In this document: positions 1 to 42,825 of the stretch, piece after piece
How the letters are laid out: each line of letters begins with the position of its first letter
Position numbering within the stretch: the first letter of the stretch is position 1
Source: a virus
Length of the DNA: 42,825 bases
Strand: one strand, 5' to 3'
Virus record (IMG/VR): IMGVR_UViG_3300045988_031260
Notes under the pieces: model-generated
The model's database searches: none
Told to the model about the DNA's origin: nothing
What the model saw: the letters and a program-made list of their open reading frames with translations, nothing else
Made by a program: the position numbers and the translations under genes

Positions 1-99
1 ATCGAATTAATATCACAATATACTGTATTTTGCAAAGCGGCTTACGCCTTTTAAGCAGGGTGTCTGGGGTTCGAATCCCCAACGGGGCACCAAAAAAGC
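1..99. repeat. Left copy of an exact 99-bp terminal direct repeat. It implies a circular unit of 42,726 bp, or an att-flanked element cut at the repeat.
   Basis: Bases 1-99 are identical to 42727-42825, and the repeat runs to the last base of the window. Confidence 0.95.
46..92 (+). other. 3' portion of a tRNA-Lys(UUU) gene, probably the attP core
   Basis: Anticodon loop CTTTTAA, 3' anticodon stem GCAGG, variable loop GTGTC, T-arm TGGGG/TTCGAAT/CCCCA, acceptor 3' strand ACGGGGC, discriminator A and CCA. No complementary 5' acceptor (GCCCCGT) or D-arm upstream, so this is a fragment. Confidence 0.8.
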
Positions 100-135
100 C
101 TTGAAACTCAACGGTTTCAAGGCTTTTCTTTTTTA
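94..135. terminator. Bidirectional intrinsic terminator serving the tRNA fragment (+) and int (-)
   Basis: 10-bp stem GCCTTGAAAC (98-107) / GTTTCAAGGC (114-123), extendable through flanking A/T pairs. A-run upstream and T-run 124-135 downstream. Confidence 0.85.
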
Positions 136-136
136 T

Positions 137-1231
137 TTACTTTTTATTTGTTAGTAACGTGTTAGTAACAGCATCCACAAGTGTCTGCGCGTCGATGTGC
201 GTATATATGTTTGCGGTGGTGGAATAATCGGCGTGTCCGAGTATTTTTTGGAGCATTTCCGGGGGCAATCCCTCTTTTACCGCCCGGGACGCGTATGTGT
301 GGCGTGTGGCGTGCGGGGTCTTTCGCACAATACCCAGCCTGTCAAGGAGCGGGTAAAAATCACGCCTGCGGAAGTTTGCTGGGACTTTTTGCCCATCGTA
401 GCCGGATAACAGTAGCTCCCCCGTTGCTTGCTTCGCAAAGTAGGCAAAGTATTGTTTCCCCTCCGGTCGAATGGGGATAATTCGGTTTCTGCCTGCTTCG
501 GTTTTCTCCCCGCCTACAACATAGTCTCCGTGATAGTCTGCCAGAGGTAGGGAAAACAATTCCCCGATACGCATACCCGTTGCCAGCAGCATCAAGACAA
601 TTTTTGCCGAATCGCTGTTATCGGATTCCAATTTACGGATATCTTCCACCGTGAAGATGTCCTTTTCTTTTTTGACATTTTCCGGCAAGCGCACAAACTT
701 AGCAAAATTTGTCGTGCATATTTCCTCCCGGATGGCCCAGTTCGACATCTGCGTTATGAGCTGCTTGTACTTATTCACGGTGGAATGGCTCTTGCTCATG
801 TGCGGGTCAAGTGCGGCCTGAAAGTCTGCGGTGCGAAGGTCACGGAACTTTCTGCTATGCAATGGAGCAAATACCTTGTAAGCCGTGTTATAGGAATCAA
901 TCCCCTGCTTGCCGATCTCCTTGTAATGCTCCTCTTTCCACGCATCAAAGACTTCAGCAAAGGTCATGTTGTACCTATCCGTTAAACTCTTGCCGTTCAG
1001 CCGCTCCAAAGCGTCCAGAGCGTCTGTCTTGCGCTCATAGTACCCAATGACCACCTTGTTCTTTGCAGCCACCCACGGCTTTTTCCTGCGGCCTGACAGC
1101 TTGTATACCGTACCGGTTCCGTTCGCTCTTTTTAGTGCCTTGCGCTTTTCTGCCAACTGCTTTTTGCCGCACAAATGGCAGTAAATAGCATTTTCGGCAA
1201 GCTCTGCCCCGCATTTCATGCAATTTTCCAT
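137..1231 (-). CDS. int: Tyrosine recombinase / phage integrase with N-terminal zinc ribbon
   Basis: C-terminal HATRHTYAS...LGHADYSTTANIYTH matches the R..HxxR..Y catalytic signature. N-terminal CMKCG..CHLCG. Start placed at ATG 1231 with AAGGGG upstream; the ORF track extends to 1276. Confidence 0.92.
   Translation of the reverse strand: MENCMKCGAELAENAIYCHLCGKKQLAEKRKALKRANGTGTVYKLSGRRKKPWVAAKNKVVIGYYERKTDALDALERLNGKSLTDRYNMTFAEVFDAWKEEHYKEIGKQGIDSYNTAYKVFAPLHSRKFRDLRTADFQAALDPHMSKSHSTVNKYKQLITQMSNWAIREEICTTNFAKFVRLPENVKKEKDIFTVEDIRKLESDNSDSAKIVLMLLATGMRIGELFSLPLADYHGDYVVGGEKTEAGRNRIIPIRPEGKQYFAYFAKQATGELLLSGYDGQKVPANFRRRDFYPLLDRLGIVRKTPHATRHTYASRAVKEGLPPEMLQKILGHADYSTTANIYTHIDAQTLVDAVTNTLLTNKK
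147..169 (+). repeat. Two tandem GTTAGTAAC copies 11 bp apart; candidate integrase arm-type sites (P' arm)
   Basis: GTTAGTAAC at 150-158 and 161-169. TTTGTTAGTAAC at 147-158 recurs at 42650-42661 on the other side of the core. Confidence 0.45.
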
Positions 1232-1235
1232 TGTA

Positions 1236-1790
1236 TCACCCCTTCGATTTGCGAACCATAGAAACGAGAACAGCAAGTGTAATGGCGCTGCTGGCTATCA
1301 GCACCGCAATAAGCACCCATGCAAACACGCTTGCAACCCCACCACGAATCAGGCCCATATTTGCCGTTTTGAAGTCGAGAAACACATACACCGCCAGTAG
1401 AAGCATAACAATTACAAGGGCGGATATGGTAACATATATAACCCGCTGCTGTGATTTGATTCTCTTGTGCTGCAGGTCGATGGTCTGGGCCATGCTTTCC
1501 ACATTGCCCTCCAGATGTGCCGCCTTTAACTCCGCTTCTCTGTTTTGCTGCATTTCTTCAAGCCGCTTTTCTGCAGGAACATCTTCTTCGATCCCGAAAT
1601 ATCTATCCAGCGATACCCCCAGTACAGCACAAATGTCACCGGCGTTGTACACGCTGGGCGATTTGGACGCTGTGGCGAAGAAATTGTTGATGGTGGAAAT
1701 GGAGATTCCGGTTTCGTCAGATAGCTTTTGCGTGGTGATTCCCTTCCTGATTTTTGCGTCCTTGCAAATGTCGCGTAGTGTCGGATTCAT
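1236..1790 (-). CDS. Membrane-anchored XRE-family HTH protein
   Basis: N-terminal HTH (ITTQKLSDETGISISTINNF), central coiled segment and two C-terminal hydrophobic helices. ATG 1790 preceded by GGGGGA. Confidence 0.75.
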   Translation of the reverse strand: MNPTLRDICKDAKIRKGITTQKLSDETGISISTINNFFATASKSPSVYNAGDICAVLGVSLDRYFGIEEDVPAEKRLEEMQQNREAELKAAHLEGNVESMAQTIDLQHKRIKSQQRVIYVTISALVIVMLLLAVYVFLDFKTANMGLIRGGVASVFAWVLIAVLIASSAITLAVLVSMVRKSKG

Positions 1791-2123
1791 GCATAATCCC
1801 CCTATGTGGGCAATAAGTGCCCTGAATTTGCCGTGCAAAAAATGATTAAAACCCCTTTATGGGATTGCACTGCCCGATAAAATCTTGATATGCTCACATT
1901 GCAGACGATAAACCGTTAGGCGATGCGTAGGCAAACCCTCCCTATCCGGTGCGGGGATGGGGAGGGTTAGAACAAAATTTCTATTTTTCTATTTTTGTTG
2001 CATATACCCGGGCAACAAACCGCAATCCGGCGCGTATAAGTGAAAACACTTTACTGGAGGATAGCAAAATGACAGAACCGCAAGCCGCCGCTTACATAGC
2101 GCAGCTAACCTATGATGAGAAAC

Positions 2124-2495
2124 TTACGCTTTTCGAGATGCTAAAATCCCTTGAACAAAATCGTCAACCCGACGCAACTCGTCCGGGGTTAACAGGACAA
2201 GCCGTTTAATCAGACCGGCATCCAAAATGCGCTCATCGATCTTGTCGGTGGGCGCTTTTTTTATGCCCGGATCATCCGTTTCGCCCTTTAGCCACTCCAC
2301 GGATACATTGTAAATGTCGGCAATCTGATGGAGTTTCTTTGTATAGGAAACGCTTGCCCCGTTCTCCCACATAGAAACAATAGAGCCATCATTATATCCT
2401 ATGCTTTTGGCAAACTTTACCTTTGCCCCGTGAGCGTATTTCCCGTTCTTGCCTTTAGGGATAAGGCTTAATATTCTTTCCAGCACAATATCCAT
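2124..2495 (-). CDS. CI-like repressor (XRE/HTH_3 family)
   Basis: HTH FAKSIGYNDGSIVSMWENG. Divergent from the cro-like gene. ATG at 2495; the ORF track uses TTG 2501. Confidence 0.8.
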   Translation of the reverse strand: MDIVLERILSLIPKGKNGKYAHGAKVKFAKSIGYNDGSIVSMWENGASVSYTKKLHQIADIYNVSVEWLKGETDDPGIKKAPTDKIDERILDAGLIKRLVLLTPDELRRVDDFVQGILASRKA

Positions 2496-2537
2496 ATTCA
2501 AAACCTAAAATTTGTCAGATTTGCCGAAAGTTAAATT

Positions 2538-2567
2538 TCTTCAAGTTTACTATTGCAATCTTGAAGA
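2538..2567. promoter_or_regulatory. Candidate operator dyad overlapping weak -35/-10-like hexamers
   Basis: TCTTCAAG (2538-2545) and CTTGAAGA (2560-2567) form an 8-bp inverted repeat with a 14-bp spacer. TTTACT-17-TATGAG and TTGCAA-17-TATCTT overlap it on the + strand. Confidence 0.35.
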
Positions 2568-2743
2568 TTATGAGGTATCTTTATATCAGGCCCACCGGAA
2601 AAGGGTACAAAAACACCAGCCCCCACGAAAGCGGCTTTTAACAATTTCTTTTGGCGAAGGTATTGTACCGCAGTTTTTGTGGAGTGTCAAGTGTGAAACC
2701 TCATGAATATGAGTTTTCGGTGGGCGTTGACTGCGGCGGGGAT

Positions 2744-2776
2744 AGAAAAACCGTCTCGTGCGGTAACACGAGACGG
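2744..2776 (-). terminator. Intrinsic terminator, minus strand only
   Basis: 10-bp stem CCGTCTCGTG/CACGAGACGG (2751-2760/2767-2776) followed on the minus strand by TTTTT (2750-2746). Confidence 0.75.
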
Positions 2777-2861
2777 CGGGGTGCAGGAGTTTCCCCTCCC
2801 CACCTCCGCACCGGGCGGGGAGGGGATTTAACAGCAAGAATCGCTGTCTTTGCACTCCTGC
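2746..2861 (-). ncRNA. Candidate ~115-nt structured small RNA in the immunity region
   Basis: Bounded by the promoter above and the terminator below. A 9-bp helix (2782-2790/2854-2862) closes two hairpins: 2793-2801/2817-2825 and 2831-2835/2843-2847. No RBS-led ORF. Confidence 0.55.
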
Positions 2862-2867
2862 AAGGCG

Positions 2868-2897
2868 ATTATAGCACGAACGCCCCGCCGCAGTCAA
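2868..2897 (-). promoter_or_regulatory. Near-consensus sigma-70-type promoter firing leftward
   Basis: The minus strand reads TTGACT (2897-2892), an 18-nt spacer ending TGc, then TATAAT (2873-2868). This is an extended -10 configuration. Confidence 0.7.
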
Positions 2898-2928
2898 TGA
2901 AAACTCACACATAAGGAGGGAGCGCAAC

Positions 2929-3147
2929 TTGACATTGAGAGAAATGCGGGATAGAGCAAATCTTTCCTGCGTGCAGGTCGGCAAGAAGCTGTTTGTTGAC
3001 CAGTCCTGCGTAAGACATTGGGAATACGGAGACTGGGCGCCGGCACGGAAGTACTACAAGAAAATGGCGAAGCTGTACGGCGTGTCGGAGGAGGAGATCA
3101 AGGCTGCTGCGGAAGCTATCCGGGCAGCGAATAAGGAGGAACGATGA
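2929..3147 (+). CDS. Cro-like XRE-family HTH protein, first gene of the rightward early operon
   Basis: TTG start 8 nt after AAGGAGGG. HTH-like LSCVQVGKKLFVDQSCVRHWEYG. Confidence 0.75.
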   Translation: MTLREMRDRANLSCVQVGKKLFVDQSCVRHWEYGDWAPARKYYKKMAKLYGVSEEEIKAAAEAIRAANKEER

Positions 3148-3341
3148 TTAAGACGATGACGATGCAAGAGTGCATGGATCACCTTCGGGCGCATGGACTG
3201 AGCATTTCGCAAGACACGCTGTCGAACGGCCTGGAGCAGGGTGTGTACCCCTTCGGCGTGTGCATCAACGGAGGCAAGCGGCGGGTGTTTCAGATTTTCG
3301 CCCGGCTGCTGGACAAGTGGATCGAGGAGAGAGAGGAGTAA
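3144..3341 (+). CDS. Small DNA-binding protein, excisionase-like (putative)
   Basis: 65 aa, start overlaps the upstream stop, AGGAGGA RBS. Winged-helix-like pattern ending VFQIFARLLDKWIEE. Confidence 0.5.
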   Translation: MIKTMTMQECMDHLRAHGLSISQDTLSNGLEQGVYPFGVCINGGKRRVFQIFARLLDKWIEEREE

Positions 3342-3343
3342 AC

Positions 3344-3442
3344 ATGGGCGGATATACATTGACGCTGGTGATCATCGGCGCGGCTACGGTGGCGTGGATG
3401 TTCGTGAATCTGTTGGACAAGCTGGATAGACCAGGCAAGTAA
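3344..3442 (+). CDS. Small single-pass membrane protein (32 aa)
   Basis: ATG 3344 after GAGAGGAG. Hydrophobic core LTLVIIGAATVAWMFV. Confidence 0.4.
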   Translation: MGGYTLTLVIIGAATVAWMFVNLLDKLDRPGK

Positions 3443-3458
3443 ATAACAGGAGGGAAAG

Positions 3459-3860
3459 ATGATGAAAAGGTTTGCGGAAAACACATCAAGATCGGCGCAG
3501 AGATGCATGAAAGGTATTATCAACGCTGGCGTGCGCTTTGTAATGGAGCGTTGCGAGGACGCAACCGAGAAATATGCGTCCGGTGATAGTGGCAATGCGG
3601 CGGCGTCCGGTGTGAGGGGGGCAGCTGTCGCGTCCGGCTATCTCGGTTCTGCATCAGCGTCCGGCGACCAGTGCCTCGCGGTCGCATGGGGCATGGATAG
3701 CCGCGCCCGTGGCGCGATCGGATCGTACCTTGTCCTCTCCGAGTATGCCGAGGACGGCTCGATCGTCGACGCCCAGCTTGTTAAGGTTGATGGAGATCAG
3801 ATCAAGGCCGACACATGGTACAAGCTAAAAAACGGCGAGATTGTGGAGGTGGAGCGCTGA
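3459..3860 (+). CDS. Hypothetical protein with short A-S-G repeats
   Basis: AGGAGGGA RBS. Repeated ASG..A.ASG segments and a C-terminal beta-rich tail. Confidence 0.7.
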   Translation: MMKRFAENTSRSAQRCMKGIINAGVRFVMERCEDATEKYASGDSGNAAASGVRGAAVASGYLGSASASGDQCLAVAWGMDSRARGAIGSYLVLSEYAEDGSIVDAQLVKVDGDQIKADTWYKLKNGEIVEVER

Positions 3861-4078
3861 TGCGCGCGGAAGATTGGATCTCCGTCGAGGATGCCCTCCC
3901 CCCGTGCAGCGGGGAGTACCTCATCCTCACGCCGTCGCCGTGCATCCTGTACGTGGAGTACTCCGCCATCCATCAGGCTTTTAATGCCAGGGACGACGCC
4001 CCGGATACGCCCTACGCATTAAAGCCAACGCACTGGATGCCGATCGTCTTCCCCAAAGGAGGTTGCGGGGATGATTAA
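3860..4078 (+). CDS. DUF551-like phage protein (paralog 1)
   Basis: WISVEDALPP...THWMPIVFP pattern. ATGA start/stop overlap at 3858-3862. Confidence 0.7.
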   Translation: MRAEDWISVEDALPPCSGEYLILTPSPCILYVEYSAIHQAFNARDDAPDTPYALKPTHWMPIVFPKGGCGDD

Positions 4079-4409
4079 GTGCAAAAAATGCCGCTACGGC
4101 GGCGGCGCTGGCCGCCGGGATCGTCCGTGCGATCAGCAGAACGGAGGGTCGGCGATGAAATTCATCAAGAGCCGCCGGAAGGTGGAGCCGAAGGCGGGCT
4201 GGATCTCCGTGGAGGACGCGCTGCCGAAGGAATCCGGGCAGTATCTGGTGGTCACGAAATGGGGCAGTGTAACTGAAATGTATTTTTCGGCGAGGCATCA
4301 GCGTTTTAACTGTAGAGACTACTACGATTTCGGGGAGGTCGATGATGTGTCCATCCTCACCAACAGATATTGGATGCCGATGCCTGAGCCGCCGGAGGAA
4401 CTGCGATGA
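4071..4409 (+). CDS. DUF551-like phage protein (paralog 2)
   Basis: WISVEDALPKESGQYLVV...RYWMPMPEPP. AAGGAGG RBS. Confidence 0.75.
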   Translation: MIKCKKCRYGGGAGRRDRPCDQQNGGSAMKFIKSRRKVEPKAGWISVEDALPKESGQYLVVTKWGSVTEMYFSARHQRFNCRDYYDFGEVDDVSILTNRYWMPMPEPPEELR

Positions 4410-4813
4410 AGAAAGGCGACGACAAGTGCAGGACATGCCGCTATAACGCGATGCTGATGGGCTACAACTATCACAGGTGCGACTACGCAACAATGAACTG
4501 GCCGCGCGTGAAGCTAAAGGACTTCCCGGACGGGCCGTGGCGCGGGCCGCACTGCGCGGCATATGAGCCGATGGATCCGAAGAAGAAGCGCAAGAACCGG
4601 CGGGTCAGCGAGCCGATCGGGAAGGCCATGCAGACCGATCGCGCCGAATACAAGCGCAAGGCGGCGGCGCTCTGCGAACAGATGCGCGTGCTCTACGCAC
4701 AGGGCAAGAGCGACGCGGAGATCGGGCGCGAGATCGGGCGGAGCAAGTCAACCGTCCGGCGATGGCGGCAGAAGTCCTGTCTCCCGGCGCAGGAGCACGA
4801 GGGCACGACATGA
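4406..4813 (+). CDS. Cys-rich protein with C-terminal HTH
   Basis: N-terminal CRTCRY..HRCDY. C-terminal GKSDAEIGREIGRSKSTVRRWRQK resembles a resolvase/sigma-r4-type HTH. Confidence 0.7.
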   Translation: MKKGDDKCRTCRYNAMLMGYNYHRCDYATMNWPRVKLKDFPDGPWRGPHCAAYEPMDPKKKRKNRRVSEPIGKAMQTDRAEYKRKAAALCEQMRVLYAQGKSDAEIGREIGRSKSTVRRWRQKSCLPAQEHEGTT

Positions 4814-4986
4814 GGGTTTACCAGCTCGTGACGAAGGACAAGTACCGCCTGCCGATCGCGCAGGCGGACACGATACGGGAGCTGGCGGAGATGATCGGCA
4901 AGCCGTATCAGACGGTGCGCAAGGCCATTACGCGGGCCATGTGCGGACAGGCAAAGAACACCCGGTATACATGGGTGGACATATAA
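4810..4986 (+). CDS. Small hypothetical protein (58 aa)
   Basis: ATGA overlap with the upstream stop. HTH-like IRELAEMIGKPYQTVRKAI. Confidence 0.55.
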   Translation: MRVYQLVTKDKYRLPIAQADTIRELAEMIGKPYQTVRKAITRAMCGQAKNTRYTWVDI

Positions 4987-5001
4987 GGGAGGAAGCAGTA
5001 C

Positions 5002-5358
5002 ATGAACGAAGATCTCAGGAAATCCATCCTACAGATGTGCAACGGCGCATTTCAGGAGAGGGCGGACTACGCGATGGCGGCAATCGTGGAGAACATTCTC
5101 GACCCGAACACGACGGCGAAGGCAAAGCGCAAGGTGACAATCACGCTGGAGCTTTGCCCCGACGACAGCCGTCAGAACGTCGTTGTCAACTGCTCGGTGA
5201 CGACCAAGCTCGCACCGGCGAACCCCGTGACGACGATGCTGTATGTGGCGGATCGCGACACGGTGCTCGAGATGACGCCGCAGGTGCCGGGGCAGCTCTC
5301 CGTGGACTGCACGGAGCAGGGCGAACCGGCGGAACTCAAACTCATTAAATTTGCGTAA
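5002..5358 (+). CDS. Hypothetical early protein
   Basis: GGGAGGAAG RBS and good coding texture. No motif recognised. Confidence 0.7.
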   Translation: MNEDLRKSILQMCNGAFQERADYAMAAIVENILDPNTTAKAKRKVTITLELCPDDSRQNVVVNCSVTTKLAPANPVTTMLYVADRDTVLEMTPQVPGQLSVDCTEQGEPAELKLIKFA

Positions 5359-5372
5359 GGAGGAGAACGAAC

Positions 5373-6107
5373 ATGCTGAAGGCAGCTATCGAAAAGATCA
5401 TTGAGGTATCCGGGCCGAAGATCGTGACGGACAACGCGGGCGCTATGTACAGCGTCTCGAACGGTGGGATCGAGCAGATCCGCCCCGAACTGGACTACGT
5501 CAAGCCGATCAGTCTGAACAGTCTGGACGCGCTGGTGCAGATGGTGAAAAGCGAGGCCACACTGTTCGAGGGGAGCCGGATCTACCTATCCGTGCGCGAT
5601 CATCTGACGGTGTCCTGCTTCGGGCATCCCCGCAATGACCTCCGCCAGAAGCGCATCGTCTACTATGAGGCGCGGGCGAAGGACGTTCCCGGATGGGACA
5701 GCCAGACGAAGCTCCCGTTCGATCAGGCGGCGGTCGCCCTGCAGACGCGCTTTCAGGAGAGCGCAGACCGGACGTATACACTGACACTGCTGAGCCAGAT
5801 TACAACCGGCGCGAAGATCACCTACAACGACATCGGCGTGGCGACGACGGTCGTGACATCGAAGGGCGTCTCGCTCCAGCAGAACAGCACGATCCGCCCG
5901 CTGGTGAAACTGCGGCCTTACCGCACGTTTCAGGAGGTGGAGCAGCCGGAGGGGCTGTTCCTGATCCGCATCGACGAGCGCGGGATCACCTTTACGGAGG
6001 CGGACGGCGGCATGTGGAAGCTCGCAGCGCGGCAGACGATCAAGTCGTATCTGAGCGAAGCGCTGAAGGACGAGATCGAGAGGGATCTTGTAACGGTGAT
6101 GATGTAA
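5373..6107 (+). CDS. Hypothetical early protein (244 aa)
   Basis: AAGGAGGAG RBS. No motif recognised. Confidence 0.75.
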   Translation: MLKAAIEKIIEVSGPKIVTDNAGAMYSVSNGGIEQIRPELDYVKPISLNSLDALVQMVKSEATLFEGSRIYLSVRDHLTVSCFGHPRNDLRQKRIVYYEARAKDVPGWDSQTKLPFDQAAVALQTRFQESADRTYTLTLLSQITTGAKITYNDIGVATTVVTSKGVSLQQNSTIRPLVKLRPYRTFQEVEQPEGLFLIRIDERGITFTEADGGMWKLAARQTIKSYLSEALKDEIERDLVTVMM

Positions 6108-6114
6108 CGGACAT

Positions 6115-6142
6115 GCCACGGCGGGGACGGCCCCGCCGTGGC
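6115..6142 (+). other. Perfect 12-bp GC-rich hairpin without a U-tract
   Basis: GCCACGGCGGGG / ACGG / CCCCGCCGTGGC directly after the stop at 6107. Confidence 0.6.
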
Positions 6143-6157
6143 GCAAGGGAGGGTGCA

Positions 6158-6511
6158 ATGTACATCTGCGACAACTGCCAGAGTGTATTTGAGGAGTGGG
6201 ACGAGGTTACGGACGAGTCCGAGGAGTACGGGGACGGGACGATTATCCGGTGTCCGCACTGCGGCGAGGAGGTCGGAAACGGCTACGAGTACGAGGCGGA
6301 CGACTGCCCGGTGTGCCACGGGTGGAAGAACAAGAACGACCGGATCTGCCGCAAGTGCGCGCTGAGCGCGCGGGGGCGGTTTCTGGGGCATCTGCGGGAC
6401 GGCTACACGCTGGAGGAGCTGCGCTGGCTCACGGAGCAGCTTGAGGGTGACACGCTGGACGAGGCGATGCTTCGCGGGCGTTTCATCGGAGATGAGGTGT
6501 CAAATGAGTAG
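6158..6511 (+). CDS. Zinc-ribbon protein (four CxxC pairs)
   Basis: ATG 6158 after AGGGAGGG. CDNC, CPHC, CPVC and CRKC motifs. Confidence 0.7.
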   Translation: MYICDNCQSVFEEWDEVTDESEEYGDGTIIRCPHCGEEVGNGYEYEADDCPVCHGWKNKNDRICRKCALSARGRFLGHLRDGYTLEELRWLTEQLEGDTLDEAMLRGRFIGDEVSNE

Positions 6512-6725
6512 CGGCGTTAGCAAATACATCAAGGCCACGGCTACGATCTGGTTCCCGGACGGGCATATCTGCTGCGACCTATGCCCGATGCTGGAAACCT
6601 ATGCACGGCGGCAGTGCCGCCGCACGGGTGAATATCTGTTGGACACTAAGACAATCGGATATGATTGCCCGCTGACTTTTACGGATGAAGAATTTGAGGA
6701 GGTACAAGAGAGTGAAGAGATTTAG
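6504..6725 (+). CDS. Small Cys-rich hypothetical protein
   Basis: ATG 6504 overlaps the upstream stop, GGAGATGAGG RBS. Confidence 0.6.
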   Translation: MSSGVSKYIKATATIWFPDGHICCDLCPMLETYARRQCRRTGEYLLDTKTIGYDCPLTFTDEEFEEVQESEEI

Positions 6726-7428
6726 GCTGCTGCGACCGGATGAGATCGAGTGCCGGGTGCAGCGATGCACAGAAAAAGGCGTGAATTTGCTACTCTACAA
6801 AACAGCACGAACGGATGCTGATCTGCTGGACGAGACAGTAGGCGCAGACAAGTGGGAGAACGACTTTAAGCTGGTCGACGGCGTGCTCTACGGCGGACTT
6901 GGCGTAGATTACGGTAACGGCCTTGTGTGGAAGTGGGACGCCGGGACGGAGAGCAACACAGAAGCCGAGAAAGGCCGTGCGAGCGATGCTTTCAAGCGCG
7001 CAGGGTTCAAGCACGGCATTGGTCGAGAGCTTTACAGCGCCCCGTTTGTGTGGGTTCCCGCCGCGAACTGCGCCAAACTCAAGCAAGACCGGGGCGGGAG
7101 ATGGACATGCAATGACCGATTTGACGTGGCGTCCATTGAATATGATGCATCGGAGCATATTGTCGCTCTGACGATCACATCCGACGGGAATACGGTCTAC
7201 AGCTTCGGCGGTCGCGCAAAATCCGGACAAGCTACATCTGGGCGGAGCAAGCCGCAGGAGGAACCCGTTATCTGCGACGGCTGCAATACGCCGATTCGCC
7301 CCGCGAAAAAATCCGACGGAAGCGTTTGGAGCGTGAAAGATCTGCGCGAATACTCCAATCGGATGTACGGGCAGACGCTCTGTGCCAAATGCATTAACTC
7401 CATGCAGAGAGCTGAAGCCGCAGGATGA
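6712..7428 (+). CDS. Rad52/Sak-type single-strand annealing protein with C-terminal zinc ribbon
   Basis: EAEKGRASDAFKRAGFKHGIGRELYS motif typical of Rad52-like SSAPs. GTG 6712 lies 8 nt after GAGGAGG; the ORF track offers ATG 6685. Confidence 0.75.
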   Translation: MKRFRLLRPDEIECRVQRCTEKGVNLLLYKTARTDADLLDETVGADKWENDFKLVDGVLYGGLGVDYGNGLVWKWDAGTESNTEAEKGRASDAFKRAGFKHGIGRELYSAPFVWVPAANCAKLKQDRGGRWTCNDRFDVASIEYDASEHIVALTITSDGNTVYSFGGRAKSGQATSGRSKPQEEPVICDGCNTPIRPAKKSDGSVWSVKDLREYSNRMYGQTLCAKCINSMQRAEAAG

Positions 7429-7991
7429 TCCAGGTGGCTATCAAAAAGGGCGGCGCACGGTGGTACCAAGATCGCGAGGGGGCGTGGCTGTGCCTGCGGG
7501 TGCAGTCCCCCGCATCCGCCATGTCCGTGTGCGACGAAGTGAATCCGGACAAAGAGTATACCTTGCAGCTCAAGGGCAAGGGCAGAAGCCTTGATGCGAA
7601 CCGCTACATGTGGGAGCTTATCAACCAGCTATCTGCGAAAGTGCGCGTCCCACCAAATGAACTGTACCGGGAGTACATCAAGGATGTCGGAGGAAACTGT
7701 GAGATTGTCCCCGTCCGGGAAGATCGGATTGCCGCGTGGGATCGAGTGTGGTGCGCCGGGCATATTGGCAGGCTTACAGAGGATATGGGGCCGTGTCGGA
7801 ATATTCCCCGATACCACAACGTCAAATCCTATATATCCTCCAGCGACTACGATGTCGCGCAGATGTCTCGCTTGATCGACCTTGTTGTATTTGATTGCAA
7901 GGCCCAGGGTATCGAGACGATGACCCCGTGGCAGTTGGATGCGCTGAAATCCAGATGGGGCGCGGCACAGCCGATGGGAGGTGGCGCATGA
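7425..7991 (+). CDS. ninB: NinB/Orf-like recombination mediator
   Basis: RSLDANRYMWELINQLS and C-terminal QLDALKSRWG parallel lambda Orf (RSLDQNRKLWACLGDVS ... EWKARWG). Confidence 0.65.
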   Translation: MIQVAIKKGGARWYQDREGAWLCLRVQSPASAMSVCDEVNPDKEYTLQLKGKGRSLDANRYMWELINQLSAKVRVPPNELYREYIKDVGGNCEIVPVREDRIAAWDRVWCAGHIGRLTEDMGPCRNIPRYHNVKSYISSSDYDVAQMSRLIDLVVFDCKAQGIETMTPWQLDALKSRWGAAQPMGGGA

Positions 7992-8227
7992 GCAGATCTT
8001 ACGCATATACGCGCCCACCGACGCAGCCATGCTGGCACTGTCGCAATTATGCGGGCGGGTGCAGTTGGACGCGAAAAGAAAACAAGCCAGTTGACGGCTG
8101 GCGGGCTGTGCCGACGCGTAAATCTGTGGATAGCGGCAAGATTATGCATAGTTTTGAAATCCAATACTGCCCGGAATTCGTATCTGACGGAACGGAGGGA
8201 TATGGTGCAAAAACCGGAGAACTGTAG
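7988..8227 (+). CDS. Small Cys-containing hypothetical protein
   Basis: ATGA overlap, GGAGGTGG RBS. Confidence 0.6.
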   Translation: MSRSYAYTRPPTQPCWHCRNYAGGCSWTRKENKPVDGWRAVPTRKSVDSGKIMHSFEIQYCPEFVSDGTEGYGAKTGEL

Positions 8228-8528
8228 ATGTTTCCTGTGTGGGCGGAACGGGTCGGAGGATCCTTTGGACGGGCATCACGTATTTGGCGGATCATACCGC
8301 CGCAAAAGTGAAAAATACGGACTTGTGGTGTACCTGTGCCACAATAGATGCCACATCTTCGGCCCATCGTCCGTGCACCGCAGCGGCGCACAGATGCGCC
8401 GATTGCGGAGATACGGGCAGCTCAAATGCATGAGGGAGCAGGGATGGAGTGAAGAGCGCTTTATCCGGGAATTCGGGAAATCTTATTTAGGAGGTAACAA
8501 TGGAGAAGATCCTCTATACGAGAACTGA
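8202..8528 (+). CDS. HNH/His-Me-finger-like zinc protein (putative nuclease)
   Basis: CFLCG...LDGHHVFGG..RRKSEKYGLVVYLCHNRCH pattern. GGAGGGAT RBS. Confidence 0.5.
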   Translation: MVQKPENCRCFLCGRNGSEDPLDGHHVFGGSYRRKSEKYGLVVYLCHNRCHIFGPSSVHRSGAQMRRLRRYGQLKCMREQGWSEERFIREFGKSYLGGNNGEDPLYEN

Positions 8529-8685
8529 TGCGGCAAAGATGCTGAGCATCAGCCTCGATACGCTGGATGATTTGCGGCGGGATGGCCTGCTGCAGGGGTA
8601 TCAGATCGCCAAAGGGAACCCGCGAGTATACTTTAAAGCCGTGGAGCTGGCGCAGTTCGCGGAGCGGCTGGAGGTGGCAGAATGA
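8500..8685 (+). CDS. Small HTH DNA-binding protein (MerR/excisionase-type)
   Basis: YTRTDAAKMLSISLDTLDDLRRDGLL. Confidence 0.65.
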   Translation: MEKILYTRTDAAKMLSISLDTLDDLRRDGLLQGYQIAKGNPRVYFKAVELAQFAERLEVAE

Positions 8686-9092
8686 GCCTGAATCGTATTA
8701 CCATCATGGGCCGACTCACAAGAGATCCCGAGCTGCGCAGGACGCAGAGCGGGGCGCCCGTTACAAGCTTCACGATGGCCGTCGATCGAGACTTTAAGTC
8801 CCAGTCCGGCGACAAGGAGACGGATTTTATCGACGTGGTCGCGTGGCGTCAGACCGCTGAGTTTGTCGCCCGCTACTTCACGAAGGGCCGCATGGCCGTC
8901 GTGGAGGGCCGCCTGCAGATTCGCGACTGGCAGGACAACAACGGCAACAAGCGCCGCAGCGCGGAGGTTATCGCCGACAGCATCTATTTCGGCGACAGCA
9001 AGCCGCAGGACGCGCAGCCCGCAGTGCACGCCGTAAACGTGGATGCATCCGACTTCGATGAGATTGAAGATGATCCGGATTTCCCGTTCTGA
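8682..9092 (+). CDS. ssb: Single-stranded DNA-binding protein
   Basis: OB-fold consensus NRITIMGRLTRDPELR...FIDVVAWRQTAEF...GRLQIRDW and acidic tail DDPDFPF. Confidence 0.93.
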   Translation: MSLNRITIMGRLTRDPELRRTQSGAPVTSFTMAVDRDFKSQSGDKETDFIDVVAWRQTAEFVARYFTKGRMAVVEGRLQIRDWQDNNGNKRRSAEVIADSIYFGDSKPQDAQPAVHAVNVDASDFDEIEDDPDFPF

Positions 9093-9102
9093 GGTGTAAC
9101 GC

Positions 9103-9756
9103 ATGGCAGAGAGCAAGGAGTATGTCAAGCTCTGGATGAGCTACGACGACTATTTTTGCGAGTATGACGACGCGGCGGTGGGGGCGATTGTCCGGGCGAT
9201 GATCGCTTACCGCCGCGACGGTACAGCCCCGAGCTTCACGGGGCCGGAGAAGTTTATTTGGCCGGCGATTCGTCGAGACATCGACGAATCCATCCGTGCG
9301 CAGACGGAGTTATCTGCGCGCCGCCGCGAAAGCGGCCAGAAGGGCGGCACAGTCGCCGCAAGCAAAGGCAAGCAAAACCAAGCAAACGAAGCAAATGCTA
9401 CTTTTGCTAAGCAAAACGAGCAAGTGCTTGATGTCGACAGCAAATCAAGCTATGGACAAGGACAAGGACAAGGACAAGGTCAAGGACAAGGTCAGGGTGA
9501 TAAGGCGCGCGCGAAGCGCTTCACACCGCCCACGCTCGCAGAGGTTCAGTCCTATGTGGCCGAACGCCATTCGCCGGTAGATCCGCAGGAGTTCATCGAC
9601 TTCTACGCCTCGAAGGGCTGGATGGTCGGCAAGACCCCCATGAAAGACTGGAAAGCGGCTTGCAGGAATGCGGAGAAGTGGGACAGGTGGAGCCAGAAGG
9701 TCACGCAGTGCGGAGAAGCGACGCAAGAGGATCTTGACAAGTACATGAGGTGGTGA
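9103..9756 (+). CDS. Replisome-organizer-like two-domain protein with a low-complexity linker
   Basis: N-terminal domain, then a KQNQANEAN/(GQ)7 linker, then a C-terminal FTPPTLAEVQSYV...FIDFYASKGWMVG module. Confidence 0.6.
   Translation: MAESKEYVKLWMSYDDYFCEYDDAAVGAIVRAMIAYRRDGTAPSFTGPEKFIWPAIRRDIDESIRAQTELSARRRESGQKGGTVAASKGKQNQANEANATFAKQNEQVLDVDSKSSYGQGQGQGQGQGQGQGDKARAKRFTPPTLAEVQSYVAERHSPVDPQEFIDFYASKGWMVGKTPMKDWKAACRNAEKWDRWSQKVTQCGEATQEDLDKYMRW
9360..9415 (+). repeat. AAGCAAA iterons phased at ~10 bp; candidate origin
   Basis: AAGCAAA starts at 9360, 9370, 9380, 9389 and 9409, inside the linker-coding part of 9103-9756. Confidence 0.4.
9454..9498 (+). repeat. Hexanucleotide microsatellite (GGACAA/GGTCAA) x7.5 encoding (GQ)7
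   Basis: Read directly. Confidence 0.9.
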
Positions 9757-9758
9757 AT

Positions 9759-10154
9759 ATGGCGATTCAGATCACGATTCCGATCACACCAGTGACAAAG
9801 AAAAACCACCAGCAGATCATGCGATCCAGCAAAACCGGGAAACCGTTTGTCATGCCGTCTGCGGAGTATCGGCAGTACGAAGCACAGGCCGTCTGGCATT
9901 GCAAGCGCGCTGCGATCTCCGCCGGAGTACACAAGCCGATCGACACACCGTGCGAGGTTCGGTGTCTGTTCTACATGCCGTCCCGACGTCGCGTAGATCT
10001 GACAAATCTGCTGGAATCCGTGGACGATGCGCTCGTTGCCGCAGGTGTGCTGGCTGACGATAACAGCCAGATCATCGTATCGCACGACGGGAGCCGCGTG
10101 CTATACGACAAGGACAATCCCCGCACGGAGGTGAGCATAACCGCCTATGAATGA
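9759..10154 (+). CDS. rusA: RusA-family Holliday junction resolvase
   Basis: VDLTNLLESVDDALVAAGVLADDNSQI...DGSRV..D..NPRTEV. ATG 9759 follows GAGGTGG. Confidence 0.85.
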   Translation: MAIQITIPITPVTKKNHQQIMRSSKTGKPFVMPSAEYRQYEAQAVWHCKRAAISAGVHKPIDTPCEVRCLFYMPSRRRVDLTNLLESVDDALVAAGVLADDNSQIIVSHDGSRVLYDKDNPRTEVSITAYE

Positions 10155-10704
10155 TTTTGACTATGACATCGTGCAGAAAAAGCGTGTTGCAAGAGGGGCG
10201 TTTGCCCATGTGAACCGTAAGCGCGGGAAATGCAGATTGCCCAGTGATTACCTCACTGCAGCACAGAGGAAGGAGATGAACGAACCGGTGAAAACTTACA
10301 ACATTACGCGGCCTATGCCGTTGGAGGAATTCAAGGTGGTTCCGGACGATCTAAAGCGAGAATACCTGCGGAATATGCAGAGCTACGGAGCGGCGGCTAC
10401 ATACCTTGCAGACGAGATGGGCTGTTGCGGCGCAACCATCCGAGAATATGGAGAAAAGCTGGGAGTGCCGTTTGTGCGATGTGGTCGGAACTTTGATTTG
10501 TGGCAAAAGAAATTATCGGAGTGGCACACAGCCGAAGTGCCGGCAGAAGAAACGCCGGATAAGCAGACAGACGAAATTGAACCACCCGCAAGGGGTGCAG
10601 AGCTGCTACACGCACGGCTGACCATTCGGGGAGACCGGGAAAGTGCTTTGCAAAATCTGCGGCTGCTTATGCCGGAGGAATGCGAAATCACGGTTGAGTG
10701 GTGA
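10147..10704 (+). CDS. Hypothetical protein (185 aa)
   Basis: Coding texture and overlapping start. HTH-like TYLADEMGCCGATIREYGEKLG. Confidence 0.65.
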   Translation: MNDFDYDIVQKKRVARGAFAHVNRKRGKCRLPSDYLTAAQRKEMNEPVKTYNITRPMPLEEFKVVPDDLKREYLRNMQSYGAAATYLADEMGCCGATIREYGEKLGVPFVRCGRNFDLWQKKLSEWHTAEVPAEETPDKQTDEIEPPARGAELLHARLTIRGDRESALQNLRLLMPEECEITVEW

Positions 10705-10718
10705 GAAGCGAGGGCGGA

Positions 10719-10910
10719 ATGATGCTGACTGACGACCGCGCGTTTATGGGCGCAATGGCTGACGCGATCGGCGAAAAGCCGACGCGGGAGGGGCTTATTG
10801 CGATGCTGCGCGAATACGCGGAGTGGGCCGAGGCAAATATCTATGAGGTTCCGATTATGCTGCCGGATGACTTGCGGGCGGCGGCGGACATGTTGGAGAA
10901 GGGGGAATAA
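10719..10910 (+). CDS. Small hypothetical protein, module A copy (paralog of 15167-15358)
   Basis: About 95% identical at protein level to the 15167-15358 product. Confidence 0.7.
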   Translation: MMLTDDRAFMGAMADAIGEKPTREGLIAMLREYAEWAEANIYEVPIMLPDDLRAAADMLEKGE

Positions 10911-10912
10911 AC

Positions 10913-11278
10913 ATGGATGCGGTGAAGTTTTTGAGCGAAGCGAAGCGGATGTGCAGCAATGCAGGGCCTTGCAGCACATGCGATGCGAAACAATTTTGCG
11001 GCTTTATGGTGGACTTCCCGAGAGATTTCGGGGAAATCGATCAAATGCAGAAGATGGTAAAGATCGTTGAGAAGTGGGCGGAAGAGCATCCGAGCAAGAC
11101 GCGGCAGAGCGAGTTTTTGGCGCGGTGGCCCGCGGCAAAGATTGACAAACGCGGCGTGTTGGCTATTTTGCCGTGCCAAATGAATCCGATCCAGTACAGA
11201 ACGCCGGAAGGTACATGCGCAACGGGAATGATGTGCATGGACTGCCGTAAGAAGTTCTGGGGGCAGGAGGTGGAGTGA
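10913..11278 (+). CDS. Cys-rich hypothetical protein, module A copy (paralog of 15361-15720)
   Basis: N-terminal ~60 aa nearly identical to the paralog; the C-terminus diverges. Confidence 0.7.
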   Translation: MDAVKFLSEAKRMCSNAGPCSTCDAKQFCGFMVDFPRDFGEIDQMQKMVKIVEKWAEEHPSKTRQSEFLARWPAAKIDKRGVLAILPCQMNPIQYRTPEGTCATGMMCMDCRKKFWGQEVE

Positions 11279-11568
11279 TGGATCGGCAGGAGGTTTATCG
11301 GCAGGCGCGGGACGTGTTCGGCGCGCAGGCGCAGTTTGTGGTGGCGCTGGAGGAACTGAGCGAAACACAGAAGGAGATCTGCAAGTTCTTGCGCGGGAAG
11401 GGCGACCCGGAGCATCTCGCCGAGGAGATTGCTGACGTGCAGATCATGATTGAACAGGTAAAGATGCTCTGCGCGATCGACGAGAGCGCTGTGCAGGAGC
11501 AGATGGACAGCAAGATCGAGAGACTGCGTGAGCGGATTAAGGAGGCTCGGAATGGCGAGATGGGTTAA
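11278..11568 (+). CDS. MazG-like nucleotide pyrophosphohydrolase (small all-helical type)
   Basis: ALEELSETQKEICK...LAEEIADVQIMIEQV matches the EExxE...EExxD pattern. The ORF track starts at GTG 11275. Confidence 0.55.
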   Translation: MDRQEVYRQARDVFGAQAQFVVALEELSETQKEICKFLRGKGDPEHLAEEIADVQIMIEQVKMLCAIDESAVQEQMDSKIERLRERIKEARNGEMG

Positions 11569-11788
11569 GTGCAAAAACAGACTGCCGGAATTTCACGAAG
11601 ATGTTCTGATGCTGTTTGACAACGGGAACGAAATGAACATGGCGGTTGGTTTCTTGTGTGATATGGACGAGAATATCACATTATGGTGCGCATATTCCGA
11701 TTGCGGATGGTATGCAGATTGCGATGAATCGCCGTTGTATTGGATGCCGTTGCCAAAGCCGCCAAAGGGGGTGTCCGACAATGGCTGA
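11552..11788 (+). CDS. DUF551-like phage protein (paralog 3)
   Basis: WVKCKNRLPE...LYWMPLPKPP. AAGGAGG RBS. Confidence 0.7.
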   Translation: MARWVKCKNRLPEFHEDVLMLFDNGNEMNMAVGFLCDMDENITLWCAYSDCGWYADCDESPLYWMPLPKPPKGVSDNG

Positions 11789-12092
11789 ATACATCAAGAG
11801 AGCGGATGCGATGGAGGCGATCCGCAAGTGGTGCGGGGACTGTGGGAGCGCGATCGAGGCGGTGTTAAGTGTGCCTGCGGCCAGAGGATGGGAGCCGGAC
11901 GGTGCCACGAATCTGCCCGCCGCTGATGTTGCCCAGGTGGTGCATGGTGAATGGTTGCTGCGTCACGAAGGGCGCGGACATTACTGGGAGTGTTCAGTCT
12001 GTCACGAAAACCCGTGTATTTATGTGACAAAACACACGAAATTCTGCCCCAACTGCGGGGCGAAGATGGACGGTGATAGCGATGAAAGTTAA
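11781..12092 (+). CDS. Zinc-ribbon hypothetical protein, module A copy (paralog of 16174-16446)
   Basis: Shared IKRADA.EAIRKWCGDCGS.IEA and FCPNCG..MDGDSDES ends. Confidence 0.7.
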   Translation: MAEYIKRADAMEAIRKWCGDCGSAIEAVLSVPAARGWEPDGATNLPAADVAQVVHGEWLLRHEGRGHYWECSVCHENPCIYVTKHTKFCPNCGAKMDGDSDES

Positions 12093-12219
12093 CGGGAGGC
12101 CGCTGTCCAATAACCCTAAACAGGCTTACATGCCGGACAAGCTGCACGGCGCGCAAGGCACGATGGGTAACGTGGCGATGGTGCCGAAGGACGAGTGCGG
12201 CGTGGTGTTTGGAGGTTGA
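12082..12219 (+). pseudogene. Truncated 45-aa paralog of 16436-16720
   Basis: MKVNGRPLSNNPKQAY...GNVAMV matches the first ~35 aa of the 94-aa paralog, then diverges and stops 3 nt before the MTase ATG. Confidence 0.6.
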
Positions 12220-12222
12220 GAC

Positions 12223-13791
12223 ATGGTTCATTTGGGAGACATCTGCAAGATAAACGGTGCGGAGATTGAGCCGGTGTGGGCGGTGACGGGCGGCAGCCCG
12301 TGTCAGGATCTATCCATCGCTGGGAAACGCGCCGGTTTGGCGGGAGCGCGAAGCGGCCTGTTTATGGAGCAGGTGCGCATCGTAAAAGAAATGAGGGAGG
12401 AGGACAAACGGAATGGACGGACAGGTGACATGGTCCGACCTCGGTTTCTCGTTTGGGAGAACGTTGTCGGGGCATTCAGCAGCAACAGAGGAAAAGACTT
12501 CGCAGCCGTGCTGGAAGAAATTGCGCGTATCGCAGAACCAGGATTTTCTCTATTTGGACTGCCGGAAAAGTGGAAATGGACAAAAGCAGGATCCATTGAC
12601 GGTGATGGGTGGTCTATCGCTTGGCGAACTCACGACGCTAAGGACTGGGGAAAAACCATCCGAGACAGCCGTACAGGAGATGTTATCCGTCTGGGGACCC
12701 CACAGCGTCGCCGAAGAATCTCGGTTGTCGCAGATTTTGGAGGTGAATCCGCTGCCCAAATACAATTTGAGTGCGAAAGCGTGTCTGGGCATCTTGCGGA
12801 GAGCGGAACGGCGGGGGAAGGATTTGCCGAAGCTACTGAAAGCGGTTTTAATCCGGCAGTCAGGGACTGCATGACGGCTTGGGATTGCCAAAGCAAGCGT
12901 ATTTTTAACATAAACGGAAAATCCCACACACTGCAAGGCGGTGTTGGCGGTGGTGTGAACAATCCTGCCATATTTGTGGCTATCCCCATCAACGACAAAG
13001 CCACCAGATGGCAGGGCGGTGGCGAAAGTCGCAACCACGATGGCAGCGGCAATGGTCTTGGAATCGGCAAAGAGGGTGACCCGTCCCCCACGCTGACCGC
13101 TGGTGACCGCCACGGGGTGGTGGCGCTGGACATGACACACGCCTGCGACGTCATCCGCGAGTGCGGAGAGCAGGCACCGACGTTGCAGGCGCGAATGGGA
13201 ACAGGCGGCAATCAAGTGCCGCTGACATACGGTATCGGCAACGGCCAAGCCAACGAAGCCAGCATTATGGCGGAGGAAGTCAGCCAAACGTTAAACACCA
13301 TGCACGATGCTCAAGCGGTTATGTGTAGTTCCGTAGACTTCCGCAATTTCCGAGAGGGCGGAGAGGTAAACGGTACGCTGCAAGCAAAAGAAAGCGGCGG
13401 GCAAAGCCTGAACTTGAATAATACAGTCCGGCAGAACATGGTCGTGCGCCGCCTGACGCCGATGGAGTGCGAGCGGCTGCAAGGATTCCCCGATCACTGG
13501 ACGGATATCGGCGAGTGGACGGACGAAAAGGGAAAGAAGCACAAGGACGCGGACAGCCCACGGTACAAGGCACTGGGCAACTCCGTTGCCATGCCCTTCT
13601 GGGACTGGATGCTGCGGCGCATGGCGCGGTATCTGCCGGAGGGCGCAACGCTGGGGAGCTTGTTCGATGGCATCGCAGGTTTCCCACTGATCTGGGAGCG
13701 CATACACGGCAAAGGCACGGCGCGGTGGGCAAGCGAGATCGAGCCGTTTCCCATCGCCGTGACAAAGAAACATTTTCCGGAGGAGGAATGA
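12223..13791 (+). CDS. DNA (cytosine-5) methyltransferase with circularly permuted motif order
   Basis: GGSPCQDLS (motif IV), FLVWENV (VI), QRRRR (VIII), RRLTPMECERLQGFP (IX) and GNSVAMPF (X). These are followed at the C-terminus by LGSLFDGIAGF (motif I) and WASEIEPF (motif II). Confidence 0.85.
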   Translation: MVHLGDICKINGAEIEPVWAVTGGSPCQDLSIAGKRAGLAGARSGLFMEQVRIVKEMREEDKRNGRTGDMVRPRFLVWENVVGAFSSNRGKDFAAVLEEIARIAEPGFSLFGLPEKWKWTKAGSIDGDGWSIAWRTHDAKDWGKTIRDSRTGDVIRLGTPQRRRRISVVADFGGESAAQIQFECESVSGHLAESGTAGEGFAEATESGFNPAVRDCMTAWDCQSKRIFNINGKSHTLQGGVGGGVNNPAIFVAIPINDKATRWQGGGESRNHDGSGNGLGIGKEGDPSPTLTAGDRHGVVALDMTHACDVIRECGEQAPTLQARMGTGGNQVPLTYGIGNGQANEASIMAEEVSQTLNTMHDAQAVMCSSVDFRNFREGGEVNGTLQAKESGGQSLNLNNTVRQNMVVRRLTPMECERLQGFPDHWTDIGEWTDEKGKKHKDADSPRYKALGNSVAMPFWDWMLRRMARYLPEGATLGSLFDGIAGFPLIWERIHGKGTARWASEIEPFPIAVTKKHFPEEE

Positions 13792-13792
13792 C

Positions 13793-14240
13793 ATGGTGAA
13801 CGACGCTTTGTTTTCCAGCGATAAGAATTTCTGGGAAACGCCGCAAAAGCTGTTTGACGAACTGGACGCGGAGTTCCACTTCACGCTGGACGCTGCCGCC
13901 AGCGATGAAAACCACAAGTGTGCGCGGTATTTCACGCAAAGCGATGATGGTTTGCGGCAAAATTGGGGGGGGCGAAACGGTGTTTTGTAACCCGCCATAC
14001 GGGAGCAAAGAAACCGGATTGTGGACAGAAAAGTGCTGCCTGGAGGGACAGAAGCCGGGGACAACGGTTGTGCTGCTGATTCCGGCGCGGACAGACAGAG
14101 CCAGCTTTCACGACTATATTCCGGGCAAGGCGGAGATCCGCTTCCTGCGTGGTAGACTGAAATTCGAGCTGGGCGGAAAGCCGATGGGAACGGCACCGTT
14201 TCCCAGCATGGTTGCCATTTGGCGAGGAGGAATGACATGA
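13793..14240 (+). pseudogene. Phage Dam-type N6-adenine methyltransferase interrupted by a +1 frameshift in a G8 run
   Basis: N-terminal part FWETPQKLFDELDAEFHFTLDAAAS...NW runs in frame 13793-13990. NPPYG and LLIPARTD...FLRGRLKF continue in the next frame to 14240. G7 instead of G8 at 13965-13972 restores one ORF. Confidence 0.8.
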
Positions 14241-14277
14241 CAAGAGACGAGATCGTGGCGGTGTGAAGGGAGTAAAA

Positions 14278-15180
14278 ATGGATAAAGAACAGCAGGCAAT
14301 CAACCTTTTGCAGCTCGGCAGCCGAATGAGCCTGCACTACTACAAGCAGCCACTGCTTATCTGCAATTCCGGGGGCAAAGACAGCCTTGTGCTGCTGGAG
14401 CTTGCAAGGCGCGCGGGAATCCCTTACGAGGTGCAGCACTCGCACACGACGGCAGATGCGCCGGAAACCGTGCAGTATGTGCGCCAGCAGATGCACGAGT
14501 TGGAACTGGCAGGCGTGAAGTGCTATGTAAACATGCCGACGTACAAGGGCGAGCGGACGAGCATGTGGAAGTTGATCAGCGATAAAGGCTTGCCGACAAG
14601 GTTGCGGCGATTTTGCTGCGCGGTGCTCAAAGAGACGCACGGGGCAAACCGAGCTATCGCTACTGGCGTTCGCGCCGACGAGAGTTCGCAGCGAGCTTCT
14701 CGAGGGGAGCTTGAGACGCGCGGAAAGACCAAGGCGGACAGTTACAGGATCAACGCAGAAAACGCGGCGGAACTGTTTGAGGACGATGTGCGTCGCAGCC
14801 CCATCGAGCACGATGACAAGTTTATTTCTGCGTGCAAAGTGCGGGGCGCCACGATCGTAAACCCGATCATCCACTGGACAAATACCGACGTGTGGGAGTT
14901 TATCCGGGGCGAGAACCTTGCTTATAACCCCTGCTACGACATGGGATTTAACCGAGTGGGGTGCGTAGGCTGCCCGATGGGCGGCGCGTCCAGATCCCGT
15001 GAGTTCGCGCGTTGGCCAAAATATCAGGATGCGTATATGCGGGCGCTGCAGCACTATCTTGATAAGCACCCAAAGCAGGCCGCAAAGGGAGATATCATGT
15101 CATGGTGGCACTGGTGGATGGAGGATGGCATTATCAGCGGGCAGATGGATCTTTTAGGAGGCGGCGATGGGGCTAACTGA
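14278..15180 (+). CDS. PAPS-reductase / PP-loop ATP-pyrophosphatase family protein
   Basis: SGGKDS PP-loop motif and C-terminal GCVGCP cysteine pair. ATG 14278 follows GAAGGGAG. Confidence 0.8.
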   Translation: MDKEQQAINLLQLGSRMSLHYYKQPLLICNSGGKDSLVLLELARRAGIPYEVQHSHTTADAPETVQYVRQQMHELELAGVKCYVNMPTYKGERTSMWKLISDKGLPTRLRRFCCAVLKETHGANRAIATGVRADESSQRASRGELETRGKTKADSYRINAENAAELFEDDVRRSPIEHDDKFISACKVRGATIVNPIIHWTNTDVWEFIRGENLAYNPCYDMGFNRVGCVGCPMGGASRSREFARWPKYQDAYMRALQHYLDKHPKQAAKGDIMSWWHWWMEDGIISGQMDLLGGGDGAN

Positions 15181-15358
15181 CGACCGCACGTTTATGGGCG
15201 CAATGGCTGACGCGATCGCTGAAAAGCCGACGCGGGAGGGGCTTATTGCGATGCTGCGCGAATACGCGGAGTGGGCCGAGGCGAATATCTATGAAGTTCC
15301 GATTATGCTGCCGGATGACTTGCGGGCGGCGGCGGACATGCTGGAGAAGGGGGAATAA
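15167..15358 (+). CDS. Small hypothetical protein, module B copy
   Basis: Paralog of 10719-10910. Confidence 0.7.
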   Translation: MGLTDDRTFMGAMADAIAEKPTREGLIAMLREYAEWAEANIYEVPIMLPDDLRAAADMLEKGE

Positions 15359-15360
15359 AC

Positions 15361-15720
15361 ATGGATGCGGTGAAGTTTTTGAGCGAAGCGAAGCGGATGT
15401 GCAGCAATGCAGGGCCTTGCAGCACATGCGATGCGAACGAATTTTGCGGCTTTACGCCGGAGTTCCCGAGCGATTTTGGGGCAGTCGATCAAATGCAGAA
15501 GATGGTAAAACTCGTGGAGAAGTGGGCGGAGGAGCATCCGGGCAAGACGAGGCAGAGCGACTTCTTGAAGCAGTGGCCTAACGCCAAAATGAACCCGTTC
15601 ACCGGAACTGTTGACGTCCCGCCTTGCTCTCTTGATAAAAGCCTTTTGGATGAATGTCGTGAGCATGTGAGCAACTGTAACGACTGCCGCCGCAAGTATT
15701 GGCTGAAGGAGGTGGAGTGA
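15361..15720 (+). CDS. Cys-rich hypothetical protein, module B copy
   Basis: Paralog of 10913-11278. Confidence 0.7.
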   Translation: MDAVKFLSEAKRMCSNAGPCSTCDANEFCGFTPEFPSDFGAVDQMQKMVKLVEKWAEEHPGKTRQSDFLKQWPNAKMNPFTGTVDVPPCSLDKSLLDECREHVSNCNDCRRKYWLKEVE

Positions 15721-15968
15721 TGAACGACATCACGAAACAGCCGTATGCGGCATGGCTGGAAGAATCGCTGCAGGTCATCGCGGGGCTTGATCCCGTGTGC
15801 CTGTGCATCGCCGCAACATCGCCCGACGGCGACGTCTTTACGGGGTACTATGGGGCAGACGCAACGGACAAGGCCGTGTTTGCACACCACATCCAGAGCG
15901 ACGTGACGATGGATATTATCCGGGCAAATATCGACGAGATCAAGGGTATGCTGGGGGAGGCGGAATGA
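15720..15968 (+). CDS. Hypothetical protein (82 aa)
   Basis: ATG 15720 overlaps the upstream TGA, GGAGGTGGAG RBS. Confidence 0.6.
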   Translation: MNDITKQPYAAWLEESLQVIAGLDPVCLCIAATSPDGDVFTGYYGADATDKAVFAHHIQSDVTMDIIRANIDEIKGMLGEAE

Positions 15969-16177
15969 TGGATCGGCAGAAGGTTTATCGGCAGGCGCGG
16001 GACGTGGCAAAGGTGGTGCGCTGGAAGTGGAAGGTCTACCGGTATGCAACGGGAGAGATCGATCTGGTGTGCCCGTTTTGCTGCGCGCTGAACGCGCACG
16101 AAGATCTGCGGGAATTTGATCTGCGCGACTGGCATTATTGCCGGAGGTGCGGCACGAGACTGGAGGGAATCGTATGA
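15965..16177 (+). CDS. Zinc-ribbon protein whose first 13 codons match the MazG-like gene of module A
   Basis: MMDRQKVYRQARDV matches MMDRQEVYRQARDV at 11275-11568, then an unrelated CPFC...CRRCG sequence follows. Confidence 0.6.
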   Translation: MMDRQKVYRQARDVAKVVRWKWKVYRYATGEIDLVCPFCCALNAHEDLREFDLRDWHYCRRCGTRLEGIV

Positions 16178-16446
16178 TGGACGAACACATCAAGAGAGCG
16201 GACGCGCTGGAGGCGATCCGCAAGTGGTGCGGGGACTGTGGGAGCGGAATAGAGGCTATTTTAGCTGTTCCCACCGCCGATGTGGCTCCGGTGATGCATG
16301 GGCGGTGGATTGATGATCATGATTATCTCAAATGCCCGGAGTGCGGCGTGATGGTGAAGCGAGACTTTACATTTTTCAATGTTGGGGATTGGAACTATTG
16401 CCCCAACTGTGGGGTGGAAATGGACGGTGACAGCGATGAAAGTTAA
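16174..16446 (+). CDS. Zinc-ribbon hypothetical protein, module B copy
   Basis: Paralog of 11781-12092. Confidence 0.7.
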   Translation: MMDEHIKRADALEAIRKWCGDCGSGIEAILAVPTADVAPVMHGRWIDDHDYLKCPECGVMVKRDFTFFNVGDWNYCPNCGVEMDGDSDES

Positions 16447-16720
16447 CGGGAGACCGCTGCCCAATAACCCGAAACAGGCTTACATACTGGGCAAGTTGCA
16501 CGGCACGCAAGATACTATGGGCAACGTGGCGATGGTGCTGCTTGACAAGTGCGGTTGGCACATCAAAGAGCAGACGGCAGATGTGCACGATACCATGTCG
16601 ATCAGTTATCTGTACGAGTGCATTGTAGCACTTGCGGAAGAGATCAACGATGGCAGGATTAAGCGCAAGGACATAAAACAGGTGCTCGCAGAGGAGCATA
16701 ATGTAGCGTTCGGGGATTAG
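16436..16720 (+). CDS. Hypothetical protein (94 aa), full-length version of 12082-12219
   Basis: MKVNGRPLPNNPKQAY... start overlaps the upstream gene end. Confidence 0.65.
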   Translation: MKVNGRPLPNNPKQAYILGKLHGTQDTMGNVAMVLLDKCGWHIKEQTADVHDTMSISYLYECIVALAEEINDGRIKRKDIKQVLAEEHNVAFGD

Positions 16721-16728
16721 GGGGGTAC

Positions 16729-17190
16729 ATGAGCAAAAAATACACACTTCCTGCAGATGTGCGCCTTGAGTGCATCGCCTATGTCAGAGGCTATCCCCGG
16801 AGGGTAAAGGCATACAACGATGCGCGGAACGAGATTCTATACGGCAGCAAGAGTGCGGACGGTATGCCCCACTCCCCCGGCATTGGTAGGCCAGCAGAGG
16901 GCAAGGCGGAACAGCTTGCGGACATAGAAAACTGGGCGGAAACCAAGAAAATGCGGGCTGTAGAATACGCCATAGACCGCTGCGGGCGGGGTTTGGAGAG
17001 TGAGAGCATCCGTAAACAGCTTACACAGGGGATCATGCGCAACTGTCAGGGCAAGCACAAGTATTCCCGCAATAGGATTATCGTGCCGGGGATAAGCGAG
17101 CGGACATTCAGCCGGAGGAAAGAGCAATTTCTCTATGACATAGCCATATATTGTGGTTTTGCAGAGAAAGTTGGCACAAATTCCACCTAA
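16729..17190 (+). CDS. RinA/ArpU-like late-gene transcriptional regulator (putative)
   Basis: Position just upstream of the packaging module. C-terminal HTH-like GISERTFSRRKEQFLYDIAIYCG. Confidence 0.5.
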   Translation: MSKKYTLPADVRLECIAYVRGYPRRVKAYNDARNEILYGSKSADGMPHSPGIGRPAEGKAEQLADIENWAETKKMRAVEYAIDRCGRGLESESIRKQLTQGIMRNCQGKHKYSRNRIIVPGISERTFSRRKEQFLYDIAIYCGFAEKVGTNST

Positions 17191-17428
17191 TGATGTGCTA
17201 CAATAGGTACAGTGGATGATAAGGAATAGTCATCCACCCGTCTTTCCACTCAACCCGTTTCCTCCATCTTATGCGCCGCCGGTATTGGGCGCACCTTCTG
17301 GCACCGAAAGGTCATACCGGCACAAACAGCCTGTAGGGAAACCTATGGGCTGTTGTCATATGCCGTGCGCTCGTTGCACCCCACGATCAGGGGCGGGAGG
17401 TCGCACCTCCCACACGGCACCTATATAT

Positions 17429-17521
17429 GCAGGTGTAGCTCAGTCGGTAGAGCTTTATCGCACGAAGGGATATGCGATTGAATGCCCTTGGTCGCTGGTT
17501 CGAGTCCAGCCGCCTGCGCCA
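17429..17521 (+). tRNA. tRNA-like element with canonical acceptor, D and T arms and encoded CCA, but a non-canonical 40-nt central region (isotype undetermined)
   Basis: Acceptor GCAGGTG/CGCCTGC, D-arm GCTC-AGTCGGTA-GAGC, T-arm GCTGG-TTCGAGT-CCAGC and GCCA end. The region 17454-17493 does not fold as a 5-bp/7-nt anticodon arm. Confidence 0.6.
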
Positions 17522-17915
17522 AACTCTAAACGGAGTCACCAACGGAGTATAAACAAGTGGGGCAACCGTGGAAACCGGGCATATATGCGGCATAGGCGCC
17601 CCGTAAGGGGAGGACACAGCGAGTGACGGGGACTTTCCCCGAAGCGCTAAAGCAGGGCAGGACTGCAATGCCGCACCAACCACACAAGCGGGCGAGGAAG
17701 CGCGAGAAGTTAAGCGCACACAAGCTGTGGCCACAGCGACGGACAGTTAATCCGCAAAAACAGTGTGCGGCTGACGAAAAGGCGCAGCGCGGTGTGGTGC
17801 CGAAATAACTGTGTAACCCATGTTTGAGAGCTTCCAGAAGGCCGCATGGGAGGGGAAAGACTGTTACTGTAGCCAAGGGGTGGGGGCTGGTGACAAACAA
17901 GGAGGAAAAACGACT

Positions 17916-18362
17916 ATGGAAATCATCAAACCCGGTAAAATCAGGAGAGTAAAACTGAAATGTCCGGAATGCGGGTGTGAATTCGCCTGTTCTCCGGTAG
18001 AAATGGTACGCAGATACGGAACTGTGTTTGCTAAGTGTCCACAGGAGGGATGTGGCAAAAGCGTGGAAGTGCCAAACGGAATCCCCGAGTACATCGAGCC
18101 TGCAAACCATACTGCCATTGGAACGATCACTGTGGTGCTGTCAGGGGCAACCGTTACAGAAGAGCCTGTAGGCGATGAGCGGTATATCACAAGGGTGACG
18201 AATGTATCGAAGGAAGCTGCAGAGCATATCAAAGCACTGGGCGCAGATACCAGCATCTCCCTGATGATTGATGGCAAATACCCGGAGCGCTTCTACATGG
18301 GAAATACCGGGATGCTTATCGCCTACGAGGCCCACGATGGAAAACTCTACGAACAGGAGTGA
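17916..18362 (+). CDS. Zinc-ribbon hypothetical protein (148 aa)
   Basis: AAGGAGGAAAAA RBS. CPECG...CPQEGCG. Confidence 0.7.
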   Translation: MEIIKPGKIRRVKLKCPECGCEFACSPVEMVRRYGTVFAKCPQEGCGKSVEVPNGIPEYIEPANHTAIGTITVVLSGATVTEEPVGDERYITRVTNVSKEAAEHIKALGADTSISLMIDGKYPERFYMGNTGMLIAYEAHDGKLYEQE

Positions 18363-18368
18363 TACATA

Positions 18369-18938
18369 ATGGCTACAGAGAAACCTACCGCCATCGCAAA
18401 AACAAAGGATAACCGACCGGAGACCGGCAGAGGCGGCAAAAGAAACTTCCCTTCCAGCCTCCCTGACCTCAGCAGCGATGAAGATAGAGCACTTGTATCT
18501 CAACTCCTTACAGAGGTACTTGTAGAGTATAAACAACCAAAGGTAAAGAGTGACGAAGAACTCAAGGAGAGAATAAACGACTATTACGCACGCTGCGCAC
18601 AGACAGGCCAGACCCCTACAGTAGAGGAACTATTCCTGTCTACCGGCTACGCAATTAGCACGGTTAAGGACTGGGAATACGGGAGACGCAAGGGATTTAG
18701 CCCCGAAACAGCGGCCATAATTAAAAAAGCCAAGGGTTTTATGCAGACTTTTGACGCAAAACTTGTGGTTTCCGGGAAGCTGAATTTCCTTGCATATTGC
18801 TTCCGTGCCAAGAACTATTACGGCATGGTAGACAAGCAGGAGATGGTTTTGACCCCGAACCAGCCGCAGATTGAGGGCTTGACCCCTGAACAGCTCCAGC
18901 AGAAGTACATTGCAGCCAGCGACTTTGATGTAAAATGA
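18369..18938 (+). CDS. terS: Terminase small subunit
   Basis: INDYYARCAQTGQTPTVEELFLSTGYAISTVKDWEYG...FRAKNYYGMVDKQE resembles gp3-type small terminases. Sits at the head of the late region. Confidence 0.75.
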   Translation: MATEKPTAIAKTKDNRPETGRGGKRNFPSSLPDLSSDEDRALVSQLLTEVLVEYKQPKVKSDEELKERINDYYARCAQTGQTPTVEELFLSTGYAISTVKDWEYGRRKGFSPETAAIIKKAKGFMQTFDAKLVVSGKLNFLAYCFRAKNYYGMVDKQEMVLTPNQPQIEGLTPEQLQQKYIAASDFDVK

Positions 18939-19150
18939 GCCGAAACCGAGCGACTTTTACACGACTTTCCGTCAATTCTGGGAAAGTAGGCAAGTGAAAC
19001 CCCGCGTTTATACACGGAATTTTGTAAACGACTATGATTTTGGGGTAAAATGAGCGACTTTGGCGCAGACGCTTGCGACTTTCACAGCGACTATGCCAGC
19101 GACTTTTGCGACTTCCCCGGCGACTCTGGTAGCGACTTTGGCAGCGAGGT
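18918..19150 (+). repeat. Iteron array of at least 9 GCGACT(T/A/C)(T/A/C) copies, mostly at 12-bp spacing
   Basis: GCGACT starts at 18919, 18950, 19054, 19075, 19087, 19099, 19108, 19120 and 19132, plus ACGACT at 18961 and 19028. The first copy lies in the last codons of terS. Confidence 0.85.
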
Positions 19151-19428
19151 ACGCCACCCCCGGAATCCCTGGCCAGCATGGAGGGGTCCACACCACCAGC
19201 CACCGAGACCGCGCCACCGAGCAGGGGCCAGCCACCGACAAGGCCACAGGGGCAAAAGGGCGGCGGCAAGCTGGCAGCGCAAGCGGCAAGCCACGGCGCA
19301 CGGGGCAACGCCACGCCATACGCCAACAAACAAGGCGCACAGCGCGCGCAGAGCGGTAGCAATATAGGGACAGCGCCCAGAGTTAAAGCGCCTTATAGGT
19401 GCGTTAAAATAGCAAATAAGGCATACAG

Positions 19429-19455
19429 AAAAAAGCCCCCGGAATACACCGGGAG
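19429..19455 (-). terminator. Intrinsic terminator of the leftward island operon
   Basis: The minus strand reads CTCCCGG-TGTATT-CCGGGGG followed by CTTTTTT. Confidence 0.8.
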
Positions 19456-19456
19456 C

Positions 19457-19491
19457 AAAGGGAAACCCCGCACAGCTTGCGCCATGCGGGG
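19457..19491 (-). terminator. Upstream tandem hairpin, a weaker terminator
   Basis: 7-bp stem CCCCGCA/TGCGGGG (19466-19472/19485-19491) followed on the minus strand by TTTCCCTTTG. Confidence 0.45.
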
Positions 19492-19579
19492 CGGTGGTCA
19501 TTTCTGGAGTTTTGCCAGATCGAAAAGTAAAAGAATAGGCTGCAACAGAATATACAACAGAATCAAGGGCGGCACCTCC

Positions 19580-19849
19580 TTACAGCTCCGTGACAAAGAC
19601 GCACATATCTTCATCACGGACAAACTCGCCTGACTCGGCATCATACGTACAGCATGCGCCCTCCTCGTCTGCGCTGTTCGCCGCGTCGATGCAATAGTCA
19701 ACATTGTCTACGGTATATGTGTCCGTATCCTCGTTGTAGGGTAGCGCCCCGGCGGTAAAGTAGTCGTTGCTCCAGTCCGGATCGTAACCGCTGCCGTTCC
19801 AGCGCTGTATCCTGATTTCCACCGTTTTCTTGCCGTCTGTAATTTTCAT
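19580..19849 (-). CDS. Small acidic hypothetical protein (89 aa), island operon gene 4
   Basis: ATG 19849 after AGGGGGA. MKITDGKKTVEIRIQRWNGSGYDPDWSNDYF... Confidence 0.7.
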   Translation of the reverse strand: MKITDGKKTVEIRIQRWNGSGYDPDWSNDYFTAGALPYNEDTDTYTVDNVDYCIDAANSADEEGACCTYDAESGEFVRDEDMCVFVTEL

Positions 19850-19895
19850 TTTTTTGTCCCCCTTTTTTTGATTGTACCACATCCGCCGGAGCGGG

Positions 19896-20162
19896 TCAAG
19901 CGAAAGTAAACCGGCGGGCGGTTGTCGTTTTTGTGTATCGGGCTGCGATCTCTGGCAGTTCCTTTTTCAGGGCGGTTGTGTCCACCCTGGAGGATGTAAC
20001 CGCCTTATAAGTGGCTTTGTGTTCTGACCCCGCCAGGGATTCAACCCCGGCGGCGGTCATGCGCTCTTTAAGCTGGTCTTTGAGGCTTTCCACCATTGCG
20101 GCGGCCTCCTCCTGCATGCGGATATACTGGGCCAGTTCGGCCATGATGGTATCAATGTTCAT
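19896..20162 (-). CDS. Small hypothetical protein (88 aa), island operon gene 3
   Basis: GGGGGA RBS, helical N-terminus, basic C-terminus. Confidence 0.7.
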   Translation of the reverse strand: MNIDTIMAELAQYIRMQEEAAAMVESLKDQLKERMTAAGVESLAGSEHKATYKAVTSSRVDTTALKKELPEIAARYTKTTTARRFTFA

Positions 20163-20174
20163 TGTAAATCCCCC

Positions 20175-20402
20175 TTAAAATATGCGGAAAAGATTGCTAT
20201 TCCGCGCGGTGATGGCGTAATATTCGCCCGTTTCGGTGTTCTGGATAAGTCCGCCGTTAATGCCGTATGTGCCGGAGCTGTAGCCGACCTTCTCGCCGTG
20301 CTTCCATTGCTCCATAACTTCGGCGGTGCTTGCGTTGGTCAAATCGTGCGCCATGCCGGAGCGGACAAGGCTTTTCAGCTCGGAAAGTTTGTATTTTCTC
20401 AT
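20175..20402 (-). CDS. Small hypothetical protein (75 aa), island operon gene 2
   Basis: Start overlaps the gene 1 stop (ATGA). Confidence 0.7.
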   Translation of the reverse strand: MRKYKLSELKSLVRSGMAHDLTNASTAEVMEQWKHGEKVGYSSGTYGINGGLIQNTETGEYYAITARNSNLFRIF

Positions 20403-20818
20403 GCCTGCACCTCCTGCCGGGCGGCCCGGATCGCCGAATACACGCGGCGGAAAGCCTGACGCAGCGCCCGGGCTTGCACATCAAGCCATTCTTCTTGGCT
20501 GTTCGGCCTGCGCTCCCCGTTGCGGGTCTTTTTGAGTTCGGAGGGGGTGCAGAGGGCGGCGGCGATGTCCCCATCATACACAAGGGCCGAGCCGCCCCAG
20601 CTGTATTGCTCCCAGTCCTGCGCACCGTTTAGGGCTGCGGCCTCGGCGGTAGTCCATGTTGCGAGATCGTCGGCGGAGATATAACCGTCTTTGTAGTATT
20701 CCGTGATCTGCTGCAGCATATCCACGGCATAGGCTGTAACGCCCCGGCTCCATGCGCTGCGGTCCTTGCGCTGTTCCAGTGTCTGCGCTACCTTTGCAAG
20801 TATTGTTGTATAATCCAT
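20399..20818 (-). CDS. Hypothetical protein (139 aa), island operon gene 1
   Basis: GGGAGG RBS 7 nt upstream of ATG 20818. Confidence 0.75.
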   Translation of the reverse strand: MDYTTILAKVAQTLEQRKDRSAWSRGVTAYAVDMLQQITEYYKDGYISADDLATWTTAEAAALNGAQDWEQYSWGGSALVYDGDIAAALCTPSELKKTRNGERRPNSQEEWLDVQARALRQAFRRVYSAIRAARQEVQA

Positions 20819-20850
20819 TGTATTACCTCCCGGACTTATGGCCTAATCTC

Positions 20851-20879
20851 TTGCCAACGGCTGCCGGATGTGGTATACT
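20851..20879 (+). promoter_or_regulatory. Strong sigma-70-type promoter firing rightward
   Basis: TTGCCA, a 17-nt spacer ending TGg, then TATACT (extended -10). Confidence 0.6.
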
Positions 20880-20965
20880 CTCCGTGCTGGCCTGTTGGCT
20901 GGTGTGGGGGCGTTCCCGGGTTGCATTGGCTGGCTACCGGGTGCGCCCTCGTCCTATATGCTGAT

Positions 20966-20994
20966 ATTATACTGCCCAATAGCGTATACGTCAA
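20966..20994 (-). promoter_or_regulatory. Near-consensus sigma-70-type promoter firing leftward into the 4-gene operon
   Basis: The minus strand reads TTGACG (20994-20989), a 17-nt spacer, then TATAAT (20971-20966). Confidence 0.7.
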
Positions 20995-21001
20995 TATCTT
21001 T

Positions 21002-21018
21002 TGGGCAAATAATGCCCA
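21002..21018. promoter_or_regulatory. Perfect dyad TGGGCA-N5-TGCCCA, with more half-sites nearby
   Basis: Further TGCCCA copies at 20973-20978 (inside the leftward promoter spacer) and 21059-21064, and TGGGCA at 21251-21256. Confidence 0.5.
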
Positions 21019-21265
21019 TATAAGATATACAATAATGTTATTGTGACATTGTGCATTATGCCCATTGCGGTATACCTGTGTGGGACAAGTGGGGCAAGCT
21101 TCTGCGGCTCTCGATCTCCGGCGGGAATGACCGGGGGCGGGGGATATGCGGCGTCAGCCGGGGGCGGGGTAAGCCCCAAAAATCCCGCAAAAAATAAAAA
21201 GCCATTTTTGCCCCATGTTGTAAAATCCGGCAAAAACAAAAGGACTATTTTGGGCATAAAACATA

Positions 21266-21294
21266 TTGACACAAATTATGCTGTGTGCTACACT
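21266..21294 (+). promoter_or_regulatory. Promoter of the serine recombinase gene
   Basis: TTGACA, a 17-nt spacer ending TGc, then TACACT. Confidence 0.6.
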
Positions 21295-21327
21295 ACCCTT
21301 ACAAGATGCAGGAAGGGAGCGATGCAC

Positions 21328-21915
21328 ATGAAAGTCGGATATATCCGGGTGTCCACGGAGGAGCAGAACACAATCCGCCAAGAGGTAATTATGCAAGACC
21401 TTGGAGTTGAGCGTGTCTACATTGACAAGGCCAGCGGGAAAAGCCGTACAGGCAGGCCGCAGCTGGAGGCAATGATGGATTTCGTCCGAGAGGGCGATGT
21501 GGTCATTGTTGAGAGCATCAGCCGGTTTGCGAGAAGCACGAGGGACTTGTTGACGCTGGTAGAACAGCTTACAGACAAAGGTGTGGGTTTTGTATCGCAG
21601 AAGGAATCCATTGACACGAACACGCCACAGGGCAAGTTCATGCTTACGGTGTTTGGCGCAATGGCGGAGCTGGAACGGGAGCAGACCTTACAGCGGCAGA
21701 GAGAAGGAATTGCGGCTGCAAAAGCGGCTGGGAAGTACAAAGGCCGTCAGCCGATAGCAATCAGCGATGATCTGCTTAAAACGGTGCATGAGCAGTGGTA
21801 CAAGAACGAAATTACCACGGCCTATGCGGTTAAGCGGCTGGGTGTAAGCCGGAACACCTTTTACCGCCGGATGTGGGACTACGAGGATTCCGCAGGGATT
21901 CCGAGACGGCGCTGA
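21328..21915 (+). CDS. Small serine recombinase (resolvase/invertase family) with C-terminal HTH
   Basis: MKVGYIRVSTEEQ catalytic-serine motif, VIVESISRFARS, FGAMAELEREQ and C-terminal AVKRLGVSRNTFYRR. Confidence 0.92.
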   Translation: MKVGYIRVSTEEQNTIRQEVIMQDLGVERVYIDKASGKSRTGRPQLEAMMDFVREGDVVIVESISRFARSTRDLLTLVEQLTDKGVGFVSQKESIDTNTPQGKFMLTVFGAMAELEREQTLQRQREGIAAAKAAGKYKGRQPIAISDDLLKTVHEQWYKNEITTAYAVKRLGVSRNTFYRRMWDYEDSAGIPRRR

Positions 21916-21931
21916 GAGGGGGAAAATAGGA

Positions 21932-22666
21932 ATGAAAAAAGCGAATCCTGCCAAGCAGAAGAAAATGATAATCGTATTAGCCATTCTGCTAATCGTTACC
22001 CTTGCTGTTGCATACAGCAACAAAGATGAGAGCCCTGACACATCGGGAGAGTTTGATGTAAGCGGCAGTGAATCTGTGGAAGAACTGTCGGACATTGTAA
22101 GTGATGGGATTGCAGAAAGGCTTGTTTCTTTCGGCATGACAGAAGATGAGGCACAGGCCGGCCGAGATATTCTGCGTATGTGTGGGGTGGACTCCATTTC
22201 CGGATGTGAGCCAACAGACGCATCGGCATCGGTTGATGGACTTGTGGTATTCCGCGAAGTAGTGGACAAGGACAGAGTGTTCTGGTTCACGGTAGACCAC
22301 CGAGAGATTATTTATGTATCCCTGAATGGAACGGACCTATATGACAAAGACAAGGGCGGGTTCTTGATGACGATAGACGATGTACATGTGCCGGAATCCT
22401 CTGTGCCATACAATGTTTATCGACAGTTGCAATACATGACAGAGACTGTCCTTGACCGATACTTTGTAAGCGCAAAATACTACGACGCATGGGGCATTGG
22501 CCGCGCGGATGAAAAATACATGGTGCAGTGCGAGGTATATGCGTCAAACGCGCTCAAGGTGAAATTCTGGGTTCCGGCAAAGGTCTGGTATGAAGATCAA
22601 GGAAATGGCGAATTTGTTGTTACAGGCGTACAGATTGATGGCACGCAGTACGAAGTGAAGCCGTAA
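21932..22666 (+). CDS. Membrane-anchored (signal-anchor) protein with a ~200-aa external domain
   Basis: Basic N-terminus MKKANPAKQKK followed by MIIVLAILLIVTLAVA. No lipobox cysteine. Confidence 0.75.
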   Translation: MKKANPAKQKKMIIVLAILLIVTLAVAYSNKDESPDTSGEFDVSGSESVEELSDIVSDGIAERLVSFGMTEDEAQAGRDILRMCGVDSISGCEPTDASASVDGLVVFREVVDKDRVFWFTVDHREIIYVSLNGTDLYDKDKGGFLMTIDDVHVPESSVPYNVYRQLQYMTETVLDRYFVSAKYYDAWGIGRADEKYMVQCEVYASNALKVKFWVPAKVWYEDQGNGEFVVTGVQIDGTQYEVKP

Positions 22667-22689
22667 AGGTTCCGCAAAAACCAAATAGA

Positions 22690-22725
22690 ATGGACTACCG
22701 ATTATTCGGCAGTCCATTTTTTATT
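22690..22725 (+). terminator. Intrinsic terminator 13 nt upstream of the terL start
   Basis: 11-bp stem with one mismatch, ATGGACTACCG/CGGCAGTCCAT, followed by TTTTTATT. Confidence 0.75.
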
Positions 22726-22737
22726 GCAGGAGGACGA

Positions 22738-24390
22738 ATGGATTATCGGAAGATTGCGGAAAGCATCAAAAACCGCATAGAGAAAACGCATGACCGAGAA
22801 GCCTACAAGGATTTGCTGGCGTTGTGTATTGGGTACGAAGCGGAGGATTTTGCTGCGGCGCACCAGTTAAATTCAGAAGTCCGAAAGATGACATCCGAAG
22901 CGTTGCGTAACGGAAACCCGAAAGACGCGGAGCATTTCTACACGCTGCACAAGCAAGCTATGCTGTTTGACGCACCGCATGATTTCGATACCTTCCTGCT
23001 GTATGTGGAGATGGACAGAAAGCCGGAGAAGCGGTTTTATGCTCCACGCAGGCGGTATCTAAGACCTATTGTGCAGGGGTATCAAGATGTCCTTGACGGC
23101 AAGTTAAGGTTGCTGACCATTTCCTTGCCGAAAAGAGCCGGGAAAAGCCAGCTGGGGATAAATTTCATCAACATGATGTCCGGCAGAAACCCGGATAAAT
23201 CGTCCCTTATGGAAGGCACAGGCGATGACCTTGTGCGGAGCTTCTACAACGGATGTTTGGAGTATCTGCAAACGCCCAACGAGTATTTATTCTACGATGT
23301 GTTTCCGGATGCTCCCTTGGTGCAGACCAACGCAGACACGAAAATCATCAATCTGCGTTCAAAATCTCGATTCCCTACGGTCATGTGCCGGTCGATTGAC
23401 GCACGGCAGGTGGGTTTGTCGGAGGCAACCAATGTCCTGTACTTGGATGACTGCGTGGAGGGCAGAGAGGAAGCGAAAAACCGTCAACGGCTGGATGATA
23501 AGTGGGAAGTAATTTCCGGCGATATTTTAGGCCGTGCCATAGAGGGTACACCTATTGTGGCCACCGGGACGAGATACTCCCTATATGACCCCATAGGGCA
23601 TTTACAGGAAGAAGCACAAAAAGGCGGCTGGGCATGGAAAGCCATTGAAATCCCCGCCCTTGACCCAATTACAGACGAAAGCAATTATGAGTACGAGCGA
23701 GAGGGGAAAAAGGTTTTTACCACCGCTTATTTCCGTGAGCAAAGGGAGCTTCTGAGCGCGGAACAGTTTGAAAGCGAATTTCAGCAGCAGCCCTTTGAAG
23801 CAAAGGGGCTGCTTTTCAATAAGTCGGAGCTGAACTATTTCTTTGAACTGCCGGTAGATCGTGACCCGGATGCAATCATTGCCGTGGCAGACACCGCAGA
23901 AAGCGGAAAAGATAGCACGGCCATGCCTGTTGCGGCCTTATATGGAGAGGAAGTCTACATTGTGGATGTGGTGTACGATGATTCTCCCGCAGAGGTCACA
24001 AAGCCGGAATGCGCAAGGTGCCTGATTGATAACAAGGTGGGAGACGCACTGTTTGAATCCAATAACGCCGGTATGTATTTTGCGAGAGATGTTGCAGAAA
24101 TCGTCAAAAACGCCGGATTTAATACCAGCATACGGACAAAAAGGACGATTTCCAATAAGCAGACACGAATTGAGTTCGCATCGGATGGAATCAAGAAGAA
24201 TTTTTACTTCAAGCATCCGTCCACATACAAGCGAGGGTGTCAATACTGGGGATTCATGCAGGAAGTGACCACCTATGTAAGAAGCGGCAAAGTGGCGCAC
24301 GATGACGCGCCTGATTCCTTGTCGTTGCTGGAGAACGAAATCCGAAACCGCATCAGCGGCAAGATTGAGATATTCAAAAGACCGTTTTAA
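22738..24390 (+). CDS. terL: Terminase large subunit
   Basis: Walker A-like LPKRAGKS, Walker B VLYLDD, and nuclease-domain motifs AVADTAESGKDS and HDDAPDSL. Confidence 0.92.
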   Translation: MDYRKIAESIKNRIEKTHDREAYKDLLALCIGYEAEDFAAAHQLNSEVRKMTSEALRNGNPKDAEHFYTLHKQAMLFDAPHDFDTFLLYVEMDRKPEKRFYAPRRRYLRPIVQGYQDVLDGKLRLLTISLPKRAGKSQLGINFINMMSGRNPDKSSLMEGTGDDLVRSFYNGCLEYLQTPNEYLFYDVFPDAPLVQTNADTKIINLRSKSRFPTVMCRSIDARQVGLSEATNVLYLDDCVEGREEAKNRQRLDDKWEVISGDILGRAIEGTPIVATGTRYSLYDPIGHLQEEAQKGGWAWKAIEIPALDPITDESNYEYEREGKKVFTTAYFREQRELLSAEQFESEFQQQPFEAKGLLFNKSELNYFFELPVDRDPDAIIAVADTAESGKDSTAMPVAALYGEEVYIVDVVYDDSPAEVTKPECARCLIDNKVGDALFESNNAGMYFARDVAEIVKNAGFNTSIRTKRTISNKQTRIEFASDGIKKNFYFKHPSTYKRGCQYWGFMQEVTTYVRSGKVAHDDAPDSLSLLENEIRNRISGKIEIFKRPF

Positions 24391-24393
24391 GGG

Positions 24394-25851
24394 GTGACGC
24401 TATTGAGACAAATGTTTGGCAGAAAGGTCATTTATTCGGATGCTACCGAGGTAAACGAGGGTAATATTGCAAATATCCTGCAAAAGGCAATGGTTGTCCA
24501 CGCCGCCAACCGGACGGACATGGAATATTTATACAGGTACTATAAAGGCGACCAGCCTATCCTTGCCAGAGTAAAGGATGTGCGCCCGGAGATTAACAAC
24601 AAGATTGTCGAAAACCGGGCAAACGAGATCGTGTCCTTCAAGGTCGGCTACCTGATGGGAGAGCCTGTCCAGTATGTCAGCAGAATAGCCGATGAAAAAG
24701 CGGCTGAAATGGTCACAAAGCTGAACGATTATGTTTTGTCCGAGGACAAACCGGCAAAGGATAAGGAGCTGGCGGACTGGTTTCACATATGCGGCACGGC
24801 CTATCGCATGGTCATGCCGGACACCCCGGAAGATGAGGACGAAGCCCCGTTTGAGATTTATACCCTTGACCCACGGTTTTGCTTTGTGGTGTATTCCGTG
24901 CAGTTGGGTAATCCTCCCCTTATGGCGGTCAAGTATGTCAAGATGGAGGATGGGACAGTCGTTTTCAGCTGTTATACGAAAGACCATTTCTATGAAGTGA
25001 CCGACACATGGCGGATCGTTCGCAGTGAGCCGCAGATTTTGGGTATTCCCATCATCGAGTACCCGGCAAACCGTGCAAGACTGGGTGCATTTGAAATCGT
25101 CCTGAATCTGCTGGATGCAATCAACAATGTGGAATCCAACCGCATGGACGGCGTGGAGCAGTTCGTGCAGTCCTTGCTTCTGTTCCACAATGTGCGTATT
25201 TCCGAGGAACAGTATTCCGCATTGCGGCAAGACGGCGCAATTCAGTTTGAGGACATTGACCCGCAGAAGAAAGCGGAGATCAAGAACCTTGTTACGGAGC
25301 TGAATCAAACGCAGACACAGACCCTTGCAGACAACCTGTATAACACGGTGCTGACAATCTGCGGGATGCCCAACAGAAACGGCGGTTCTTCCACCTCTGA
25401 CACCGGCTCTGCAGTCATCATGCGTGACGGATGGTCTGCGGCAGAAGCAAGGGCAAAAGATTCCGAGTTGGTATTCAAGCGTTCCGAAAAAGAGTTTCTG
25501 AAAGTGCTTTTGCGGATTTGCAATGACTTGAGCGATTTGTCTTTGAAACTGTCCGCAATCGAGATCAGATTTACCCGTCGGAATTATGAGAACATTTCCG
25601 AAAAGGCGAATGTGCTGGTAACCATGCTGGGCAACGGCAAAATTGCGCCGCAGCTTGCATTTACACATTGCGGTCTATTCAGCGACCCGCAGCTTGCGTA
25701 CAAGATGAGCATGGAATATCTTGAGGAAAACGGAGGAAACAATGGAATTAACGCTGGAGATGGTACGGACGATCAACGAAATCCTCAAGAACCGCAACCA
25801 AGCGGAAGTGAAAGTGGAGAACGGGAAGATCGTAGTAATCGAAGTGCGTAG
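24394..25851 (+). CDS. Portal protein (SPP1 gp6-like)
   Basis: YYKGDQPIL...EINNKIVENRANEIVSFKVGYLMGEPVQY. Directly follows terL. Start uncertain among GTG 24394, TTG 24403 and ATG 24412. Confidence 0.88.
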   Translation: MTLLRQMFGRKVIYSDATEVNEGNIANILQKAMVVHAANRTDMEYLYRYYKGDQPILARVKDVRPEINNKIVENRANEIVSFKVGYLMGEPVQYVSRIADEKAAEMVTKLNDYVLSEDKPAKDKELADWFHICGTAYRMVMPDTPEDEDEAPFEIYTLDPRFCFVVYSVQLGNPPLMAVKYVKMEDGTVVFSCYTKDHFYEVTDTWRIVRSEPQILGIPIIEYPANRARLGAFEIVLNLLDAINNVESNRMDGVEQFVQSLLLFHNVRISEEQYSALRQDGAIQFEDIDPQKKAEIKNLVTELNQTQTQTLADNLYNTVLTICGMPNRNGGSSTSDTGSAVIMRDGWSAAEARAKDSELVFKRSEKEFLKVLLRICNDLSDLSLKLSAIEIRFTRRNYENISEKANVLVTMLGNGKIAPQLAFTHCGLFSDPQLAYKMSMEYLEENGGNNGINAGDGTDDQRNPQEPQPSGSESGEREDRSNRSA

Positions 25852-25867
25852 GAAAAAGAAATACTGA
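25742..25867 (+). CDS. Small basic ORF (41 aa) overlapping the portal 3' end out of frame
   Basis: GGAGGAAACA directly before ATG 25742. Sequence MELTLEMVRTINEILKNRNQAEVKVENGKIVVIEVRRKKKY. Confidence 0.4.
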   Translation: MELTLEMVRTINEILKNRNQAEVKVENGKIVVIEVRRKKKY

Positions 25868-25899
25868 GTGGGTCTGGCAAGGGCTTGACCGACAGCCGA

Positions 25900-25933
25900 G
25901 GGGCTATCCGAAAGGGTAGCCCCTTTATTTTTT
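25900..25933 (+). terminator. Strong intrinsic terminator between portal and scaffold genes
   Basis: 10-bp stem GGGGCTATCC / GAAA / GGGTAGCCCC followed by TTTATTTTTT. Confidence 0.8.
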
Positions 25934-26057
25934 CGATTTACCCGCCGCAAGGTGATAAATGGTCAGGGACGACCTAAAAACGCAAACGGGAGACAACCCG
26001 CAAAAACAGAGAATAGTGCTGAGTGAACAGCCTTGTTAAACGCAGGAGGTAATCAAA

Positions 26058-26630
26058 ATGGCAAAAATCGACACCAACCAGATCAAGGGCTATGCGGAAA
26101 TGTCTTTGGAGGACAAGCTGAAAGCGCTGGAAGCGTTTGAGTATAACGACAACGCATCCGAGCTTGAAAAGCAAAAAGCGGCAGTTTCCAAGGCGAATTC
26201 AGAAGCTGCAGAGTGGAAAAGGAAACACAATGCACTGCTAAGCGAGGACGAACAGAAGAAGCAGAAGCAGGAGGAGGACATTGCCGCCATGCAGAAGGAA
26301 CTTGACGAGCTGCGGCGTGACAAGACCGTTTCGCAGTTCACGGCCAAGTTTATTGCACAGGGCTATGATGAAAAGCTTGCTGCCGATACTGCCAAGGCAA
26401 TGGCTGACGGCAACACCGATAAAGTGTTCGCCAATCAGCAGGCGTTTTTGGAAGCATACGCAAAGCAGGTGAAAGCCAGCGCAATGCAAGGCACACCCAA
26501 GCCCGCTGCCGGTGCGGGTTCGGATGGTGCAGACTTTTCCAAGAAAGCTGCCGAAGCGCAGAACGCCGGCAATTTTGCGGAGGCGGCGTACTATACCCGC
26601 CTTATGAATCAGGACAACAATACACAGTAA
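26058..26630 (+). CDS. Scaffolding protein
   Basis: Helical, charged, coiled-coil-rich 190-aa protein directly upstream of the capsid gene. Confidence 0.7.
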   Translation: MAKIDTNQIKGYAEMSLEDKLKALEAFEYNDNASELEKQKAAVSKANSEAAEWKRKHNALLSEDEQKKQKQEEDIAAMQKELDELRRDKTVSQFTAKFIAQGYDEKLAADTAKAMADGNTDKVFANQQAFLEAYAKQVKASAMQGTPKPAAGAGSDGADFSKKAAEAQNAGNFAEAAYYTRLMNQDNNTQ

Positions 26631-26646
26631 AGGAGAATGAATCAAA

Positions 26647-27672
26647 ATGGCAGATACTTTTGCTACCAGCTTCGGAGTGCTGAATTACTCCGGTATGCTC
26701 TTCAACAAGGGCAACACCCGCACCCCTCTGTCTTCCATCATCGGAAGCCGGGCAAAAACCACCAACCATGTCGAGTTCGTCACAGGGCAGGAATACAGCT
26801 CTGCCGGCGGCACACAGCCCGCCATCAGCGAGACCGCGTCCCTGACTGCTCCTGATGCTTCCGTGGTGACCCGTACACAGAAAACCAATGTTACGCAGAT
26901 TTTTCAGGAGACCGTGGGCGTTTCCTACGCCAAGATGTCCAATATGGGCACTCTGTCCGGCGTAAATATCGAGAATCAGCAGGCCAACCCCATCAATGAA
27001 CTGGATTTCCAGGTGGGCGCAAAGATCCAGAAGATCGCCCGGGATATGGAGTTCACCTTCATCCAGGGCGCATACAACAAGGCCGCAGACGATTCCAAGA
27101 TCAACAAGACCCGTGGCCTGACCACCGCCATTACCACCAATGTTACCGCTATGGCATCCAAGCCCCTGGGCCTGTGGGATGTAGCCGACATGGTGAAGAA
27201 GATTTACGGAGCCAACGCTCCAACCAACGGTCTGGCACTGTGGTGCGATGCCGTGACCATGTTCCAGATCAATGCGGATGCCGTGCAGAACGGTCTTACT
27301 GTAGTTCCTGTTGCTCGTGAGATCAACGGCATTGCGCTGTCCAGCGTAATCACCCCTCTTGGAGTTGTTTACCTGTACCTTGGCGAGTGTTTGCCCGCCG
27401 GTACGGCCCTTCTGCTGAATCTGGATGTTATCGCCCCTGTGTACCAGCCCGTTCCCGGCAAGGGCAATTTCTTCCTGGAGCAGCTGTCCAAGACCGGAGC
27501 TGGCGAGAAGTGGCAGCTGTTCGGTCAGGTCGGTCTTGACCACGGGCCCGAATGGTATCACGGCAAGTTCACCGGTATTTCCACCGATTTCACTGCGCCT
27601 ACTTATAGCCGCAGCGTGTTTATTGCCAATGACGCAAGCAATCCTGTAAACACCAAGGCTGTTACCGGCTGA
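26647..27672 (+). CDS. Major capsid protein
   Basis: 341 aa, position after the scaffold gene, strong RBS. Confidence 0.8.
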   Translation: MADTFATSFGVLNYSGMLFNKGNTRTPLSSIIGSRAKTTNHVEFVTGQEYSSAGGTQPAISETASLTAPDASVVTRTQKTNVTQIFQETVGVSYAKMSNMGTLSGVNIENQQANPINELDFQVGAKIQKIARDMEFTFIQGAYNKAADDSKINKTRGLTTAITTNVTAMASKPLGLWDVADMVKKIYGANAPTNGLALWCDAVTMFQINADAVQNGLTVVPVAREINGIALSSVITPLGVVYLYLGECLPAGTALLLNLDVIAPVYQPVPGKGNFFLEQLSKTGAGEKWQLFGQVGLDHGPEWYHGKFTGISTDFTAPTYSRSVFIANDASNPVNTKAVTG

Positions 27673-27689
27673 TAAGGGGGGCGGAAAGC

Positions 27690-28001
27690 ATGACTGAAGC
27701 TGAAAAAATCGAAATTTTGTCTGCTATGACAGATCAGCAGGGTAGCGTGCTTTTCGCTTACCTTGCGATTGCCGAGGATAAGGTCTTGCGCAAGCTTTAT
27801 CCGTTCGATAACGAAAATAAAATGCTTCCTGAACGGTATCACATGACCCAGGTGGAGATTGCCGCATATCTGCTGAACAAGCGCGGCGCAGAGGGCGAAA
27901 CAGCGCACAGCGAGAATGGTATTTCCCGCTCCTATGAGGACGGAGATGTGCCGTCCTCTCTATTGCGCGACATTATCCCATATGCGGGAGTTGTGCGATG
28001 A
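27690..28001 (+). CDS. Head-tail connector (gp6-like)
   Basis: GAEGETAHSENGISRSYEDGDVPSSLL..IIPYA pattern. Confidence 0.7.
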   Translation: MTEAEKIEILSAMTDQQGSVLFAYLAIAEDKVLRKLYPFDNENKMLPERYHMTQVEIAAYLLNKRGAEGETAHSENGISRSYEDGDVPSSLLRDIIPYAGVVR

Positions 28002-28369
28002 GGTGCATGGAGCGGAATAAGACCGCATTTTGGTATATTCTGTACGATGGCAAGACCACGAATCTGTCCGATGATGGGTACGAAACTGGTCAAATGTCCG
28101 TGAAGTACAAAGACGCAGTGAAAATGCTGGCGAATATCTCCCCCGCATCCGGGACGGCGCAAGTGGAGCAATTCGGGCAATTTGTTTCCTATGACAAGGT
28201 CATCGTCACGGATGACATGAGCTGTCCTATCAGCGAGGATACTGTTCTCTTTGTAGACAAGGAACCGGAGTATGACGGTAAAAAGCCTCTGTATGACTAC
28301 GTCGTAAAGCGAGTGGCCAAGTCGCTCAATTCCATCTCCATTGCCATAAGCAAGGTGAATGTATCGTGA
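27998..28369 (+). CDS. Head-closure / head-tail joining protein (putative)
   Basis: Position and size only. Confidence 0.5.
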   Translation: MRCMERNKTAFWYILYDGKTTNLSDDGYETGQMSVKYKDAVKMLANISPASGTAQVEQFGQFVSYDKVIVTDDMSCPISEDTVLFVDKEPEYDGKKPLYDYVVKRVAKSLNSISIAISKVNVS

Positions 28370-28887
28370 AGCATAAGGTTGTTACTGCCATTTCTCCAAC
28401 CGGAGTACAGCAGATGATCGATTCCGTTCGGGAGTACCGGGAATGGATAAAAAGCGGCTGTGCAAGGCTTTTGGAGCGCCTTGCACAAGAGGGATACGAA
28501 GTGGCAAGCGCAGGCTTTGCGAGCGCCGAATATGACGGCACAAACGATGTAACCGTGTCTGTCGAAGATCGAGGAAAAATAAAGGCCGTTGTCGCCATTG
28601 GCGGCACGGTCTTATTTATTGAATTTGGCACAGGCGTAACATACCCGGATAATCACCCGGAAGCAAGGGACTTGGGAATGGAGCGCGGAGAATATGGCCA
28701 AGGACGCGGAAAACAATCCACATGGGGTTATTACGGAGAACCCGGTACAAACGGAACCGTTGTAGGAGAAAGAGCAAAGGGGACGCTTGTTCTTACACAT
28801 GGTAATCCGGCCAATATGCCCATGTATAACGCCGTAAAAGAATTGGAGTTGCGGCTTGGAGAAATCGTAAAGGAGGTGTTCGGATGA
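28366..28887 (+). CDS. HK97 gp10-like tail-completion protein (putative)
   Basis: Position. GTGA-coupled start. Confidence 0.5.
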   Translation: MKHKVVTAISPTGVQQMIDSVREYREWIKSGCARLLERLAQEGYEVASAGFASAEYDGTNDVTVSVEDRGKIKAVVAIGGTVLFIEFGTGVTYPDNHPEARDLGMERGEYGQGRGKQSTWGYYGEPGTNGTVVGERAKGTLVLTHGNPANMPMYNAVKELELRLGEIVKEVFG

Positions 28888-29285
28888 TTGATGTGGAGCG
28901 GATGATTTTTACCCCGATTGCAGAAGCCTTGCGAAAGAAGTTCAAGGGGATAGATGTTTCCGGGGCGTATATAAAATCTCCCCCCAAGTTTCCCCACGCA
29001 AGCATTGTAGAACAGGACAATTACATGACCACATCCAATCAGGACAGCTCTGACACGGAGCGGTTTGCGACCGTCATGTATGAGGTCAATGTCTACTCCA
29101 ACAAAACCGGCGAAAGCAAATCAGAGTGCCGCAGCATCCTGTCAGAAATCGACAAAATGCTGTATGCAATGAATTTCACGCGCATTTCCATGACCCCCGT
29201 CCCAAACATGGATAGTGCGTCAATCTATCGCTTAGTGGCGCGATACCGTGCCGAAACGGACGGAAAAACAGTTTTTAGGAGGTAA
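28884..29285 (+). CDS. Tail terminator / tail completion protein (putative)
   Basis: Position immediately upstream of the major tail gene. Confidence 0.5.
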   Translation: MIDVERMIFTPIAEALRKKFKGIDVSGAYIKSPPKFPHASIVEQDNYMTTSNQDSSDTERFATVMYEVNVYSNKTGESKSECRSILSEIDKMLYAMNFTRISMTPVPNMDSASIYRLVARYRAETDGKTVFRR

Positions 29286-29288
29286 ATT

Positions 29289-29723
29289 ATGGCAATCAGT
29301 ACCTATAAATGTTTCCTGATGCAGAAGGCATCTACCGGAAGTACATGGACAAAGCTGGTGGACATCAAGGAGTTCCCTGACCTTGGCGGTGACCCTGAAA
29401 TGCTGGAAACCACCACCCTGTCTGACAAGATGCAGACCTACATCGCCGGTATTCAGTCTATGGACGGCCTGAATTTCACGGCAAACTACACGCTGGCCGA
29501 TTACAAGACCCTGAAAGCAAAAGAGGGTACGGAAGCGGATTATGCCGTGTGGTTTGGCGGCACAGAGTCCGGTGGCTCTGTTACCCCCACCGGCTCTGAC
29601 GGCAAGTTCTCCTTCAAGGGGCAGCTTTCCGTGTATCCCACCGGCGGCGGCGTAAACGAAGTGGTCGGAATGAATATCACCATCGCGCCCACCTCGGTCA
29701 TCACTTTGGATGACGGCGAGTAA
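29289..29723 (+). CDS. Major tail protein (siphovirus type)
   Basis: 144 aa, followed by the chaperone pair and tape measure. No sheath gene present. Confidence 0.78.
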   Translation: MAISTYKCFLMQKASTGSTWTKLVDIKEFPDLGGDPEMLETTTLSDKMQTYIAGIQSMDGLNFTANYTLADYKTLKAKEGTEADYAVWFGGTESGGSVTPTGSDGKFSFKGQLSVYPTGGGVNEVVGMNITIAPTSVITLDDGE

Positions 29724-29732
29724 GGAGGAATT

Positions 29733-30059
29733 ATGGCAAAGACAATGACCATCGAGCACAACGATGTGAAATATGTGCTGGAATACACCAGAAAATCTGT
29801 GGAAATGATGGAGCGGCAGGGCTTCGAGATCGAGGAATTGCAGCGCAAGCCCATGACCTATCTGCCCGCCCTGTTTGCTGGCGCTTTTTTGGCGCATCAC
29901 CGCTATGTAAAGCGTGATGTTATCGACAAGATTTACGCCCAGCTGCCCAACAAGGGAGATATGCTGGGCAAGCTGGTGGAAATGTATAGCGACCCCATTG
30001 TAGCGCTCATGGATGATCCCGAAGCCGAGGGAAACGCCAGCTGGACGGTGGACTGGTAA
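29733..30059 (+). CDS. Tail assembly chaperone (G-like)
   Basis: Position upstream of the tape measure; slippery site near its 3' end. Confidence 0.75.
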   Translation: MAKTMTIEHNDVKYVLEYTRKSVEMMERQGFEIEELQRKPMTYLPALFAGAFLAHHRYVKRDVIDKIYAQLPNKGDMLGKLVEMYSDPIVALMDDPEAEGNASWTVDW

Positions 30060-30502
30060 GCGAACCGCCGCCCGATAAAGAGGGGGGCAATACCCCCCTC
30101 TATGCTTACACGGAAAAGTTCTATGAGGTTTTCCCTTATTACCTTGCAATAGGCATGACCTACGAGCAGTTCTGGGAAATGGATTGCGAGTTGGTCAAGT
30201 ACTACCGCAAGGCAGCGAAAATCAAGCAGGACTTGGACAACCAGCAAGCATGGCTACAGGGTGCGTATTTCTATGAAGCCTTGGCGGATGTATCGCCTAT
30301 TCTTCATGCGTTTGCAAAGAAAGGTACAAAGCCTATTCCGTATCGAGATTCCCCCTATCAGGTGGGTGAAAGCTATAATCCTGCGGAGAAAAAAGTGAAA
30401 GAGCAGAAGAATGATAGCCGTGCAAAAGCAATCATGGAAATGTTCATGATTGCAAATAACAAGAAATTCGAGCCGGGAGGTGAAAAGCATGGACAATCTT
30501 GA
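29733..30502 (+). CDS. Tail assembly chaperone G-T fusion made by a -1 programmed frameshift at 30029-30035
   Basis: The -1 frame is open from 30029 through the ORF listed as 30155-30502. Confidence 0.65.
30029..30035 (+). promoter_or_regulatory. Slippery heptamer G_GGA_AAC
   Basis: In the correct X_XXY_YYZ phase relative to 29733-30059. Lambda G/GT uses GGGAAAG. Confidence 0.65.
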
Positions 30503-33413
30503 AATTCGCGGACTTGAATTTCAAATCAAAGAGAACAGCGACAGCGCCGTTGCGTCTTTGGGACGGCTTGAAAAGGCGCTTTCCTCCCTAAAGTCGGCCA
30601 CTTCCGGCGGAGCGTCCGGCGTAAGAACTGCTGCAAAGCAGATTGCGGCGCTCAATACAGCGCTGTCTGGGGCCGGTGCAGTTGGGCAAAAACTTAAATC
30701 TATCGCTGCCGGTCTACAGGCAATATCCGATGTCGGAACCGTTAAGATTCCGAAATCTCTTGGAAACAATCTGCAGTCGCTTGGGACTGCGTTGTCTGGA
30801 ATTTCCGATGGAGATATAGACAGGCTCTACAATGTCGCAGATGCTTTGCGCCCGTTATCCGAGCTGGAAAGTGCGCACATGCGTTCGTACATTAACCAGC
30901 TCAGCGCTTTCCCTGATGTGGTGCGCGAACTCCGCGCCGCAGACATCGACGAGTTTTCAAACCAAATGACCCGGCTTGCAAATGCGCTGAGACCGTTTGC
31001 CACGGAAATGCAACATGTAGCCGATGGATTTAGTGCCATGCCGTCTCGAATTCAGCGGCTCATAACAACGACCGAGAGGTACAACAACACGGTAAACAGA
31101 GGATCCACCCAAACGAGCCGATTTGGGATTTCCCTCAAAAGCATAAAAACGGCAGGGGTTATGGCCGGAATTCGTATGATACGCCAAGAAATCAGCAAGG
31201 CAATCACTGAATCCAACGCATACCAAGAGGATTTGAACCTGTTTACCGTGGCTATGGGGCAATACGCAAAAGAAGCCCAAGAGTATGCGGAAAATGTTGG
31301 AGAAATAATGGGAATTGACCCCGCAAAATGGATGCGGAATCAGGGCGTATTTAACACTTTGCTGTCCGGATTCGGCTCTGTCGCAGACCGTTCTTACCTT
31401 ATGAGTAAGAACCTTACACAGCTCGGCTATGACATTTCCTCGTTCTTCAACACCTCCGTTGAAGATGCTATGCAAAAGCTGCAATCCGGCGTTTCTGGCG
31501 AATTGGAACCGTTGCGTAGATTGGGCTATGACCTGTCGCAAGCCAAACTGGAACAAACCGCATTGACGCTGGGAATCGAAAAGTCTGTTTCTGCCATGAC
31601 GCAGGCAGAAAAGGCGGAGCTGCGTTACTACGCCATTATGACACAGGTAACAACGGCGCAGGGCGACATGGCGAGAACCTTAGACGCGCCAGCTAACCAG
31701 TTGCGCATTTTCCAAGCGCAGTTGACACAGGCATCAAGAGCAATCGGTAATATCTTTATCCCCATTCTGCAAAAAATCCTACCCATTGCAATCGCTGTTC
31801 TTCGTGTTGTGCGTGAGGTTGCTGATGCCATTGCAAAACTGTTTAACTTCAAGCTCACGGACATTGACTATTCCGGCGTGGGAAATCTGGCCAGCGGCGC
31901 AGGGGATGCCGCAACAGGGCTTGAAGATGCCACCAGTGCAGCAAAGGAGCTAAAGAAGTCCGTTATGGGCTTTGATGAGCTTAACATTCTAAACGGCAAC
32001 ACTGCGTCTGGGTCTGGTTCTGCAGGTGTGTCCGGCGGCAGCGGTTTTGACTTTGAATTGCCTGAGTATGATTTTCTTGGCGATGCTGTAAGTAAGCAGA
32101 TTGATGAAGTCACGCAGAAGCTCAAAAATGCGCTCCCGTGGATTCTTGCCATTGGCGCCGGATTAGCGGCGTGGAAACTTGGCCCAAAACTCGGCCTTGA
32201 TTTGCAGAAAACCATTGGCTTGGCTGTCGGTATTTTTGGCGCACTTACGCTGGTGCAAAACATTCTCGATTCAATCGTAAACGGCGTTACAGAGGAGAAC
32301 ATGAACGGCATGATTTTCGGCATGACGCTTGCCATAACCGGTCTGTACGTCGCTCTTGGGCCGGTAGCCGGAGGAATTACAGCTATTGTTTCCGGGCTTG
32401 CTGTGCTGGCTGTTGCGTTTATTGACGCAGAGAAAAACGGATGGAATTTCCAGAATCAAATGCTGGCAATCGCAGGAATCCTTGCGACCGGTGTGGGTAT
32501 CGGCATTTTGACTGGATCCTTTATCCCGGCTCTTATCGGGATGATTGCGGCTCTGATTCTTAGCGTTACTACGGCTACCGGGCACGGAGAAGAGCTTATC
32601 AGTGGCGTAAAAGAAACACTCAAGGGGTTTATCGATTTCTTCGCCGGTATCTTTACGGGAGACACTGAGCGTACTGCCGCTGGCATTGCCGGGATTTTCG
32701 GCGGGCTGAAAGTCGCGATTGGATCTGTGATCGATGGCATAAGGGACTTTCTTAACGGGTTGTTGGACTGGATCGACCAGAAAACAAATGGAAAGCTTAA
32801 ACCAATTATTACCGGGATCAAGGCCATTGTAACCGCCGTTTTTGGCAACATCAAGCAGACCATCGGGAATGTAATTGACGAAATTAAGACGATTTTCTCC
32901 GGACTAATCAAGTTTATTTCCGGCGTTTTTTCTGGGGATTTTGATAAGGCCTGGGAGGGGGTCAAGGACATTTTCAAGGGCATCTGGAACACCATGATTG
33001 ATCTGCTTAACGGTGCAATCAATATCATCATCAAGGGTCTTAACTGGCTCATCAAGCAGATGAACAAGATTAGTTTCAATGTACCTTCATGGGTGCCGTT
33101 TGTAGGTGGAAAATCTATCGGAGTAAACATTTCCTATATCAGCGAGAATGTGCTCCCACGGCTCGCAAAGGGCGCAGTTATCCCCGCAAACGACGAGTTT
33201 CTTGCCGTGCTTGGTGACCAGTCCCACGGAAATAACATTGAAGCGCCGGAAGGACTTATCCGGAAAATTGTCCGCGAGGAATCCGGCGGTTCTGGTGAAG
33301 TTCATGTGACCATTGTCCTCGACAGCGTGACAGGGAAGAAACTGTTCGAGACAGTAGTCAGAGAAAACAACGCCGTTGTTCGTGCGACCGGGGCAAGCCC
33401 TCTTGTTACATAA
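30489..33413 (+). CDS. Tape measure protein
   Basis: 974 aa, helical N-terminal half, multiple hydrophobic segments. GGAGGTGAAAAGC RBS. Confidence 0.9.
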   Translation: MDNLEIRGLEFQIKENSDSAVASLGRLEKALSSLKSATSGGASGVRTAAKQIAALNTALSGAGAVGQKLKSIAAGLQAISDVGTVKIPKSLGNNLQSLGTALSGISDGDIDRLYNVADALRPLSELESAHMRSYINQLSAFPDVVRELRAADIDEFSNQMTRLANALRPFATEMQHVADGFSAMPSRIQRLITTTERYNNTVNRGSTQTSRFGISLKSIKTAGVMAGIRMIRQEISKAITESNAYQEDLNLFTVAMGQYAKEAQEYAENVGEIMGIDPAKWMRNQGVFNTLLSGFGSVADRSYLMSKNLTQLGYDISSFFNTSVEDAMQKLQSGVSGELEPLRRLGYDLSQAKLEQTALTLGIEKSVSAMTQAEKAELRYYAIMTQVTTAQGDMARTLDAPANQLRIFQAQLTQASRAIGNIFIPILQKILPIAIAVLRVVREVADAIAKLFNFKLTDIDYSGVGNLASGAGDAATGLEDATSAAKELKKSVMGFDELNILNGNTASGSGSAGVSGGSGFDFELPEYDFLGDAVSKQIDEVTQKLKNALPWILAIGAGLAAWKLGPKLGLDLQKTIGLAVGIFGALTLVQNILDSIVNGVTEENMNGMIFGMTLAITGLYVALGPVAGGITAIVSGLAVLAVAFIDAEKNGWNFQNQMLAIAGILATGVGIGILTGSFIPALIGMIAALILSVTTATGHGEELISGVKETLKGFIDFFAGIFTGDTERTAAGIAGIFGGLKVAIGSVIDGIRDFLNGLLDWIDQKTNGKLKPIITGIKAIVTAVFGNIKQTIGNVIDEIKTIFSGLIKFISGVFSGDFDKAWEGVKDIFKGIWNTMIDLLNGAINIIIKGLNWLIKQMNKISFNVPSWVPFVGGKSIGVNISYISENVLPRLAKGAVIPANDEFLAVLGDQSHGNNIEAPEGLIRKIVREESGGSGEVHVTIVLDSVTGKKLFETVVRENNAVVRATGASPLVT

Positions 33414-33422
33414 GGAGTCCAA

Positions 33423-33794
33423 ATGGCAATTTTTACCATTACAAAGGCAGACGGGACGAATGTCCCGCTGCCTGACCCCAGCGAATATTCGTGGGGATTG
33501 CAGGATGTTGATGCGGATGGAACGGGGCGAAACCAAAGCGGCGATTTGTTCCGCGACAGGGTGGGGAGGAAGCGAAAGCTAACTCTATCGTGGCCGCCCA
33601 TGAAAGCCGCTCCAATGGCCACACTGCTACAAGCGGTTGACGATGTGTTTTTCGATGTAAGCTATCCTGATGCCATGACCGGTACCACAAGGAAAATGAC
33701 TGCCTATGTTGGCGACCGAACGGCTCCAATGTACAGCCTTATTGATGGCGTATACCAATGGAATGGGCTATCTATGAATTTTATCGAGAGGTGA
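33423..33794 (+). CDS. Small tail-tip component (distal-tail-like, putative)
   Basis: Position directly after the tape measure. Confidence 0.5.
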   Translation: MAIFTITKADGTNVPLPDPSEYSWGLQDVDADGTGRNQSGDLFRDRVGRKRKLTLSWPPMKAAPMATLLQAVDDVFFDVSYPDAMTGTTRKMTAYVGDRTAPMYSLIDGVYQWNGLSMNFIER

Positions 33795-33797
33795 GCC

Positions 33798-35534
33798 ATG
33801 CACACTGTGACAAACGCATTTCACGATGCTTGCGCTGCTCCGGGGCGTGAAATTACCAGCAAGGTAAATTTCAACGGCACGACAGACCTACCAGCATCGG
33901 AGATACAGGAGATCGTTGTAACGGAGCAGTTCGGCTCCTCGGACGGCGTGACTATCGGTGCGGCGTTTTCGTCCAGTTGCAAGGTTACATTCTACAAGCA
34001 GGACAATCTTCCGCTGAACGGCGCGTATTTTATGCCATCTGTCGGCGTCATGGTGGGAGGTGAAGCGCAGTATGTACCGAAGGGCAAATACTACGTCCCC
34101 ACGGACGGCGTGGAGGATAGCGGGAAGCTGTGGGTAACTGTTACCGGCTATGACCGCATGGCGTCTCTGACAGCGGATTATATCCCGGCAATCACCCTTC
34201 CGGCCACGCCTGCGCAGATCCTCGCAGACGTATGCACACAAGCAAAGGTGACGGCACCCAATGTGACGCTCCCTGACATCCAGATTGAGACGGCGTATAG
34301 CGGCAGTCTGCGTGAGCAGCTGGGCTGGCTGGCCGGGTTGATTGGATGCAATGCGAAGTTCGACGCAACCGGGAATCTGGTGTTTTGCTGGTACGCCGAC
34401 AGCGGCCTGACGCTTGGGTGGGACGTGCAGCACCTCGACGGTCTGGAGCGTACCGCCGACGAGCCGTTTACAATCAACAGCCTGCTGACTGGAACGGAAG
34501 AAAATCCGATCTCGGTAGGATCTGGCATCGGCATCACAGCAATTAACCCGTATATGACCGCAGATATCGCAACCTCGGTGCTCGATCTTATCAAGAATAA
34601 GCCGATGACACCTTGCAAATGCAAGTGGCGCGGAGACCCGTCCACCGAAGCTGGGGATATCCTGACCGTCGTTGACCGTGACGGCGTGTCCGGCCTTTCG
34701 GTGTTTGTGATGGAACAGGAGCTGCACATCAGCGGCGGCATGAGCTGTGATACGACGTGCTACGAGGTGGAGGATGCGGATTACGCTGTAAAAAGCCCCA
34801 CCGCGCAGAAACTCCAGCGTATGTATAACGAGGTCATGGATTCCTTTCAGAACGCGACGGAGAAGATCATCGGCATGAAGGGCGGCTATTTTGCCATTAC
34901 CTATGACGAGGACGGTTTCCCTACGGGCTGGACACTCAAGGACACACCCACGGTGACGGACACGACCAAGATGTGGATTATGTCGATGGGCGGTCTCGGC
35001 TACTCCGAGGACGGCGGAAAGACGATCAGCAAAGTCGCAATCACAATGGACGGATATCTGAACGGTTCCGCACTCGCGGTAGGCTCTGTCTCGCAGGACA
35101 GCGTAGCGGGGTTGTCGCAGTCGCTGACACTCATTAACGGCCAGCTCGACGCAAAAATTAGCAAGGAGGATGCAGAAGCACAGCTGAACTCCCGTCTCAG
35201 CGTCATGGCGGATCAGATCCAGATCGACCTCTCCCGCGTGAGTAATCAGGTTGATGACCTGAGCGACAGTGTAAACAGCCGTATGTCGGACTACGATAAG
35301 TGGTTCCGGTTTACAGCGGACGGGCTGATGATCGGCGAGAATGGCAACGAATTGACCCTCCGCGTAGACAATGATCGGATTGCTTTTCTGCAATCGGGGT
35401 CAGAGGTGGCGTATTTCAGTAACCGACGCCTGTATGTAACTGACGCGCAGTTCCTCGTATCGGTACAGATCGGCAATTTTGCATTTGTTCCGCGCGCAAA
35501 CGGGAACCTGAGCTTTAAGAAAGTGGTGAGTTGA
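33798..35534 (+). CDS. Tail-tip / baseplate hub protein (prophage-tail endopeptidase-like)
   Basis: 578 aa; position. Confidence 0.6.
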   Translation: MHTVTNAFHDACAAPGREITSKVNFNGTTDLPASEIQEIVVTEQFGSSDGVTIGAAFSSSCKVTFYKQDNLPLNGAYFMPSVGVMVGGEAQYVPKGKYYVPTDGVEDSGKLWVTVTGYDRMASLTADYIPAITLPATPAQILADVCTQAKVTAPNVTLPDIQIETAYSGSLREQLGWLAGLIGCNAKFDATGNLVFCWYADSGLTLGWDVQHLDGLERTADEPFTINSLLTGTEENPISVGSGIGITAINPYMTADIATSVLDLIKNKPMTPCKCKWRGDPSTEAGDILTVVDRDGVSGLSVFVMEQELHISGGMSCDTTCYEVEDADYAVKSPTAQKLQRMYNEVMDSFQNATEKIIGMKGGYFAITYDEDGFPTGWTLKDTPTVTDTTKMWIMSMGGLGYSEDGGKTISKVAITMDGYLNGSALAVGSVSQDSVAGLSQSLTLINGQLDAKISKEDAEAQLNSRLSVMADQIQIDLSRVSNQVDDLSDSVNSRMSDYDKWFRFTADGLMIGENGNELTLRVDNDRIAFLQSGSEVAYFSNRRLYVTDAQFLVSVQIGNFAFVPRANGNLSFKKVVS

Positions 35535-37324
35535 TGGCTCTATCTGGTGCATTTACCGGCACGACCGGTAACCAGCATATCTTCCCTACAATCAAATGGA
35601 GCGCCGTGCAGAGCATCGACGGCAATTATTCCGACGTGACGGCGACGCTGTATTACAGCCGATCCAATAGCGGTTATACCACGAGCGGCACATGGTCGGG
35701 TGGTATCACGATCGACGGTCAGTGGACGGCAGGAAGCCGTTATATTGAGGTATCATATCAGTCGGAGACGCTTGCGATGAGCGCGACGGTACGCGTATAT
35801 CACGAAGCAGACGGGAGCCGCAACGTCACTATCTCCGCAACAGGCTATATCAGCGGTACAAGCCTGACCTCTACAGATATCTCGCAGACTGTGACGCTCG
35901 ACACGATCCCCCGCGCCACAACCGCCGTGGTCGGGAATCTTACCATGGGGGAATCTGGTACGATTACGCTCACTCCCGCAAGCCCCTCGTTTACACACAC
36001 GATCCGGTATTACTTTGGCGAAGCGTCCGGGGTAATTGCGACGAAAACATCATTCAAGTCCGTCAGCTGGACACCCCCAAAATCACTGGCCGAACAGATT
36101 CCGCGCGCAGCGGTAGGCATCGGCGCAATCCATTGCACGACGTATAACGGCAATACCGAGATAGGCACGATCTCCACCTCCGTAAAGATTACCGTATCTG
36201 ACGATATGATCCCCACAATTTCCGCCGTAACAATCGCAGAAACGGTTGCTGGGCTGGCCGATAAGTTTGGCGCGTATGTACAAAGCAAGTCAAGAGCGAA
36301 GGTAGATGTGACTGCAAGCGGGATCTATGGCAGCTCTATCGCGTCCTGCGAGGTAAGAGTTGCTGGCTTCCTCTATACCGGCACCTCCATTACATCGAAC
36401 ATGATTACGGCATCCGGTGACGTCCCCGTACAAGTCAAGGTGACAGACACCCGAGGGAGGTCTACAAGTAGCGCGAAAACCATCACGGTACTACCGTATA
36501 GTCCGCCGAAGATCAGCGAACTGTCTGCAAAGCGTATTGATACAACGGGTGCGGACAACGACGACGGTACACGCGTAGCCCTGACAATGGCCTATGCGAT
36601 TGCGTCGCTCGACGGAAAGAATGACCGCACCATCACCCTGTCGTATCGCAAAGAGACAGAAACAGAATTTGCGCAGATTTCCACCGGAACCGCCGAAATC
36701 AGCTATAACGATACGCTGCGACTGACGGACGCGCCGGAGATTTCCGCAGATGACGCGTATGTTATCCGCGTAGTCTTGCAGGATTACTTTACGTCCATTA
36801 CATCTGACGTGCGAGTGGAATCTACGTTTTCGCTGTTGGATTTTTACAAAGACGGTACGGGGGGTGCGGCAGGAAAAGCCGCTACACAGCCGAATTTGTT
36901 TGAGTTCGGTATGCCTGTAAGTTTCCAGCAGATCACCGTGAACGGAAAGACGCTGCTCGACTGGACGCATCCGGTAGGAAGCATCTATCAGTCCACAAAA
37001 TCGACCGATCCGGCTGATTTGTTCGGTGGAACATGGGAAGCCATTAATAACGTGTTTCTGCTGGCGGCTGGCACAATCTATCGCCCCGGTACGATTGGCG
37101 GTGAATCCGAGGTAACGCTGACAGCTGACGAAATCCCTGAGATCAAAATGAGCTATCAGTACACAGGCCAGAGCACCGTAATTGGTACGGACGCGATTCG
37201 GCTGTACGATGTCAACGGGCAACCGAATCAATACACTGGGCCACAAAGCAGCAACTGCGGTGGCAAGGCACACAACAACATGCCGCCGTATTTGGCTGTG
37301 TACACGTGGAAGCGCACAGCATGA
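35534..37324 (+). CDS. Tail fibre / receptor-binding protein
   Basis: C-terminal GGKAHNNMPPYLAVYTWKRT, typical of fibre C-termini. ATG 35534; the ORF track uses TTG 35531. Confidence 0.6.
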   Translation: MALSGAFTGTTGNQHIFPTIKWSAVQSIDGNYSDVTATLYYSRSNSGYTTSGTWSGGITIDGQWTAGSRYIEVSYQSETLAMSATVRVYHEADGSRNVTISATGYISGTSLTSTDISQTVTLDTIPRATTAVVGNLTMGESGTITLTPASPSFTHTIRYYFGEASGVIATKTSFKSVSWTPPKSLAEQIPRAAVGIGAIHCTTYNGNTEIGTISTSVKITVSDDMIPTISAVTIAETVAGLADKFGAYVQSKSRAKVDVTASGIYGSSIASCEVRVAGFLYTGTSITSNMITASGDVPVQVKVTDTRGRSTSSAKTITVLPYSPPKISELSAKRIDTTGADNDDGTRVALTMAYAIASLDGKNDRTITLSYRKETETEFAQISTGTAEISYNDTLRLTDAPEISADDAYVIRVVLQDYFTSITSDVRVESTFSLLDFYKDGTGGAAGKAATQPNLFEFGMPVSFQQITVNGKTLLDWTHPVGSIYQSTKSTDPADLFGGTWEAINNVFLLAAGTIYRPGTIGGESEVTLTADEIPEIKMSYQYTGQSTVIGTDAIRLYDVNGQPNQYTGPQSSNCGGKAHNNMPPYLAVYTWKRTA

Positions 37325-37336
37325 GGAGGGAACAAT

Positions 37337-38773
37337 ATGCCTGATATCAACATTACAGTGGCGCACAAGGTTGCGGTGTCTGATACGCAATCCATCGTAT
37401 GCGACAACAGCGATTACACGGTGCATTGGACGCTGGATGAGGACTGGAGCGCCTACGACACCAAAACCATGCGCACGATCTACATGGACGGCACGTTTAC
37501 GGATAAGGTGTTTAGCGGCGCGGAAGTCGAACTGCCCGTTTGCACCGTGCCGGGCGTGGTGCAGATCGGCCTGTTTGCGGGCGACATCCGCACGTCGCGC
37601 GTGGCAATCCTGCGCGCGCTGCCGTCCGTCCGGTCTGCGGCTGGCGCTCCTGACGATCCGCCCGAGAGCGTTTACGATCAGCTGATGGAGCGCATGGCGC
37701 AGTTGGAGACGTCTGACTGGGCGCAGAACGACCCGACCGCGAAGGACTATGTGCGGAACAGGACGCACTATGTATCACAGGAAAACGGTGTGATTGTGCC
37801 GGAGCAGGAAGTAACGACCGCTGTGCAAAATAATTTTAACCTCGCAGTGCTCACTGATGCTGATTTGGACGCTTTCCAGAAGCTGTACAATAGTAAGGCT
37901 GATACAACATTTGATGTTGTTTTTGATGGGAAATCGTATAAGTGTAAATGGCTCGAGCAAGGCGGGAACCGCATTCCTGTCTTTGGTAATTTAGCCATTT
38001 CTAATCCCGATATACCGGATACCGGAGAGCCGTTTTGTGTCACCCCCAATAAAAACCCCCATGGTGGCAATACCTTGTTGATTGGGTGCAAGGTTGCCGG
38101 GACGCATACGGTCGCGGTTAGTTATCAGCAGGACGTCGTGCATACGCTTGATCCTAAATATATCAAGGATATGTACCATGCGGAGATGCGAGAGTCCAAG
38201 GTTGGAACTGATATGAGTGGATGGTGGAACGTAACCAGCGGAGGCAGTAATCCCGTAATACCCAAAATGAGTGTCGGCGGAGTCGTGTACGAAAATCTTT
38301 CGCCAAGTAAAGTTGATGATATTGATTATTATTATACTGTCGGGGATTATACGTTCCGATTTCACGCGGCACAAGGCGAAGAATATCGTTATCTGGCCAT
38401 TACCCCATATTACGAGGGTGATTATGATGAGATCATTTTTTACACACTGATTGAGGATGTGATGCCAATCCCCGAAAAGTATATGCCAGATTTTGTAAGG
38501 AGCGGTTCTCTTGTCTCGCTGGTTACAGCAGTTGAACCAGGTCATTCTACCACAATCAATGCGCGCGGAGTTGACCGGAATACACTTGTGGTGTTTATGG
38601 TAACGACGGGTTCAGATATTGCGCCGCAAAGCAGCATAATTGATAGCAGTGGGACGAAATATCCGATATACTCAGCGCGAACCGGAGCTGAAATATCAGA
38701 CGCCGAGCACCCCCGTGGGGTTATGTTGCTGAAATACGCGTATGAGCGTTGGTGGTGTATTAATCCCGCATAA
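37337..38773 (+). CDS. Second tail fibre / host-specificity protein with a composition-shifted C-terminal two-thirds
   Basis: Position. Visible GC drop from about 37780. Confidence 0.55.
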   Translation: MPDINITVAHKVAVSDTQSIVCDNSDYTVHWTLDEDWSAYDTKTMRTIYMDGTFTDKVFSGAEVELPVCTVPGVVQIGLFAGDIRTSRVAILRALPSVRSAAGAPDDPPESVYDQLMERMAQLETSDWAQNDPTAKDYVRNRTHYVSQENGVIVPEQEVTTAVQNNFNLAVLTDADLDAFQKLYNSKADTTFDVVFDGKSYKCKWLEQGGNRIPVFGNLAISNPDIPDTGEPFCVTPNKNPHGGNTLLIGCKVAGTHTVAVSYQQDVVHTLDPKYIKDMYHAEMRESKVGTDMSGWWNVTSGGSNPVIPKMSVGGVVYENLSPSKVDDIDYYYTVGDYTFRFHAAQGEEYRYLAITPYYEGDYDEIIFYTLIEDVMPIPEKYMPDFVRSGSLVSLVTAVEPGHSTTINARGVDRNTLVVFMVTTGSDIAPQSSIIDSSGTKYPIYSARTGAEISDAEHPRGVMLLKYAYERWWCINPA

Positions 38774-38866
38774 TGAGGACTAGACCCGAGCTGAAACATG
38801 CCAACCACACATCCCAACGCCCTGACGGGCTTAATTTACATGCGCAATGCGCAGGAAGGAGAAATT

Positions 38867-39322
38867 ATGAAAGAAAACGCAATCAAGGCCGTGCTTGCGG
38901 CAGCGCTGGGGGCGCTGGCATCCTACGGCACGCAGCTCATCGTCCCGGCGATCATCCTCGTCGCGGTGATGGTGCTGGACTACATCACCGGCATGGCCAA
39001 GGCGTGGCAGGCCGGAGAGCTGAGCAGCCGCGTCGGCATCGGCGGTATCCTGAAAAAGGTCGGCTATCTGGTGATCGTCGCGGTGGCCTGCGTGCTGGAC
39101 TGGCTGGTGCGGTATGGTGCTGACCAGATGGGGCTGGACTGGAAACTGGATTTCCTGATCGCTTCGATCGTGGTGATCTGGCTGGTGATTAATGAGCTGA
39201 TTAGTATTTTGGAGAATGTGGCCGCGCTGGGCGCGCCGGTGCCGGGATTTTTGCAGAGCCTGATTAAGCGGCTGAAGGTGTCGGTGGAGGACAAGATTCC
39301 GGCGGGCAACGAGGAGGACTAA
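38867..39322 (+). CDS. Holin (multi-TM, phage_holin_4-like)
   Basis: Several hydrophobic helices, ...VINELISILEN... motif, directly upstream of the endolysin. Confidence 0.85.
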   Translation: MKENAIKAVLAAALGALASYGTQLIVPAIILVAVMVLDYITGMAKAWQAGELSSRVGIGGILKKVGYLVIVAVACVLDWLVRYGADQMGLDWKLDFLIASIVVIWLVINELISILENVAALGAPVPGFLQSLIKRLKVSVEDKIPAGNEED

Positions 39323-39323
39323 G

Positions 39324-40031
39324 ATGAACATCATCGAAAAAACCTACAAATGGGCAAAGCCGCTCAGCAAGCGGGGTACGACGGATCTGCTGATCCTGCA
39401 TCACTCCGGTACGACCACCTGCACGCCGGACGGCGTCCACAGCTGCCACGTCGGCAATGGCTGGGCGGGTATCGGCTACCACTATCTGGTGCGCAAGGAC
39501 GGCACGATCTATCGCGGACGCCCCGAAGATACGGTAGGCGCGCACGCTTACGGCGCGAACAGTCACAGCATCGGCGTATGCTTTGAAGGCAATTATCAGG
39601 TGGAGCCGACCATGCCCGCCGCGCAGCTGGCCGCCGGACAGGCTCTGGTAGCCGATATCAAGCGGCGCTGGGGCATCACCAAGGTGATCGGACACAAGGA
39701 CGTCGCCGGATCTACCACGGACTGCCCGGGCAAGTATTTCCCGCTTGAGGCCATCGTCTCCGGGACGTCGGAGACTCAGGACAACAACACAACAAAGGAG
39801 GACATTATCATGGTAGCAACTCAGATGATCGGAAGCGGCGACCGTGGAAACGCGGTACGCAGCATGCAGGGCGCGCTCATTGCGCAGGGCTACAATTGCG
39901 GCAGCTACGGCGCGGACGGCATCTGCGGCGCGGCAACCGTCGCGGCCATTAAGGCTTGTCAGGCGGCTAACGGCCTGACGGCGGACGGCATCTGCGGCGT
40001 TAAGACGTGGGGCGCACTGCTCAAAAAGTAA
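39324..40031 (+). CDS. Endolysin: N-acetylmuramoyl-L-alanine amidase with a C-terminal peptidoglycan-binding domain
   Basis: LILHHSG...GWAGIGYHYLV...GAHAYGANSHSIGVCFEGN...GHKDV..TDCPG, then a C-terminal GDRGNAVRSMQGAL...GLTADGICGVKTW. Confidence 0.92.
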   Translation: MNIIEKTYKWAKPLSKRGTTDLLILHHSGTTTCTPDGVHSCHVGNGWAGIGYHYLVRKDGTIYRGRPEDTVGAHAYGANSHSIGVCFEGNYQVEPTMPAAQLAAGQALVADIKRRWGITKVIGHKDVAGSTTDCPGKYFPLEAIVSGTSETQDNNTTKEDIIMVATQMIGSGDRGNAVRSMQGALIAQGYNCGSYGADGICGAATVAAIKACQAANGLTADGICGVKTWGALLKK

Positions 40032-40123
40032 AACCGGTTTGAATGGAGGGCGCAAAGGATAAGACTGCGCCGACCTTGCGCCCGTGCATAAGCATCCGCA
40101 CCTCCACGGCTATTGTTTTGCAT

Positions 40124-40369
40124 ATGAACAGCAACCATAAGGCCGTAAGAAATCTCTTGTCAAATCTGCCACCGAAACGAGCTATCGCCCTCGTGGAATC
40201 GTTTTTACTGCCAAATACCGAGGAGATGATAGTCATAGATTGCGACGTGCGCCGAAAAAGCTGCGTTCAGGTTGCTATGGATCAGAATATGTCCGTGGAA
40301 ACCGTAAAACGGTACAGATGCAGAGCATACCACAAAATTTCACAGGAGCTATTTGCCACCCTGCCTTAA
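40124..40369 (+). CDS. Small sigma-70 region-4-like / RinA-like HTH protein
   Basis: VQVAMDQNMSVETVKRYRCRAYHKI. Start uncertain (ATG 40043 or 40124, no clear RBS). Confidence 0.5.
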   Translation: MNSNHKAVRNLLSNLPPKRAIALVESFLLPNTEEMIVIDCDVRRKSCVQVAMDQNMSVETVKRYRCRAYHKISQELFATLP

Positions 40370-40393
40370 TTGGCGGGGTGGCTTTCTTTTTTT
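40355..40393 (+). terminator. Intrinsic terminator
   Basis: 11-bp stem GCCACCCTGCC/GGCGGGGTGGC, loop TTAATT, then TTTCTTTTTTT. Confidence 0.85.
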
Positions 40394-40402
40394 GACACTT
40401 TT

Positions 40403-40429
40403 CAGGCACTTTCTGGTGCCTGTTTTTTT
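40403..40429 (+). terminator. Second tandem intrinsic terminator
   Basis: CAGGCAC/GTGCCTG stem followed by TTTTTTT. Confidence 0.75.
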
Positions 40430-40459
40430 GTATCATAAAGGCAGGAAGAAGGTGGCAAA

Positions 40460-40597
40460 ATGTATGACCGGCTTATCGCCTGCGGTTACACGGAGCAAAT
40501 GGCGGAAAATATCCTGAAACTATTCACCGATCCGGAAGAATTGCGGATATATGTATATTTTGCTGAACTGTTTCGTAAAGAAAGGACGGTATGTTGA
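40460..40597 (+). CDS. Small hypothetical protein (45 aa), first gene of the terminal accessory operon
   Basis: GGAAGAAGGTGG RBS. Below the ORF-track size cutoff. Confidence 0.5.
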   Translation: MYDRLIACGYTEQMAENILKLFTDPEELRIYVYFAELFRKERTVC

Positions 40598-40989
40598 TGG
40601 CATTTAATCCTTACTATCAGAATCCGTATCAGCCGATGGGGTATAACGGCCAATACGGGAATTATGCCCCGCAGAGCGCCGCAGGAGCGCCGCAAGCGTT
40701 CGGGTGTCAAATTACAAGGGTAAACGGCAGAAACGGCGCAGAGGCGTTCAGGATGGCCCCTAACAGCTCTATTCTGCTGATGGATGAGAACGACCCTATT
40801 GTATGGATGAAGCAGACGGACGGCGCAGGATATGCAACGGTAACACCTTATACGGTTTCTCCGTATCAGGCCGCCCCGCCTGTGGACGTAAGTAGTCTGG
40901 AAGAACGGGTAAAGAGATTGGAGGACACAATCAATGGCAAATCCAATGATGCAAATGCTGATGGGAAGCGGAAGCCGAAAGCCGAATAA
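40591..40989 (+). CDS. Hypothetical protein with a Tyr/Pro/Gln/Asn-rich N-terminus
   Basis: AFNPYYQNPYQPMGYNGQYGNYAPQ, then a globular part and a coiled C-terminus. Confidence 0.65.
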   Translation: MLMAFNPYYQNPYQPMGYNGQYGNYAPQSAAGAPQAFGCQITRVNGRNGAEAFRMAPNSSILLMDENDPIVWMKQTDGAGYATVTPYTVSPYQAAPPVDVSSLEERVKRLEDTINGKSNDANADGKRKPKAE

Positions 40990-41152
40990 CCCGCTTGCGA
41001 TGTTGTCCGAGTTTCGGAGGTTTGCTACCAACATGACCCCGCAGAAAGCACAGCAAGAAATTAAACGGTTGCTGGCCTCCGGGCAAATGAGCAAGGAGCA
41101 GTTTGCTGATTTGCAGAAACAAGCAAAGGACTTCATGCAATTTTTGAAATAA
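40934..41152 (+). CDS. Small helical hypothetical protein (72 aa)
   Basis: GGAGGA RBS. Overlaps the upstream gene by 56 nt in another frame. Confidence 0.6.
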   Translation: MANPMMQMLMGSGSRKPNNPLAMLSEFRRFATNMTPQKAQQEIKRLLASGQMSKEQFADLQKQAKDFMQFLK

Positions 41153-41200
41153 GCCGGGTCGACACGGTTTATTTATAAATTTTTGAAAGGAGTTTACAAC

Positions 41201-41812
41201 ATGGATAACGGTATGTCCCTTAGCGATATTGCCGCTGTGACACGGGGAGCGAATGATGAGAACGGCTGGGGGTCCGGATGGTTCCTTATCGTAGTTCTGT
41301 TCCTGTTCATGTTCGGCTTCGGCGGAAATGGCTGGAATCGTCAGGGCGAGTTCGGGGAGTATGCCACCGCTGCAAGCCAGCAGGAGATCTTATTCGGCCA
41401 GCAGTTCGGCCAGGTCAACGACCGTCTGACCAACATCGGCAACGGCATCTGCAATCTTGGTTACGAGATGCAGGGCAACATCGGTCAGTTGGGCAAGGAG
41501 ATGGCTTTGGCGCAGAATGGCACCAACATGACCATCATGCAGACCGGCAACAGCATCCAGAGCCAGATGGCGCAGTGCTGCTGCGACACCAAGCGAGCCA
41601 TTGACGGCGTAAACGCCAACATCGACGCGAAGTTTGCGGCTCTGGAGAAGTCCCAGCTTGAGCAGCGCATTGCGGAGCAGTCTGCCCGCATTGCCAGCCT
41701 TGAGATGGATAACCGGATGTATGGCGTAGTCCGCTATCCCAACGGCTACACCTACAATGCCGGTAATTCCCCCTTCTGCGGCTGCAATAGCTGCTGCGGC
41801 GCAAACATCTGA
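41201..41812 (+). CDS. Membrane protein with a Gly/aromatic TM segment, Q/N-rich coiled region and Cys clusters
   Basis: GWGSGWFLIVVLFLFMFGFGGNGW, QCCCD and C-terminal FCGCNSCCGANI. AAAGGAG RBS. Confidence 0.7.
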   Translation: MDNGMSLSDIAAVTRGANDENGWGSGWFLIVVLFLFMFGFGGNGWNRQGEFGEYATAASQQEILFGQQFGQVNDRLTNIGNGICNLGYEMQGNIGQLGKEMALAQNGTNMTIMQTGNSIQSQMAQCCCDTKRAIDGVNANIDAKFAALEKSQLEQRIAEQSARIASLEMDNRMYGVVRYPNGYTYNAGNSPFCGCNSCCGANI

Positions 41813-41844
41813 CAAAAGCGAAAGGCCCCTCTTGGCCGGGTTAT

Positions 41845-41876
41845 GGGCGGGGCTGGTGTCCCGCCCTCTTTATTTT
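41845..41876 (+). terminator. Intra-operon intrinsic terminator / attenuator
   Basis: GGGCGGGG/TCCCGCCC stem followed by TCTTTATTTT. Confidence 0.7.
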
Positions 41877-41892
41877 GAAAGGAGATTTTATA

Positions 41893-42297
41893 ATGTCTTG
41901 CAAATCCGCTATTTACACTGCCATGCAGACCCCTACGGAAGTTACCGTAAATGGCGTTATCCCTCTGGGAAGTCTGATCCGCCGCTACGGCTGCGATATT
42001 TCCCTGAACGGGAATGCTGTAAACATCGTTGGCAAGGGCTATTATGATGTGGATGTTTCCGTCACCGCTGCGCCCTCCGCTGCCGGAACTGTCACCGCCA
42101 CGCTCATCAAGGACGGCGTTGTTGTCCCCGGCGCGACTGCATCCGCCACCGCTTCTGCGGCTGGCGATTCTGCAGTGCTGGCGTTCCCCGCGCTTGTGCG
42201 GCAGGCTTGCTGCGCTTCTGGCTCTGCTCTGTCTCTGGTTCTGACCGGCGCAGCATCCACCGTCAACAATGTCGCCATGCGTGTACAGCGCATTTGA
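41893..42297 (+). CDS. C1q/TNF-like jelly-roll protein resembling the BclA C-terminal (exosporium) domain
   Basis: The pattern NIVGKGYYDVDVSVTA...TATLIKDGVVVPGA...LSLVLTGAASTVNNVAMRVQRI parallels the BclA C-terminal domain. AAAGGAG RBS. Confidence 0.55.
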   Translation: MSCKSAIYTAMQTPTEVTVNGVIPLGSLIRRYGCDISLNGNAVNIVGKGYYDVDVSVTAAPSAAGTVTATLIKDGVVVPGATASATASAAGDSAVLAFPALVRQACCASGSALSLVLTGAASTVNNVAMRVQRI

Positions 42298-42305
42298 GGT
42301 ACGCC

Positions 42306-42614
42306 ATGAAACTGATCGAAAAGCTCTCTGAAATGGTCGAGGAGGAAATCGGCGATGCAAAGAAGTACGCAAAGTGCGCGCTGAAGTACAAAGACGCCGA
42401 CCCCACCCTTGCAAAGCTGTTTTATGACCTTTCCACGGAGGAAATGCGCCACATGGATTTGCTACACGGGGAAGTAATGCGGCAGATCGAGCAGTACCGA
42501 AAAACAAAAGGAGAGCCGCCCGAATCCATGCAGGCTGTTTATGATTACCTGCACGAGCGGCAGATCGAAGAAGCGAGAGAGGTTAAAACCTATCAGGCAA
42601 TGTATCGCGGTTGA
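42306..42614 (+). CDS. Small four-helix-bundle, ferritin/rubrerythrin-like protein
   Basis: EEEIGDAKKY and STEEMRHMDLLH (ExxH) motifs. GAGGT RBS. Confidence 0.5.
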   Translation: MKLIEKLSEMVEEEIGDAKKYAKCALKYKDADPTLAKLFYDLSTEEMRHMDLLHGEVMRQIEQYRKTKGEPPESMQAVYDYLHERQIEEAREVKTYQAMYRG

Positions 42615-42649
42615 TTTTGTGGACGAGCCTACTGGTAAAGTGATAGCAA

Positions 42650-42661
42650 TTTGTTAGTAAC
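42650..42661 (+). repeat. TTTGTTAGTAAC copy; candidate integrase arm-type site (P arm)
   Basis: 12/12 identical to 147-158, ~110 bp upstream of the tRNA-derived core. Confidence 0.45.
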
Positions 42662-42726
42662 CCAAACGATACAAAACGGTATATTGCAACATTTTACGGC
42701 ATAAACCGTAGCAAAAATTGTATAAT

Positions 42727-42825
42727 ATCGAATTAATATCACAATATACTGTATTTTGCAAAGCGGCTTACGCCTTTTAAGCAGGGTGTCTGGGGTTCGA
42801 ATCCCCAACGGGGCACCAAAAAAGC
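42727..42825. repeat. Right copy of the 99-bp terminal direct repeat
   Basis: Identical to 1-99. True repeat length cannot be judged because the window ends here. Confidence 0.95.
42772..42818 (+). other. Second copy of the tRNA-Lys(UUU) 3' fragment, inside the terminal repeat
   Basis: Same sequence as 46-92. Confidence 0.8.

Follow-up and report, generated by a model that had tools for sequence, protein, structure and literature searches.

Why should a small RNA gene between the repressor-like and cro-like genes of a phage be enclosed by a perfect inverted repeat that also supplies the -35 element of the gene's own promoter? This arrangement was noticed in the window, that is, the whole stretch of DNA that was analysed (42,825 nucleotides of the IMG/VR virus record IMGVR_UViG_3300045988_031260). 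A sequence-only reading of the window had suggested either an invertible switch or a pair of operators for DNA looping. The repeat itself was readily confirmed: the repeat finder recovered a perfect 15-bp inverted repeat bracketing the sRNA cassette, with two 15-nt arms that are 100% complementary, separated by 141 nt and located 156 bp apart from centre to centre. It sits in a 427-bp divergent region between the two regulatory genes.

2727-2741, no strand: left arm of the inverted repeat (TTGACTGCGGCGGGG), directly beyond the cassette terminator on the repressor side
2883-2897, no strand: right arm of the inverted repeat (CCCCGCCGCAGTCAA), the exact reverse complement of the left arm

The inverted repeat is far beyond chance expectation. 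Of all perfect inverted 15-mers in the window, the two arms are the sole pair whose loop is at most 200 bp, and no such pair turned up when 300 sequences were simulated from the window with a first-order Markov model. The pair is single, with no further copies of the arm at up to two mismatches in the 42.8-kb window, and internal dyad symmetry is absent from each 15-bp arm. The same arm pair is present in more than 170 independent contigs from IMG/VR and metagenomes. Among 63 distinct relatives, the per-position identity averages 98% for the left arm, 71% for the adjoining flank and 99% for the right arm; these values partly reflect ascertainment bias, and arm conservation also holds in the loci that were found via the repressor protein alone.

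The segment between the arms contains the signals of a complete gene that is read leftward.

2897..2892, minus strand: -35 element (TTGACT) of the cassette promoter, contributed by the right arm together with the first 9 nt of the spacer
2876..2875 and 2873..2868, minus strand: extended -10 element of the cassette promoter (TG and TATAAT, respectively), inside the bracketed segment, from the promoter scan
2744..2777, minus strand: intrinsic terminator of the cassette, a hairpin (2777..2750) followed by TTTTTC, from the terminator scan
2745..2861, minus strand: predicted sRNA of about 115 nt (cassette class A), with the ends placed from the promoter and the terminator

The bracketed unit is thus supported as a leftward sRNA transcription unit. 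The promoter scan (TTGACT, 18-nt spacer with TG, TATAAT; score 11/12) bears out the earlier claim that the right arm is the -35 element of a leftward promoter whose -10 element lies within the segment. The terminator is unidirectional, as also claimed: the T-run abuts the left arm and is found on the minus strand only, the plus strand being without one. Among relatives, the terminator stem shows compensatory changes. The class A sRNA is predicted to fold into a three-way structure plus the terminator, with folding z-scores of -8.6 and -9.7 compared to shuffled sequences; it is represented by 21 near-identical variants in relatives, with little covariation. The best Rfam matches of this sRNA are non-significant and point to no family, and FuFi-1 (RF02986) gave no match at E<=10 in the region 1800-3600 of the window. 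The predicted transcript starts downstream of the right arm and ends before the left arm, so that it contains neither. A role of the right arm as an anti-terminator, through pairing with CCCCGCCG in the 5' flank of the terminator, was rejected because this octamer is found in class A cassettes only.

The cassette is embedded in a region with the organization of a lysis-lysogeny switch, which is best described from the integrase to the cro-like gene.

137-1276, minus strand: tyrosine integrase
1236-1838, minus strand: membrane-anchored HTH protein
2124..2501, minus strand: repressor-like HTH gene, transcribed from P_rep (PHROG transcriptional repressor/regulator families, E=1.6e-8)
2553..2581, plus strand: candidate early rightward promoter P_R (-35 TTGCAA at 2553-2558, 17-nt spacer, -10 TATCTT at 2576-2581)
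2638..2666, plus strand: second candidate rightward promoter (TTAACA-17-TATTGT; promoter scan 9/12)
2662..2690, minus strand: repressor promoter P_rep (TTGACA 2690..2685, 17 nt, TACAAT 2667..2662; promoter scan 11/12)
2695..2718, no strand: 24-bp quasi-palindrome/hairpin (GAAACCTCATGAATATGAGTTTTC) between the -35 element of P_rep and the left arm
2898..2909, plus strand: right flank (TGAAAACTCACA), repeating the 5' half of the hairpin at 2695-2718
2913-2919, plus strand: Shine-Dalgarno sequence of cro (AAGGAGG)
2929 (TTG) to 3147, plus strand: cro-like HTH gene (Pfam HTH_31, E=2.9e-9)

The repressor has 55 homologous loci in IMG/VR, and a cro protein identical to that of the window is listed in 1177 sample blocks according to an exact protein look-up. 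The P_rep pattern is kept in all 59 distinct relatives, with differing spacers. The candidate P_R scores 8/12, under the threshold of the promoter scan, and is assigned by comparison only: its hexamers and 17-nt spacing are kept in 54 of the 59 distinct relatives, with the spacer in 26 versions, and it is also found in relatives that lack the module. Its predicted start is near position 2588. P_rep and P_R appear to be convergent, facing each other, and the -10 element of the second rightward candidate overlaps that of P_rep. The start codon of cro follows the right arm after only 31 nt, which leaves no space for a promoter there. Given that both rightward candidates are located to the left of the module and that cro lacks its own promoter, the early transcript should cross the module in the antisense direction and carry both arms. 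The early lytic transcript is, accordingly to the positions of these promoters, the one RNA that is predicted to hold the two arms together.

Several elements around the arms vary among relatives. The stem of the 2695-2718 hairpin covaries (CTCAT/ATGAG versus CTCAC/GTGAG), and some relatives carry this element as its exact reverse complement; its 3' half (GAGTTTTC, 2711-2718) can pair with 2899-2906. The variation that depends on immunity type lies around 2530-2575, away from the arms. A second long-range repeat (2590-2601 and 2714-2725) was considered as another leader helix and rejected, since the minimum-energy fold favours a local 5' hairpin; in place of this repeat, the relatives with empty sites show a local hairpin (GTACC..GGTAC).

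Relatives were collected from the loci of repressor homologues, an exact 15-mer scan of IMG/VR, a metagenome scan with the right arm and the cro flank, and an exact cro protein look-up. A scan of the genome collection with the bare 15-mer yielded only chance single matches among the matches listed. The arm-bearing contigs are mostly about 40 kb in length and come from human-gut samples. Among GenBank phages, there is no DNA match to the region 2500-2930; the closest terminase in that set, from an unannotated faecal phage, is 79% identical.

Comparison of these loci shows that the same, nearly invariant arms enclose at least five unrelated cassettes, over a range of 116-413 bp from arm to arm. 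The spacings form several classes (153-156, 200, 250-270, 323-342, 380-382, 393 and 407-413 bp), with unrelated interiors. The class A cassette is the sRNA of about 115 nt that is present in the window. Class C consists of a Shine-Dalgarno sequence and a 43-aa basic, Lys/Ser/Thr-rich ORF followed by the same terminator as in class A. Classes B, D and E are three versions of FuFi-1 (RF02986), each preceded by a mini-ORF; FuFi-1 scores 88-121 bits in these classes and in loci L081 and L097, against a gathering score of 59.6. The cassette of L156 contains a 65-aa ORF on the cro strand, and L304 and L306 hold additional cassette types. Neither the class C peptide nor the L156 ORF has a match to a Pfam family. 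Most cassette classes share the same plan, in which TGnTAnnnT is kept 17-18 nt from the TTGACT of the arm and a terminator lies beside the opposite arm. The exceptions are L304 and L452, where TATAAT is not preceded by TG, a decayed short derivative of class B, and L306, which is uncharacterised. A cro gene product 100% identical to that of the window adjoins cassettes of classes A, B and C and the decayed short B, which indicates that the exchange of cargo is recent and frequent. FuFi-1, in particular, is interchangeable in this slot with at least two other cargos. It is very likely that the repeat is a constant frame in which the cargo is exchanged and that the module does not invert.

The frame itself appears to have been acquired together with its cargo. 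In a set of relatives (L011, L020, L022-L025, L045-L050), the switch has the same layout, sharing P_R, P_rep, the hairpin and the cro arrangement with the window, but contains neither the arms nor a cassette; in these empty sites, the hairpin that corresponds to 2695-2718 lies 8-20 nt before the ribosome-binding site of cro. The existence of empty sites implies that the arms are part of an inserted module and not of the ancestral switch. Conversely, the module with its arms is also found in unrelated flanks (L081, L165, L097 and L380), being located, in L081, antisense between two genes of one operon. All module contexts that were found lie in the early or immunity region of phages.

An arm-independent scan of IMG/VR with a conserved FuFi-1 16-mer turned up modules that are bracketed differently. 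L452, L455 and L530 possess a perfect 24-bp repeat that is unrelated in sequence to the arms, occupies the same positions and includes its own -35 element. The L368 group has a bracket repeat of 11-13 bp overlapping the -35 element, and L394 has a 10-mer bracket repeat. In addition, among loci with the common arms, there are cases in which both arms have changed together, at position 12 (five loci), positions 11 and 15 (L043/L044), position 13 (L386) and position 15 (L380). The presence of unrelated repeats at the same positions, combined with the joint changes, indicates that complementarity, rather than sequence, is conserved. For position 12, both single-arm intermediates exist and are probably recombinants. 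The 24-bp repeat of L452, when used as a query, was found in three contigs only, all with the same spacing, so that no cargo exchange is visible in this case. About half of the distinct FuFi-1 loci are without a detectable bracket repeat, and in L467 a direct repeat of the promoter takes the place of the inverted bracket. Thus, the helix is not essential to such modules, and the bracket is a feature of some lineages. ORF calls of at least 80 aa were too noisy to classify the contexts of the repeat-less FuFi-1 modules, cro-like genes being shorter.

The best explanation of these observations as a whole, to which we give roughly even weight, is a moron-like RNA module whose arms pair in the read-through RNA. 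The unit has entered a family of temperate human-gut phages at a site between the repressor promoter and the ribosome-binding site of cro. Read leftward, it consists of the right arm (the -35 element and half of the spacer), the extended -10 element, the cargo RNA, the intrinsic terminator and the left arm. In the early transcript that reads through the module, the arms would pair as a G+C-rich helix of 15-17 bp and enclose the antisense copy of any cargo as a separate hairpin domain. This helix would bring the conserved upstream hairpin back beside the cro ribosome-binding site and might double as a processing stalk for a double-strand-specific (RNase III-type) nuclease. When the entire leader is folded in silico, every cassette class gives the arm helix, with a mean pair probability of 0.92-1.00, but a perfect, G+C-rich 15-bp complement pairs in any folding program, so that these predictions are not independent support. 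In the leader of the window, the predicted helix is extended by pairing of 2711-2718 with 2899-2906.

The RNA-helix mechanism of the arms, which includes read-through, pairing in vivo and processing, is a more tentative proposition and, in our estimate, falls somewhat short of an even chance. A helix of 15-17 bp is short for a classical RNase III site, and the joint arm changes could also be due to gene conversion or to a protein that binds the arms and co-evolves with them. An attempt to assign the pairing strand from wobble versus mismatch in imperfect arms was abandoned: the single-transition differences between arms would give about 10 G-U and about 5 A-C pairs in the rightward RNA, which is not significant; this tally neither points to one strand nor establishes that the arms matter as RNA at all.

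Among the alternatives, the one that fares best, although we consider it unlikely, is that a small, non-autonomous mobile module of the MITE/Correia type has the arms as its terminal inverted repeats, or that they are the scar of the insertion event; in either case, they would now merely mark the sites of cargo exchange. The empty sites and the movement of the arms with the module into unrelated flanks agree with this possibility. A promoter element within a terminal repeat has a precedent in the Correia elements (PMC2649163). Furthermore, in the deletion-type loci L056, L127 and L156, the 12-mer right flank also directly precedes the left arm, yielding an 11/12-bp direct repeat around the module (TGAAAACTCACA / TGA(T/A)A(A/T)CTCACA) that resembles a target-site duplication. 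However, this direct repeat is equally explicable as a duplicated promoter-upstream element, given that the -35 element that follows it is repeated as well, and there is no direct repeat at L081, L165, L380 or L452. The module is present as one copy per phage genome and occupies a constant niche, antisense in the early operon beside cro, and no transposase candidate was seen. Finally, if the arms were neutral scars, they would not be expected to stay complementary at 15/15 positions across more than 170 contigs with drifting flanks, or to change jointly.

Another alternative, which appears quite improbable, is that one protein recognizes both arms as a pair of DNA sites; candidates would be a host factor, the RNA polymerase sigma factor or a conserved protein of the phage. 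At the right arm, its binding would repress the cassette promoter, and at the left arm it would serve as a roadblock or anchor a loop. Both arms are very strictly conserved in sequence, the right arm overlies the -35 element and the spacer, which is a typical repressor position, and the joint changes would suit a pair of sites that tracks one protein. Nevertheless, the arms are independent of the types of both regulators that they adjoin: they stay constant while the N-terminal regions of the repressors (residues 1-84) range from 60 to 99% identity, and the cro proteins beside the same arms range from 100% identical to unrelated. Neither arm has internal dyad symmetry, and a third copy is absent from the genome. 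The spacing, over its entire range of 116-413 bp, has no common helical phase. The fractional turns at 156, 200, 268, 342, 381 and 410 bp are.86,.05,.5,.6,.3 and.05, respectively, and the classes include a series that differs by single base pairs (153, 154, 155 and 156 bp). Together with the occurrence in relatives of unrelated repeats, 10-24 bp in length, where the arms would be, these features also speak against the specific proposal of the sequence-only reading that the arms are paired operators for DNA looping.

The other proposal of that reading, inversion of the segment 2742-2882, can be assessed from the orientation of the module in its relatives. At the level of consensus assemblies, a single orientation is seen throughout approximately 176 contigs, comprising 73 from human-gut metagenomes, about 93 loci from IMG/VR and 10 others: the terminator is on the repressor side of the module and the -10 element on the cro side. 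Exact patterns for the two junctions of the inverted state had 0 matches in IMG/VR, and the terminator-side pattern, the sole junction searched in the metagenome collection, had 0 matches there; the native junctions were found 64 and 90 times in the viral loci and also in 73 metagenome contigs. The phage does encode a serine recombinase at 21328-21915, as had been noted, and Pfam (Resolvase, E=3.6e-44) and PHROG ('DNA invertase', E=6e-65) agree on its assignment to the invertase type. This gene lies 18 kb from the repeat, beside the terminase gene. Close homologues of the invertase are present in 48 contigs, a set that lacks at least 15 of the near-complete contigs (39-46 kb) with arms; in two arm-bearing contigs, the match is limited to a 147-nt gene remnant. 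Invertase sites of the Hin/Gin type are dyad-symmetric and 26 bp long, in contrast to the arms, which are non-palindromic 15-mers. Hence, although the promoter-bearing segment between the inverted repeats has the size of a typical inverton and the joint arm changes could stem from exchange between the arms, it is highly improbable that the segment inverts, perhaps by means of this invertase, to direct the promoter toward cro and the terminator into the cro transcript.

With the interpretation of this locus as a phase-variable phage switch removed, what replaces it is a testable architecture in a common phage group. The cargo-slot architecture is coherent, was not found described in a limited literature search and belongs to a very common group of gut phages. 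A broader possibility, rather doubtful at this stage, is that the frame is a previously undescribed plug-in slot for small structured RNAs, which would be produced in sense in the lysogen and, on induction, in antisense within an arm-closed hairpin of the cro leader, so that pairing of sense with antisense RNA, and cleavage at the arm helix, would couple the cargo to the lytic decision. If true, this would be the first functional context for the orphan FuFi-1 RNA. In any case, FuFi-1 now has a defined position, between the repressor promoter and cro, with its own promoter and antisense to the early transcript, and its function thereby becomes approachable by ordinary phage genetics. The locus is also a natural example of a phage that tolerates variable inserts within an essential leader.

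Several known systems share some of these features. Invertible promoter switches (fimS, Bacteroides invertons and Hin/Gin) resemble the module in that repeats flank a promoter-bearing segment of 140-400 bp and the genome contains a gene for a serine invertase. They differ in that the module is found in one orientation (about 176 assemblies) and the recombinase gene is not adjacent to it and is often missing from arm-bearing relatives. Moreover, because the -35 element is inside the repeat of the module, inverting the segment would not turn the promoter off but would recreate it.

Structured RNA regions enclosed by long-range complementary flanks within a longer transcript are familiar from the processing stalks of rRNA operons, and non-contiguous operons contain an embedded gene of opposite orientation. 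The module combines both traits, with long-range flanks around a structured RNA and an oppositely oriented unit within an operon. Unlike in the processing stalks, the enclosed RNA is the antisense copy, and the sense RNA comes from its own promoter and lacks the 5' arm.

Coliphages 186 and P2 have convergent promoters in their lysis-lysogeny switches, and phage immunity regions encode antisense RNAs, namely OOP of lambda, sar of P22 and c4 of P1. Similarly, the lytic and lysogenic promoters of the window appear to face each other, and part of the predicted early rightward transcript is the full complement of the small leftward RNA. In contrast to these systems, the antisense RNA is an exchangeable cargo, the overlap is in the untranslated leader and is enclosed by an inverted repeat, and one of the cargos, FuFi-1, is a conserved structured RNA that also occurs elsewhere.

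Correia elements of Neisseria carry a promoter element in the terminal repeat, and their co-transcripts with a neighbouring gene can fold into an RNA hairpin that is bound or cut by RNase III (PMC2649163). Like these elements and other MITEs, the module is short and bounded by inverted repeats, has a promoter element in the terminal repeat and might form a hairpin in the co-transcript. The differences are substantial: the module is single-copy in a constant niche whereas Correia elements occur as hundreds of dispersed copies; it has no TA target duplication; its arms are 15 bp long compared to 26 bp; and it contains a complete sRNA gene with a terminator.

For FuFi-1, the original paper (PMC5737381) reports no function and no self-cleavage and describes a 3' terminator for the motif; its excerpted text makes no mention of a promoter, a flanking repeat or a position in a phage switch. 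The relatives hold bona fide FuFi-1 RNAs with the 3' terminator in exactly this slot, whereas the cassette of the window does not match FuFi-1.

A further parallel is with the morons of temperate phages, which are autonomous units of promoter, gene and terminator located between conserved genes. As in morons, the module has its own sigma-70-type promoter and intrinsic terminator, is located between genes that are adjacent in relatives with empty sites and is variable in its presence. It adjoins the repressor gene in the same direction of transcription, and its cargo varies among near-identical phages; this position and direction suggest that it is probably expressed from the prophage. In contrast to typical morons, the cargo is a small RNA and not a protein gene, the frame of the module is a perfect inverted repeat overlapping the -35 element of the module itself, and the module lies antisense within the early lytic leader and not between operons. 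With its own promoter and terminator and its variable presence, the unit nevertheless qualifies as a moron.

At the start of every FuFi-1 cassette of classes B, D and E (L010, L004, L076, L093 and L108 among the related loci), there is a conserved mini-ORF with a strong Shine-Dalgarno sequence. The mini-ORF is located immediately downstream of the cassette promoter and encodes a peptide of 16-22 aa, MT(K/N)LL(T/I)LPVP...; in L004, it contains an in-frame 12-nt duplication. In the larger cassettes of L081 and L100, the mini-ORF lies upstream of the FuFi-1 Rfam match. The phage contig L081, which carries one of these FuFi-1 modules, also encodes a skipping-rope RNA (RF02924, 58.8 bits) at 10560-10630; like FuFi-1, this RNA is an orphan motif of the 2017 study (PMC5737381).

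Other ORFs are found in the slot as well. In class C (L005 and L165), a Shine-Dalgarno sequence is present along with a Lys/Ser/Thr-rich ORF of 43 aa (MPKNSVRTSKRVASK...SNRRSK) that yielded no Pfam match. The ORF ends with a stop codon in L165; the L005 type has lost the stop, so that the frame continues through the terminator. In L156, the slot (776-1113, between the arms) contains an ORF of 65 aa (MFPLSEEARSMLRKV...) that is read from the cro strand, and it retains the leftward -10 element and the terminator, so that the predicted leftward RNA would be antisense to the coding sequence.

Some of the modules are decayed. In the class A metagenome contig L324, the cassette terminator was removed by a deletion whose endpoints are direct repeats of CCCCGCCG, located in the 3' part of the sRNA and in the left arm. 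The FuFi-1 cassettes of three further loci (L032, L109 and L520) contain an internal deletion that removed the -10 element. The arms are still present in all these modules.

In the empty-site relatives L029 and L052, the region from the P_R -10 element to the repressor promoter carries an insert of about 370 bp (locus coordinates approximately 2400-2800) in place of the conserved leader block. This insert looks structured and matched no Rfam family at E<=0.1.

Beside the cassette, there is a 24-bp quasi-palindrome, GAAACCTCATGAATATGAGTTTTC (2695-2718 in the window), found at the equivalent position in L010, L032 and L002. Some relatives have this element as its exact reverse complement; in others, its stem shows covariation, CTCAT/ATGAG vs CTCAC/GTGAG. 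A small hairpin-mediated inversion has thus been fixed repeatedly next to a cassette that itself is found in a single orientation in the assembled contigs.

Elsewhere in the window, the following features are found, including its two long inverted pairs besides the cassette arms:

7061-7075 and 8648-8662, long inverted pair, perfect, 15 bp
17429-17521, tRNA-Val gene (anticodon CAC), mid-genome
21328-21915, DNA-invertase-type serine recombinase
21932-22666, 244-aa gene directly downstream of the recombinase
22690-24390, terminase large subunit, after the 244-aa gene
36991-37007 and 42608-42624, long inverted pair, 16/17 match

The serine recombinase is distant from any tail-fibre gene of the window.

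The public assembly index lists the exact cro-like protein (window 2929-3147) in 1177 sample blocks, which come without exception from gut-type metagenomes; therefore, this phage group is very prevalent, though uncultured. The closest GenBank match of its terminase, at 79%, is to an unannotated faecal phage.

Follow-up and report, generated by a model that had tools for sequence, protein, structure and literature searches.

What occupies the 427-nt gap separating the cI-like (repressor-like) gene and the cro-like gene of this phage, and what could it do there? The window, that is, the whole stretch of 42,825 nt analysed here, is a complete circular phage genome with bases 1–99 repeated at 42727–42825. 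This terminal repeat bears the 3' half of a tRNA and resembles an attachment site. On the minus strand are the genes for an integrase (137–1276), an HTH protein with a membrane tail (1236–1838), and the cI-like HTH protein of 125 aa (2124..2501). The last one matches the PHROG transcriptional repressor/regulator families with an E-value of 1.6e-8, and its match to Pfam HTH_3 is weak. The cro-like HTH gene (72 aa; Pfam HTH_31, E-value 2.9e-9) is on the plus strand at 2929..3147, and its Shine-Dalgarno (SD) sequence is at 2912–2919.

The phage group is uncultured, temperate, and very common in the human gut. All related contigs are from human-gut samples, and the cro-like protein is present in 1,177 blocks of the metagenome collection. 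The large terminases of cultured relatives are all at most 37% identical to that of this phage. No deposited phage shows any match to the DNA of 2500–2930, and two scans of 185,579 representative genomes with the flank pattern and the hairpin pattern of the locus returned 0 matches.

A self-contained RNA unit on the minus strand was proposed for this gap in a preliminary description, based on a near-consensus extended -10 promoter at 2897–2868 and an intrinsic terminator with a 10-bp stem at 2751–2776 and a U-tract. Both signals are found again. The putative promoter (2897..2868, minus strand) is composed of the -35 box TTGACT (2897..2892), an 18-nt spacer ending with TGC, in which the TG is at 2876..2875, and the -10 box TATAAT (2873..2868). 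It matches the consensus at 11 of 12 positions, and the extended -10 TG is present. Three 11/12 sites are seen in the 42,825-nt window against 0.28 expected, and two of the three, those at 2897 and 2690, are inside the cI-cro gap and read leftward. The predicted terminator (2746..2777, minus strand) is a hairpin of 12 pairs overall (2777..2750), including the perfect 10-bp core, and is followed by UUUUUC with the U-tract at 2750..2746. The predicted transcript is ~116 nt long (2746..2861, minus strand), if it starts ~7 nt past the -10 box and ends at the end of the U-tract. The two signals are on one strand, both are conserved, and their distance is within the 50–400 nt taken as the criterion for an independent sRNA gene.

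The other site in the gap, TTGACA-17-TACAAT (2662..2690, minus strand), is just downstream of the terminator, which ends ~55 nt ahead of it. The block containing this site is 94–100% identical in nearly all relatives that keep it, with any repressor type. One related locus, L100, carries TTGACA-17-TATTAT at the equivalent position. This second promoter-like site likely drives the cI-like gene.

Around 100 related loci were gathered via the cro-like protein, DNA patterns, and exact-protein look-ups. Common to all of them are the flanks, TGCGGCGGGGATAGAAAAACC at the left and CCCCGCCGCAGTCAATGAAA at the right. The slot keeps these flanks, the promoter position and the minus-strand terminator, and its cargo belongs to one of four classes. 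Class A is the RNA of the 2744–2897 unit, represented by 62 loci with 26 distinct sequences which are 93–100% identical. Class B, also on the minus strand, consists of a promoter, an SD and the gene for a 43-aa basic protein (phrog_5079, E-value 2e-10). Class C, again on the minus strand, is the Rfam RNA FuFi-1, which scores 91.6 bits against a gathering score of 59.6, and the terminator of the Rfam model corresponds to the terminator of the slot. Class D, seen at seven loci, is a truncated FuFi-1 whose 5' part and -10 box are deleted.

The 40 loci found by protein alone include ~20 of class A, 11 of class B, six of class C, and three of class D, class A being the commonest cargo beside the present cro allele. 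Class A was recovered from numerous independent gut metagenomes. Among deposited phages, a single one, an unannotated faecal phage, matches the class C region. The cassette is on the strand opposite to cro in 22 of 22 loci, and the type of cargo assorts independently of the type of repressor. At one locus (L082), the slot is between two plus-strand HTH genes. As far as the sequences can tell, this is a slot of conserved frame with swappable leftward cargoes at the start of the cro-like operon. An origin of class A as a coding remnant of the class B gene was considered and rejected, the two having in common only the promoter, the terminator, and a stretch of about 15 bases at the start of the transcript.

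Among 25 class A variants from the 62 loci, no change is seen in the -10 box or the TG, and the -35 box shows one change in some variants, from TTGACT to TTGGCT. Among nine distinct sequences, nucleotide diversity is 0 in the flanks, 0.011 in the promoter, 0.040 in the RNA body, and 0.067 at the third codon positions of cro. The RNA body is thus only moderately conserved, and selection may act mainly on the promoter and the flanks. In the class A terminator, pair 133–148 is U-G, U-A, or C-G and pair 131–150 is C-G or U-A, and the hairpin is kept. In the three remaining cargo classes, the corresponding position holds hairpins of three or more further sequences, each before an identical U-tract. 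This turnover of predicted terminators is the conservation of a shape without the conservation of its sequence, and it is on the minus strand. The self-contained leftward unit of the preliminary description is therefore borne out by the invariant -10 box and TG, by the terminator turnover, and by the presence of FuFi-1 on the same strand in sister phages. The call of a leftward RNA gene is well supported by this comparative anatomy.

The absence of a coding ORF, claimed from the single sequence, holds among the relatives as well. The sole SD-like string, GGAGGUG, has no start codon 4–12 nt after it. One-base indels are seen at alignment columns 107 and 113 of the RNA body in 9 of the 25 variants, and they exclude a conserved ORF on either strand.

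The RNA had also been described as belonging to no recognised family, and no family of Rfam 15 matches 2450–3000 or 2735–2900 even at E ≤ 10 with lax filters. The best score is 22 bits against cut-offs of 37–83. FuFi-1 (RF02986) is likewise without a match in either interval at E ≤ 10, and the identical search yields 91.6 bits on the class C cargo of locus L031. A scan of the whole window at gathering scores finds only a tRNA at 17429, and ARAGORN finds no tRNA or tmRNA in the region of the RNA gene. A mimic of a CRISPR repeat was considered and rejected, because the hairpin is absent from all 185,579 representative genomes and hence from their arrays. Judged by these searches, the putative class A RNA is a new family of a known kind, the phage switch-region small RNA, and is not a member of FuFi-1.

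The minus strand of 2744–2862 is predicted to fold as a three-way junction plus the terminator, and the MFE and centroid structures are identical. Helix P1 is formed by 2782–2790 and 2854–2862, helix P2 by 2830–2837 and 2841–2848, and helix P3, the C/G hairpin, by 2792–2806 and 2813–2826. All three helices are rich in G+C. The predicted start of the RNA at ~2861 coincides with the first pair of P1. The folding energy is -73.9 kcal/mol, whereas shuffled sequences reach -40.8 ± 3.6 (z = -9.3), and none of 200 shuffles folds as well. The computed fold reproduces the three-way junction that had been drawn from the sequence, with eight pairs in P2 where five were listed earlier. The plus strand folds at -63.8 kcal/mol (z = -6.2), ~10 kcal/mol weaker, because six G-U pairs turn into C/A mismatches.

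Comparison of relatives for compensatory changes, suggested in the preliminary description as a check, gives a divided answer. Across the 25 class A variants, 96% of helix cells are paired. For the whole structure including P1 and P2, the observed covariation score is reached by 203 of 500 shuffles, in a test that has little power because the variants are 93–100% identical. The terminator shows one pair changed on both sides and one pair with three pair types. Some variants contain uncompensated pair breaks, for example G to U at column 59, C/A at 83–105, and C/C at 86–102. Covariation supports the predicted terminator and, through its homologue described below, P3, whereas P1 and P2 rest on the predicted fold. 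The same comparison bears on translation of the region, which had been named as a possible refutation; no conserved ORF is seen among the 25 variants.

The homologue of P3, here called hp2, is on the plus strand at 1937..1970. It has the same loop, GGUGCGG, is 88% identical to P3 over 35 nt, and scores 29.6 bits with the class A model. It is preceded by its own extended -10-like site (1866–1895) and is found in nearly all relatives, independent of the cargo class. The 14 distinct P3/hp2 hairpins covary with a score of 0.278, compared with 0.132 for shuffles, and none of 500 shuffles reaches it. Their basal pair is C-G, A-U, G-C, or U-A, and three pairs change on both sides. The loop is invariant in 13 of the 14 hairpins. 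Many G-U pairs of P3 and hp2 are possible only on the named strand of each copy, which fits the leftward reading of the cassette.

The covariance model of the class A body detects hp2 regions with 25–36 bits. Part of class A may therefore derive from the duplication of an hp2 RNA. Applied to ~1.5 Mb of fetched loci, the model finds only class A copies, hp2 regions, and three weak matches (19–22 bits) that resemble a different hairpin pair. Structure-anchored patterns run against viral and metagenome collections return near-identical copies and chance matches, and no distant homologues. No link of the cargo class to hp2 or to the repressor type was found among the related loci.

The resemblance of P3 to hp2 could be taken as a sign that the cargo is inert. 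It can be speculated that the frame is kept for recombination and insulation, and that the hairpins arose by duplication of hp2 and palindromic slippage, so that the cassette is neutral or decaying. The higher conservation of the promoter and flanks than of the RNA body would be consistent with this, as would the uncompensated pair-breaking substitutions listed above and the 88% identity between P3 and hp2 itself. Class D and L100, a variant without the terminator, show that decay occurs in the slot. They suggest that the cargo is dispensable for the phage. A neutral cassette is nevertheless unlikely, given that class A is the commonest cargo with the present cro allele (~20 of 40 loci) and recurs in many independent gut metagenomes, that 96% of helix positions stay paired in the 25 variants, and that not one of these variants has lost the -10 box.

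Another explanation is that class A is a structured RNA acting in trans as a functional stand-in for FuFi-1. The P3 loop would bind a protein or an RNA, the junction would serve as a scaffold, and the RNA would be a moron-type product of the lysogen whose antisense position is incidental. Several observations speak for this. FuFi-1, a highly structured orphan RNA, or a 43-aa protein can take the place of this cargo, as is typical of accessory cassettes, and the cargo type is independent of the repressor type. The fold is very stable and paired from the first nucleotide. The P3 loop stays the same in 13 of 14 hairpins while the stem covaries, and the class A model detects the hp2 regions. However, no partner was found; within the phage window, the complement of the P3 loop is limited to the two antisense strands and one further site that probably matches by chance. 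The RNA also has only very short single-stranded parts, and its C-rich linker ahead of the terminator varies. From P1 to the terminator, there are just 4–5 bases, and these are variable. Action in trans is the main rival of the antisense role proposed below, and we regard it as possible, with a probability well short of even. The two roles are compatible and may coexist.

The unit is bracketed by an inverted repeat that was overlooked in the preliminary description. The 15-nt sequence TTGACTGCGGCGGGG is at 2727..2741, and its second, perfect copy, 141 nt apart, is at 2883..2897 and includes the -35 box. Two copies are seen in the window, whereas 0.1 is expected. The repeat is kept in every cargo class, and its few variants among the relatives show no compensatory changes.

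Such a repeat might indicate that the DNA itself is the functional element: an invertible segment, a miniature transposon, or an operator pair. Apart from the perfect repeat and its rarity by chance, the data speak against this reading. The cassette has one orientation in 22 of 22 loci and inversion is never seen; it is not seen outside the slot, and its patterns are without a match in the 185,579 representative genomes. There are no target-site duplications, and the repeat sequence itself is not palindromic. A DNA-level element is thus very improbable.

The inverted repeat could alternatively work in the RNA of the opposite strand. The plus strand of 2700–2935 folds to -110.6 kcal/mol (z = -7.1), and the repeat forms a closing helix of ~16 bp in this fold. 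According to this idea, the plus strand provides a structured leader of the cro-like mRNA, the inverted repeat closes its domain, the C-rich CCCCUCCCC and ACCUCC pair with the SD, and the minus-strand signals are secondary. It is consistent with the retention of the repeat around every cargo class, and with the string CACCUCC, which every cargo class places in the rightward leader. The proposed pairing with the SD is not specific to the class A cargo. On the other hand, no compensatory changes are seen among the variants of the repeat, the G-U pairs speak for the minus strand, and CCUCC in classes B and C is accounted for by the minus-strand SD. The invariant minus-strand promoter, the terminator turnover, and FuFi-1 on the minus strand are left unexplained by a plus-strand leader. 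This explanation appears doubtful and is less likely than action in trans; below it rank a neutral remnant and a DNA-level element.

The reading preferred here is a separate leftward gene for a non-coding RNA of ~116 nt, expressed in the lysogen, which acts as a brake on the cro-like leader by interference and antisense pairing. The probability of this reading is about even. The direction of the RNA is opposite to that of the cro-like gene. Spanning 2746–2861, the RNA overlaps neither the SD of this gene (2912–2919) nor its start codon (2929). The distance of 30 nt to the SD given in the preliminary description needs correction, because the 5' end at ~2861 is 51 nt away and the -35 box is 15 nt away.

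As the leftward promoter has no obvious operator, synthesis of the RNA would be expected in the lysogen. No sigma-70-like site was found on the plus strand between 2700 and 2929. With no rightward promoter between the unit and the cro-like gene, the rightward early transcript, starting from a promoter upstream of the cassette, would cross the unit head-on. In the lysogen, the leftward promoter would produce the ~116-nt RNA starting at P1, and the terminator would stop it. Rightward transcription would be hindered by RNA polymerase sitting at the leftward promoter and coming from it. In addition, all 116 nt of the RNA would form a perfect duplex with the rightward leader, 51 nt ahead of the cro-like SD, and this duplex would be marked for double-strand cleavage. 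The outcome would be that leaky lytic transcription is held below the threshold. In trans, the RNA could act on an incoming relative with the same cargo, whatever its repressor type, and the P3 loop, common with hp2, could provide the RNA with a second, trans-acting partner. Against the antisense reading, a simple antisense role needs no such stable fold, and it leaves FuFi-1 in the same slot unexplained.

Most small RNAs described from phage switch regions belong to a small number of enterobacterial phages, and the present candidate is from a gut group. In phage lambda, the short OOP RNA is read leftward from its own promoter to its own terminator, inside the rightward early operon and antisense to it. 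The class A RNA is likewise predicted to be short and leftward with its own promoter and terminator, and its antisense overlap is inferred. The overlap of OOP is with the 3' end of cII, a site downstream of cro, whereas the class A RNA is upstream of the cro-like gene, in its leader, and overlaps no CDS. The sar RNA of P22 is a small antisense RNA in the immI region that covers the ribosome-binding site of ant; its promoter faces a strong phage promoter, and there is transcriptional interference between the two. Unlike sar, the class A RNA would stop 51 nt short of the SD of the cro-like gene.

The Salmonella prophage BTP1 expresses the antisense RNA STnc6030 from a promoter of its own; this RNA prevents superinfection by phages with the matching sequence and excludes its own phage (PMC7067206, where lambda OOP RNA is also cited). 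STnc6030 measures 786 nt and runs antisense to structural genes, whereas the class A RNA is ~116 nt and in the switch region. STnc6030 could be considered as the model for the proposed action of class A in trans. The concept of the moron, an accessory transcription unit of a prophage (PMC7067206), is also relevant. The class A unit has its own promoter and terminator, is between the genes of another unit, which is on the opposite strand, and varies among close relatives. It differs from a moron in that its cargo is an RNA and in that the frame of the slot is conserved, rather than being an occasional insertion.

FuFi-1 (RF02986) was defined by Weinberg et al. in 2017 (PMC5737381), and its function has been unexplained since. 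In the main text of that paper, the word "prophage" is linked only to other motifs, and placement of FuFi-1 beside cI/cro-type genes was not found there. In sister phages, FuFi-1 is in the same slot, on the same strand, and with the same positions of promoter and terminator as class A. The two RNAs are alike only in shape, with two hairpins enclosed by a helix and a Rho-independent terminator after them, and show no detectable homology. Class A is without the conserved 5' hairpin of FuFi-1 and without its conserved single-stranded tail, GGUAAAcAAAUUUgGg. Conserved unpaired bases are many in FuFi-1 and few in class A.

It can be speculated that temperate phages of gut Firmicutes possess a dedicated RNA slot at the front of the early lytic operon, where swappable leftward cargoes add to the switch or to superinfection immunity a second layer that is independent of the repressor and specific to the cargo. 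This generalisation is rather improbable, more so than action of class A in trans. If it is true, FuFi-1 would have its first non-homologous analogue in the class A RNA, and the function of FuFi-1 would become testable. An RNA, a different RNA, and a small protein are interchangeable at one place, so that their functions are testable by swapping the cargoes.

A pattern made from the conserved FuFi-1 tail matches over 120 viral contigs. Of 12 representatives taken from unrelated clusters, 10 are confirmed by Rfam to carry FuFi-1, with 79–147 bits, and nine of these ten are outside the present group. At these nine loci, FuFi-1 has the same direction as the nearby repressor-type gene where one is in range. 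FuFi-1 neighbours a cro-like gene of the opposite strand, being either immediately before it or shortly after it, and further opposite-strand genes come next. The orphan motif thus gains a consistent address, beside regulators of the cI/cro type and directed against the early lytic operon. One of the repressors near these loci carries a Peptidase_S24 domain. At several of the nine loci, the FuFi-1 gene is amid plus-strand early genes, past a cro-like gene.

Two elements lie between the repressor-like gene and the conserved slot upstream of the cro-like gene. The first, adjoining that gene, is an 11-nt inverted repeat at 2538–2567 of the window, TCTTCAAGTTT / AATCTTGAAGA, replaced by different repeats in phages with another repressor. 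It is likely an operator. The other is a 145-nt block (2586–2730) containing a leftward promoter, TTGACA-17-TACAAT. This block is near-identical across phages that differ in repressor and in cargo, the content of the slot. A long-range inverted repeat of 12 bp, pairing 2590–2601 with 2714–2725, closes the block, which folds with a z of −3.9.

Within the block lies an imperfect palindrome of 24 nt, GAAACCTCATGAATATGAGTTTTC, at 2696–2719. Its exact reverse complement is seen in several relatives (the related loci L088 and L090, and L013 by its left-flank variant). This replacement looks like a hairpin flip, which would have occurred through template switching.

On the plus strand, positions 1866–1990 contain hp2, another candidate for a small RNA or a leader. 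The promoter-like site TTGCAC-18-(TG)A-TATGCT lies upstream of a hairpin (1937–1970), which is followed on its 3' side by a U-rich tail. The hairpin is a homologue of P3, the C/G hairpin of the class A RNA (the candidate minus-strand RNA in the slot), and the two loops are identical. Almost every related locus has hp2, and the stem of its hairpin shows covariation. An operator-like palindrome, TTGTTGC-N10-GCAACAA (1995–2018), is located upstream of a small plus-strand ORF; comparison of relatives shows that the outer arms are kept and the centre is variable. The ORF has 46 codons (2069–2209, in the region 2069–2255) and is convergent with the repressor-like gene, sharing 86 nt with the 3' end of that gene. 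The intrinsic terminator of this ORF (2229–2255) is within the repressor-like coding sequence.

The cargo itself varies. The minus-strand class A copy of L100 (9327–9616) has no terminator, and the RNA body leads directly into a TTGACA-17-TATTAT promoter. The terminator appears to have been lost by deletion between two copies of the repeat CCCCGCCG. In class C, whose cargo is FuFi-1 (RF02986), a Shine-Dalgarno sequence and a 16-codon ORF, LTKLLTLPVPDRGDTA, lie upstream of FuFi-1 (L031, about 2860–2940, minus strand). The ORF stops at the start of the FuFi-1 match; in L039 and L121 it contains an in-frame 12-nt tandem duplication.

The class A covariance model gives weak full-length matches (19–22 bits) elsewhere in FuFi-1 phages, all on the minus strand: L147 2548–2633, L144 3075–3167, and L164 5931–6017. 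These correspond to the hairpin pair GCAGC..GCUGC AAAA AGCCCUCGCCG..CGGCGAGGGCU, which is probably unrelated. The viral contig L174 carries a skipping-rope RNA (RF02924; 58.8 bits, 10560–10630, plus strand) 3.5 kb from FuFi-1, and thus one phage contains two orphan motifs of the same 2017 survey.

The window begins and ends with a 99-nt terminal repeat (1–99 and 42727–42825), which shows that it is a circular genome. Within the repeat lies the 3' half of a tRNA, the probable attachment site. Besides, a 93-nt tRNA-Val(CAC)-like gene is placed among phage genes at 17429–17521 on the plus strand (ARAGORN; Rfam tRNA, 45.3 bits).

What the first reader, a model, noticed from the sequence alone, without database searches (positions are those of the whole stretch)
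17191..17915. A 725-bp ORF-free, hairpin-dense region between the late regulator and the packaging genes: candidate large structured RNA
No RBS-supported ORF exists between 17190 and 17916. The ORF-track entries run through the tRNA-like element or are Arg/Pro-rich shadows. The stretch is packed with stable local helices:

- 17212-17219/17230-17237 (8 bp)
- 17278-17285/17314-17321 (8 bp)
- 17327-17337/17342-17352 (11 bp with a GAAA tetraloop)
- 17395-17401/17405-17411 (7 bp)
- 17627-17632/17636-17641 (6 bp)
- a CCCC-GTAA-GGGG hairpin at 17599-17610

The tRNA-like element lies in the middle. Large ornate RNAs of phage or prophage origin (the GOLLD and ROOL classes) are reported to sit next to tRNA genes, but I cannot verify membership by eye. 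The region may also hold the late promoter controlled by the upstream RinA-like protein.
Basis: partly seen in the sequence, partly recalled or inferred. Interest (0 to 1): 0.75.

Follow-up and report, generated by a model that had tools for sequence, protein, structure and literature searches.

The report
Shuffled tRNA-like RNA array in phage
The 725-base gap is not one giant RNA: it is a string of small, separately folding RNA modules, two of them transfer-RNA look-alikes that cannot decode, which related human-gut phages swap like cassettes just upstream of their DNA-packaging genes.

Summary
All six helices sit at the stated coordinates, no conserved ORF exists, and a tRNA-like element lies in the middle. 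The GOLLD/ROOL reading does not hold. Rfam finds only tRNA (17429-17518, 45.3 bits).

About 240 related leaders from gut phages show more than 100 different module orders. No conserved long-range fold can therefore exist.

The window reads: candidate extended -10 promoter, 5' hairpin, M1, M2, M3, spacer, M4, V1, M5, RBS.

- **M3 (17429-17521)** has an intact tRNA-Arg-type acceptor, D and T frame plus CCA. Its "anticodon" domain is 40 nt and non-canonical. Relatives carry at least eight different domains, or none, in the same frame.
- **M4 (17587-17678)** is an undescribed cloverleaf ending in ACCA. Sixteen of its 28 pairs change on both sides, against 2.1 in shuffles.
- **M2** is also supported by covariation.

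Best reading: an accessory array of non-decoding tRNA mimics, probably co-transcribed with the late genes and cut out like tRNAs. A decoy role against tRNA-targeting defences is a guess.

Rivals are decaying tRNA genes, a cis-regulatory leader, and a small basic peptide.

The parts
16729..17190 (+). Flank only, not part of the RNA array.
   Evidence: phrog_248 'transcriptional activator', E = 1.2e-5. No Pfam or NCBIfam hit.
17196..17204 (+). Candidate extended -10 promoter TGcTACAAT with no -35 box. The predicted transcription start is near 17211.
   Evidence: Read from the sequence. M0 is almost invariant in 80 relatives, including the most divergent group. A like motif, TGgTACAAT, lies upstream of a minus-strand gene at about 19879. 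Inferred, not tested; the sigma-70 scan that requires a -35 box did not flag it.
17212..17237 (+). 5'-proximal hairpin GTGGATGA(T)/(G)TCATCCAC, 8-9 bp, at the predicted 5' end of the transcript.
   Evidence: The stem is kept in relatives apart from one G.U change.
17258..17265 (+). Pyrimidine tract TTTCCTCC, complementary to the RBS segment GGAGGAAA at 17901-17908. Possible long-range anti-RBS pairing.
   Evidence: The full-length minimum-free-energy fold pairs the 5' pyrimidine-rich part with the 3' end. The CCTCC core is kept where its flanks vary. No covariation test was possible.
17273..17358 (+). Module M1: 8-bp helix 17278-17285/17314-17321 enclosing a replaceable inner hairpin, then a 12-bp GAAA-loop hairpin 17326-17353 followed by UGUUGUCAUAU.
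   Evidence: z = -3.83. Pairs are 95-100% kept in 38 distinct variants, mostly through G.U-compatible one-sided changes. The inner hairpin is replaced by a different hairpin in one group.
17362..17418 (+). Module M2: small four-way junction. Closing stem GCCGTG/CACGGC with three hairpins: a weak one, CCCC-ACGAUCA-GGGG, and GGGAGGU-CGC-ACCUCCC.
   Evidence: In 23 distinct sequences, 96.6% of cells pair. Seven of 19 pairs change on both sides, against 3.4 in shuffles (0/500) and 0-2 in slid controls. It is also present in an unrelated phage backbone (L002).
17429..17521 (+). Module M3: 93-nt tRNA-like RNA. It has a canonical 7-bp acceptor stem, D arm (GCTC/GAGC with G18 G19), T arm (GCTGG-TTCGAGT-CCAGC), discriminator G and encoded CCA. 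The 40-nt third domain (17454-17493) is non-canonical. Candidate helices there are 17457-17462/17473-17478 and 17465-17469/17485-17489; they cannot both be nested, so they form either a pseudoknot or alternative folds.
   Evidence: RF00005 scores 45.3 bits with 34 nt where the model expects 17. ARAGORN's 'Val-CAC' needs a mismatched stem and has G33 in place of U33. The frame matches tRNA-Arg of unrelated bacteria. Frame stems are 88-100% paired with compensatory changes across 34 distinct frames. AAGGG/CCCTT changes to AATGG/CCATT in relatives.
17522..17586 (+). Spacer S: poorly structured linker with a direct repeat AACGGAGT x2. It ends in CATATAT just before M4.
   Evidence: z = +0.53. It follows a canonical tRNA-Gln in L001 and a tRNA-Trp in L096.
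17587..17678 (+). Module M4: 92-nt cloverleaf-shaped RNA.
- 7-bp terminal stem GCGGCAU/AUGCCGC, then A and CCA.
- Arm 1: GGC-G-CCCC-GUAA-GGGG.
- Arm 2: AGCG-[AGUGA]-CGGGGA-CUU-UCCCCG-[AAG]-CGCU, with an invariant internal loop.
- Arm 3: GCAG-GGCAGGA-CUGC.
It has no tRNA T-loop or D-loop consensus.
   Evidence: z = -3.18. In 57 distinct sequences 97.9% of cells pair and 16 of 28 pairs change on both sides, against 2.1 +/- 1.2 in shuffles (0/500) and 2-7 in slid controls. Of 304 copies (132 distinct), 87% end in N-CCA, and homology between relatives stops right after it. No Rfam hit.
17679..17775 (+). Variable segment V1, present only in a subset of relatives. It overlaps the unsupported ORFs at 17623-17808 and 17668-17808.
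   Evidence: z = -1.52.
17776..17915 (+). Module M5: the 3' end of the region, with its core near 17806-17897. It contains hairpin CCCATG...CATGGG (17817-17850), a second TGnTAC motif (TGTTACTGT, 17862-17870), the G-rich CCAAGGGGTGGGGGCTGGT (17873-17891), and the RBS AAGGAGG (17899-17905) of the first late ORF.
   Evidence: It is almost invariant in 130 leaders that carry at least four different downstream first genes. The inner hairpin CUUC/GAAG is replaced by GCCC/GGGC. The motif hits more than 120 IMG/VR contigs. It persists when the upstream array is followed by a terminator or by an inserted gene.
17916..18362 (+). First downstream ORF (148 aa, Cys-rich N-terminus) with a strong RBS. Flank only.
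   Evidence: No family hit. Called as a gene in public contigs.
18369..18938 (+). Small terminase subunit. Flank only.
   Evidence: PF16677 at 32.7 bits; phrog_606.

Best explanation
The region is a non-coding accessory locus at the head of the late (packaging) operon of a roughly 42-kb human-gut phage. It consists of small RNA modules that fold on their own on the + strand.

**Shown**
- Three modules are supported by compensatory base changes: M2, M4 and the frame of M3.
- M3 keeps everything a tRNA needs to be recognised by its elbow and acceptor end: acceptor stem, D and T arms, and CCA. Its anticodon arm is replaced by a 40-nt non-decoding domain.
- Relatives hold at least eight different domains, or none at all, in the same tRNA-Arg-type frame.
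- M4 is a different cloverleaf that ends in NCCA.
- The modules are exchanged between phages as cassettes. Breakpoints fall at the '..TAT|G' starts, in the conserved T arm, and just after CCA.

**Inferred**
- The array is transcribed rightwards from the TGcTACAAT extended -10 promoter at 17196-17204, in this phage probably together with the late genes.
- The modules are released by the host tRNA-processing machinery: RNase P at U(-1)|G(+1), and RNase Z, exonucleases or the CCA-adding enzyme at the 3' ends. This would give stable RNAs of about 55-95 nt.

**Speculative**
- These RNAs act as tRNA mimics or decoys for factors that read the tRNA elbow, acceptor stem or CCA end rather than the anticodon. 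One example is tRNA-targeting anti-phage effectors that are switched on when late proteins appear.
For: **Non-coding**
- No called genes in the gap.
- No coding signature in the candidate ORFs.

**RNA-level, strand-specific structure**
- M4: 97.9% of cells paired; 16 of 28 pairs with double changes against 2.1 in shuffles. Many G.U pairs would be A.C mismatches on the other strand.
- M2: 7 of 19 pairs with double changes against 3.4 in shuffles.
- tRNA frame: compensatory changes in the acceptor, D and T stems.
- M1 helices are kept.

**tRNA kinship**
- RF00005 scores 41-52 bits for the odd elements, against 60-66 bits for the canonical tRNA-Gln and tRNA-Trp at the same locus in L001.
- The frame matches tRNA-Arg.

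**Not decoders**
- No element has a canonical 5-bp stem with a 7-nt U33 loop.
- Two relatives lack the arm altogether.

**Module ends behave like tRNA ends**
- 87% of 304 M4 copies end in NCCA, and homology stops there.
- ATATGC occurs four times on the + strand within 230 nt, three of them at module starts, against 18 on the + strand of the whole 42.8-kb window.

**Cassette behaviour and accessory status**
- More than 100 architectures in 239 leaders.
- Chimeric acceptor stems carry G.U pairs where 5' and 3' halves come from different types.
- A Rha-like gene is inserted in L281, which has an identical activator protein.
- The same modules occur behind an unrelated upstream gene in L002.
- The array is very common in human-gut metagenomes.

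**Background for the decoy idea**
- Phage tRNAs are proposed or shown to counter tRNA-targeting defences (PMC10264068; PMC11464382; PMC11555353).
- toxSAS effectors modify the CCA end and inspect the acceptor stem (bioRxiv 10.1101/2024.07.05.602228).
Against: - No expression or processing data exist. The promoter, the cleavage sites and the stability of the products are all inferred from sequence.
- M4 and M2 lack the T-loop/D-loop elbow that RNase P, RNase Z and the CCA-adding enzyme normally use. Their tRNA-likeness is topology plus NCCA only.
- M2 ends in ACC/ACA, not CCA.
- Relatives are close (82-99% in the flanking protein), so many 'double changes' trace back to few events. M2 is essentially two haplotypes.
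- The third domain of M3 has only five variants and a single compensatory event.
- In some relatives M4 is followed at once by a terminator. Co-transcription with the late genes is therefore not general.
- Nothing links the array to any defence system, and the host is unknown.
Confidence: 0.42

Rival explanations
1. Decaying tRNA gene cluster. The locus is an ordinary phage tRNA island in which most genes have lost their anticodon arms and are drifting. The mosaic is only the footprint of recombination between repeated tRNA frames, and the products have no function.
For: - Canonical tRNA-Gln(UUG) and tRNA-Trp(CCA) occupy the same locus in L001.
- Odd elements score below real tRNAs.
- There are arm-less deletion variants (L092, L140) and one with a duplicated T arm (L121).
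- Chimeric acceptor stems carry G.U pairs.
Against: - The frames are kept intact, with compensatory changes, while only the third arm varies.
- M4 and M2 are not recognisable tRNA derivatives, yet they show strong covariation and a conserved NCCA.
- Each odd type is itself conserved across many contigs: type B in about 50 and type A in about 48.
- Drift would be expected to break acceptor and T stems as often as the anticodon arm.
Confidence: 0.2
2. Cis-acting leader. The structures regulate the late operon in cis. The M1 hairpin with its U-rich tail would act as an attenuator read through by the upstream regulator (lambda PR'-tR'/Q-like logic). The 5' hairpin would stabilise the mRNA. The CCUCC tract at 17258-17265 would mask the RBS at 17899-17908. 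M5 would be a regulatory 5' UTR.
For: - The position between the regulator gene and the first late gene.
- A conserved promoter-like motif and 5' hairpin.
- A 12-bp hairpin followed by UGUUGU(C/U)AUAU.
- An 8-nt anti-RBS complementarity, and a predicted 5'-3' pairing in the minimum-free-energy fold.
- M5 is almost invariant and always abuts the RBS, whatever the first gene is.
Against: - The middle modules (M2, M3, S, M4, V1) are present, absent or swapped among phages that share the same regulator and late genes. They cannot be required in cis.
- The terminator scan does not flag the M1 hairpin in the window.
- No covariation links the 5' tract to the RBS.
- This rival may well hold for M0, M1 and M5 alongside the main explanation for M2-M4.
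Confidence: 0.2
3. One large ornate RNA of the GOLLD or ROOL kind.
For: - Size (725 nt), density of helices, a phage context and an adjacent tRNA-like element. GOLLD and ROOL are reported near tRNAs and in prophages (PMC5737381).
- z = -4.58 for the whole stretch.
Against: - No GOLLD, ROOL or other large-RNA hit even at E <= 10.
- Every supported helix is local.
- Modules are independently gained, lost and reordered, which is incompatible with a conserved multi-junction, pseudoknotted architecture.
Confidence: 0.03
4. A small, highly basic peptide is encoded at 17668-17808 (46 aa, MPHQPHKRARKREKLS...) or from the GTG at 17623 (61 aa). It could be an arginine-rich RNA-binding peptide acting on the GNRA hairpins of the leader, in the manner of lambda N and boxB.
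For: - The ORF is intact in 16 variants that carry V1.
- Within V1, 6 of 11 variable sites are synonymous.
- The KRARKR(E/K)KLS stretch is shared by two downstream classes, mostly through synonymous differences.
- An AGGA lies 5 nt upstream of the ATG.
- GNRA loops are present in M1 (GAAA) and M4 (GUAA).
Against: - Overall the variable sites fall 14/8/14 by codon position, with 13 synonymous and 23 non-synonymous.
- The ATG lies in the covarying terminal stem of M4 and is lost (ATT, GCG, ATA) exactly where the stem partner compensates.
- ORF length ranges from 5 to 80 aa, with unrelated sequences in the other downstream classes.
- No family hit.
- Gene callers do not call it.
Confidence: 0.07
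5. A DNA-level site, such as cos/pac or a replication origin, rather than RNA.
For: - The location just upstream of the small terminase gene, where cos sites often lie (general knowledge).
- M5 is conserved more strongly than the neighbouring coding DNA.
- Several metagenomic contigs break within the region.
Against: - Compensatory changes that preserve pairing, including abundant G.U pairs on the + strand only, point to RNA.
- tRNA-type tertiary nucleotides have no meaning in DNA.
- Contig breaks are expected at a hypervariable locus.
- A better pac-like candidate, the GCGACTTT repeats, lies after terS.
Confidence: 0.05

Closest known systems
Phage tRNA gene clusters (T4, T5, mycobacteriophages), including phage tRNAs that bypass tRNA-targeting defences (PMC10264068, PMC11464382, PMC11555353)
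   Same: - Tandem, same-strand cloverleaf genes in a phage.
- Canonical tRNA-Gln and tRNA-Trp occupy the same locus in a relative (L001).
- Encoded CCA and U(-1)|G(+1) junctions.
- Altered anticodon loops are also a theme in those phage tRNAs.
   Different: - In the window no member can decode. The anticodon arm of M3 is replaced by a 40-nt domain, and by at least eight other domains or nothing in relatives.
- M2 and M4 are cloverleaf-shaped but are not tRNA homologues by sequence.
- The array is reshuffled between close relatives far more than a normal tRNA cluster.
Small stable RNAs co-encoded and co-processed with tRNAs in the phage T4 tRNA cluster (species 1 and 2, also called RNA C and D); recalled from memory, no paper retrieved
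   Same: Non-tRNA small RNAs of unknown function that sit inside a phage tRNA transcription unit and mature by the tRNA-processing route.
   Different: There is no sequence relationship. The context here is the late-operon leader of a gut siphovirus-like phage, with cassette-like variability.
tRNA-like structures used as processing or mimicry signals: plant-virus 3' TLS, mascRNA/MALAT1, the tRNA-like domains of tmRNA and of bacterial YrlA Y-RNAs (general knowledge)
   Same: An acceptor-stem/T-arm or NCCA mimic without a decoding anticodon, which can be recognised by RNase P, the CCA-adding enzyme and other tRNA-binding proteins.
   Different: - No Rfam hit to tmRNA, YrlA or any TLS family.
- M3 is a full tRNA frame rather than a pseudoknotted mimic.
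- M4 lacks the T-loop.
GOLLD and ROOL large ornate RNAs (PMC5737381; PMC12286853)
   Same: Phage or prophage context and proximity to tRNA genes; a large structured non-coding stretch.
   Different: No model match, no conserved global architecture, and a modular mosaic of units of about 60-95 nt in place of a 580-800-nt multi-junction fold.

Membership tests
GOLLD RNA | Match to the Rfam covariance model | tested here: not met
   No hit at gathering score in the window, nor at E <= 10 in 16900-18200. None in 20 relatives.
ROOL RNA | Match to the Rfam covariance model | tested here: not met
   No hit.
ROOL RNA | [quoted passage not shown] | tested here: not met
   Only local modules covary. Modules are independently present or absent in more than 100 architectures.
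GOLLD/ROOL | Frequent location near tRNA genes and in prophages (PMC5737381) | tested here: met
   Phage genome with a tRNA-like element inside the region. This is context only and does not define membership.
Canonical (decoding) tRNA | Cloverleaf frame: 7-bp acceptor, D arm with G18 G19, T arm with the TTCGA loop, discriminator and CCA; Rfam RF00005 above its gathering score | tested here: met
   M3 scores 45.3 bits against 29. The frame can be read directly and its stems covary across 34 distinct frames.
Canonical (decoding) tRNA | 5-bp anticodon stem and 7-nt loop with U33 and a purine at position 37 | tested here: not met
   Rfam has to skip 34 nt where 17 are expected. ARAGORN's stem is t-a, t+g, t+g, a.g, t-a with loop CGCACGA, so G33. 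The 'anticodon' changes (CAC, CGT, CGC, CGA) among near-identical copies.
Class II (long-variable-arm) tRNA | Normal anticodon arm plus a base-paired variable arm that accounts for a length of 85-93 nt | tested here: not met
   The length fits (93 nt), but the anticodon stem is poor. The only possible variable-arm pair, C47-G56, is broken by G56 changing to A or T in relatives, whereas 37-41/57-61 shows a compensatory change.
tmRNA | tRNA-like domain with G3.U70 plus a tag reading frame; detection by ARAGORN or Rfam | tested here: not met
   ARAGORN finds no tmRNA. M3 has A3-U70. No Rfam hit.
Phage tRNA gene cluster | Tandem tRNA genes, at least some of them canonical, on one strand | tested here: inconclusive
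   Met in the relative L001, with tRNA-Gln at 65.8 bits and tRNA-Trp at 60 bits. The window itself has only the non-canonical M3.
tRNA-like processing or mimicry element | Cleavage by RNase P and RNase Z, CCA addition, or binding by tRNA-specific proteins | not testable with these tools
   Only indirect signs are available: U(-1)|G(+1) junctions, conservation of NCCA, and homology breaks at the 3' end.
Intrinsic terminator or attenuator (M1 hairpin) | GC-rich stem followed by a run of U | tested here: not met
   Not flagged by the scan in the window. The tail is UGUUGUCAUAU, and relatives have UGUUGUUAUAU.
Protein-coding small ORF | Conserved reading frame with an excess of third-position or synonymous change, and a family hit | tested here: not met
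   No family hit. Not called as a gene in public contigs.

The most novel reading that the evidence does not exclude
M3-type 'anticodon-less' tRNA frames and the M4 cloverleaf form a new class of phage-encoded tRNA-mimic RNAs. They would be made alongside the late proteins and released by the host tRNA-processing enzymes. They would then titrate or jam immune effectors, or other host factors, that recognise the tRNA elbow, acceptor stem or CCA end. The cassette shuffling between phages would be the signature of an arms race fought with RNA decoys rather than proteins.
Probability: 0.25. Interest if true: 0.85.

Novelty: new variant of a known kind. Interest (0 to 1): 0.6.

Why it matters
Phage tRNAs have recently been shown to rescue infection from tRNA-cleaving defences. 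This locus suggests a further step: tRNA frames stripped of decoding ability, plus unrelated NCCA-ended cloverleaves, maintained by selection and traded as cassettes in very common human-gut phages.

If these RNAs are processed and functional, they would be a new kind of non-coding accessory cargo, with candidate roles as decoys or as processing punctuation. They would also be a ready-made natural 'tRNA scaffold' system.

Automatic annotation would file M3 as an ordinary tRNA: ARAGORN labels it tRNA-Val and its near-identical copies tRNA-Thr, Ala or Ser. Gene callers also place spurious ORFs across the array: a 185-aa gene is called across it in L281, and the 136-aa ORF runs through M3 in the window.

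Even if the RNAs are inert, the locus is a clear example of how repeated tRNA frames drive mosaicism in phage genomes.

Tried and rejected
- **Rfam at permissive thresholds** on the window and relatives. Only tRNA was found. The other hits (snoRNA, plastid UTR, a 13-nt CRISPR-repeat hairpin, lncRNA fragments) are chance matches far below their gathering scores.
- **Host or prophage search.** Neither the activator protein nor the frame pattern found a relative in one-genome-per-species contigs. The pattern hit only ordinary tRNA-Arg and tRNA-Gln of unrelated bacteria. TerL finds no cultured close relative. The host stays unknown.
- **Class II tRNA model and ARAGORN's Val-CAC model for M3.** Both rejected.
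- **M3 middle domain as an antisense guide.** No complementary stretch of 10 nt or more exists elsewhere in the window.
- **Small-ORF explanations.** Rejected on codon-position pattern and lack of conservation across classes.
- **Fold z-score as a stand-alone test.** One coding control reached -3.04, so it is weak evidence.
- **Sigma-70 and terminator scans of the region.** Nothing above chance.
- **Literature searches** for tRNA-like phage RNAs, anti-defence RNAs and the T4 stable RNAs. No description of this locus was found.
- **Pseudoknot in M3.** The two helices are geometrically compatible with an H-type pseudoknot, but only one compensatory event supports one of them. It is left as a hypothesis.
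Full report
**Setting.** The window is a roughly 42.8-kb phage genome from human-gut metagenomes. Contigs of 39-43 kb that carry the identical upstream protein are circularly permuted relative to each other. No cultured close relative exists. The region 17191-17915 lies between a 153-aa transcriptional-activator-like gene (phrog_248, E = 1.2e-5) and a 148-aa ORF with a strong RBS. That ORF is followed by the small terminase (PF16677).

**Check of the observation.**
- ARAGORN and Rfam both find a tRNA-like element at 17429-17521.
- The 725-nt stretch folds to -283 kcal/mol with z = -4.58 on the + strand and -3.10 on the - strand. Coding controls of the same length gave -0.45, -1.14 and -3.04, so thermodynamics alone is only suggestive.
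- Gene callers left the gap empty in 7 of 8 public contigs.
- The 61-aa ORF at 17623-17808 has no third-position bias (14/8/14; 13 synonymous against 23 non-synonymous). The reading frame that starts at the ATG inside M4 has a different length (5-80 aa) and sequence in each class of downstream DNA.

**Known families.** Rfam release 15 gives only RF00005 (45.3 bits) in the whole window. It gives nothing credible at E <= 10 in the 1.3 kb around the region. Twenty relatives give only tRNA hits, and a relative with extra modules gives nothing else. GOLLD and ROOL membership is therefore rejected on the model test. [quoted passage not shown]

**The region is a mosaic.** BLAST against 80 IMG/VR relatives found through the activator protein shows blocks of homology. 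The blocks end at 17363, 17420/17433, 17570-17584, 17714 and 17776/17848. Three further scans brought the data set to about 400 loci:
- the conserved T-arm/acceptor pattern;
- the 3' motif CCAAGGGGYGGGGGCTGGT, with more than 120 hits;
- the M4 core in metagenomes, with more than 120 human-gut contigs.

A module map of 239 leaders shows more than 100 different architectures. The order is loosely conserved: M0, M1, [M2], [M2b], [tRNA-like of type A, B, C, E or L7], [X], [tRNA-Trp], [M4], [V1 or other], [Y], M5. The window reads M0-M1-M2-tA-S-M4-V1-M5.

The same modules occur behind an unrelated upstream gene, an XRE-type HTH, in MT835513. One contig with a 100% identical activator protein has a Rha-like gene inserted before M5. 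Some relatives have, right after M4, a bidirectional terminator and a strong minus-strand promoter. The middle of the region is therefore accessory cargo, not an obligatory cis element. No conserved long-range fold is possible.

**M3, the tRNA-like element (17429-17521).**
- *Intact frame.* The acceptor stem, D arm (with G18 G19), T arm (TTCGAGT loop), discriminator and encoded CCA are all canonical. The frame matches tRNA-Arg genes of unrelated bacteria.
- *Aberrant third domain.* Between the D and T arms lie 40 nt instead of about 22. Rfam skips 34 nt where 17 are expected. ARAGORN's 'Val-CAC' rests on a mismatched stem and G33. Near-identical copies are called Thr, Ala or Ser.
- *Relatives.* In the same slot and the same frame, relatives carry at least eight unrelated third domains (types B, C, E, F, H, L052, L002, L7). 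Two have no third arm at all (L092, L140).
- *Frame covariation.* Across 34 distinct frames the acceptor, D and T stems stay 88-100% paired. Compensatory changes include G5-C68 to A5-U68, the T stem GCUGG/CCAGC to GCAGG/CCUGC, and the D stem GCUC/GAGC to CCUC/GAGG.
- *Chimeras.* Chimeric 5' and 3' halves give G.U pairs. This shows recombination inside the conserved T arm.
- *Inside the type A domain.* Two helices are possible, 17457-62/17473-78 and 17465-69/17485-89. The second shows one compensatory change (AAGGG/CCCTT to AATGG/CCATT) with one intermediate. Only five variants exist in all the data. A class II variable-arm model is contradicted by free variation at the position it would pair.

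**M4 (17587-17678).** This 92-nt element folds as a four-way junction. It has a 7-bp terminal stem GCGGCAU/AUGCCGC followed by A-CCA, and three arms.
- On 57 distinct sequences, 97.9% of cells pair. Sixteen of 28 pairs change on both sides, against 2.1 +/- 1.2 in shuffles (0 of 500) and 2-7 in slid controls.
- Abundant G.U pairs make the structure specific to the + strand.
- Of 304 copies (132 distinct), 87% end in N-CCA. Similarity between relatives stops right after it.
- The internal loop AGUGA/GAAG and the junction CUAAAG are invariant.
- M4 has no tRNA T-loop or D-loop consensus and matches no Rfam family.

**Other modules.**
- M2 (17362-17418) is a smaller four-way junction: 96.6% paired, with 7 of 19 pairs changing on both sides against 3.4 in shuffles. 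These derive from few haplotypes.
- The two helices of M1 are kept through wobble-compatible changes, and its inner hairpin is replaced by another hairpin in one group.
- M5 is almost invariant in 130 leaders and always abuts the RBS of whichever first gene follows. One inner hairpin is swapped for a complementary variant.
- S and V1 show little structure.

**Boundaries.** Each module in the window starts with G right after a TAT. The junctions are 17272|3, 17361|2, 17428|9 and 17586|7. ATATGC occurs four times on the + strand within 230 nt here, against 18 on the + strand of the whole window. U(-1)/G(+1) is the usual context of bacterial RNase P cleavage (general knowledge).

**Transcription (inferred).** TGcTACAAT at 17196-17204 is a textbook extended -10 element without a -35 box, as expected for an activator-dependent promoter. 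It lies in the most conserved part of M0. A like motif precedes a minus-strand gene at about 19879. A second TGnTAC motif lies in M5 (17862-17870). No experiment supports either.

**Interpretation.** The best-supported description is an accessory, cassette-like array of small structured RNAs at the head of the late operon. Two of them (M3, M4) imitate the parts of a tRNA that are read by processing enzymes and acceptor-end binders, and they lack a decoding anticodon arm. I infer transcription from the M0 promoter and excision by the tRNA-processing machinery.

I consider a decoy or mimic role the most attractive function, for three reasons. Selection keeps the frame while the anticodon domain is free. 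The locus turns over as counter-defence loci do. Several anti-phage effectors act on tRNA acceptor ends or anticodon loops (PMC10264068, PMC11464382, PMC11555353, bioRxiv 10.1101/2024.07.05.602228). This last step is speculation.

The main rivals are a decaying tRNA island without function and a cis-regulatory leader. The leader reading is probably true at least for M0, M1 and M5: the anti-RBS tract TTTCCTCC at 17258-17265 faces GGAGGAAA at 17901-17908. A small basic peptide, a DNA-level site and a single ornate RNA are unlikely.

**Verdict.** The finding is a new variant of a known kind, namely phage tRNA and tRNA-like genes. M4, M2 and the anticodon-less frames have, as far as I could find, not been described.

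Noticed in passing
window 18918-19139: Seven same-strand copies of (A/T)GCGACT(T/A)T lie within 220 nt, starting inside the last codons of the small terminase gene. In the whole window there are 23 matches at <= 1 mismatch, against 8.8 +/- 3.3 expected, and all exact copies are clustered here. This is a candidate pac or terS-binding site, or iterons.
   Followed up: partly
window 19000-22690: The small terminase (18369-18938) and large terminase (22690-24390) genes are separated by about 3.7 kb. This island holds four small minus-strand ORFs (19580-20818) and a serine recombinase/DNA invertase gene (21043-21915, phrog_125).
   Followed up: partly
L007 3779-3955; L001 3283-3470; L025 3975-4150: Module X (about 180 nt, absent from the window) often follows the tRNA-like element. 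It has several hairpins with apparent compensatory changes (GAGGATGCGTCCTC, GGGGATGCGTCCCC, GTCTTGATGCGTCAAGAC) and two GACAAT motifs. It has no Rfam hit.
   Followed up: partly
L003 4051-4355; L002 3191-3500: Module Y (about 300 nt, absent from the window) follows tRNA-Trp-like or type E/F elements in many leaders. It is shared between otherwise unrelated phages and has no Rfam hit. It may be the largest structured unit of this locus.
   Followed up: no
L064 4085-4233 (also L085, L086, L065): In the variants where M4 ends in ACAA instead of ACCA, it is followed at once by a bidirectional intrinsic terminator (AAAAAGAGCGGAAGYTCCGCTCTTTTT). Just beyond it lies a strong minus-strand promoter (TTGACA-17-TATGAT, 11 of 12). 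This looks like an inserted antisense sRNA gene of about 100 nt.
   Followed up: partly
L281 3584-4231: A contig with a 100% identical activator protein carries a Rha-like or anti-repressor gene (215 aa, phrog_2657) between the RNA array and M5. The '185-aa gene' called upstream of it starts in the non-coding modules M0/M1 and has no family hit, so it is probably a spurious ORF across the array.
   Followed up: yes
L007 3704-3779 (type L7, in about 40 loci); L001 2954-3028: The commonest tRNA-like type in relatives has a G3.U70 pair plus A73, the identity pair for alanyl-tRNA synthetase. It scores 24.6 bits on RF00005. The otherwise canonical tRNA-Gln(UUG) of L001 also has G3.U70. Read by eye, not tested.
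   Followed up: no
L025 3894-3970 and other loci: Several relatives carry a 77-nt tRNA-Trp(CCA) with a normal anticodon arm but a D stem made only of G.U pairs. A further variant (L004 3969-4041) is missed by ARAGORN and scores 29 bits on the tRNA-Sec model.
   Followed up: no
L121 (IMGVR_UViG_3300045988_040233): A type A element with a tandemly duplicated T arm (...GAGTCCAGCCGT TGGTCGCTGGTTCGAGTCCAGCC...). This is direct evidence of slippage or recombination within the conserved T arm.
   Followed up: no
window 17470-17475: The junction motif ATATGC that precedes M2, M3 and M4 also occurs inside the odd third domain of M3 (GGGATATGCGAT). The type A domain may have arisen by fusion with the start of another module.
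   Followed up: no
window 17618-17648: Arm 2 of M4 contains an invariant asymmetric internal loop, AGUGA opposite (G)AAG. It resembles a sarcin-ricin or loop-E type bulged-G module (resemblance from memory only) and may be a protein-binding site.
   Followed up: no

What the first reader, a model, noticed from the sequence alone, without database searches (positions are those of the whole stretch)
17429..17521. tRNA-like element whose anticodon arm is replaced by a 40-nt segment that can form an H-type pseudoknot
The acceptor stem (7 bp, one G-T), D-arm, T-arm (TTCGAGT loop), discriminator and encoded CCA are textbook. The 40 nt between the D and T arms (17454-17493) cannot form a 5-bp stem with a 7-nt loop.

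Two interleaved helices are possible instead: ATCGCA/TGCGAT (17457-17462/17473-17478) and AAGGG/CCCTT (17465-17469/17485-17489).

The total length (93 nt) would suit a class II tRNA, but no convincing long variable arm or U33-containing anticodon loop is present. The candidate loops CACGAAG and ATTGAAT are both irregular. It could be an unusual, intron-bearing or degenerate tRNA. It could also be a tRNA mimic, for example a processing signal, a decoy for tRNA-targeting defences, or a primer or handle.
Basis: partly seen in the sequence, partly recalled or inferred. Interest (0 to 1): 0.75.

Follow-up and report, generated by a model that had tools for sequence, protein, structure and literature searches.

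The report
Phage tRNA look-alike with a pseudoknot
A gut phage carries a gene that looks like a tRNA in every respect except that its anticodon arm is replaced by a small, evolutionarily conserved RNA knot, so it almost certainly cannot decode; the same design recurs in about a hundred phage and metagenome loci and has not been described.

Summary
Window 17429-17521(+) has a textbook acceptor stem, D arm, T arm, discriminator and CCA. The 40 nt between the D and T arms hold two interleaved helices, S1 and S2.

ARAGORN calls it tRNA-Val(cac), but only by forcing a poor stem. Its call flips between Val, Thr, Ser, Ala, Leu and "???" among homologues. The Rfam tRNA model matches only by skipping the anticodon arm.

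Pattern scans recovered about 110 loci holding the same design on at least 13 different tRNA scaffolds. There are 14 different S1 sequences, each complementary to its partner. S2 occurs in three compensated versions. The loops AUA and UGAAUR are conserved. Both helices are therefore under selection, and the pseudoknot is real.

No single excision restores an anticodon arm. The discriminator base varies, and CCA is encoded in only 13 of 44 distinct sequences.

It is best read as a non-decoding tRNA mimic that uses the tRNA maturation pathway and acts through its conserved pseudoknot. What the pseudoknot binds is unknown; a decoy or inhibitor role is inferred, not shown.

Related phages carry other unrelated arm modules at the same site. 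No Rfam family or paper found describes it.

The parts
17429..17435 (+). Acceptor stem, 5' strand (GCAGGTG)
   Evidence: Pairs with 17511-17517. All 7 pairs show compensatory changes across 20 diverse family members.
17438..17453 (+). D arm (GCTC / AGTCGGTA / GAGC) with G18 G19
   Evidence: The stem and G18/G19 are invariant in alignment A4. The 3' strand GAGC was fixed by the search patterns.
17454..17456 (+). UUU linker between the D stem and S1
   Evidence: Present in all members. It was fixed in the search patterns, except where the centre was left free.
17457..17462 (+). Pseudoknot helix S1, 5' strand (ATCGCA)
   Evidence: Pairs with 17473-17478. Fourteen different S1 5' strands each match their partner. 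The four core pairs are 100% paired with 2-5 pair types. The two outer pairs are weak.
17463..17464 (+). Loop L1 (CG), variable
17465..17469 (+). Pseudoknot helix S2, 5' strand (AAGGG)
   Evidence: Pairs with 17485-17489. Versions AAGGG/CCCTT, AAAGG/CCTTT and AATGG/CCATT occur.
17470..17472 (+). Loop L2 (ATA), conserved
   Evidence: Kept in all 42 IMG/VR hits when left free in the pattern.
17473..17478 (+). Pseudoknot helix S1, 3' strand (TGCGAT)
17479..17484 (+). Loop L3 (TGAATG), conserved as TGAAT(R)
   Evidence: Kept in all 42 IMG/VR hits when left free in the pattern. Variants TGAATG, TGAATA and TGAATT occur.
17485..17489 (+). Pseudoknot helix S2, 3' strand (CCCTT)
17490..17493 (+). Variable-loop-like linker (GGTC) to the T stem
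   Evidence: G-R-Y-(N), 3-4 nt, across the family.
17494..17510 (+). T arm (GCTGG / TTCGAGT / CCAGC)
   Evidence: Four of the 5 stem pairs are compensated across the family; T54, T55, C56 and A58 are invariant.
17511..17517 (+). Acceptor stem, 3' strand (CGCCTGC)
17518..17521 (+). Discriminator G plus encoded CCA
   Evidence: Across 44 distinct family sequences the discriminator is A 25, U 12, G 5, C 2, and CCA is encoded in 13.
17196..17204 (+). Extended -10-like TGCTACAAT just after the activator ORF stop; likely start of the late-operon leader that carries the element (inferred)
   Evidence: Read directly from the sequence and conserved in relatives L031-L110. The consensus scanner did not list it because there is no -35.
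17362..17421 (+). Neighbouring structured module U2 (GCCGTG...CACGGC-ACC with hairpins CCCC/GGGG and GGGAGG/CCTCCC)
   Evidence: Read directly from the sequence. L002 has GCCGCATG...CATGCGGC and GAGAGG/CCTCTC, which are compensatory. Not analysed formally.
17587..17678 (+). Neighbouring module M2: 92-nt cloverleaf-like RNA with a 7-bp terminal stem and ACCA
   Evidence: 23 variants. The consensus fold has 4 compensated pairs. No Rfam or ARAGORN match.

Best explanation
It is a gene for a small, stable, non-decoding tRNA mimic.

Shown:
- The RNA keeps a complete tRNA 'top half' and core: a 7-bp acceptor stem, a D arm with G18 G19, and a T arm with the T-loop.
- The anticodon arm is replaced by a conserved 33-nt module made of two interleaved helices. 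S1 can take any sequence as long as it pairs. S2 is AA.GG/CC.UU. The loops AUA and UGAAUR are conserved.
- The same module sits on many unrelated tRNA scaffolds in many phages.

Inferred:
- The tRNA part makes the transcript a substrate for RNase P, for RNase Z or 3' exonucleases, and for the CCA-adding enzyme. This cuts it out of the long leader of the late operon (or out of tRNA arrays in other phages) and stabilises it.
- It cannot present an anticodon, so it does not decode.
- The sequence-conserved face of the pseudoknot (S2, L2, L3) is the working part. It binds a conserved partner.
- The most likely partner is a host factor that handles the anticodon arm of tRNAs, such as an anticodon-arm nuclease of a defence system. 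The RNA would then act as a decoy or inhibitor.

The identity of the partner is a guess. The confidence given covers the whole statement. The 'what it is' part alone I would put near 0.9, and the decoy mechanism alone near 0.3.
For: tRNA top half:
- Rfam tRNA model 45.3 bits, with all of the acceptor, D and T arms aligned.
- Compensatory changes in 7/7 acceptor pairs and 4/5 T-stem pairs across 20 members on different scaffolds.

Not a decoder:
- ARAGORN's fold is non-canonical.
- Its anticodon call differs among homologues.
- Rfam skips the arm.
- No single excision restores an arm.
- The only arm-like reading has a pyrimidine at position 37.
- The discriminator varies (A/U/G/C) and acceptor pairs vary.

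The pseudoknot is selected:
- Chance is 0.16-0.18%.
- There are 14 S1 versions, all complementary, and 3 compensated S2 versions.
- Both loops are retained when left free in searches.
- A covariance model scores the window copy 104.5 bits, against 53 bits or less for ordinary tRNAs.

Acts in trans rather than through neighbours:
- No protein neighbour is shared across lineages.
- The element sits in arrays of canonical tRNAs in L499 and L496.
- No antisense target longer than 9 nt exists in the phage genome.

Arms-race flavour:
- 80 close relatives carry at least 7 unrelated arm modules, or none, at the same slot.

Background: defence nucleases that cut the tRNA anticodon arm, and phage tRNAs that counter them, are documented (PMC11464382, PMC11555353, PMC10264068, PMC13056530).
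Against: - There is no expression, processing or binding data.
- No partner is identified, and no defence or tRNA-handling gene is linked to the element.
- The host is unknown. Portal relatives point only to Bacillota phages.
- The conserved loop nucleotides outside the gut-phage group were partly fixed by my own search patterns, so their invariance is only partly tested.
- A coaxial S1-S2 stack would put its two ends roughly 28-30 A apart, while the linkers to the tRNA core are only 3 and 3-4 nt. The real 3D arrangement is therefore unknown, and both helices may not form at the same time (my inference from helix geometry).
- Energies of S1-only, S2-only and a nested alternative are similar.
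Confidence: 0.55

Rival explanations
1. Processing punctuation only. The tRNA-like body serves as an RNase P / RNase Z cleavage signal that cuts the long late-operon leader. The arm module is just a stable filler with no function of its own.
For: - The element lies in a roughly 630-725-nt untranslated stretch. Upstream is the ArpU/RinA-like activator ORF (16729-17190). Downstream are the ORF before terS and terS itself.
- An extended -10 lies upstream.
- Neighbouring modules U2 and M2 also end in ACC(A) and are preceded by U at -1.
- Many copies lack an encoded CCA, as RNase Z substrates do.
- The arm is swapped freely among relatives.
Against: - A filler would not keep the same S2, AUA and UGAAUR on 13 or more unrelated scaffolds in unrelated phages.
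- A filler would not be maintained inside arrays of ordinary tRNAs, where processing signals are already abundant.
Confidence: 0.17
2. A real, chargeable tRNA with an embellished anticodon arm. S2 (AAGGG/CCCUU) is the anticodon stem in the normal register. U51-G52A53A54-U55-R56 is the 3' part of an anticodon loop with anticodon GAA (Phe). S1 is a clamp made of two complementary insertions that masks or regulates it.
For: - S2 is 5 bp and is followed by a 3-4-nt variable loop and the T stem, as in class I tRNAs.
- The conserved UGAAU next to the S2 3' strand resembles U33 plus GAA plus positions 37-38.
- A is the commonest discriminator (25/44).
- The gene sits among canonical tRNAs in some phages.
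Against: - Position 37 would be U in every member. A purine is near-universal there (established tRNA knowledge).
- There is no position 32.
- A helix is attached to the 5' side of the loop.
- The discriminator is U, G or C in 19/44, and acceptor pairs vary freely. No single synthetase identity is therefore conserved.
- ARAGORN and Rfam cannot build an anticodon arm.
Confidence: 0.08
3. A ligand- or signal-sensing aptamer carried on a tRNA scaffold. The two helices are alternative states of a switch.
For: - It is a compact H-type fold with conserved loops, like small riboswitch aptamers.
- S1-only and S2-only folds have similar energies.
- The steric strain of forming both helices within a tRNA core (my inference).
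Against: - No match to any Rfam riboswitch, even at E up to 10.
- No expression platform or regulated gene is consistently next to it.
Confidence: 0.07
4. A decaying tRNA pseudogene, or a DNA-level site such as an attachment or recombination site.
For: - Arm modules are exchanged between nearly identical flanks. This suggests recombination through the conserved D- and T-arm sequences.
- tRNA-Gln in L001 shares the same T arm and acceptor 3' end.
Against: - Compensatory substitutions in all four variable helices show selection on RNA pairing.
- The phage's real attP lies elsewhere. A tRNA-Lys(UUU)-like 3' half at window 45-92 sits next to the integrase gene at 137-1276(-).
Confidence: 0.03

Closest known systems
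Phage-encoded tRNAs that escape anticodon-directed defence nucleases (PARIS AriB, retron Ec78 PtuAB, PrrC, bacterial Schlafen): PMC11464382, PMC11555353, PMC10264068, PMC13056530
   Same: - It is a phage gene with a full tRNA body, placed in tRNA-gene positions.
- The altered part is the anticodon arm, which is what these nucleases cut.
   Different: - Those are decoding tRNAs with point changes in a normal 7-nt loop.
- Here the whole arm is replaced by a pseudoknot and no anticodon can be defined.
- No link to any defence system was shown here.
Viral tRNA-like RNAs used as processing or stability handles: murine gammaherpesvirus 68 vtRNAs, and mascRNA of MALAT1 (from my own knowledge; PMC12680231 and PMC12941219 touch on them)
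   Same: - They are tRNA-shaped and non-decoding.
- They are matured by RNase P, RNase Z and CCA addition.
   Different: - Those are eukaryotic or viral Pol III / lncRNA contexts with a shortened ordinary hairpin as the arm.
- Here the element is in bacteriophages and has a sequence-conserved pseudoknot.
Plant-virus 3' tRNA-like structures (TYMV-type TLS-Val, TLS-His; PMC7749636, PMC8127992)
   Same: - It is a viral tRNA mimic that contains an H-type pseudoknot.
   Different: - In a TLS the pseudoknot builds the acceptor arm at the 3' end of an RNA genome, and an anticodon arm is present.
- Here the acceptor stem is ordinary, the pseudoknot replaces the anticodon arm, and the element is an internal gene of a DNA phage.
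Pseudoknot I of dicistrovirus intergenic IRES, a mimic of an anticodon stem-loop paired to a codon (from my own knowledge)
   Same: - The topology matches: a stem (S1), 2-3 loop nucleotides, a loop segment paired to a downstream strand (S2), then the stem's 3' strand and a linker.
   Different: - The IRES has no acceptor, D or T arms, and its pseudoknot has a known role on the ribosome.
- Nothing here shows ribosome binding. The resemblance is topological only.
Pseudo-tRNAs of bacteria and phages: Bacillus cereus tRNA-Other, and the small stable RNAs in the T4 tRNA cluster (from my own knowledge)
   Same: - These are tRNA-like genes among tRNA genes.
- They are poorly charged or uncharged, and their function is regulatory or unknown.
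   Different: - Those keep a hairpin-type anticodon arm or lack tRNA arms altogether.
- None is known to carry a conserved pseudoknot module shared across scaffolds.
Type III toxin-antitoxin antitoxin RNAs (ToxI, CptI) and phage pseudo-ToxI mimics (from my own knowledge)
   Same: - A small RNA pseudoknot serves as a protein-neutralising unit.
- Phages are known to copy such RNAs to escape abortive infection.
   Different: - Those are tandem repeats processed by the toxin, with no tRNA body.
- There is no sequence match (Rfam), no repeats, and no toxin gene nearby.

Membership tests
Canonical tRNA (Rfam RF00005) | 7-bp acceptor stem, D arm with G18 G19, T arm with T-loop, discriminator | tested here: met
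   There is covariation in the acceptor and T stems.
Canonical tRNA (Rfam RF00005) | 5-bp anticodon stem with a 7-nt loop (U33, purine 37) in the normal register | tested here: not met
   The ARAGORN drawing shows a poor stem and G33. Rfam jumps over 34 nt. The only 5-bp stem in register leaves a 15-nt loop.
Canonical tRNA (Rfam RF00005) | The same anticodon and identity elements in orthologues | tested here: not met
   Calls are Val, Thr, Ser, Ala, Leu and ??? for homologues. The discriminator is A/U/G/C.
Canonical tRNA (Rfam RF00005) | Aminoacylation and decoding on the ribosome | not testable with these tools
   This needs charging and ribosome assays.
Intron-containing tRNA (archaeal bulge-helix-bulge type or group I intron) | Removing one contiguous segment gives a canonical anticodon arm | tested here: not met
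   No solution with at least 4/5 stem pairs over all contiguous deletions. ARAGORN intron mode gives the same intron-less call. At 17-18 extra nt it is far too short for a group I intron.
Class II tRNA (Leu/Ser/Tyr type) | Normal anticodon arm plus a self-paired long variable arm | tested here: not met
   There is no hairpin in 17479-17493. That strand pairs back into the enlarged loop instead.
H-type RNA pseudoknot | Two interleaved helices, each supported by compensatory changes | tested here: met
   S1 has 5 of 6 pairs with double changes, and S2 has 1 of 5 (the other four were fixed by the search pattern). There are 14 S1 versions. Whether the two helices coexist and stack coaxially was not testable.
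tmRNA | tRNA-like domain plus tag reading frame | tested here: not met
   ARAGORN tmRNA search finds none. The element is 93 nt with no ORF.
Y RNA-like YrlA (RF02553) | Match to the family model | tested here: not met
   14.3 bits against a gathering score of 69.
Known pseudoknot riboswitches, small ribozymes and ToxI-type antitoxins in Rfam | Match to any Rfam 15 model at E up to 10 | tested here: not met
   No such family is listed for 17100-17900.
Phage attachment site within a tRNA gene | Partial tRNA (3' half) next to the integrase gene | tested here: not met
   That site is at window 45-92 beside the integrase at 137-1276(-). The element at 17.4 kb is a full-length tRNA body far from the integrase.

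The most novel reading that the evidence does not exclude
Phages carry a previously unrecognised class of 'tRNA-scaffolded' functional RNAs. A conserved tRNA top half provides processing and stability, and interchangeable arm modules act as effectors. The pseudoknot family described here would be one such effector. It would be an RNA decoy or inhibitor that neutralises a host tRNA-directed immune nuclease or another anticodon-arm-binding factor.
Probability: 0.25. Interest if true: 0.85.

Novelty: new variant of a known kind. Interest (0 to 1): 0.72.

Why it matters
- **Annotation.** tRNA finders label these genes with arbitrary or '???' anticodons, so phage tRNA counts and codon-usage analyses are contaminated.
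- **A well-defined new RNA family.** It is about 90 nt, has five covarying helices and conserved loops, is found in about 110 loci, and matches no Rfam model. It is small enough for immediate structural and biochemical work.
- **Biology.** It shows that phages reuse the tRNA body as a carrier for other RNA modules. At one slot of the late leader, close relatives swap at least seven such modules. That pattern is typical of loci under conflict with the host.
- **If it is a decoy.** If the pseudoknot proves to be a decoy for anticodon-arm nucleases, it would be an RNA-only counter-defence of a new type.

Tried and rejected
- **Intron reading.** An exhaustive single-deletion test and ARAGORN -i found nothing.
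- **Nested long-hairpin alternative (the minimum-free-energy fold).** Its distal pairs fail. Pair 45:54 is broken in 6 of 18 sequences, and it conflicts with the well-supported S1.
- **A 2-bp extension of S2 (34:64, 35:63).** It is pair-compatible in 18-19 of 20 sequences but shows only one-sided changes. It remains unproven.
- **An apparent C35-G56 / U35-A56 covariation among the first homologues.** L181 (C35, U56) contradicts it.
- **Antisense target in the phage genome.** The longest complement is 9 nt, which is chance level.
- **Conserved protein partner next to the element.** None is shared across lineages.
- **Rfam at permissive thresholds.** Only tRNA matched.
- **GenBank phage records.** Only one unannotated metagenomic record, MT836871, holds it.
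- **Host identification.** Exact-protein look-up found only free phage-sized contigs of 50 kb or less.
- **Pseudoknots as a general feature of long-centre phage tRNA-likes.** They are not: 4 of 112 against 1.4 expected, and one of the four is this family.
- **Literature searches for a description.** None was found.
- **First metagenome scan, forcing a change at S1 position 31.** It found nothing.

Full report
**1. What is at the coordinates**

Window 17429-17521(+) reads:

GCAGGTG-TA-GCTC-AGTCGGTA-GAGC-TTT-ATCGCA-CG-AAGGG-ATA-TGCGAT-TGAATG-CCCTT-GGTC-GCTGG-TTCGAGT-CCAGC-CGCCTGC-G-CCA.

So are the two interleaved complementarities: 17457-17462 with 17473-17478, and 17465-17469 with 17485-17489. 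Interleaved perfect helices of at least 6 and 5 bp appear in only 0.16-0.18% of shuffled 40-mers.

**2. The tRNA detectors**

- ARAGORN reports tRNA-Val(cac). Its drawing has an anticodon stem of t-a, t+g, t+g, a.g, t-a, G at position 33, and 23 unpaired nucleotides as the 'variable arm'. Switching on intron search changes nothing.
- The Rfam tRNA model scores 45.3 bits, but only with a local jump over 34 nt where 17 are expected.
- Two ordinary phage tRNAs in a related contig score 65.8 and 60.0 bits with full alignment.
- Among homologues that differ by a few bases, ARAGORN's call changes to Thr(cgt), Ser(cga), Ala(cgc), Ser(tga), Leu or '???'.
- No single excision from positions 26-65 restores even a 4/5-paired anticodon stem.

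The element is tRNA-like but has no anticodon arm.

**3. Homologues and covariation**

Sources of homologues:
- One GenBank metagenomic phage record, MT836871, holds a copy.
- An exact 19-mer scan of IMG/VR gave 26 true copies.
- A scaffold-anchored scan with a free centre gave 39 loci, all with the same centre.
- A metagenome scan that left S1 free, and further IMG/VR scans, gave diverged members on quite different tRNA bodies.

In all, about 110 fetched loci hold a member. Some loci overlap the same contig. There are 44 distinct sequences and 27 distinct centres.

Helix S1:
- It occurs in 14 versions, including ATCGC/GCGAT, ATAGC/GCTAT, ACAGC/GCTGT, ATGGC/GCCAT, GACTG/CAGTC, GGCGA/TCGCC, GGTGA/TCACC, GTGC/GCAC, TGGC/GCCA, CGGC/GCCG and CGGT/ACCG. 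Each version is complementary to its partner.
- On a 20-sequence alignment, the four core S1 pairs are paired in every sequence, with 2-5 pair types.
- The two outer S1 pairs are weak.

Helix S2:
- It is paired in every sequence.
- Its middle pair occurs as G-C, A-U and U-A.

Other helices on the same alignment:
- The acceptor stem has compensatory changes in 7/7 pairs.
- The T stem has them in 4/5 pairs.

Alternatives:
- The nested alternative predicted by energy minimisation loses its distal pairs in a third of sequences.
- A possible 2-bp extension of S2 (34:64, 35:63) is compatible with the data but unproven.

Loop conservation:
- Patterns that freed L2 or L3 returned the same 42 IMG/VR loci, all with AUA and UGAAU.
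- Both loops are therefore conserved at least in the three lineages sampled there.
- Outside those lineages their invariance is partly imposed by my search patterns.

A covariance model of the family scores the window copy 104.5 bits. Ordinary tRNAs in about 0.9 Mb of phage loci score 53 bits or less.

**4. Surroundings**

The window is a circular temperate siphovirus-like genome. Its ends overlap by 99 nt, giving 42,726 bp. Its genes include:
- a tyrosine integrase (137-1276, minus strand);
- repressors, Erf, SSB, RusA, methylases and a PAPS-reductase-like gene;
- an ArpU/RinA-like activator (16729-17190);
- small and large terminase and portal genes.

The attP core is a tRNA-Lys(UUU)-like 3' half at 45-92, next to the integrase. 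The element at 17.4 kb is therefore not the attachment site.

The element lies in a roughly 630-725-nt untranslated stretch between the activator gene and the ORF that precedes terS. It is downstream of an extended -10-like TGCTACAAT at 17196-17204.

The same stretch holds two more structured modules:
- U2 (17362-17421).
- M2 (17587-17678), a 92-nt cloverleaf with a 7-bp terminal stem and ACCA, and 4 compensated pairs.

Neither is known to Rfam.

**5. The slot is a cassette site**

I examined the 80 closest relatives by activator protein (82-99% identity). The same tRNA top half (GCAGGCGTAGCTCAGTCGG.TAGAGC ... GTCGCTGGTTCGAGTCCAGCC...) carries unrelated centres:

| Type | Loci | Centre |
|---|---|---|
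| G | 35 | 10-nt loop |
| B | 22 | long hairpin closed by AAAU |
| A | 7 | this pseudoknot |
| C | 4 | 9-nt loop |
| E | 1 | not characterised further |
| F | 1 | not characterised further |
| none | several | no tRNA-like element in the slot |

 A further type, D, is a near-canonical Gly(ccc) arm displaced by 2 nt; it comes from a GenBank record (L002), not from this set.

Rfam aligns none of these arms except type D, and does not detect types C and G at all. In L001-type phages, type A sits further downstream, between a canonical tRNA-Gln and tRNA-Trp. In unrelated larger phages it sits inside arrays of canonical tRNAs.

**6. How it most likely works**

Shown:
- The RNA-level structure is selected.
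- The tRNA core and elbow nucleotides are kept.
- The anticodon arm is absent.
- Identity elements are not conserved. The discriminator is A 25, U 12, G 5, C 2, and CCA is encoded in 13/44.
- There is no linked protein gene and no antisense target.

Inferred:
- The body recruits the tRNA maturation enzymes.
- The product is a stable small RNA that cannot decode.
- The sequence-conserved part of the pseudoknot binds something conserved in the host.

Several points make a decoy or inhibitor of an anticodon-arm-binding host factor my preferred mechanism, at modest confidence:
- S1 is free to change while S2, L2 and L3 are not.
- The module travels between scaffolds and phages.
- The slot shows cassette-like turnover.
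- Defence nucleases that cut the anticodon arm, and phage tRNAs that counter them, are documented (PMC11464382, PMC11555353, PMC10264068, PMC13056530).

A structural caveat follows from helix geometry. A coaxial S1-S2 stack has its ends about 28-30 A apart. The linkers to the core are UUU and G-R-Y-(N). The knot must therefore lie across the core or pack side by side, or the helices must alternate.

**7. Rivals**

- **Pure processing signal.** This fits the leader context but not the cross-lineage conservation of the knot.
- **Embellished tRNA-Phe-like decoder.** Here S2 is the anticodon stem and UGAAU is U33-GAA-37. The resemblance is striking, but position 37 would be U and identity elements vary.
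- **Ligand-sensing aptamer.** There is no Rfam match and no expression platform.
- **Pseudogene or DNA site.** This is contradicted by the covariation and by the separate attP.

**8. Novelty**

No Rfam family, no annotated phage record and no paper in the searchable library describes it. Viral tRNA mimics and pseudo-tRNAs are known kinds. A phage tRNA body whose anticodon arm is a conserved pseudoknot, shared across many scaffolds, is a new variant. The cassette-like slot suggests a broader class of tRNA-scaffolded phage RNAs.

Noticed in passing
window 17587-17678 (+): A second tRNA-shaped RNA (M2): a 7-bp terminal stem GCGGCAT/ATGCCGC followed by ACCA, with three internal hairpins. It is present in most relatives (23 variants) and has 4 compensated pairs. 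ARAGORN and Rfam do not find it.
   Followed up: partly
window 17362-17421 (+): A third module (U2): GCCGTG...CACGGC-ACC enclosing hairpins CCCC/GGGG and GGGAGG/CCTCCC. L002 has compensated versions (GCCGCATG/CATGCGGC, GAGAGG/CCTCTC). Each module in this leader is preceded by ...ATAT|G, which gives U at -1, as RNase P prefers.
   Followed up: partly
L031-L110, about 220-300 nt downstream of the activator gene (e.g. L054 3204-3283, L032 ~3240-3315, L053 3137-3220): The same tRNA top half carries at least seven unrelated 'anticodon arm' modules in closely related phages (types A, B, C, D, E, F, G), or is absent. Type B recurs on another scaffold (L302) with a G.U to G-C change in its stem.
   Followed up: partly
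window 45-92 (repeated at 42771-42818) beside integrase 137-1276(-): The attP core is the 3' half of a tRNA-Lys(UUU)-like gene, from the anticodon loop CTTTTAA to CCA. The window ends overlap by 99 nt, so the genome is circular at 42,726 bp.
   Followed up: partly
window 17196-17204 (+): An extended -10-like TGCTACAAT lies immediately after the ArpU/RinA-like activator ORF, with no recognisable -35. It is conserved in relatives and is probably the activator-dependent late promoter.
   Followed up: no
L126, L204, L218, L142, L244-L249, L288/L233, L545 928-1008 and about 100 other IMG/VR loci: Many unrelated phage contigs hold genes with a class-I-type D arm and T arm but 8-40 extra nucleotides in the middle. 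These include enlarged loops, long extra arms and recurring modules such as ...CCCTCAxGGTGAAGGxCC... in L288 and L233. They look like further families of non-canonical tRNA-like genes.
   Followed up: no
window 21043-21915 (+): A small serine recombinase (resolvase/invertase type, 290 aa) sits between the terS region and terL. This is unusual for a packaging module, and no invertible segment was looked for.
   Followed up: no
L462 3488-4731: One otherwise near-identical phage has two extra genes (185 aa, and a 215-aa Phage_pRha protein) inserted in the leader region that elsewhere holds only RNA modules.
   Followed up: no

Follow-up and report, generated by a model that had tools for sequence, protein, structure and literature searches.

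A probable ancestral accessory bay separating the terminase genes in a large set of gut Clostridia phages

In the window (the whole 42,825-nt stretch of viral DNA analyzed here), 3.8 kb separates terS from terL, and this interval is probably an ancestral, lineage-wide accessory bay adjoining the packaging signal, composed of a conserved scaffold and a few swappable cassettes, and not an insertion. Each of the 71 related loci in which both genes are present has a terS-terL gap of 3.1 to 5.1 kb with the same layout: an array, a leftward operon, a serine recombinase, a surface-protein slot, and then terL. Homologues of L3, L2, and L1, together with a serine recombinase, lie inside the gap in every one of these loci. 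The gap measures 2.9 to 6.1 kb in prophages of Oscillospiraceae and Lachnospiraceae (11 genome loci) and 2.65 kb in the cultured Clostridium phage Maintenon. The interval is an old feature, common to a sizeable group of phages of gut Clostridia. The components listed in the initial annotation (an iteron array, a leftward four-gene operon with a consensus promoter and tandem terminators, a serine recombinase with a promoter of its own, a membrane-anchored protein, and an intrinsic terminator whose hairpin and T-run stop 13 nt short of the terL ATG) are all present where they had been placed (Table 1).

The profile separating scaffold from cassettes was built from 38 close relatives spanning the region, all of which carry terS. 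Variation is confined to L4, L2, the surface protein ectodomain, and, upstream of terS, ORF180; no other parts behave as swappable cassettes. L3 is present in 93 to 100% of close relatives, L4 in only 16%, and the ectodomain in 32%. TerL has 428 relatives in IMG/VR; no close relative of TerS or TerL with a solved structure or a known packaging type was found.

Table 1. Features in and around the terS-terL interval (window coordinates)
Feature	Position	Strand	Remarks
terS, small terminase	18369-18938	+	P22 gp3-like, 189 aa; Pfam GP3_package, E=8.9e-8 (above cut-off); phrog_606 "terminase small subunit"
Array of ten GCGACTTT boxes	18919-19139	+	221 nt; all on same strand; probable TerS recognition (pac) region
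T-depleted, GCCAC-rich tract	19140-19360	.	8 T in 221 nt
Two tandem intrinsic terminators	19492-19465 and 19456-19435	-	End leftward operon
L4	19580-19882	-	Small acidic protein; swappable cassette; likely true start ATG at 19849
L3	19896-20162	-	88 aa; phrog_6244 (E=2.5e-13) and C-terminal part of phrog_434
L2	20175-20402	-	75 aa; diverged alleles
L1	20399-20818	-	139 aa; helical
Structured 5' leader of leftward operon	20819-20958	-	Hairpins P1, P2, P3
Rightward promoter-like site	20851-20879	+	Within leader, facing P_L; TTGCCA-17-TATACT, with TG
P_L, promoter of leftward operon	20994-20966	-	Near-consensus sigma-70; TTGACG-17-TATAAT, 11/12 matches
Dyad site A	21002-21018		TGGGCA-N5-TGCCCA; adjoins P_L; probable recombinase binding site
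Dyad site B	21042-21064		Adjoins P_L; probable recombinase binding site
G-rich conserved core	21127-21199	.	G5CG5...G5CG4, then A-rich stretch
Dyad site C	within 21251-21294	+	TGGGCATAA...; overlaps -35 of recombinase promoter
Recombinase promoter	21266-21294	+	TTGACA-17-TACACT
Small serine recombinase	21328-21915	+	Resolvase/invertase type, 195 aa; PF00239 Resolvase, E=1e-44; phrog_125
Signal-anchored surface protein	21932-22666	+	244 aa; AlphaFold helix at residues 7-29
Terminator-like hairpin and T-run	22689-22725	.	Bidirectional; ends 13 nt before terL ATG
terL, large terminase	22738-24390	+	550 aa; phrog_38, E=1e-45
Portal gene	24394-25851		SPP1_portal, E=1e-84

Six of the ten GCGACTTT boxes are exact and four have one mismatch; the other 42.6 kb of the window holds only three exact copies. 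The boxes are mostly spaced 9 to 12 or 21 to 31 nt apart, with a single 93-nt gap. About 70 relatives retain an AGCGACT(T/A)T array at the terS stop, and the array still adjoins terS where TerS identity is as low as 31 to 54%. Because it stays with terS at this depth of divergence, the array is probably the pac signal recognized by TerS. The pac site of SPP1 is likewise built from direct-repeat sets located at terS, and in SPP1/SF6, as here, the repeats at this gene have a spacing of roughly one helical turn (PMC4737164). However, the candidate pac array straddles the 3' end of terS and runs on past it rather than lying at the 5' end, and the TerS found here is of the P22 gp3 type. The ten boxes, perhaps together with the T-depleted tract, would form the pac region for headful packaging. 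This tract contains the lowest-T 150-nt windows of the entire sequence, and all six of its reading frames are open, so that the ORFs called there are spurious. T depletion is kept in every relative whose TerS is at least 87% identical, except for the rearranged L041. In that locus, a 194-nt piece of the array is inverted and terS is truncated. The initial annotation had also reported that GTAAAATGAGC, found at the terS stop (18931-18941), recurs at 19046-19056, and had suggested an insertion or duplication junction. The pair (repeat D15) is real, but it belongs to a 20-nt unit internal to the conserved array and has the identical 115-nt spacing in 22 of the 38 close relatives, so it does not mark an insertion junction.

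The four genes of the leftward operon are all positive under a codon model. L1 has 3,986 homologues at E<=0.001, each representing a cluster at 90% identity; none of the 120 listed contains a Pfam domain, and the few with a name are called "hypothetical protein." Its AlphaFold model has a pLDDT of 74, and a fold search of the PDB gave no match. Family searches with L2 were likewise without a match and, apart from the PHROG matches of L3, none of the leftward proteins matched a family, a defence system, or a fold. L4 has a promoter-like site of its own at 19899-19871. In the leader, P2 is formed by either GCCAAC/GTTGGC or GACCAG/CTGGTC (25 unique sequences each), and the two pairings amount to three double compensatory changes; the leader has no match in Rfam. 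The rightward promoter-like site falls within the 50-nt stretch that shows the highest conservation in the interval (20850-20899; 98%), and a diverged type of leader keeps its hexamers as TTGACC-17-TACACT. The tandem terminators align in 100% of close relatives, at 88 to 91% identity. With its strong sigma-70 promoter, its structured leader of 140 nt, and a pair of terminators shortly before the array, the operon would be self-contained, and its expression probably does not depend on late transcription.

Each of the 72 mapped loci (71 relatives and the window itself) has a serine recombinase at this place in the order, and no junction lacking one was found in IMG/VR. Decayed or truncated versions occur in some relatives, which indicates that the gene is not strictly essential. 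In the window, an alternative ATG is found at 21322. The closest solved structure is that of the Gin invertase (4m6f; E=4e-30), and gamma-delta resolvase matches at E=3e-24. Three types of C-terminal domain match three sets of motifs (15, 13, and 13 loci). Neither type A nor type B loci contain the motifs of the other type, while type C loci also hold zero to four copies of the type B motif class. Because motif type covaries with the C-terminal DNA-binding domain, the dyads are probable recombinase binding sites. Such covariation could in principle be mere linkage, but the catalytic domain, which is identical in types A and B, lies between domain and motifs. The G-rich core is 79 to 95% conserved even across differing recombinase types, and its predicted RNA fold is not significant.

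The dyads in the divergent promoter region look like a res/operator site. As in Tn3/gamma-delta, a small serine recombinase lies downstream of a divergent promoter region with several unequally spaced dyads, and these sites match the DNA-binding domain of the enzyme. However, transposase and terminal inverted repeats are absent here, and the spacings of the sites here (17, 23, and about 34 bp), as well as the 200 nt that separate B from C, differ from res; resolution is a candidate function. Binding at dyads flanking both divergent promoters would make autoregulation probable. The recombinase would probably also treat this region as a res-like site at which phage DNA is resolved or cyclized, in parallel to Cre-lox of P1. 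In the P1 record, 4.0 kb separate lox from the pac cut upstream of it, and here the recombinase and its predicted site are about 2 kb downstream of the candidate packaging site; however, Cre is a tyrosine recombinase. Cre acts on linear or relaxed DNA, whereas its classical serine counterparts need supercoiling; resolvases of this kind require supercoiled circles, and cyclization of linear DNA is thus doubtful. The window also encodes an Erf-like annealing protein, a tyrosine integrase, and a repressor, and the first two mean that cyclization and integration are already covered. Homologues with 48 to 50% identity lie beside terminase genes in two cultured phages, Clostridium phage vB_CpeS-CP51 (directly upstream of terS) and Clostridioides phage phiSemix9P1 (directly upstream of terL), although both phages lack the leftward operon.

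The enzyme could instead be a Hin/Gin-type invertase that flips a 186-nt segment or the entire leftward operon and so switches expression of the operon, the surface protein, or terL, but we consider this unlikely. The protein family is the same, Gin is its best solved match, phrog_125 is annotated as "DNA invertase," and 24-nt inverted repeats (21041-21064 and 21251-21274; 79% match) bound the 186-nt segment beside the gene. However, these repeats largely reflect similarity between the -35 regions of the two divergent promoters (repeats I2 and I4), promoter prediction found none inside the segment, and the segment has a single orientation in all 45 relatives carrying it. The operon is leftward in 44/44 close relatives (L004-L047) and reversed in a distant subgroup (L074-L083), where the loci are too diverged for end points to be defined. 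No segment was seen in both orientations, no product of inversion or excision was seen, and, unlike in Hin/Gin/Cin systems, the gene is not beside tail fiber genes.

It is similarly improbable that the phage persists as a plasmid, with the array serving as replication or partition iterons and the recombinase as multimer resolvase. Iteron-like direct repeats and a resolvase are typical of plasmids, and the record of phiSemix9P1 is annotated as circular. However, genes for Rep, ParA, and ParB were not found in the interval, and across related phages the array tracks terS and not any replication gene. Moreover, the integrase and repressor of the window and the position of relatives within chromosomal contigs of 230 to 440 kb argue against it.

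The initial annotation had proposed an autonomous island that splits terS from terL, with GTAAAATGAGC possibly at the junction; in this reading, a recently acquired mobile element with its own recombinase entered between formerly adjacent genes. The interval does have its own promoters, terminators, and recombinase, with a short repeat pair near its left edge, but this origin is very improbable. Contiguous terS-terL genes, or an empty site, were not found in the 71 relatives, the 11 genome loci, or phage Maintenon; the same interposed genes occur throughout these loci, including prophages of two bacterial families and a cultured phage, and the layout persists down to 63 to 68% TerL identity. 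The repeat pair sits within the array instead of flanking the interval, the GC content (0.50 to 0.57) is not foreign relative to the flanks, and the recombinase is of the small resolvase/invertase type and not the integrase type. A chimeric contig with unrelated DNA between the two genes can be dismissed, since over 80 independent assemblies, produced in several studies, share this gene order with isolate genomes, and we found nothing in its favor, the only irregularities being the inverted array piece of L041 and four contigs that start at the G-rich core.

Within the proposed bay, the gene downstream of the recombinase would encode a variable cell surface protein, most likely expressed from the prophage. 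Its anchor is conserved while its ectodomain is exchanged, and the alternative occupants of the slot in relatives all have a signal anchor or a lipobox. The interval resembles phage morons and hypervariable accessory loci of late operons in that independent units, each with a promoter and a terminator of its own, sit among packaging genes and differ in content between relatives. However, it is mostly conserved scaffold (L3, L1, leader, recombinase, and hairpin) and not optional cargo. Variable auxiliary genes "between TerS and TerL" have been described for a subfamily of "Ca. Heliusvirales" (bioRxiv 10.64898/2026.05.11.724261). The window holds no early ORF of PolA size (the largest has 522 aa), so that, as judged from ORF size, membership in that group looks unlikely.

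The hairpin before terL (22689-22718, then T-rich to 22725) is followed by a ribosome binding site (GGAGGA) and the ATG at 22738. It has a folding z-score of -3.5 and is found in at least 12 sequence-distinct versions across related phages. It is predicted to shield the terL gene and would block read-through from the unit formed by the recombinase and the surface protein; late expression of terL would then need antitermination or a promoter overlapping the hairpin. The earlier suggestion that late transcripts running on from terS would face opposing transcription and, just before terL, a terminator-like hairpin is strengthened, as the hairpin structure is conserved throughout the group of related phages.

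The window has the gene content of a temperate siphovirus-like genome, in which the tRNA-Val gene is followed by ORF180 (a variable ORF), terS, an interval of about 3.8 kb, terL, the portal gene, and a gene for an SU10-type capsid protein. TerS scores above the Pfam GP3_package cut-off and also matches phrog_606, and neither TerS nor TerL has sequence relatives among solved structures. The Rfam search returned the tRNA and no other match; the length of this tRNA is unusually large for tRNA-Val.

Features of the window, with coordinates and strand
Feature	Coordinates	Strand	Remarks
Tyrosine integrase gene	137-1276	minus	Family searches
HTH protein gene	1236-1790	minus	Product has a membrane anchor
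Dyad TGGGCAATAAGTGCCC	1807-1822		Precedes the HTH protein gene
Genes for HTH regulators, Erf-like annealing protein, DNA methyltransferase, PAPS-reductase-like protein	Between integrase and phrog_248 genes		Listed left to right
phrog_248 "transcriptional activator" gene	16729-17190
tRNA-Val gene	17429-17521		Anticodon CAC; ARAGORN, 93 nt; Rfam match spans 17429-17518
ORF180	17820-18362		CxxC pairs; stop 6 nt ahead of terS
terS	18369-18938
Repeat array	18919-19139	plus	Ten boxes of GCGACTTT
T-poor tract	19140-19360		8 T in 221 nt; GCCAC-rich
Two terminators	19492-19435	minus	Consensus scan
Leftward operon (L4, L3, L2, L1)	19580-20818	minus	L4 start, ATG 19849
Promoter-like site upstream of L4	19871-19899	minus	TTGACC-17-TACAAT with TG
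Operon leader	20819-20958	minus	About 140 nt
Rightward promoter-like site	20851-20879	plus	In loop of leader helix P2
Operon promoter P_L	20994-20966	minus	TTGACG-17-TATAAT; consensus scan
Dyad A	21002-21018		Putative recombinase site
Dyad B	21042-21064		Putative recombinase site
Dyad C	From 21251		Putative recombinase site
G-rich core	21127-21199		G5CG5...G5CG4, then A-rich
Serine recombinase gene	21328-21915	plus	Promoter TTGACA-17-TACACT ahead of gene; consensus scan
Surface-protein gene	21932-22666	plus	Signal-anchored product
Hairpin before terL	22689-22718		Followed by TTTTTTATT
terL start	22738		Preceded by GGAGGA ribosome-binding site
CCGCAAAAA sites	17752, 21185, 22672, 25998	plus	All intergenic
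Two-hairpin element	25870-25935		3' of portal gene

All of the elements that the initial annotation listed in this interval are present according to family searches, consensus scans, and folding. Its proposal that they form an inserted island splitting terS from terL is not supported, because related phages carry the same interposed genes. A scan of IMG/VR with TerL gave 428 relatives, and among the best 80 loci of these 428, the terS-terL gap measures 3.1 to 5.1 kb in each of the 71 other loci containing the two genes. Clustering of the ORFs in these gaps yields one recurrent map: terS, a noncoding stretch, a leftward operon with L3, L2, and L1 homologues as its core, one or two genes for serine recombinases, a slot with a single gene encoding a signal-anchored or lipobox protein, and terL. 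Scanning a single genome for each bacterial species added 16 loci with TerL 63 to 78% identical, from Oscillospiraceae (Dysosmobacter, Faecousia, and Ructibacterium) and Lachnospiraceae (Oribacterium and Moryella), with a gap of 2.9 to 6.1 kb wherever terS was found. In the closest cultured phage, Clostridium phage Maintenon (TerL 37% identical), the annotated terS-terL distance is 2.65 kb, a stretch occupied by two tRNAs and by small genes that lie on both strands. Relatives with contiguous terS and terL were sought among the IMG/VR loci, the genome loci, and Maintenon, and none was found.

The interval itself does not resemble an insertion. Repeat searches gave no direct repeats or target-site duplication at its ends. 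The two copies of GTAAAATGAGC, previously suggested to mark an insertion junction, lie 115 nt apart inside the repeat array rather than bounding the interval; they are part of a 20-nt unit of the array, and the identical spacing occurs in 22 of 38 close relatives. Composition is not foreign either, with a GC content of 0.50 to 0.57 in the interval versus 0.48 to 0.54 in the flanks and 0.55 to 0.60 in the early region. This layout is the normal state of a widespread lineage of gut phages, and its parts are of known kinds. Variable auxiliary genes between TerS and TerL have been described independently in another gut prophage subfamily (2026 preprint, bioRxiv 10.64898/2026.05.11.724261). For annotation, the separation of terS from terL in this abundant lineage should be taken as a sign of neither insertion nor misassembly.

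Projection of the 38 close relatives onto the window separates a conserved scaffold from exchangeable cassettes. Conserved are terS, the array, the two terminators, L3, L1, the operon leader, the recombinase, the first 70 to 100 nt of the surface-protein gene, and all sequence from the hairpin before terL onward, with L3, L1, and the recombinase present in 82 to 100% of these relatives. L4 is present in 16% and the ectodomain of the surface protein in 32%, while L2 is present but strongly diverged; ORF180, found in 18 to 45%, is likewise a swappable cassette. The surface protein has an N-terminal membrane helix in its structure model, which is confident yet has no fold match at E < 0.001. Alternative occupants of its slot are several lipobox proteins and an OB-fold protein (PF12869) whose signal anchor is the same. 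A moron, an autonomous unit within a late operon, has its own promoter and terminator, which the consensus scan predicts here as well; the patchy presence among relatives that is typical of morons applies to L4 and the ectodomain but not to the recombinase, L3, or L1. Traits conferred by the prophage, for example the exclusion of other phages, may be encoded by the small leftward genes and in the variable slot for the surface protein.

Under a codon model with terL, the portal gene, and terS as its training set, the four leftward ORFs score as coding. Their products gave nothing informative in Pfam, PHROGs, NCBIfam, or PADLOC, with L3 having only PHROG matches of unknown meaning; the homologue search with L1 returned only unnamed proteins, and its structure model has no fold match. 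A promoter-like site lies just upstream of the conserved L4 start, so L4 is probably a small separate unit added to the end of the operon. The operon's 5' leader is conserved in 65 loci and contains three hairpins, of which helix P2 shows three double compensatory changes, with 25 unique sequences per form. Single changes give G-U pairs in three cases for the minus-strand RNA versus one for the plus strand. Support for the helices is expressed as anchored counts, the MAFFT alignment having misaligned them and being unfit for RNAalifold. The leader matches no Rfam family. A conserved rightward promoter-like site within the P2 loop faces P_L from about 70 nt away, which suggests convergent promoters; the surrounding stretch (20850-20899) is 98% identical across the 38 relatives.

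The recombinase (195 aa; class size, about 180 to 210 aa) contains a full Resolvase domain (PF00239; E = 1e-44, residues 3 to 137) and the catalytic motif Y-x-R-V-S-T-x-x-Q with its serine nucleophile, GYIRVSTEEQ aligning to GYVRVSTNDQ of Gin. Gin is its best match among solved structures, followed by gamma-delta resolvase, and it aligns with the gamma-delta and Tn3 resolvases over residues 3 to 180/188. There is a weak HTH_8 match at residues 169 to 182, in a C-terminal domain that differs by type. A serine recombinase occupies the equivalent slot in every mapped locus, but its kind varies between a small form of 195 to 210 aa, with three C-terminal types, and a truncated “large” form of 261 to 265 aa; some loci have two recombinases in tandem and others only remnants. 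The 261- to 265-aa form resembles the N-terminal part of a large serine recombinase and is found alone or in tandem with a small one (loci L013, L032, L048-L053, and others). In locus L034 (5390-6340), a 316-aa ORF (cluster C37) is inserted ahead of the recombinase.

Dyad motifs in the 350 nt upstream of the recombinase change with its C-terminal type. Type A (recognition-helix region GVSRNTFYRR; 15 loci) is accompanied by three to five copies of TGGGCA/TGCCCA and type B (NVSSRTFYRR; 13 loci) by two to three copies of TGCCGCA/TGCGCA, each without the other motifs, and type C (GLKPNTFYRR; 13 loci) by two to three copies of TTGCAA together with zero to four copies of the type B motif class. Types A and B have an identical 140-residue catalytic domain. 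Because two nonadjacent segments covary across an unchanged one, the simplest reading of these sequences is that the enzyme would bind the dyads. The match of three domain types to three motif sets would provide a recombinase with an identifiable binding code and a testable handle. A further dyad, TGGGCAATAAGTGCCC, resembles site A but was rejected as a second recombinase site; it is constant whatever the recombinase type in the relatives and is therefore probably a separate operator.

Several functions were considered for the recombinase. Excision of the recombinase and surface-protein unit was rejected, since the predicted recombinase-less joint was absent from IMG/VR; D2, a 31-nt direct repeat (74% match) flanking that unit, was dropped as an excision site because it is A-rich and partly reflects the flank of the terminator. 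A Hin/Gin-like switch has inverted sites flanking a segment that exists in two orientations. The 24-nt inverted repeats here (I2) bound a 186-nt segment that has the same orientation in all 45 relatives carrying it, and the invertible switch was likewise rejected. The layout resembles that of a Tn3-family resolvase unit, in which several dyads lie upstream of the gene and overlap promoters (res/operator-like), as dyads A, B, and C do in abutting the −35 regions of both divergent promoters; such a unit also has a transposase and terminal inverted repeats, and searches of the interval gave no transposase family match and no flanking inverted repeats.

We propose dimer resolution or cyclization as the preferred function. 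In CP51 and phiSemix9P1, both cultured phages, recombinase homologues 48 to 50% identical directly adjoin the terminase genes, and the annotated P1 record places lox 4.0 kb downstream of the pac cut, so that a recombinase near packaging genes is a recurring arrangement. Literature searches gave no published work on a recombinase located between terminase genes. A more specific version, which we regard as unlikely, is that the recombinase and its covarying dyads, about 2 kb downstream of the TerS-linked array, would form a Cre-lox-like device with a resolvase-type enzyme that cyclizes or resolves headful-packaged, terminally redundant genomes, common to many related phages of gut Clostridia, CP51 and phiSemix9P1 among them, with the same protein repressing both divergent promoters.

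The G-rich core between dyads B and C is conserved regardless of the type of recombinase that follows, and its predicted RNA folding is not significant. The contigs of four loci (L012, L023, L026, and L035) independently start at the equivalent of 21139-21144, which may be a sequencing or assembly drop-out or a strain-variant boundary.

The array at the terS stop contains 10 plus-strand occurrences of GCGACTTT, versus three exact copies in the remaining window. The top repeated word at this position is AGCGACTTT in nearly every relative and AGCGACTAT in more distant groups, and the word persists where TerS is merely 31 to 54% identical. Most of the copies in each locus of about 17 kb, and in some loci all of them, fall within 600 nt around the terS stop. 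Because the boxes are closely linked to terS, share one strand, and are spaced by about one helical turn, the array is a candidate TerS recognition (pac) site. It has the repeated boxes at or in terS, conserved with that gene, that are expected of pac in headful phages; in SPP1, too, pac is composed of direct-repeat sets located at the gene for the small terminase (PMC4737164). A candidate pac signal would be a testable handle on uncultured phages of Oscillospiraceae and Lachnospiraceae, of use in predicting transduction and in engineering. In locus L041, a 194-nt inverted copy (4675-4868) of window positions 18902-19095, covering the terS end and the first part of the array, accompanies a truncated terS and may be a rearrangement or an assembly error. 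The tract after the array contains the lowest-T windows of the entire sequence, and all six of its reading frames are open, giving spurious ORFs. Every relative whose TerS is at least 87% identical keeps this T depletion, barring the rearranged L041.

The hairpin before terL has an 11-bp stem (7 + 4, with one A-C mismatch between; z = −3.5) and, as a GC-rich hairpin with a T-run, is a predicted intrinsic terminator, likely bidirectional because the sequence upstream is A-rich. At least 12 sequence-distinct forms of hairpin plus T-run lie directly 5' of the terL ribosome-binding site among related phages; loci L090 and L091 lack the hairpin, as do loci in which terL is coupled to a gene with an HExxH motif. 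It would halt transcripts from the recombinase and surface-protein unit. Since it leaves no room for a promoter before the ribosome-binding site, the earlier suggestion that terL needs antitermination or an unrecognized promoter holds, and a terminator directly before terL would imply a so far unknown mode of switching on the packaging genes. The motif CCGCAAAAA occurs four times versus 0.72 expected, upstream of four units read rightward (ORF180-terS, the recombinase gene, terL, and the gene that follows the portal gene); it was rejected as a late-promoter element, not being conserved upstream of terL in relatives. The element 3' of the portal gene consists of a GCAAGGGC hairpin, ACAGCC, and a GGGCTATC...GGTAGCCC hairpin with a T-run. 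This two-hairpin element is also found directly 5' of terL in more distant relatives (L078, L084, L087-L089, and L098).
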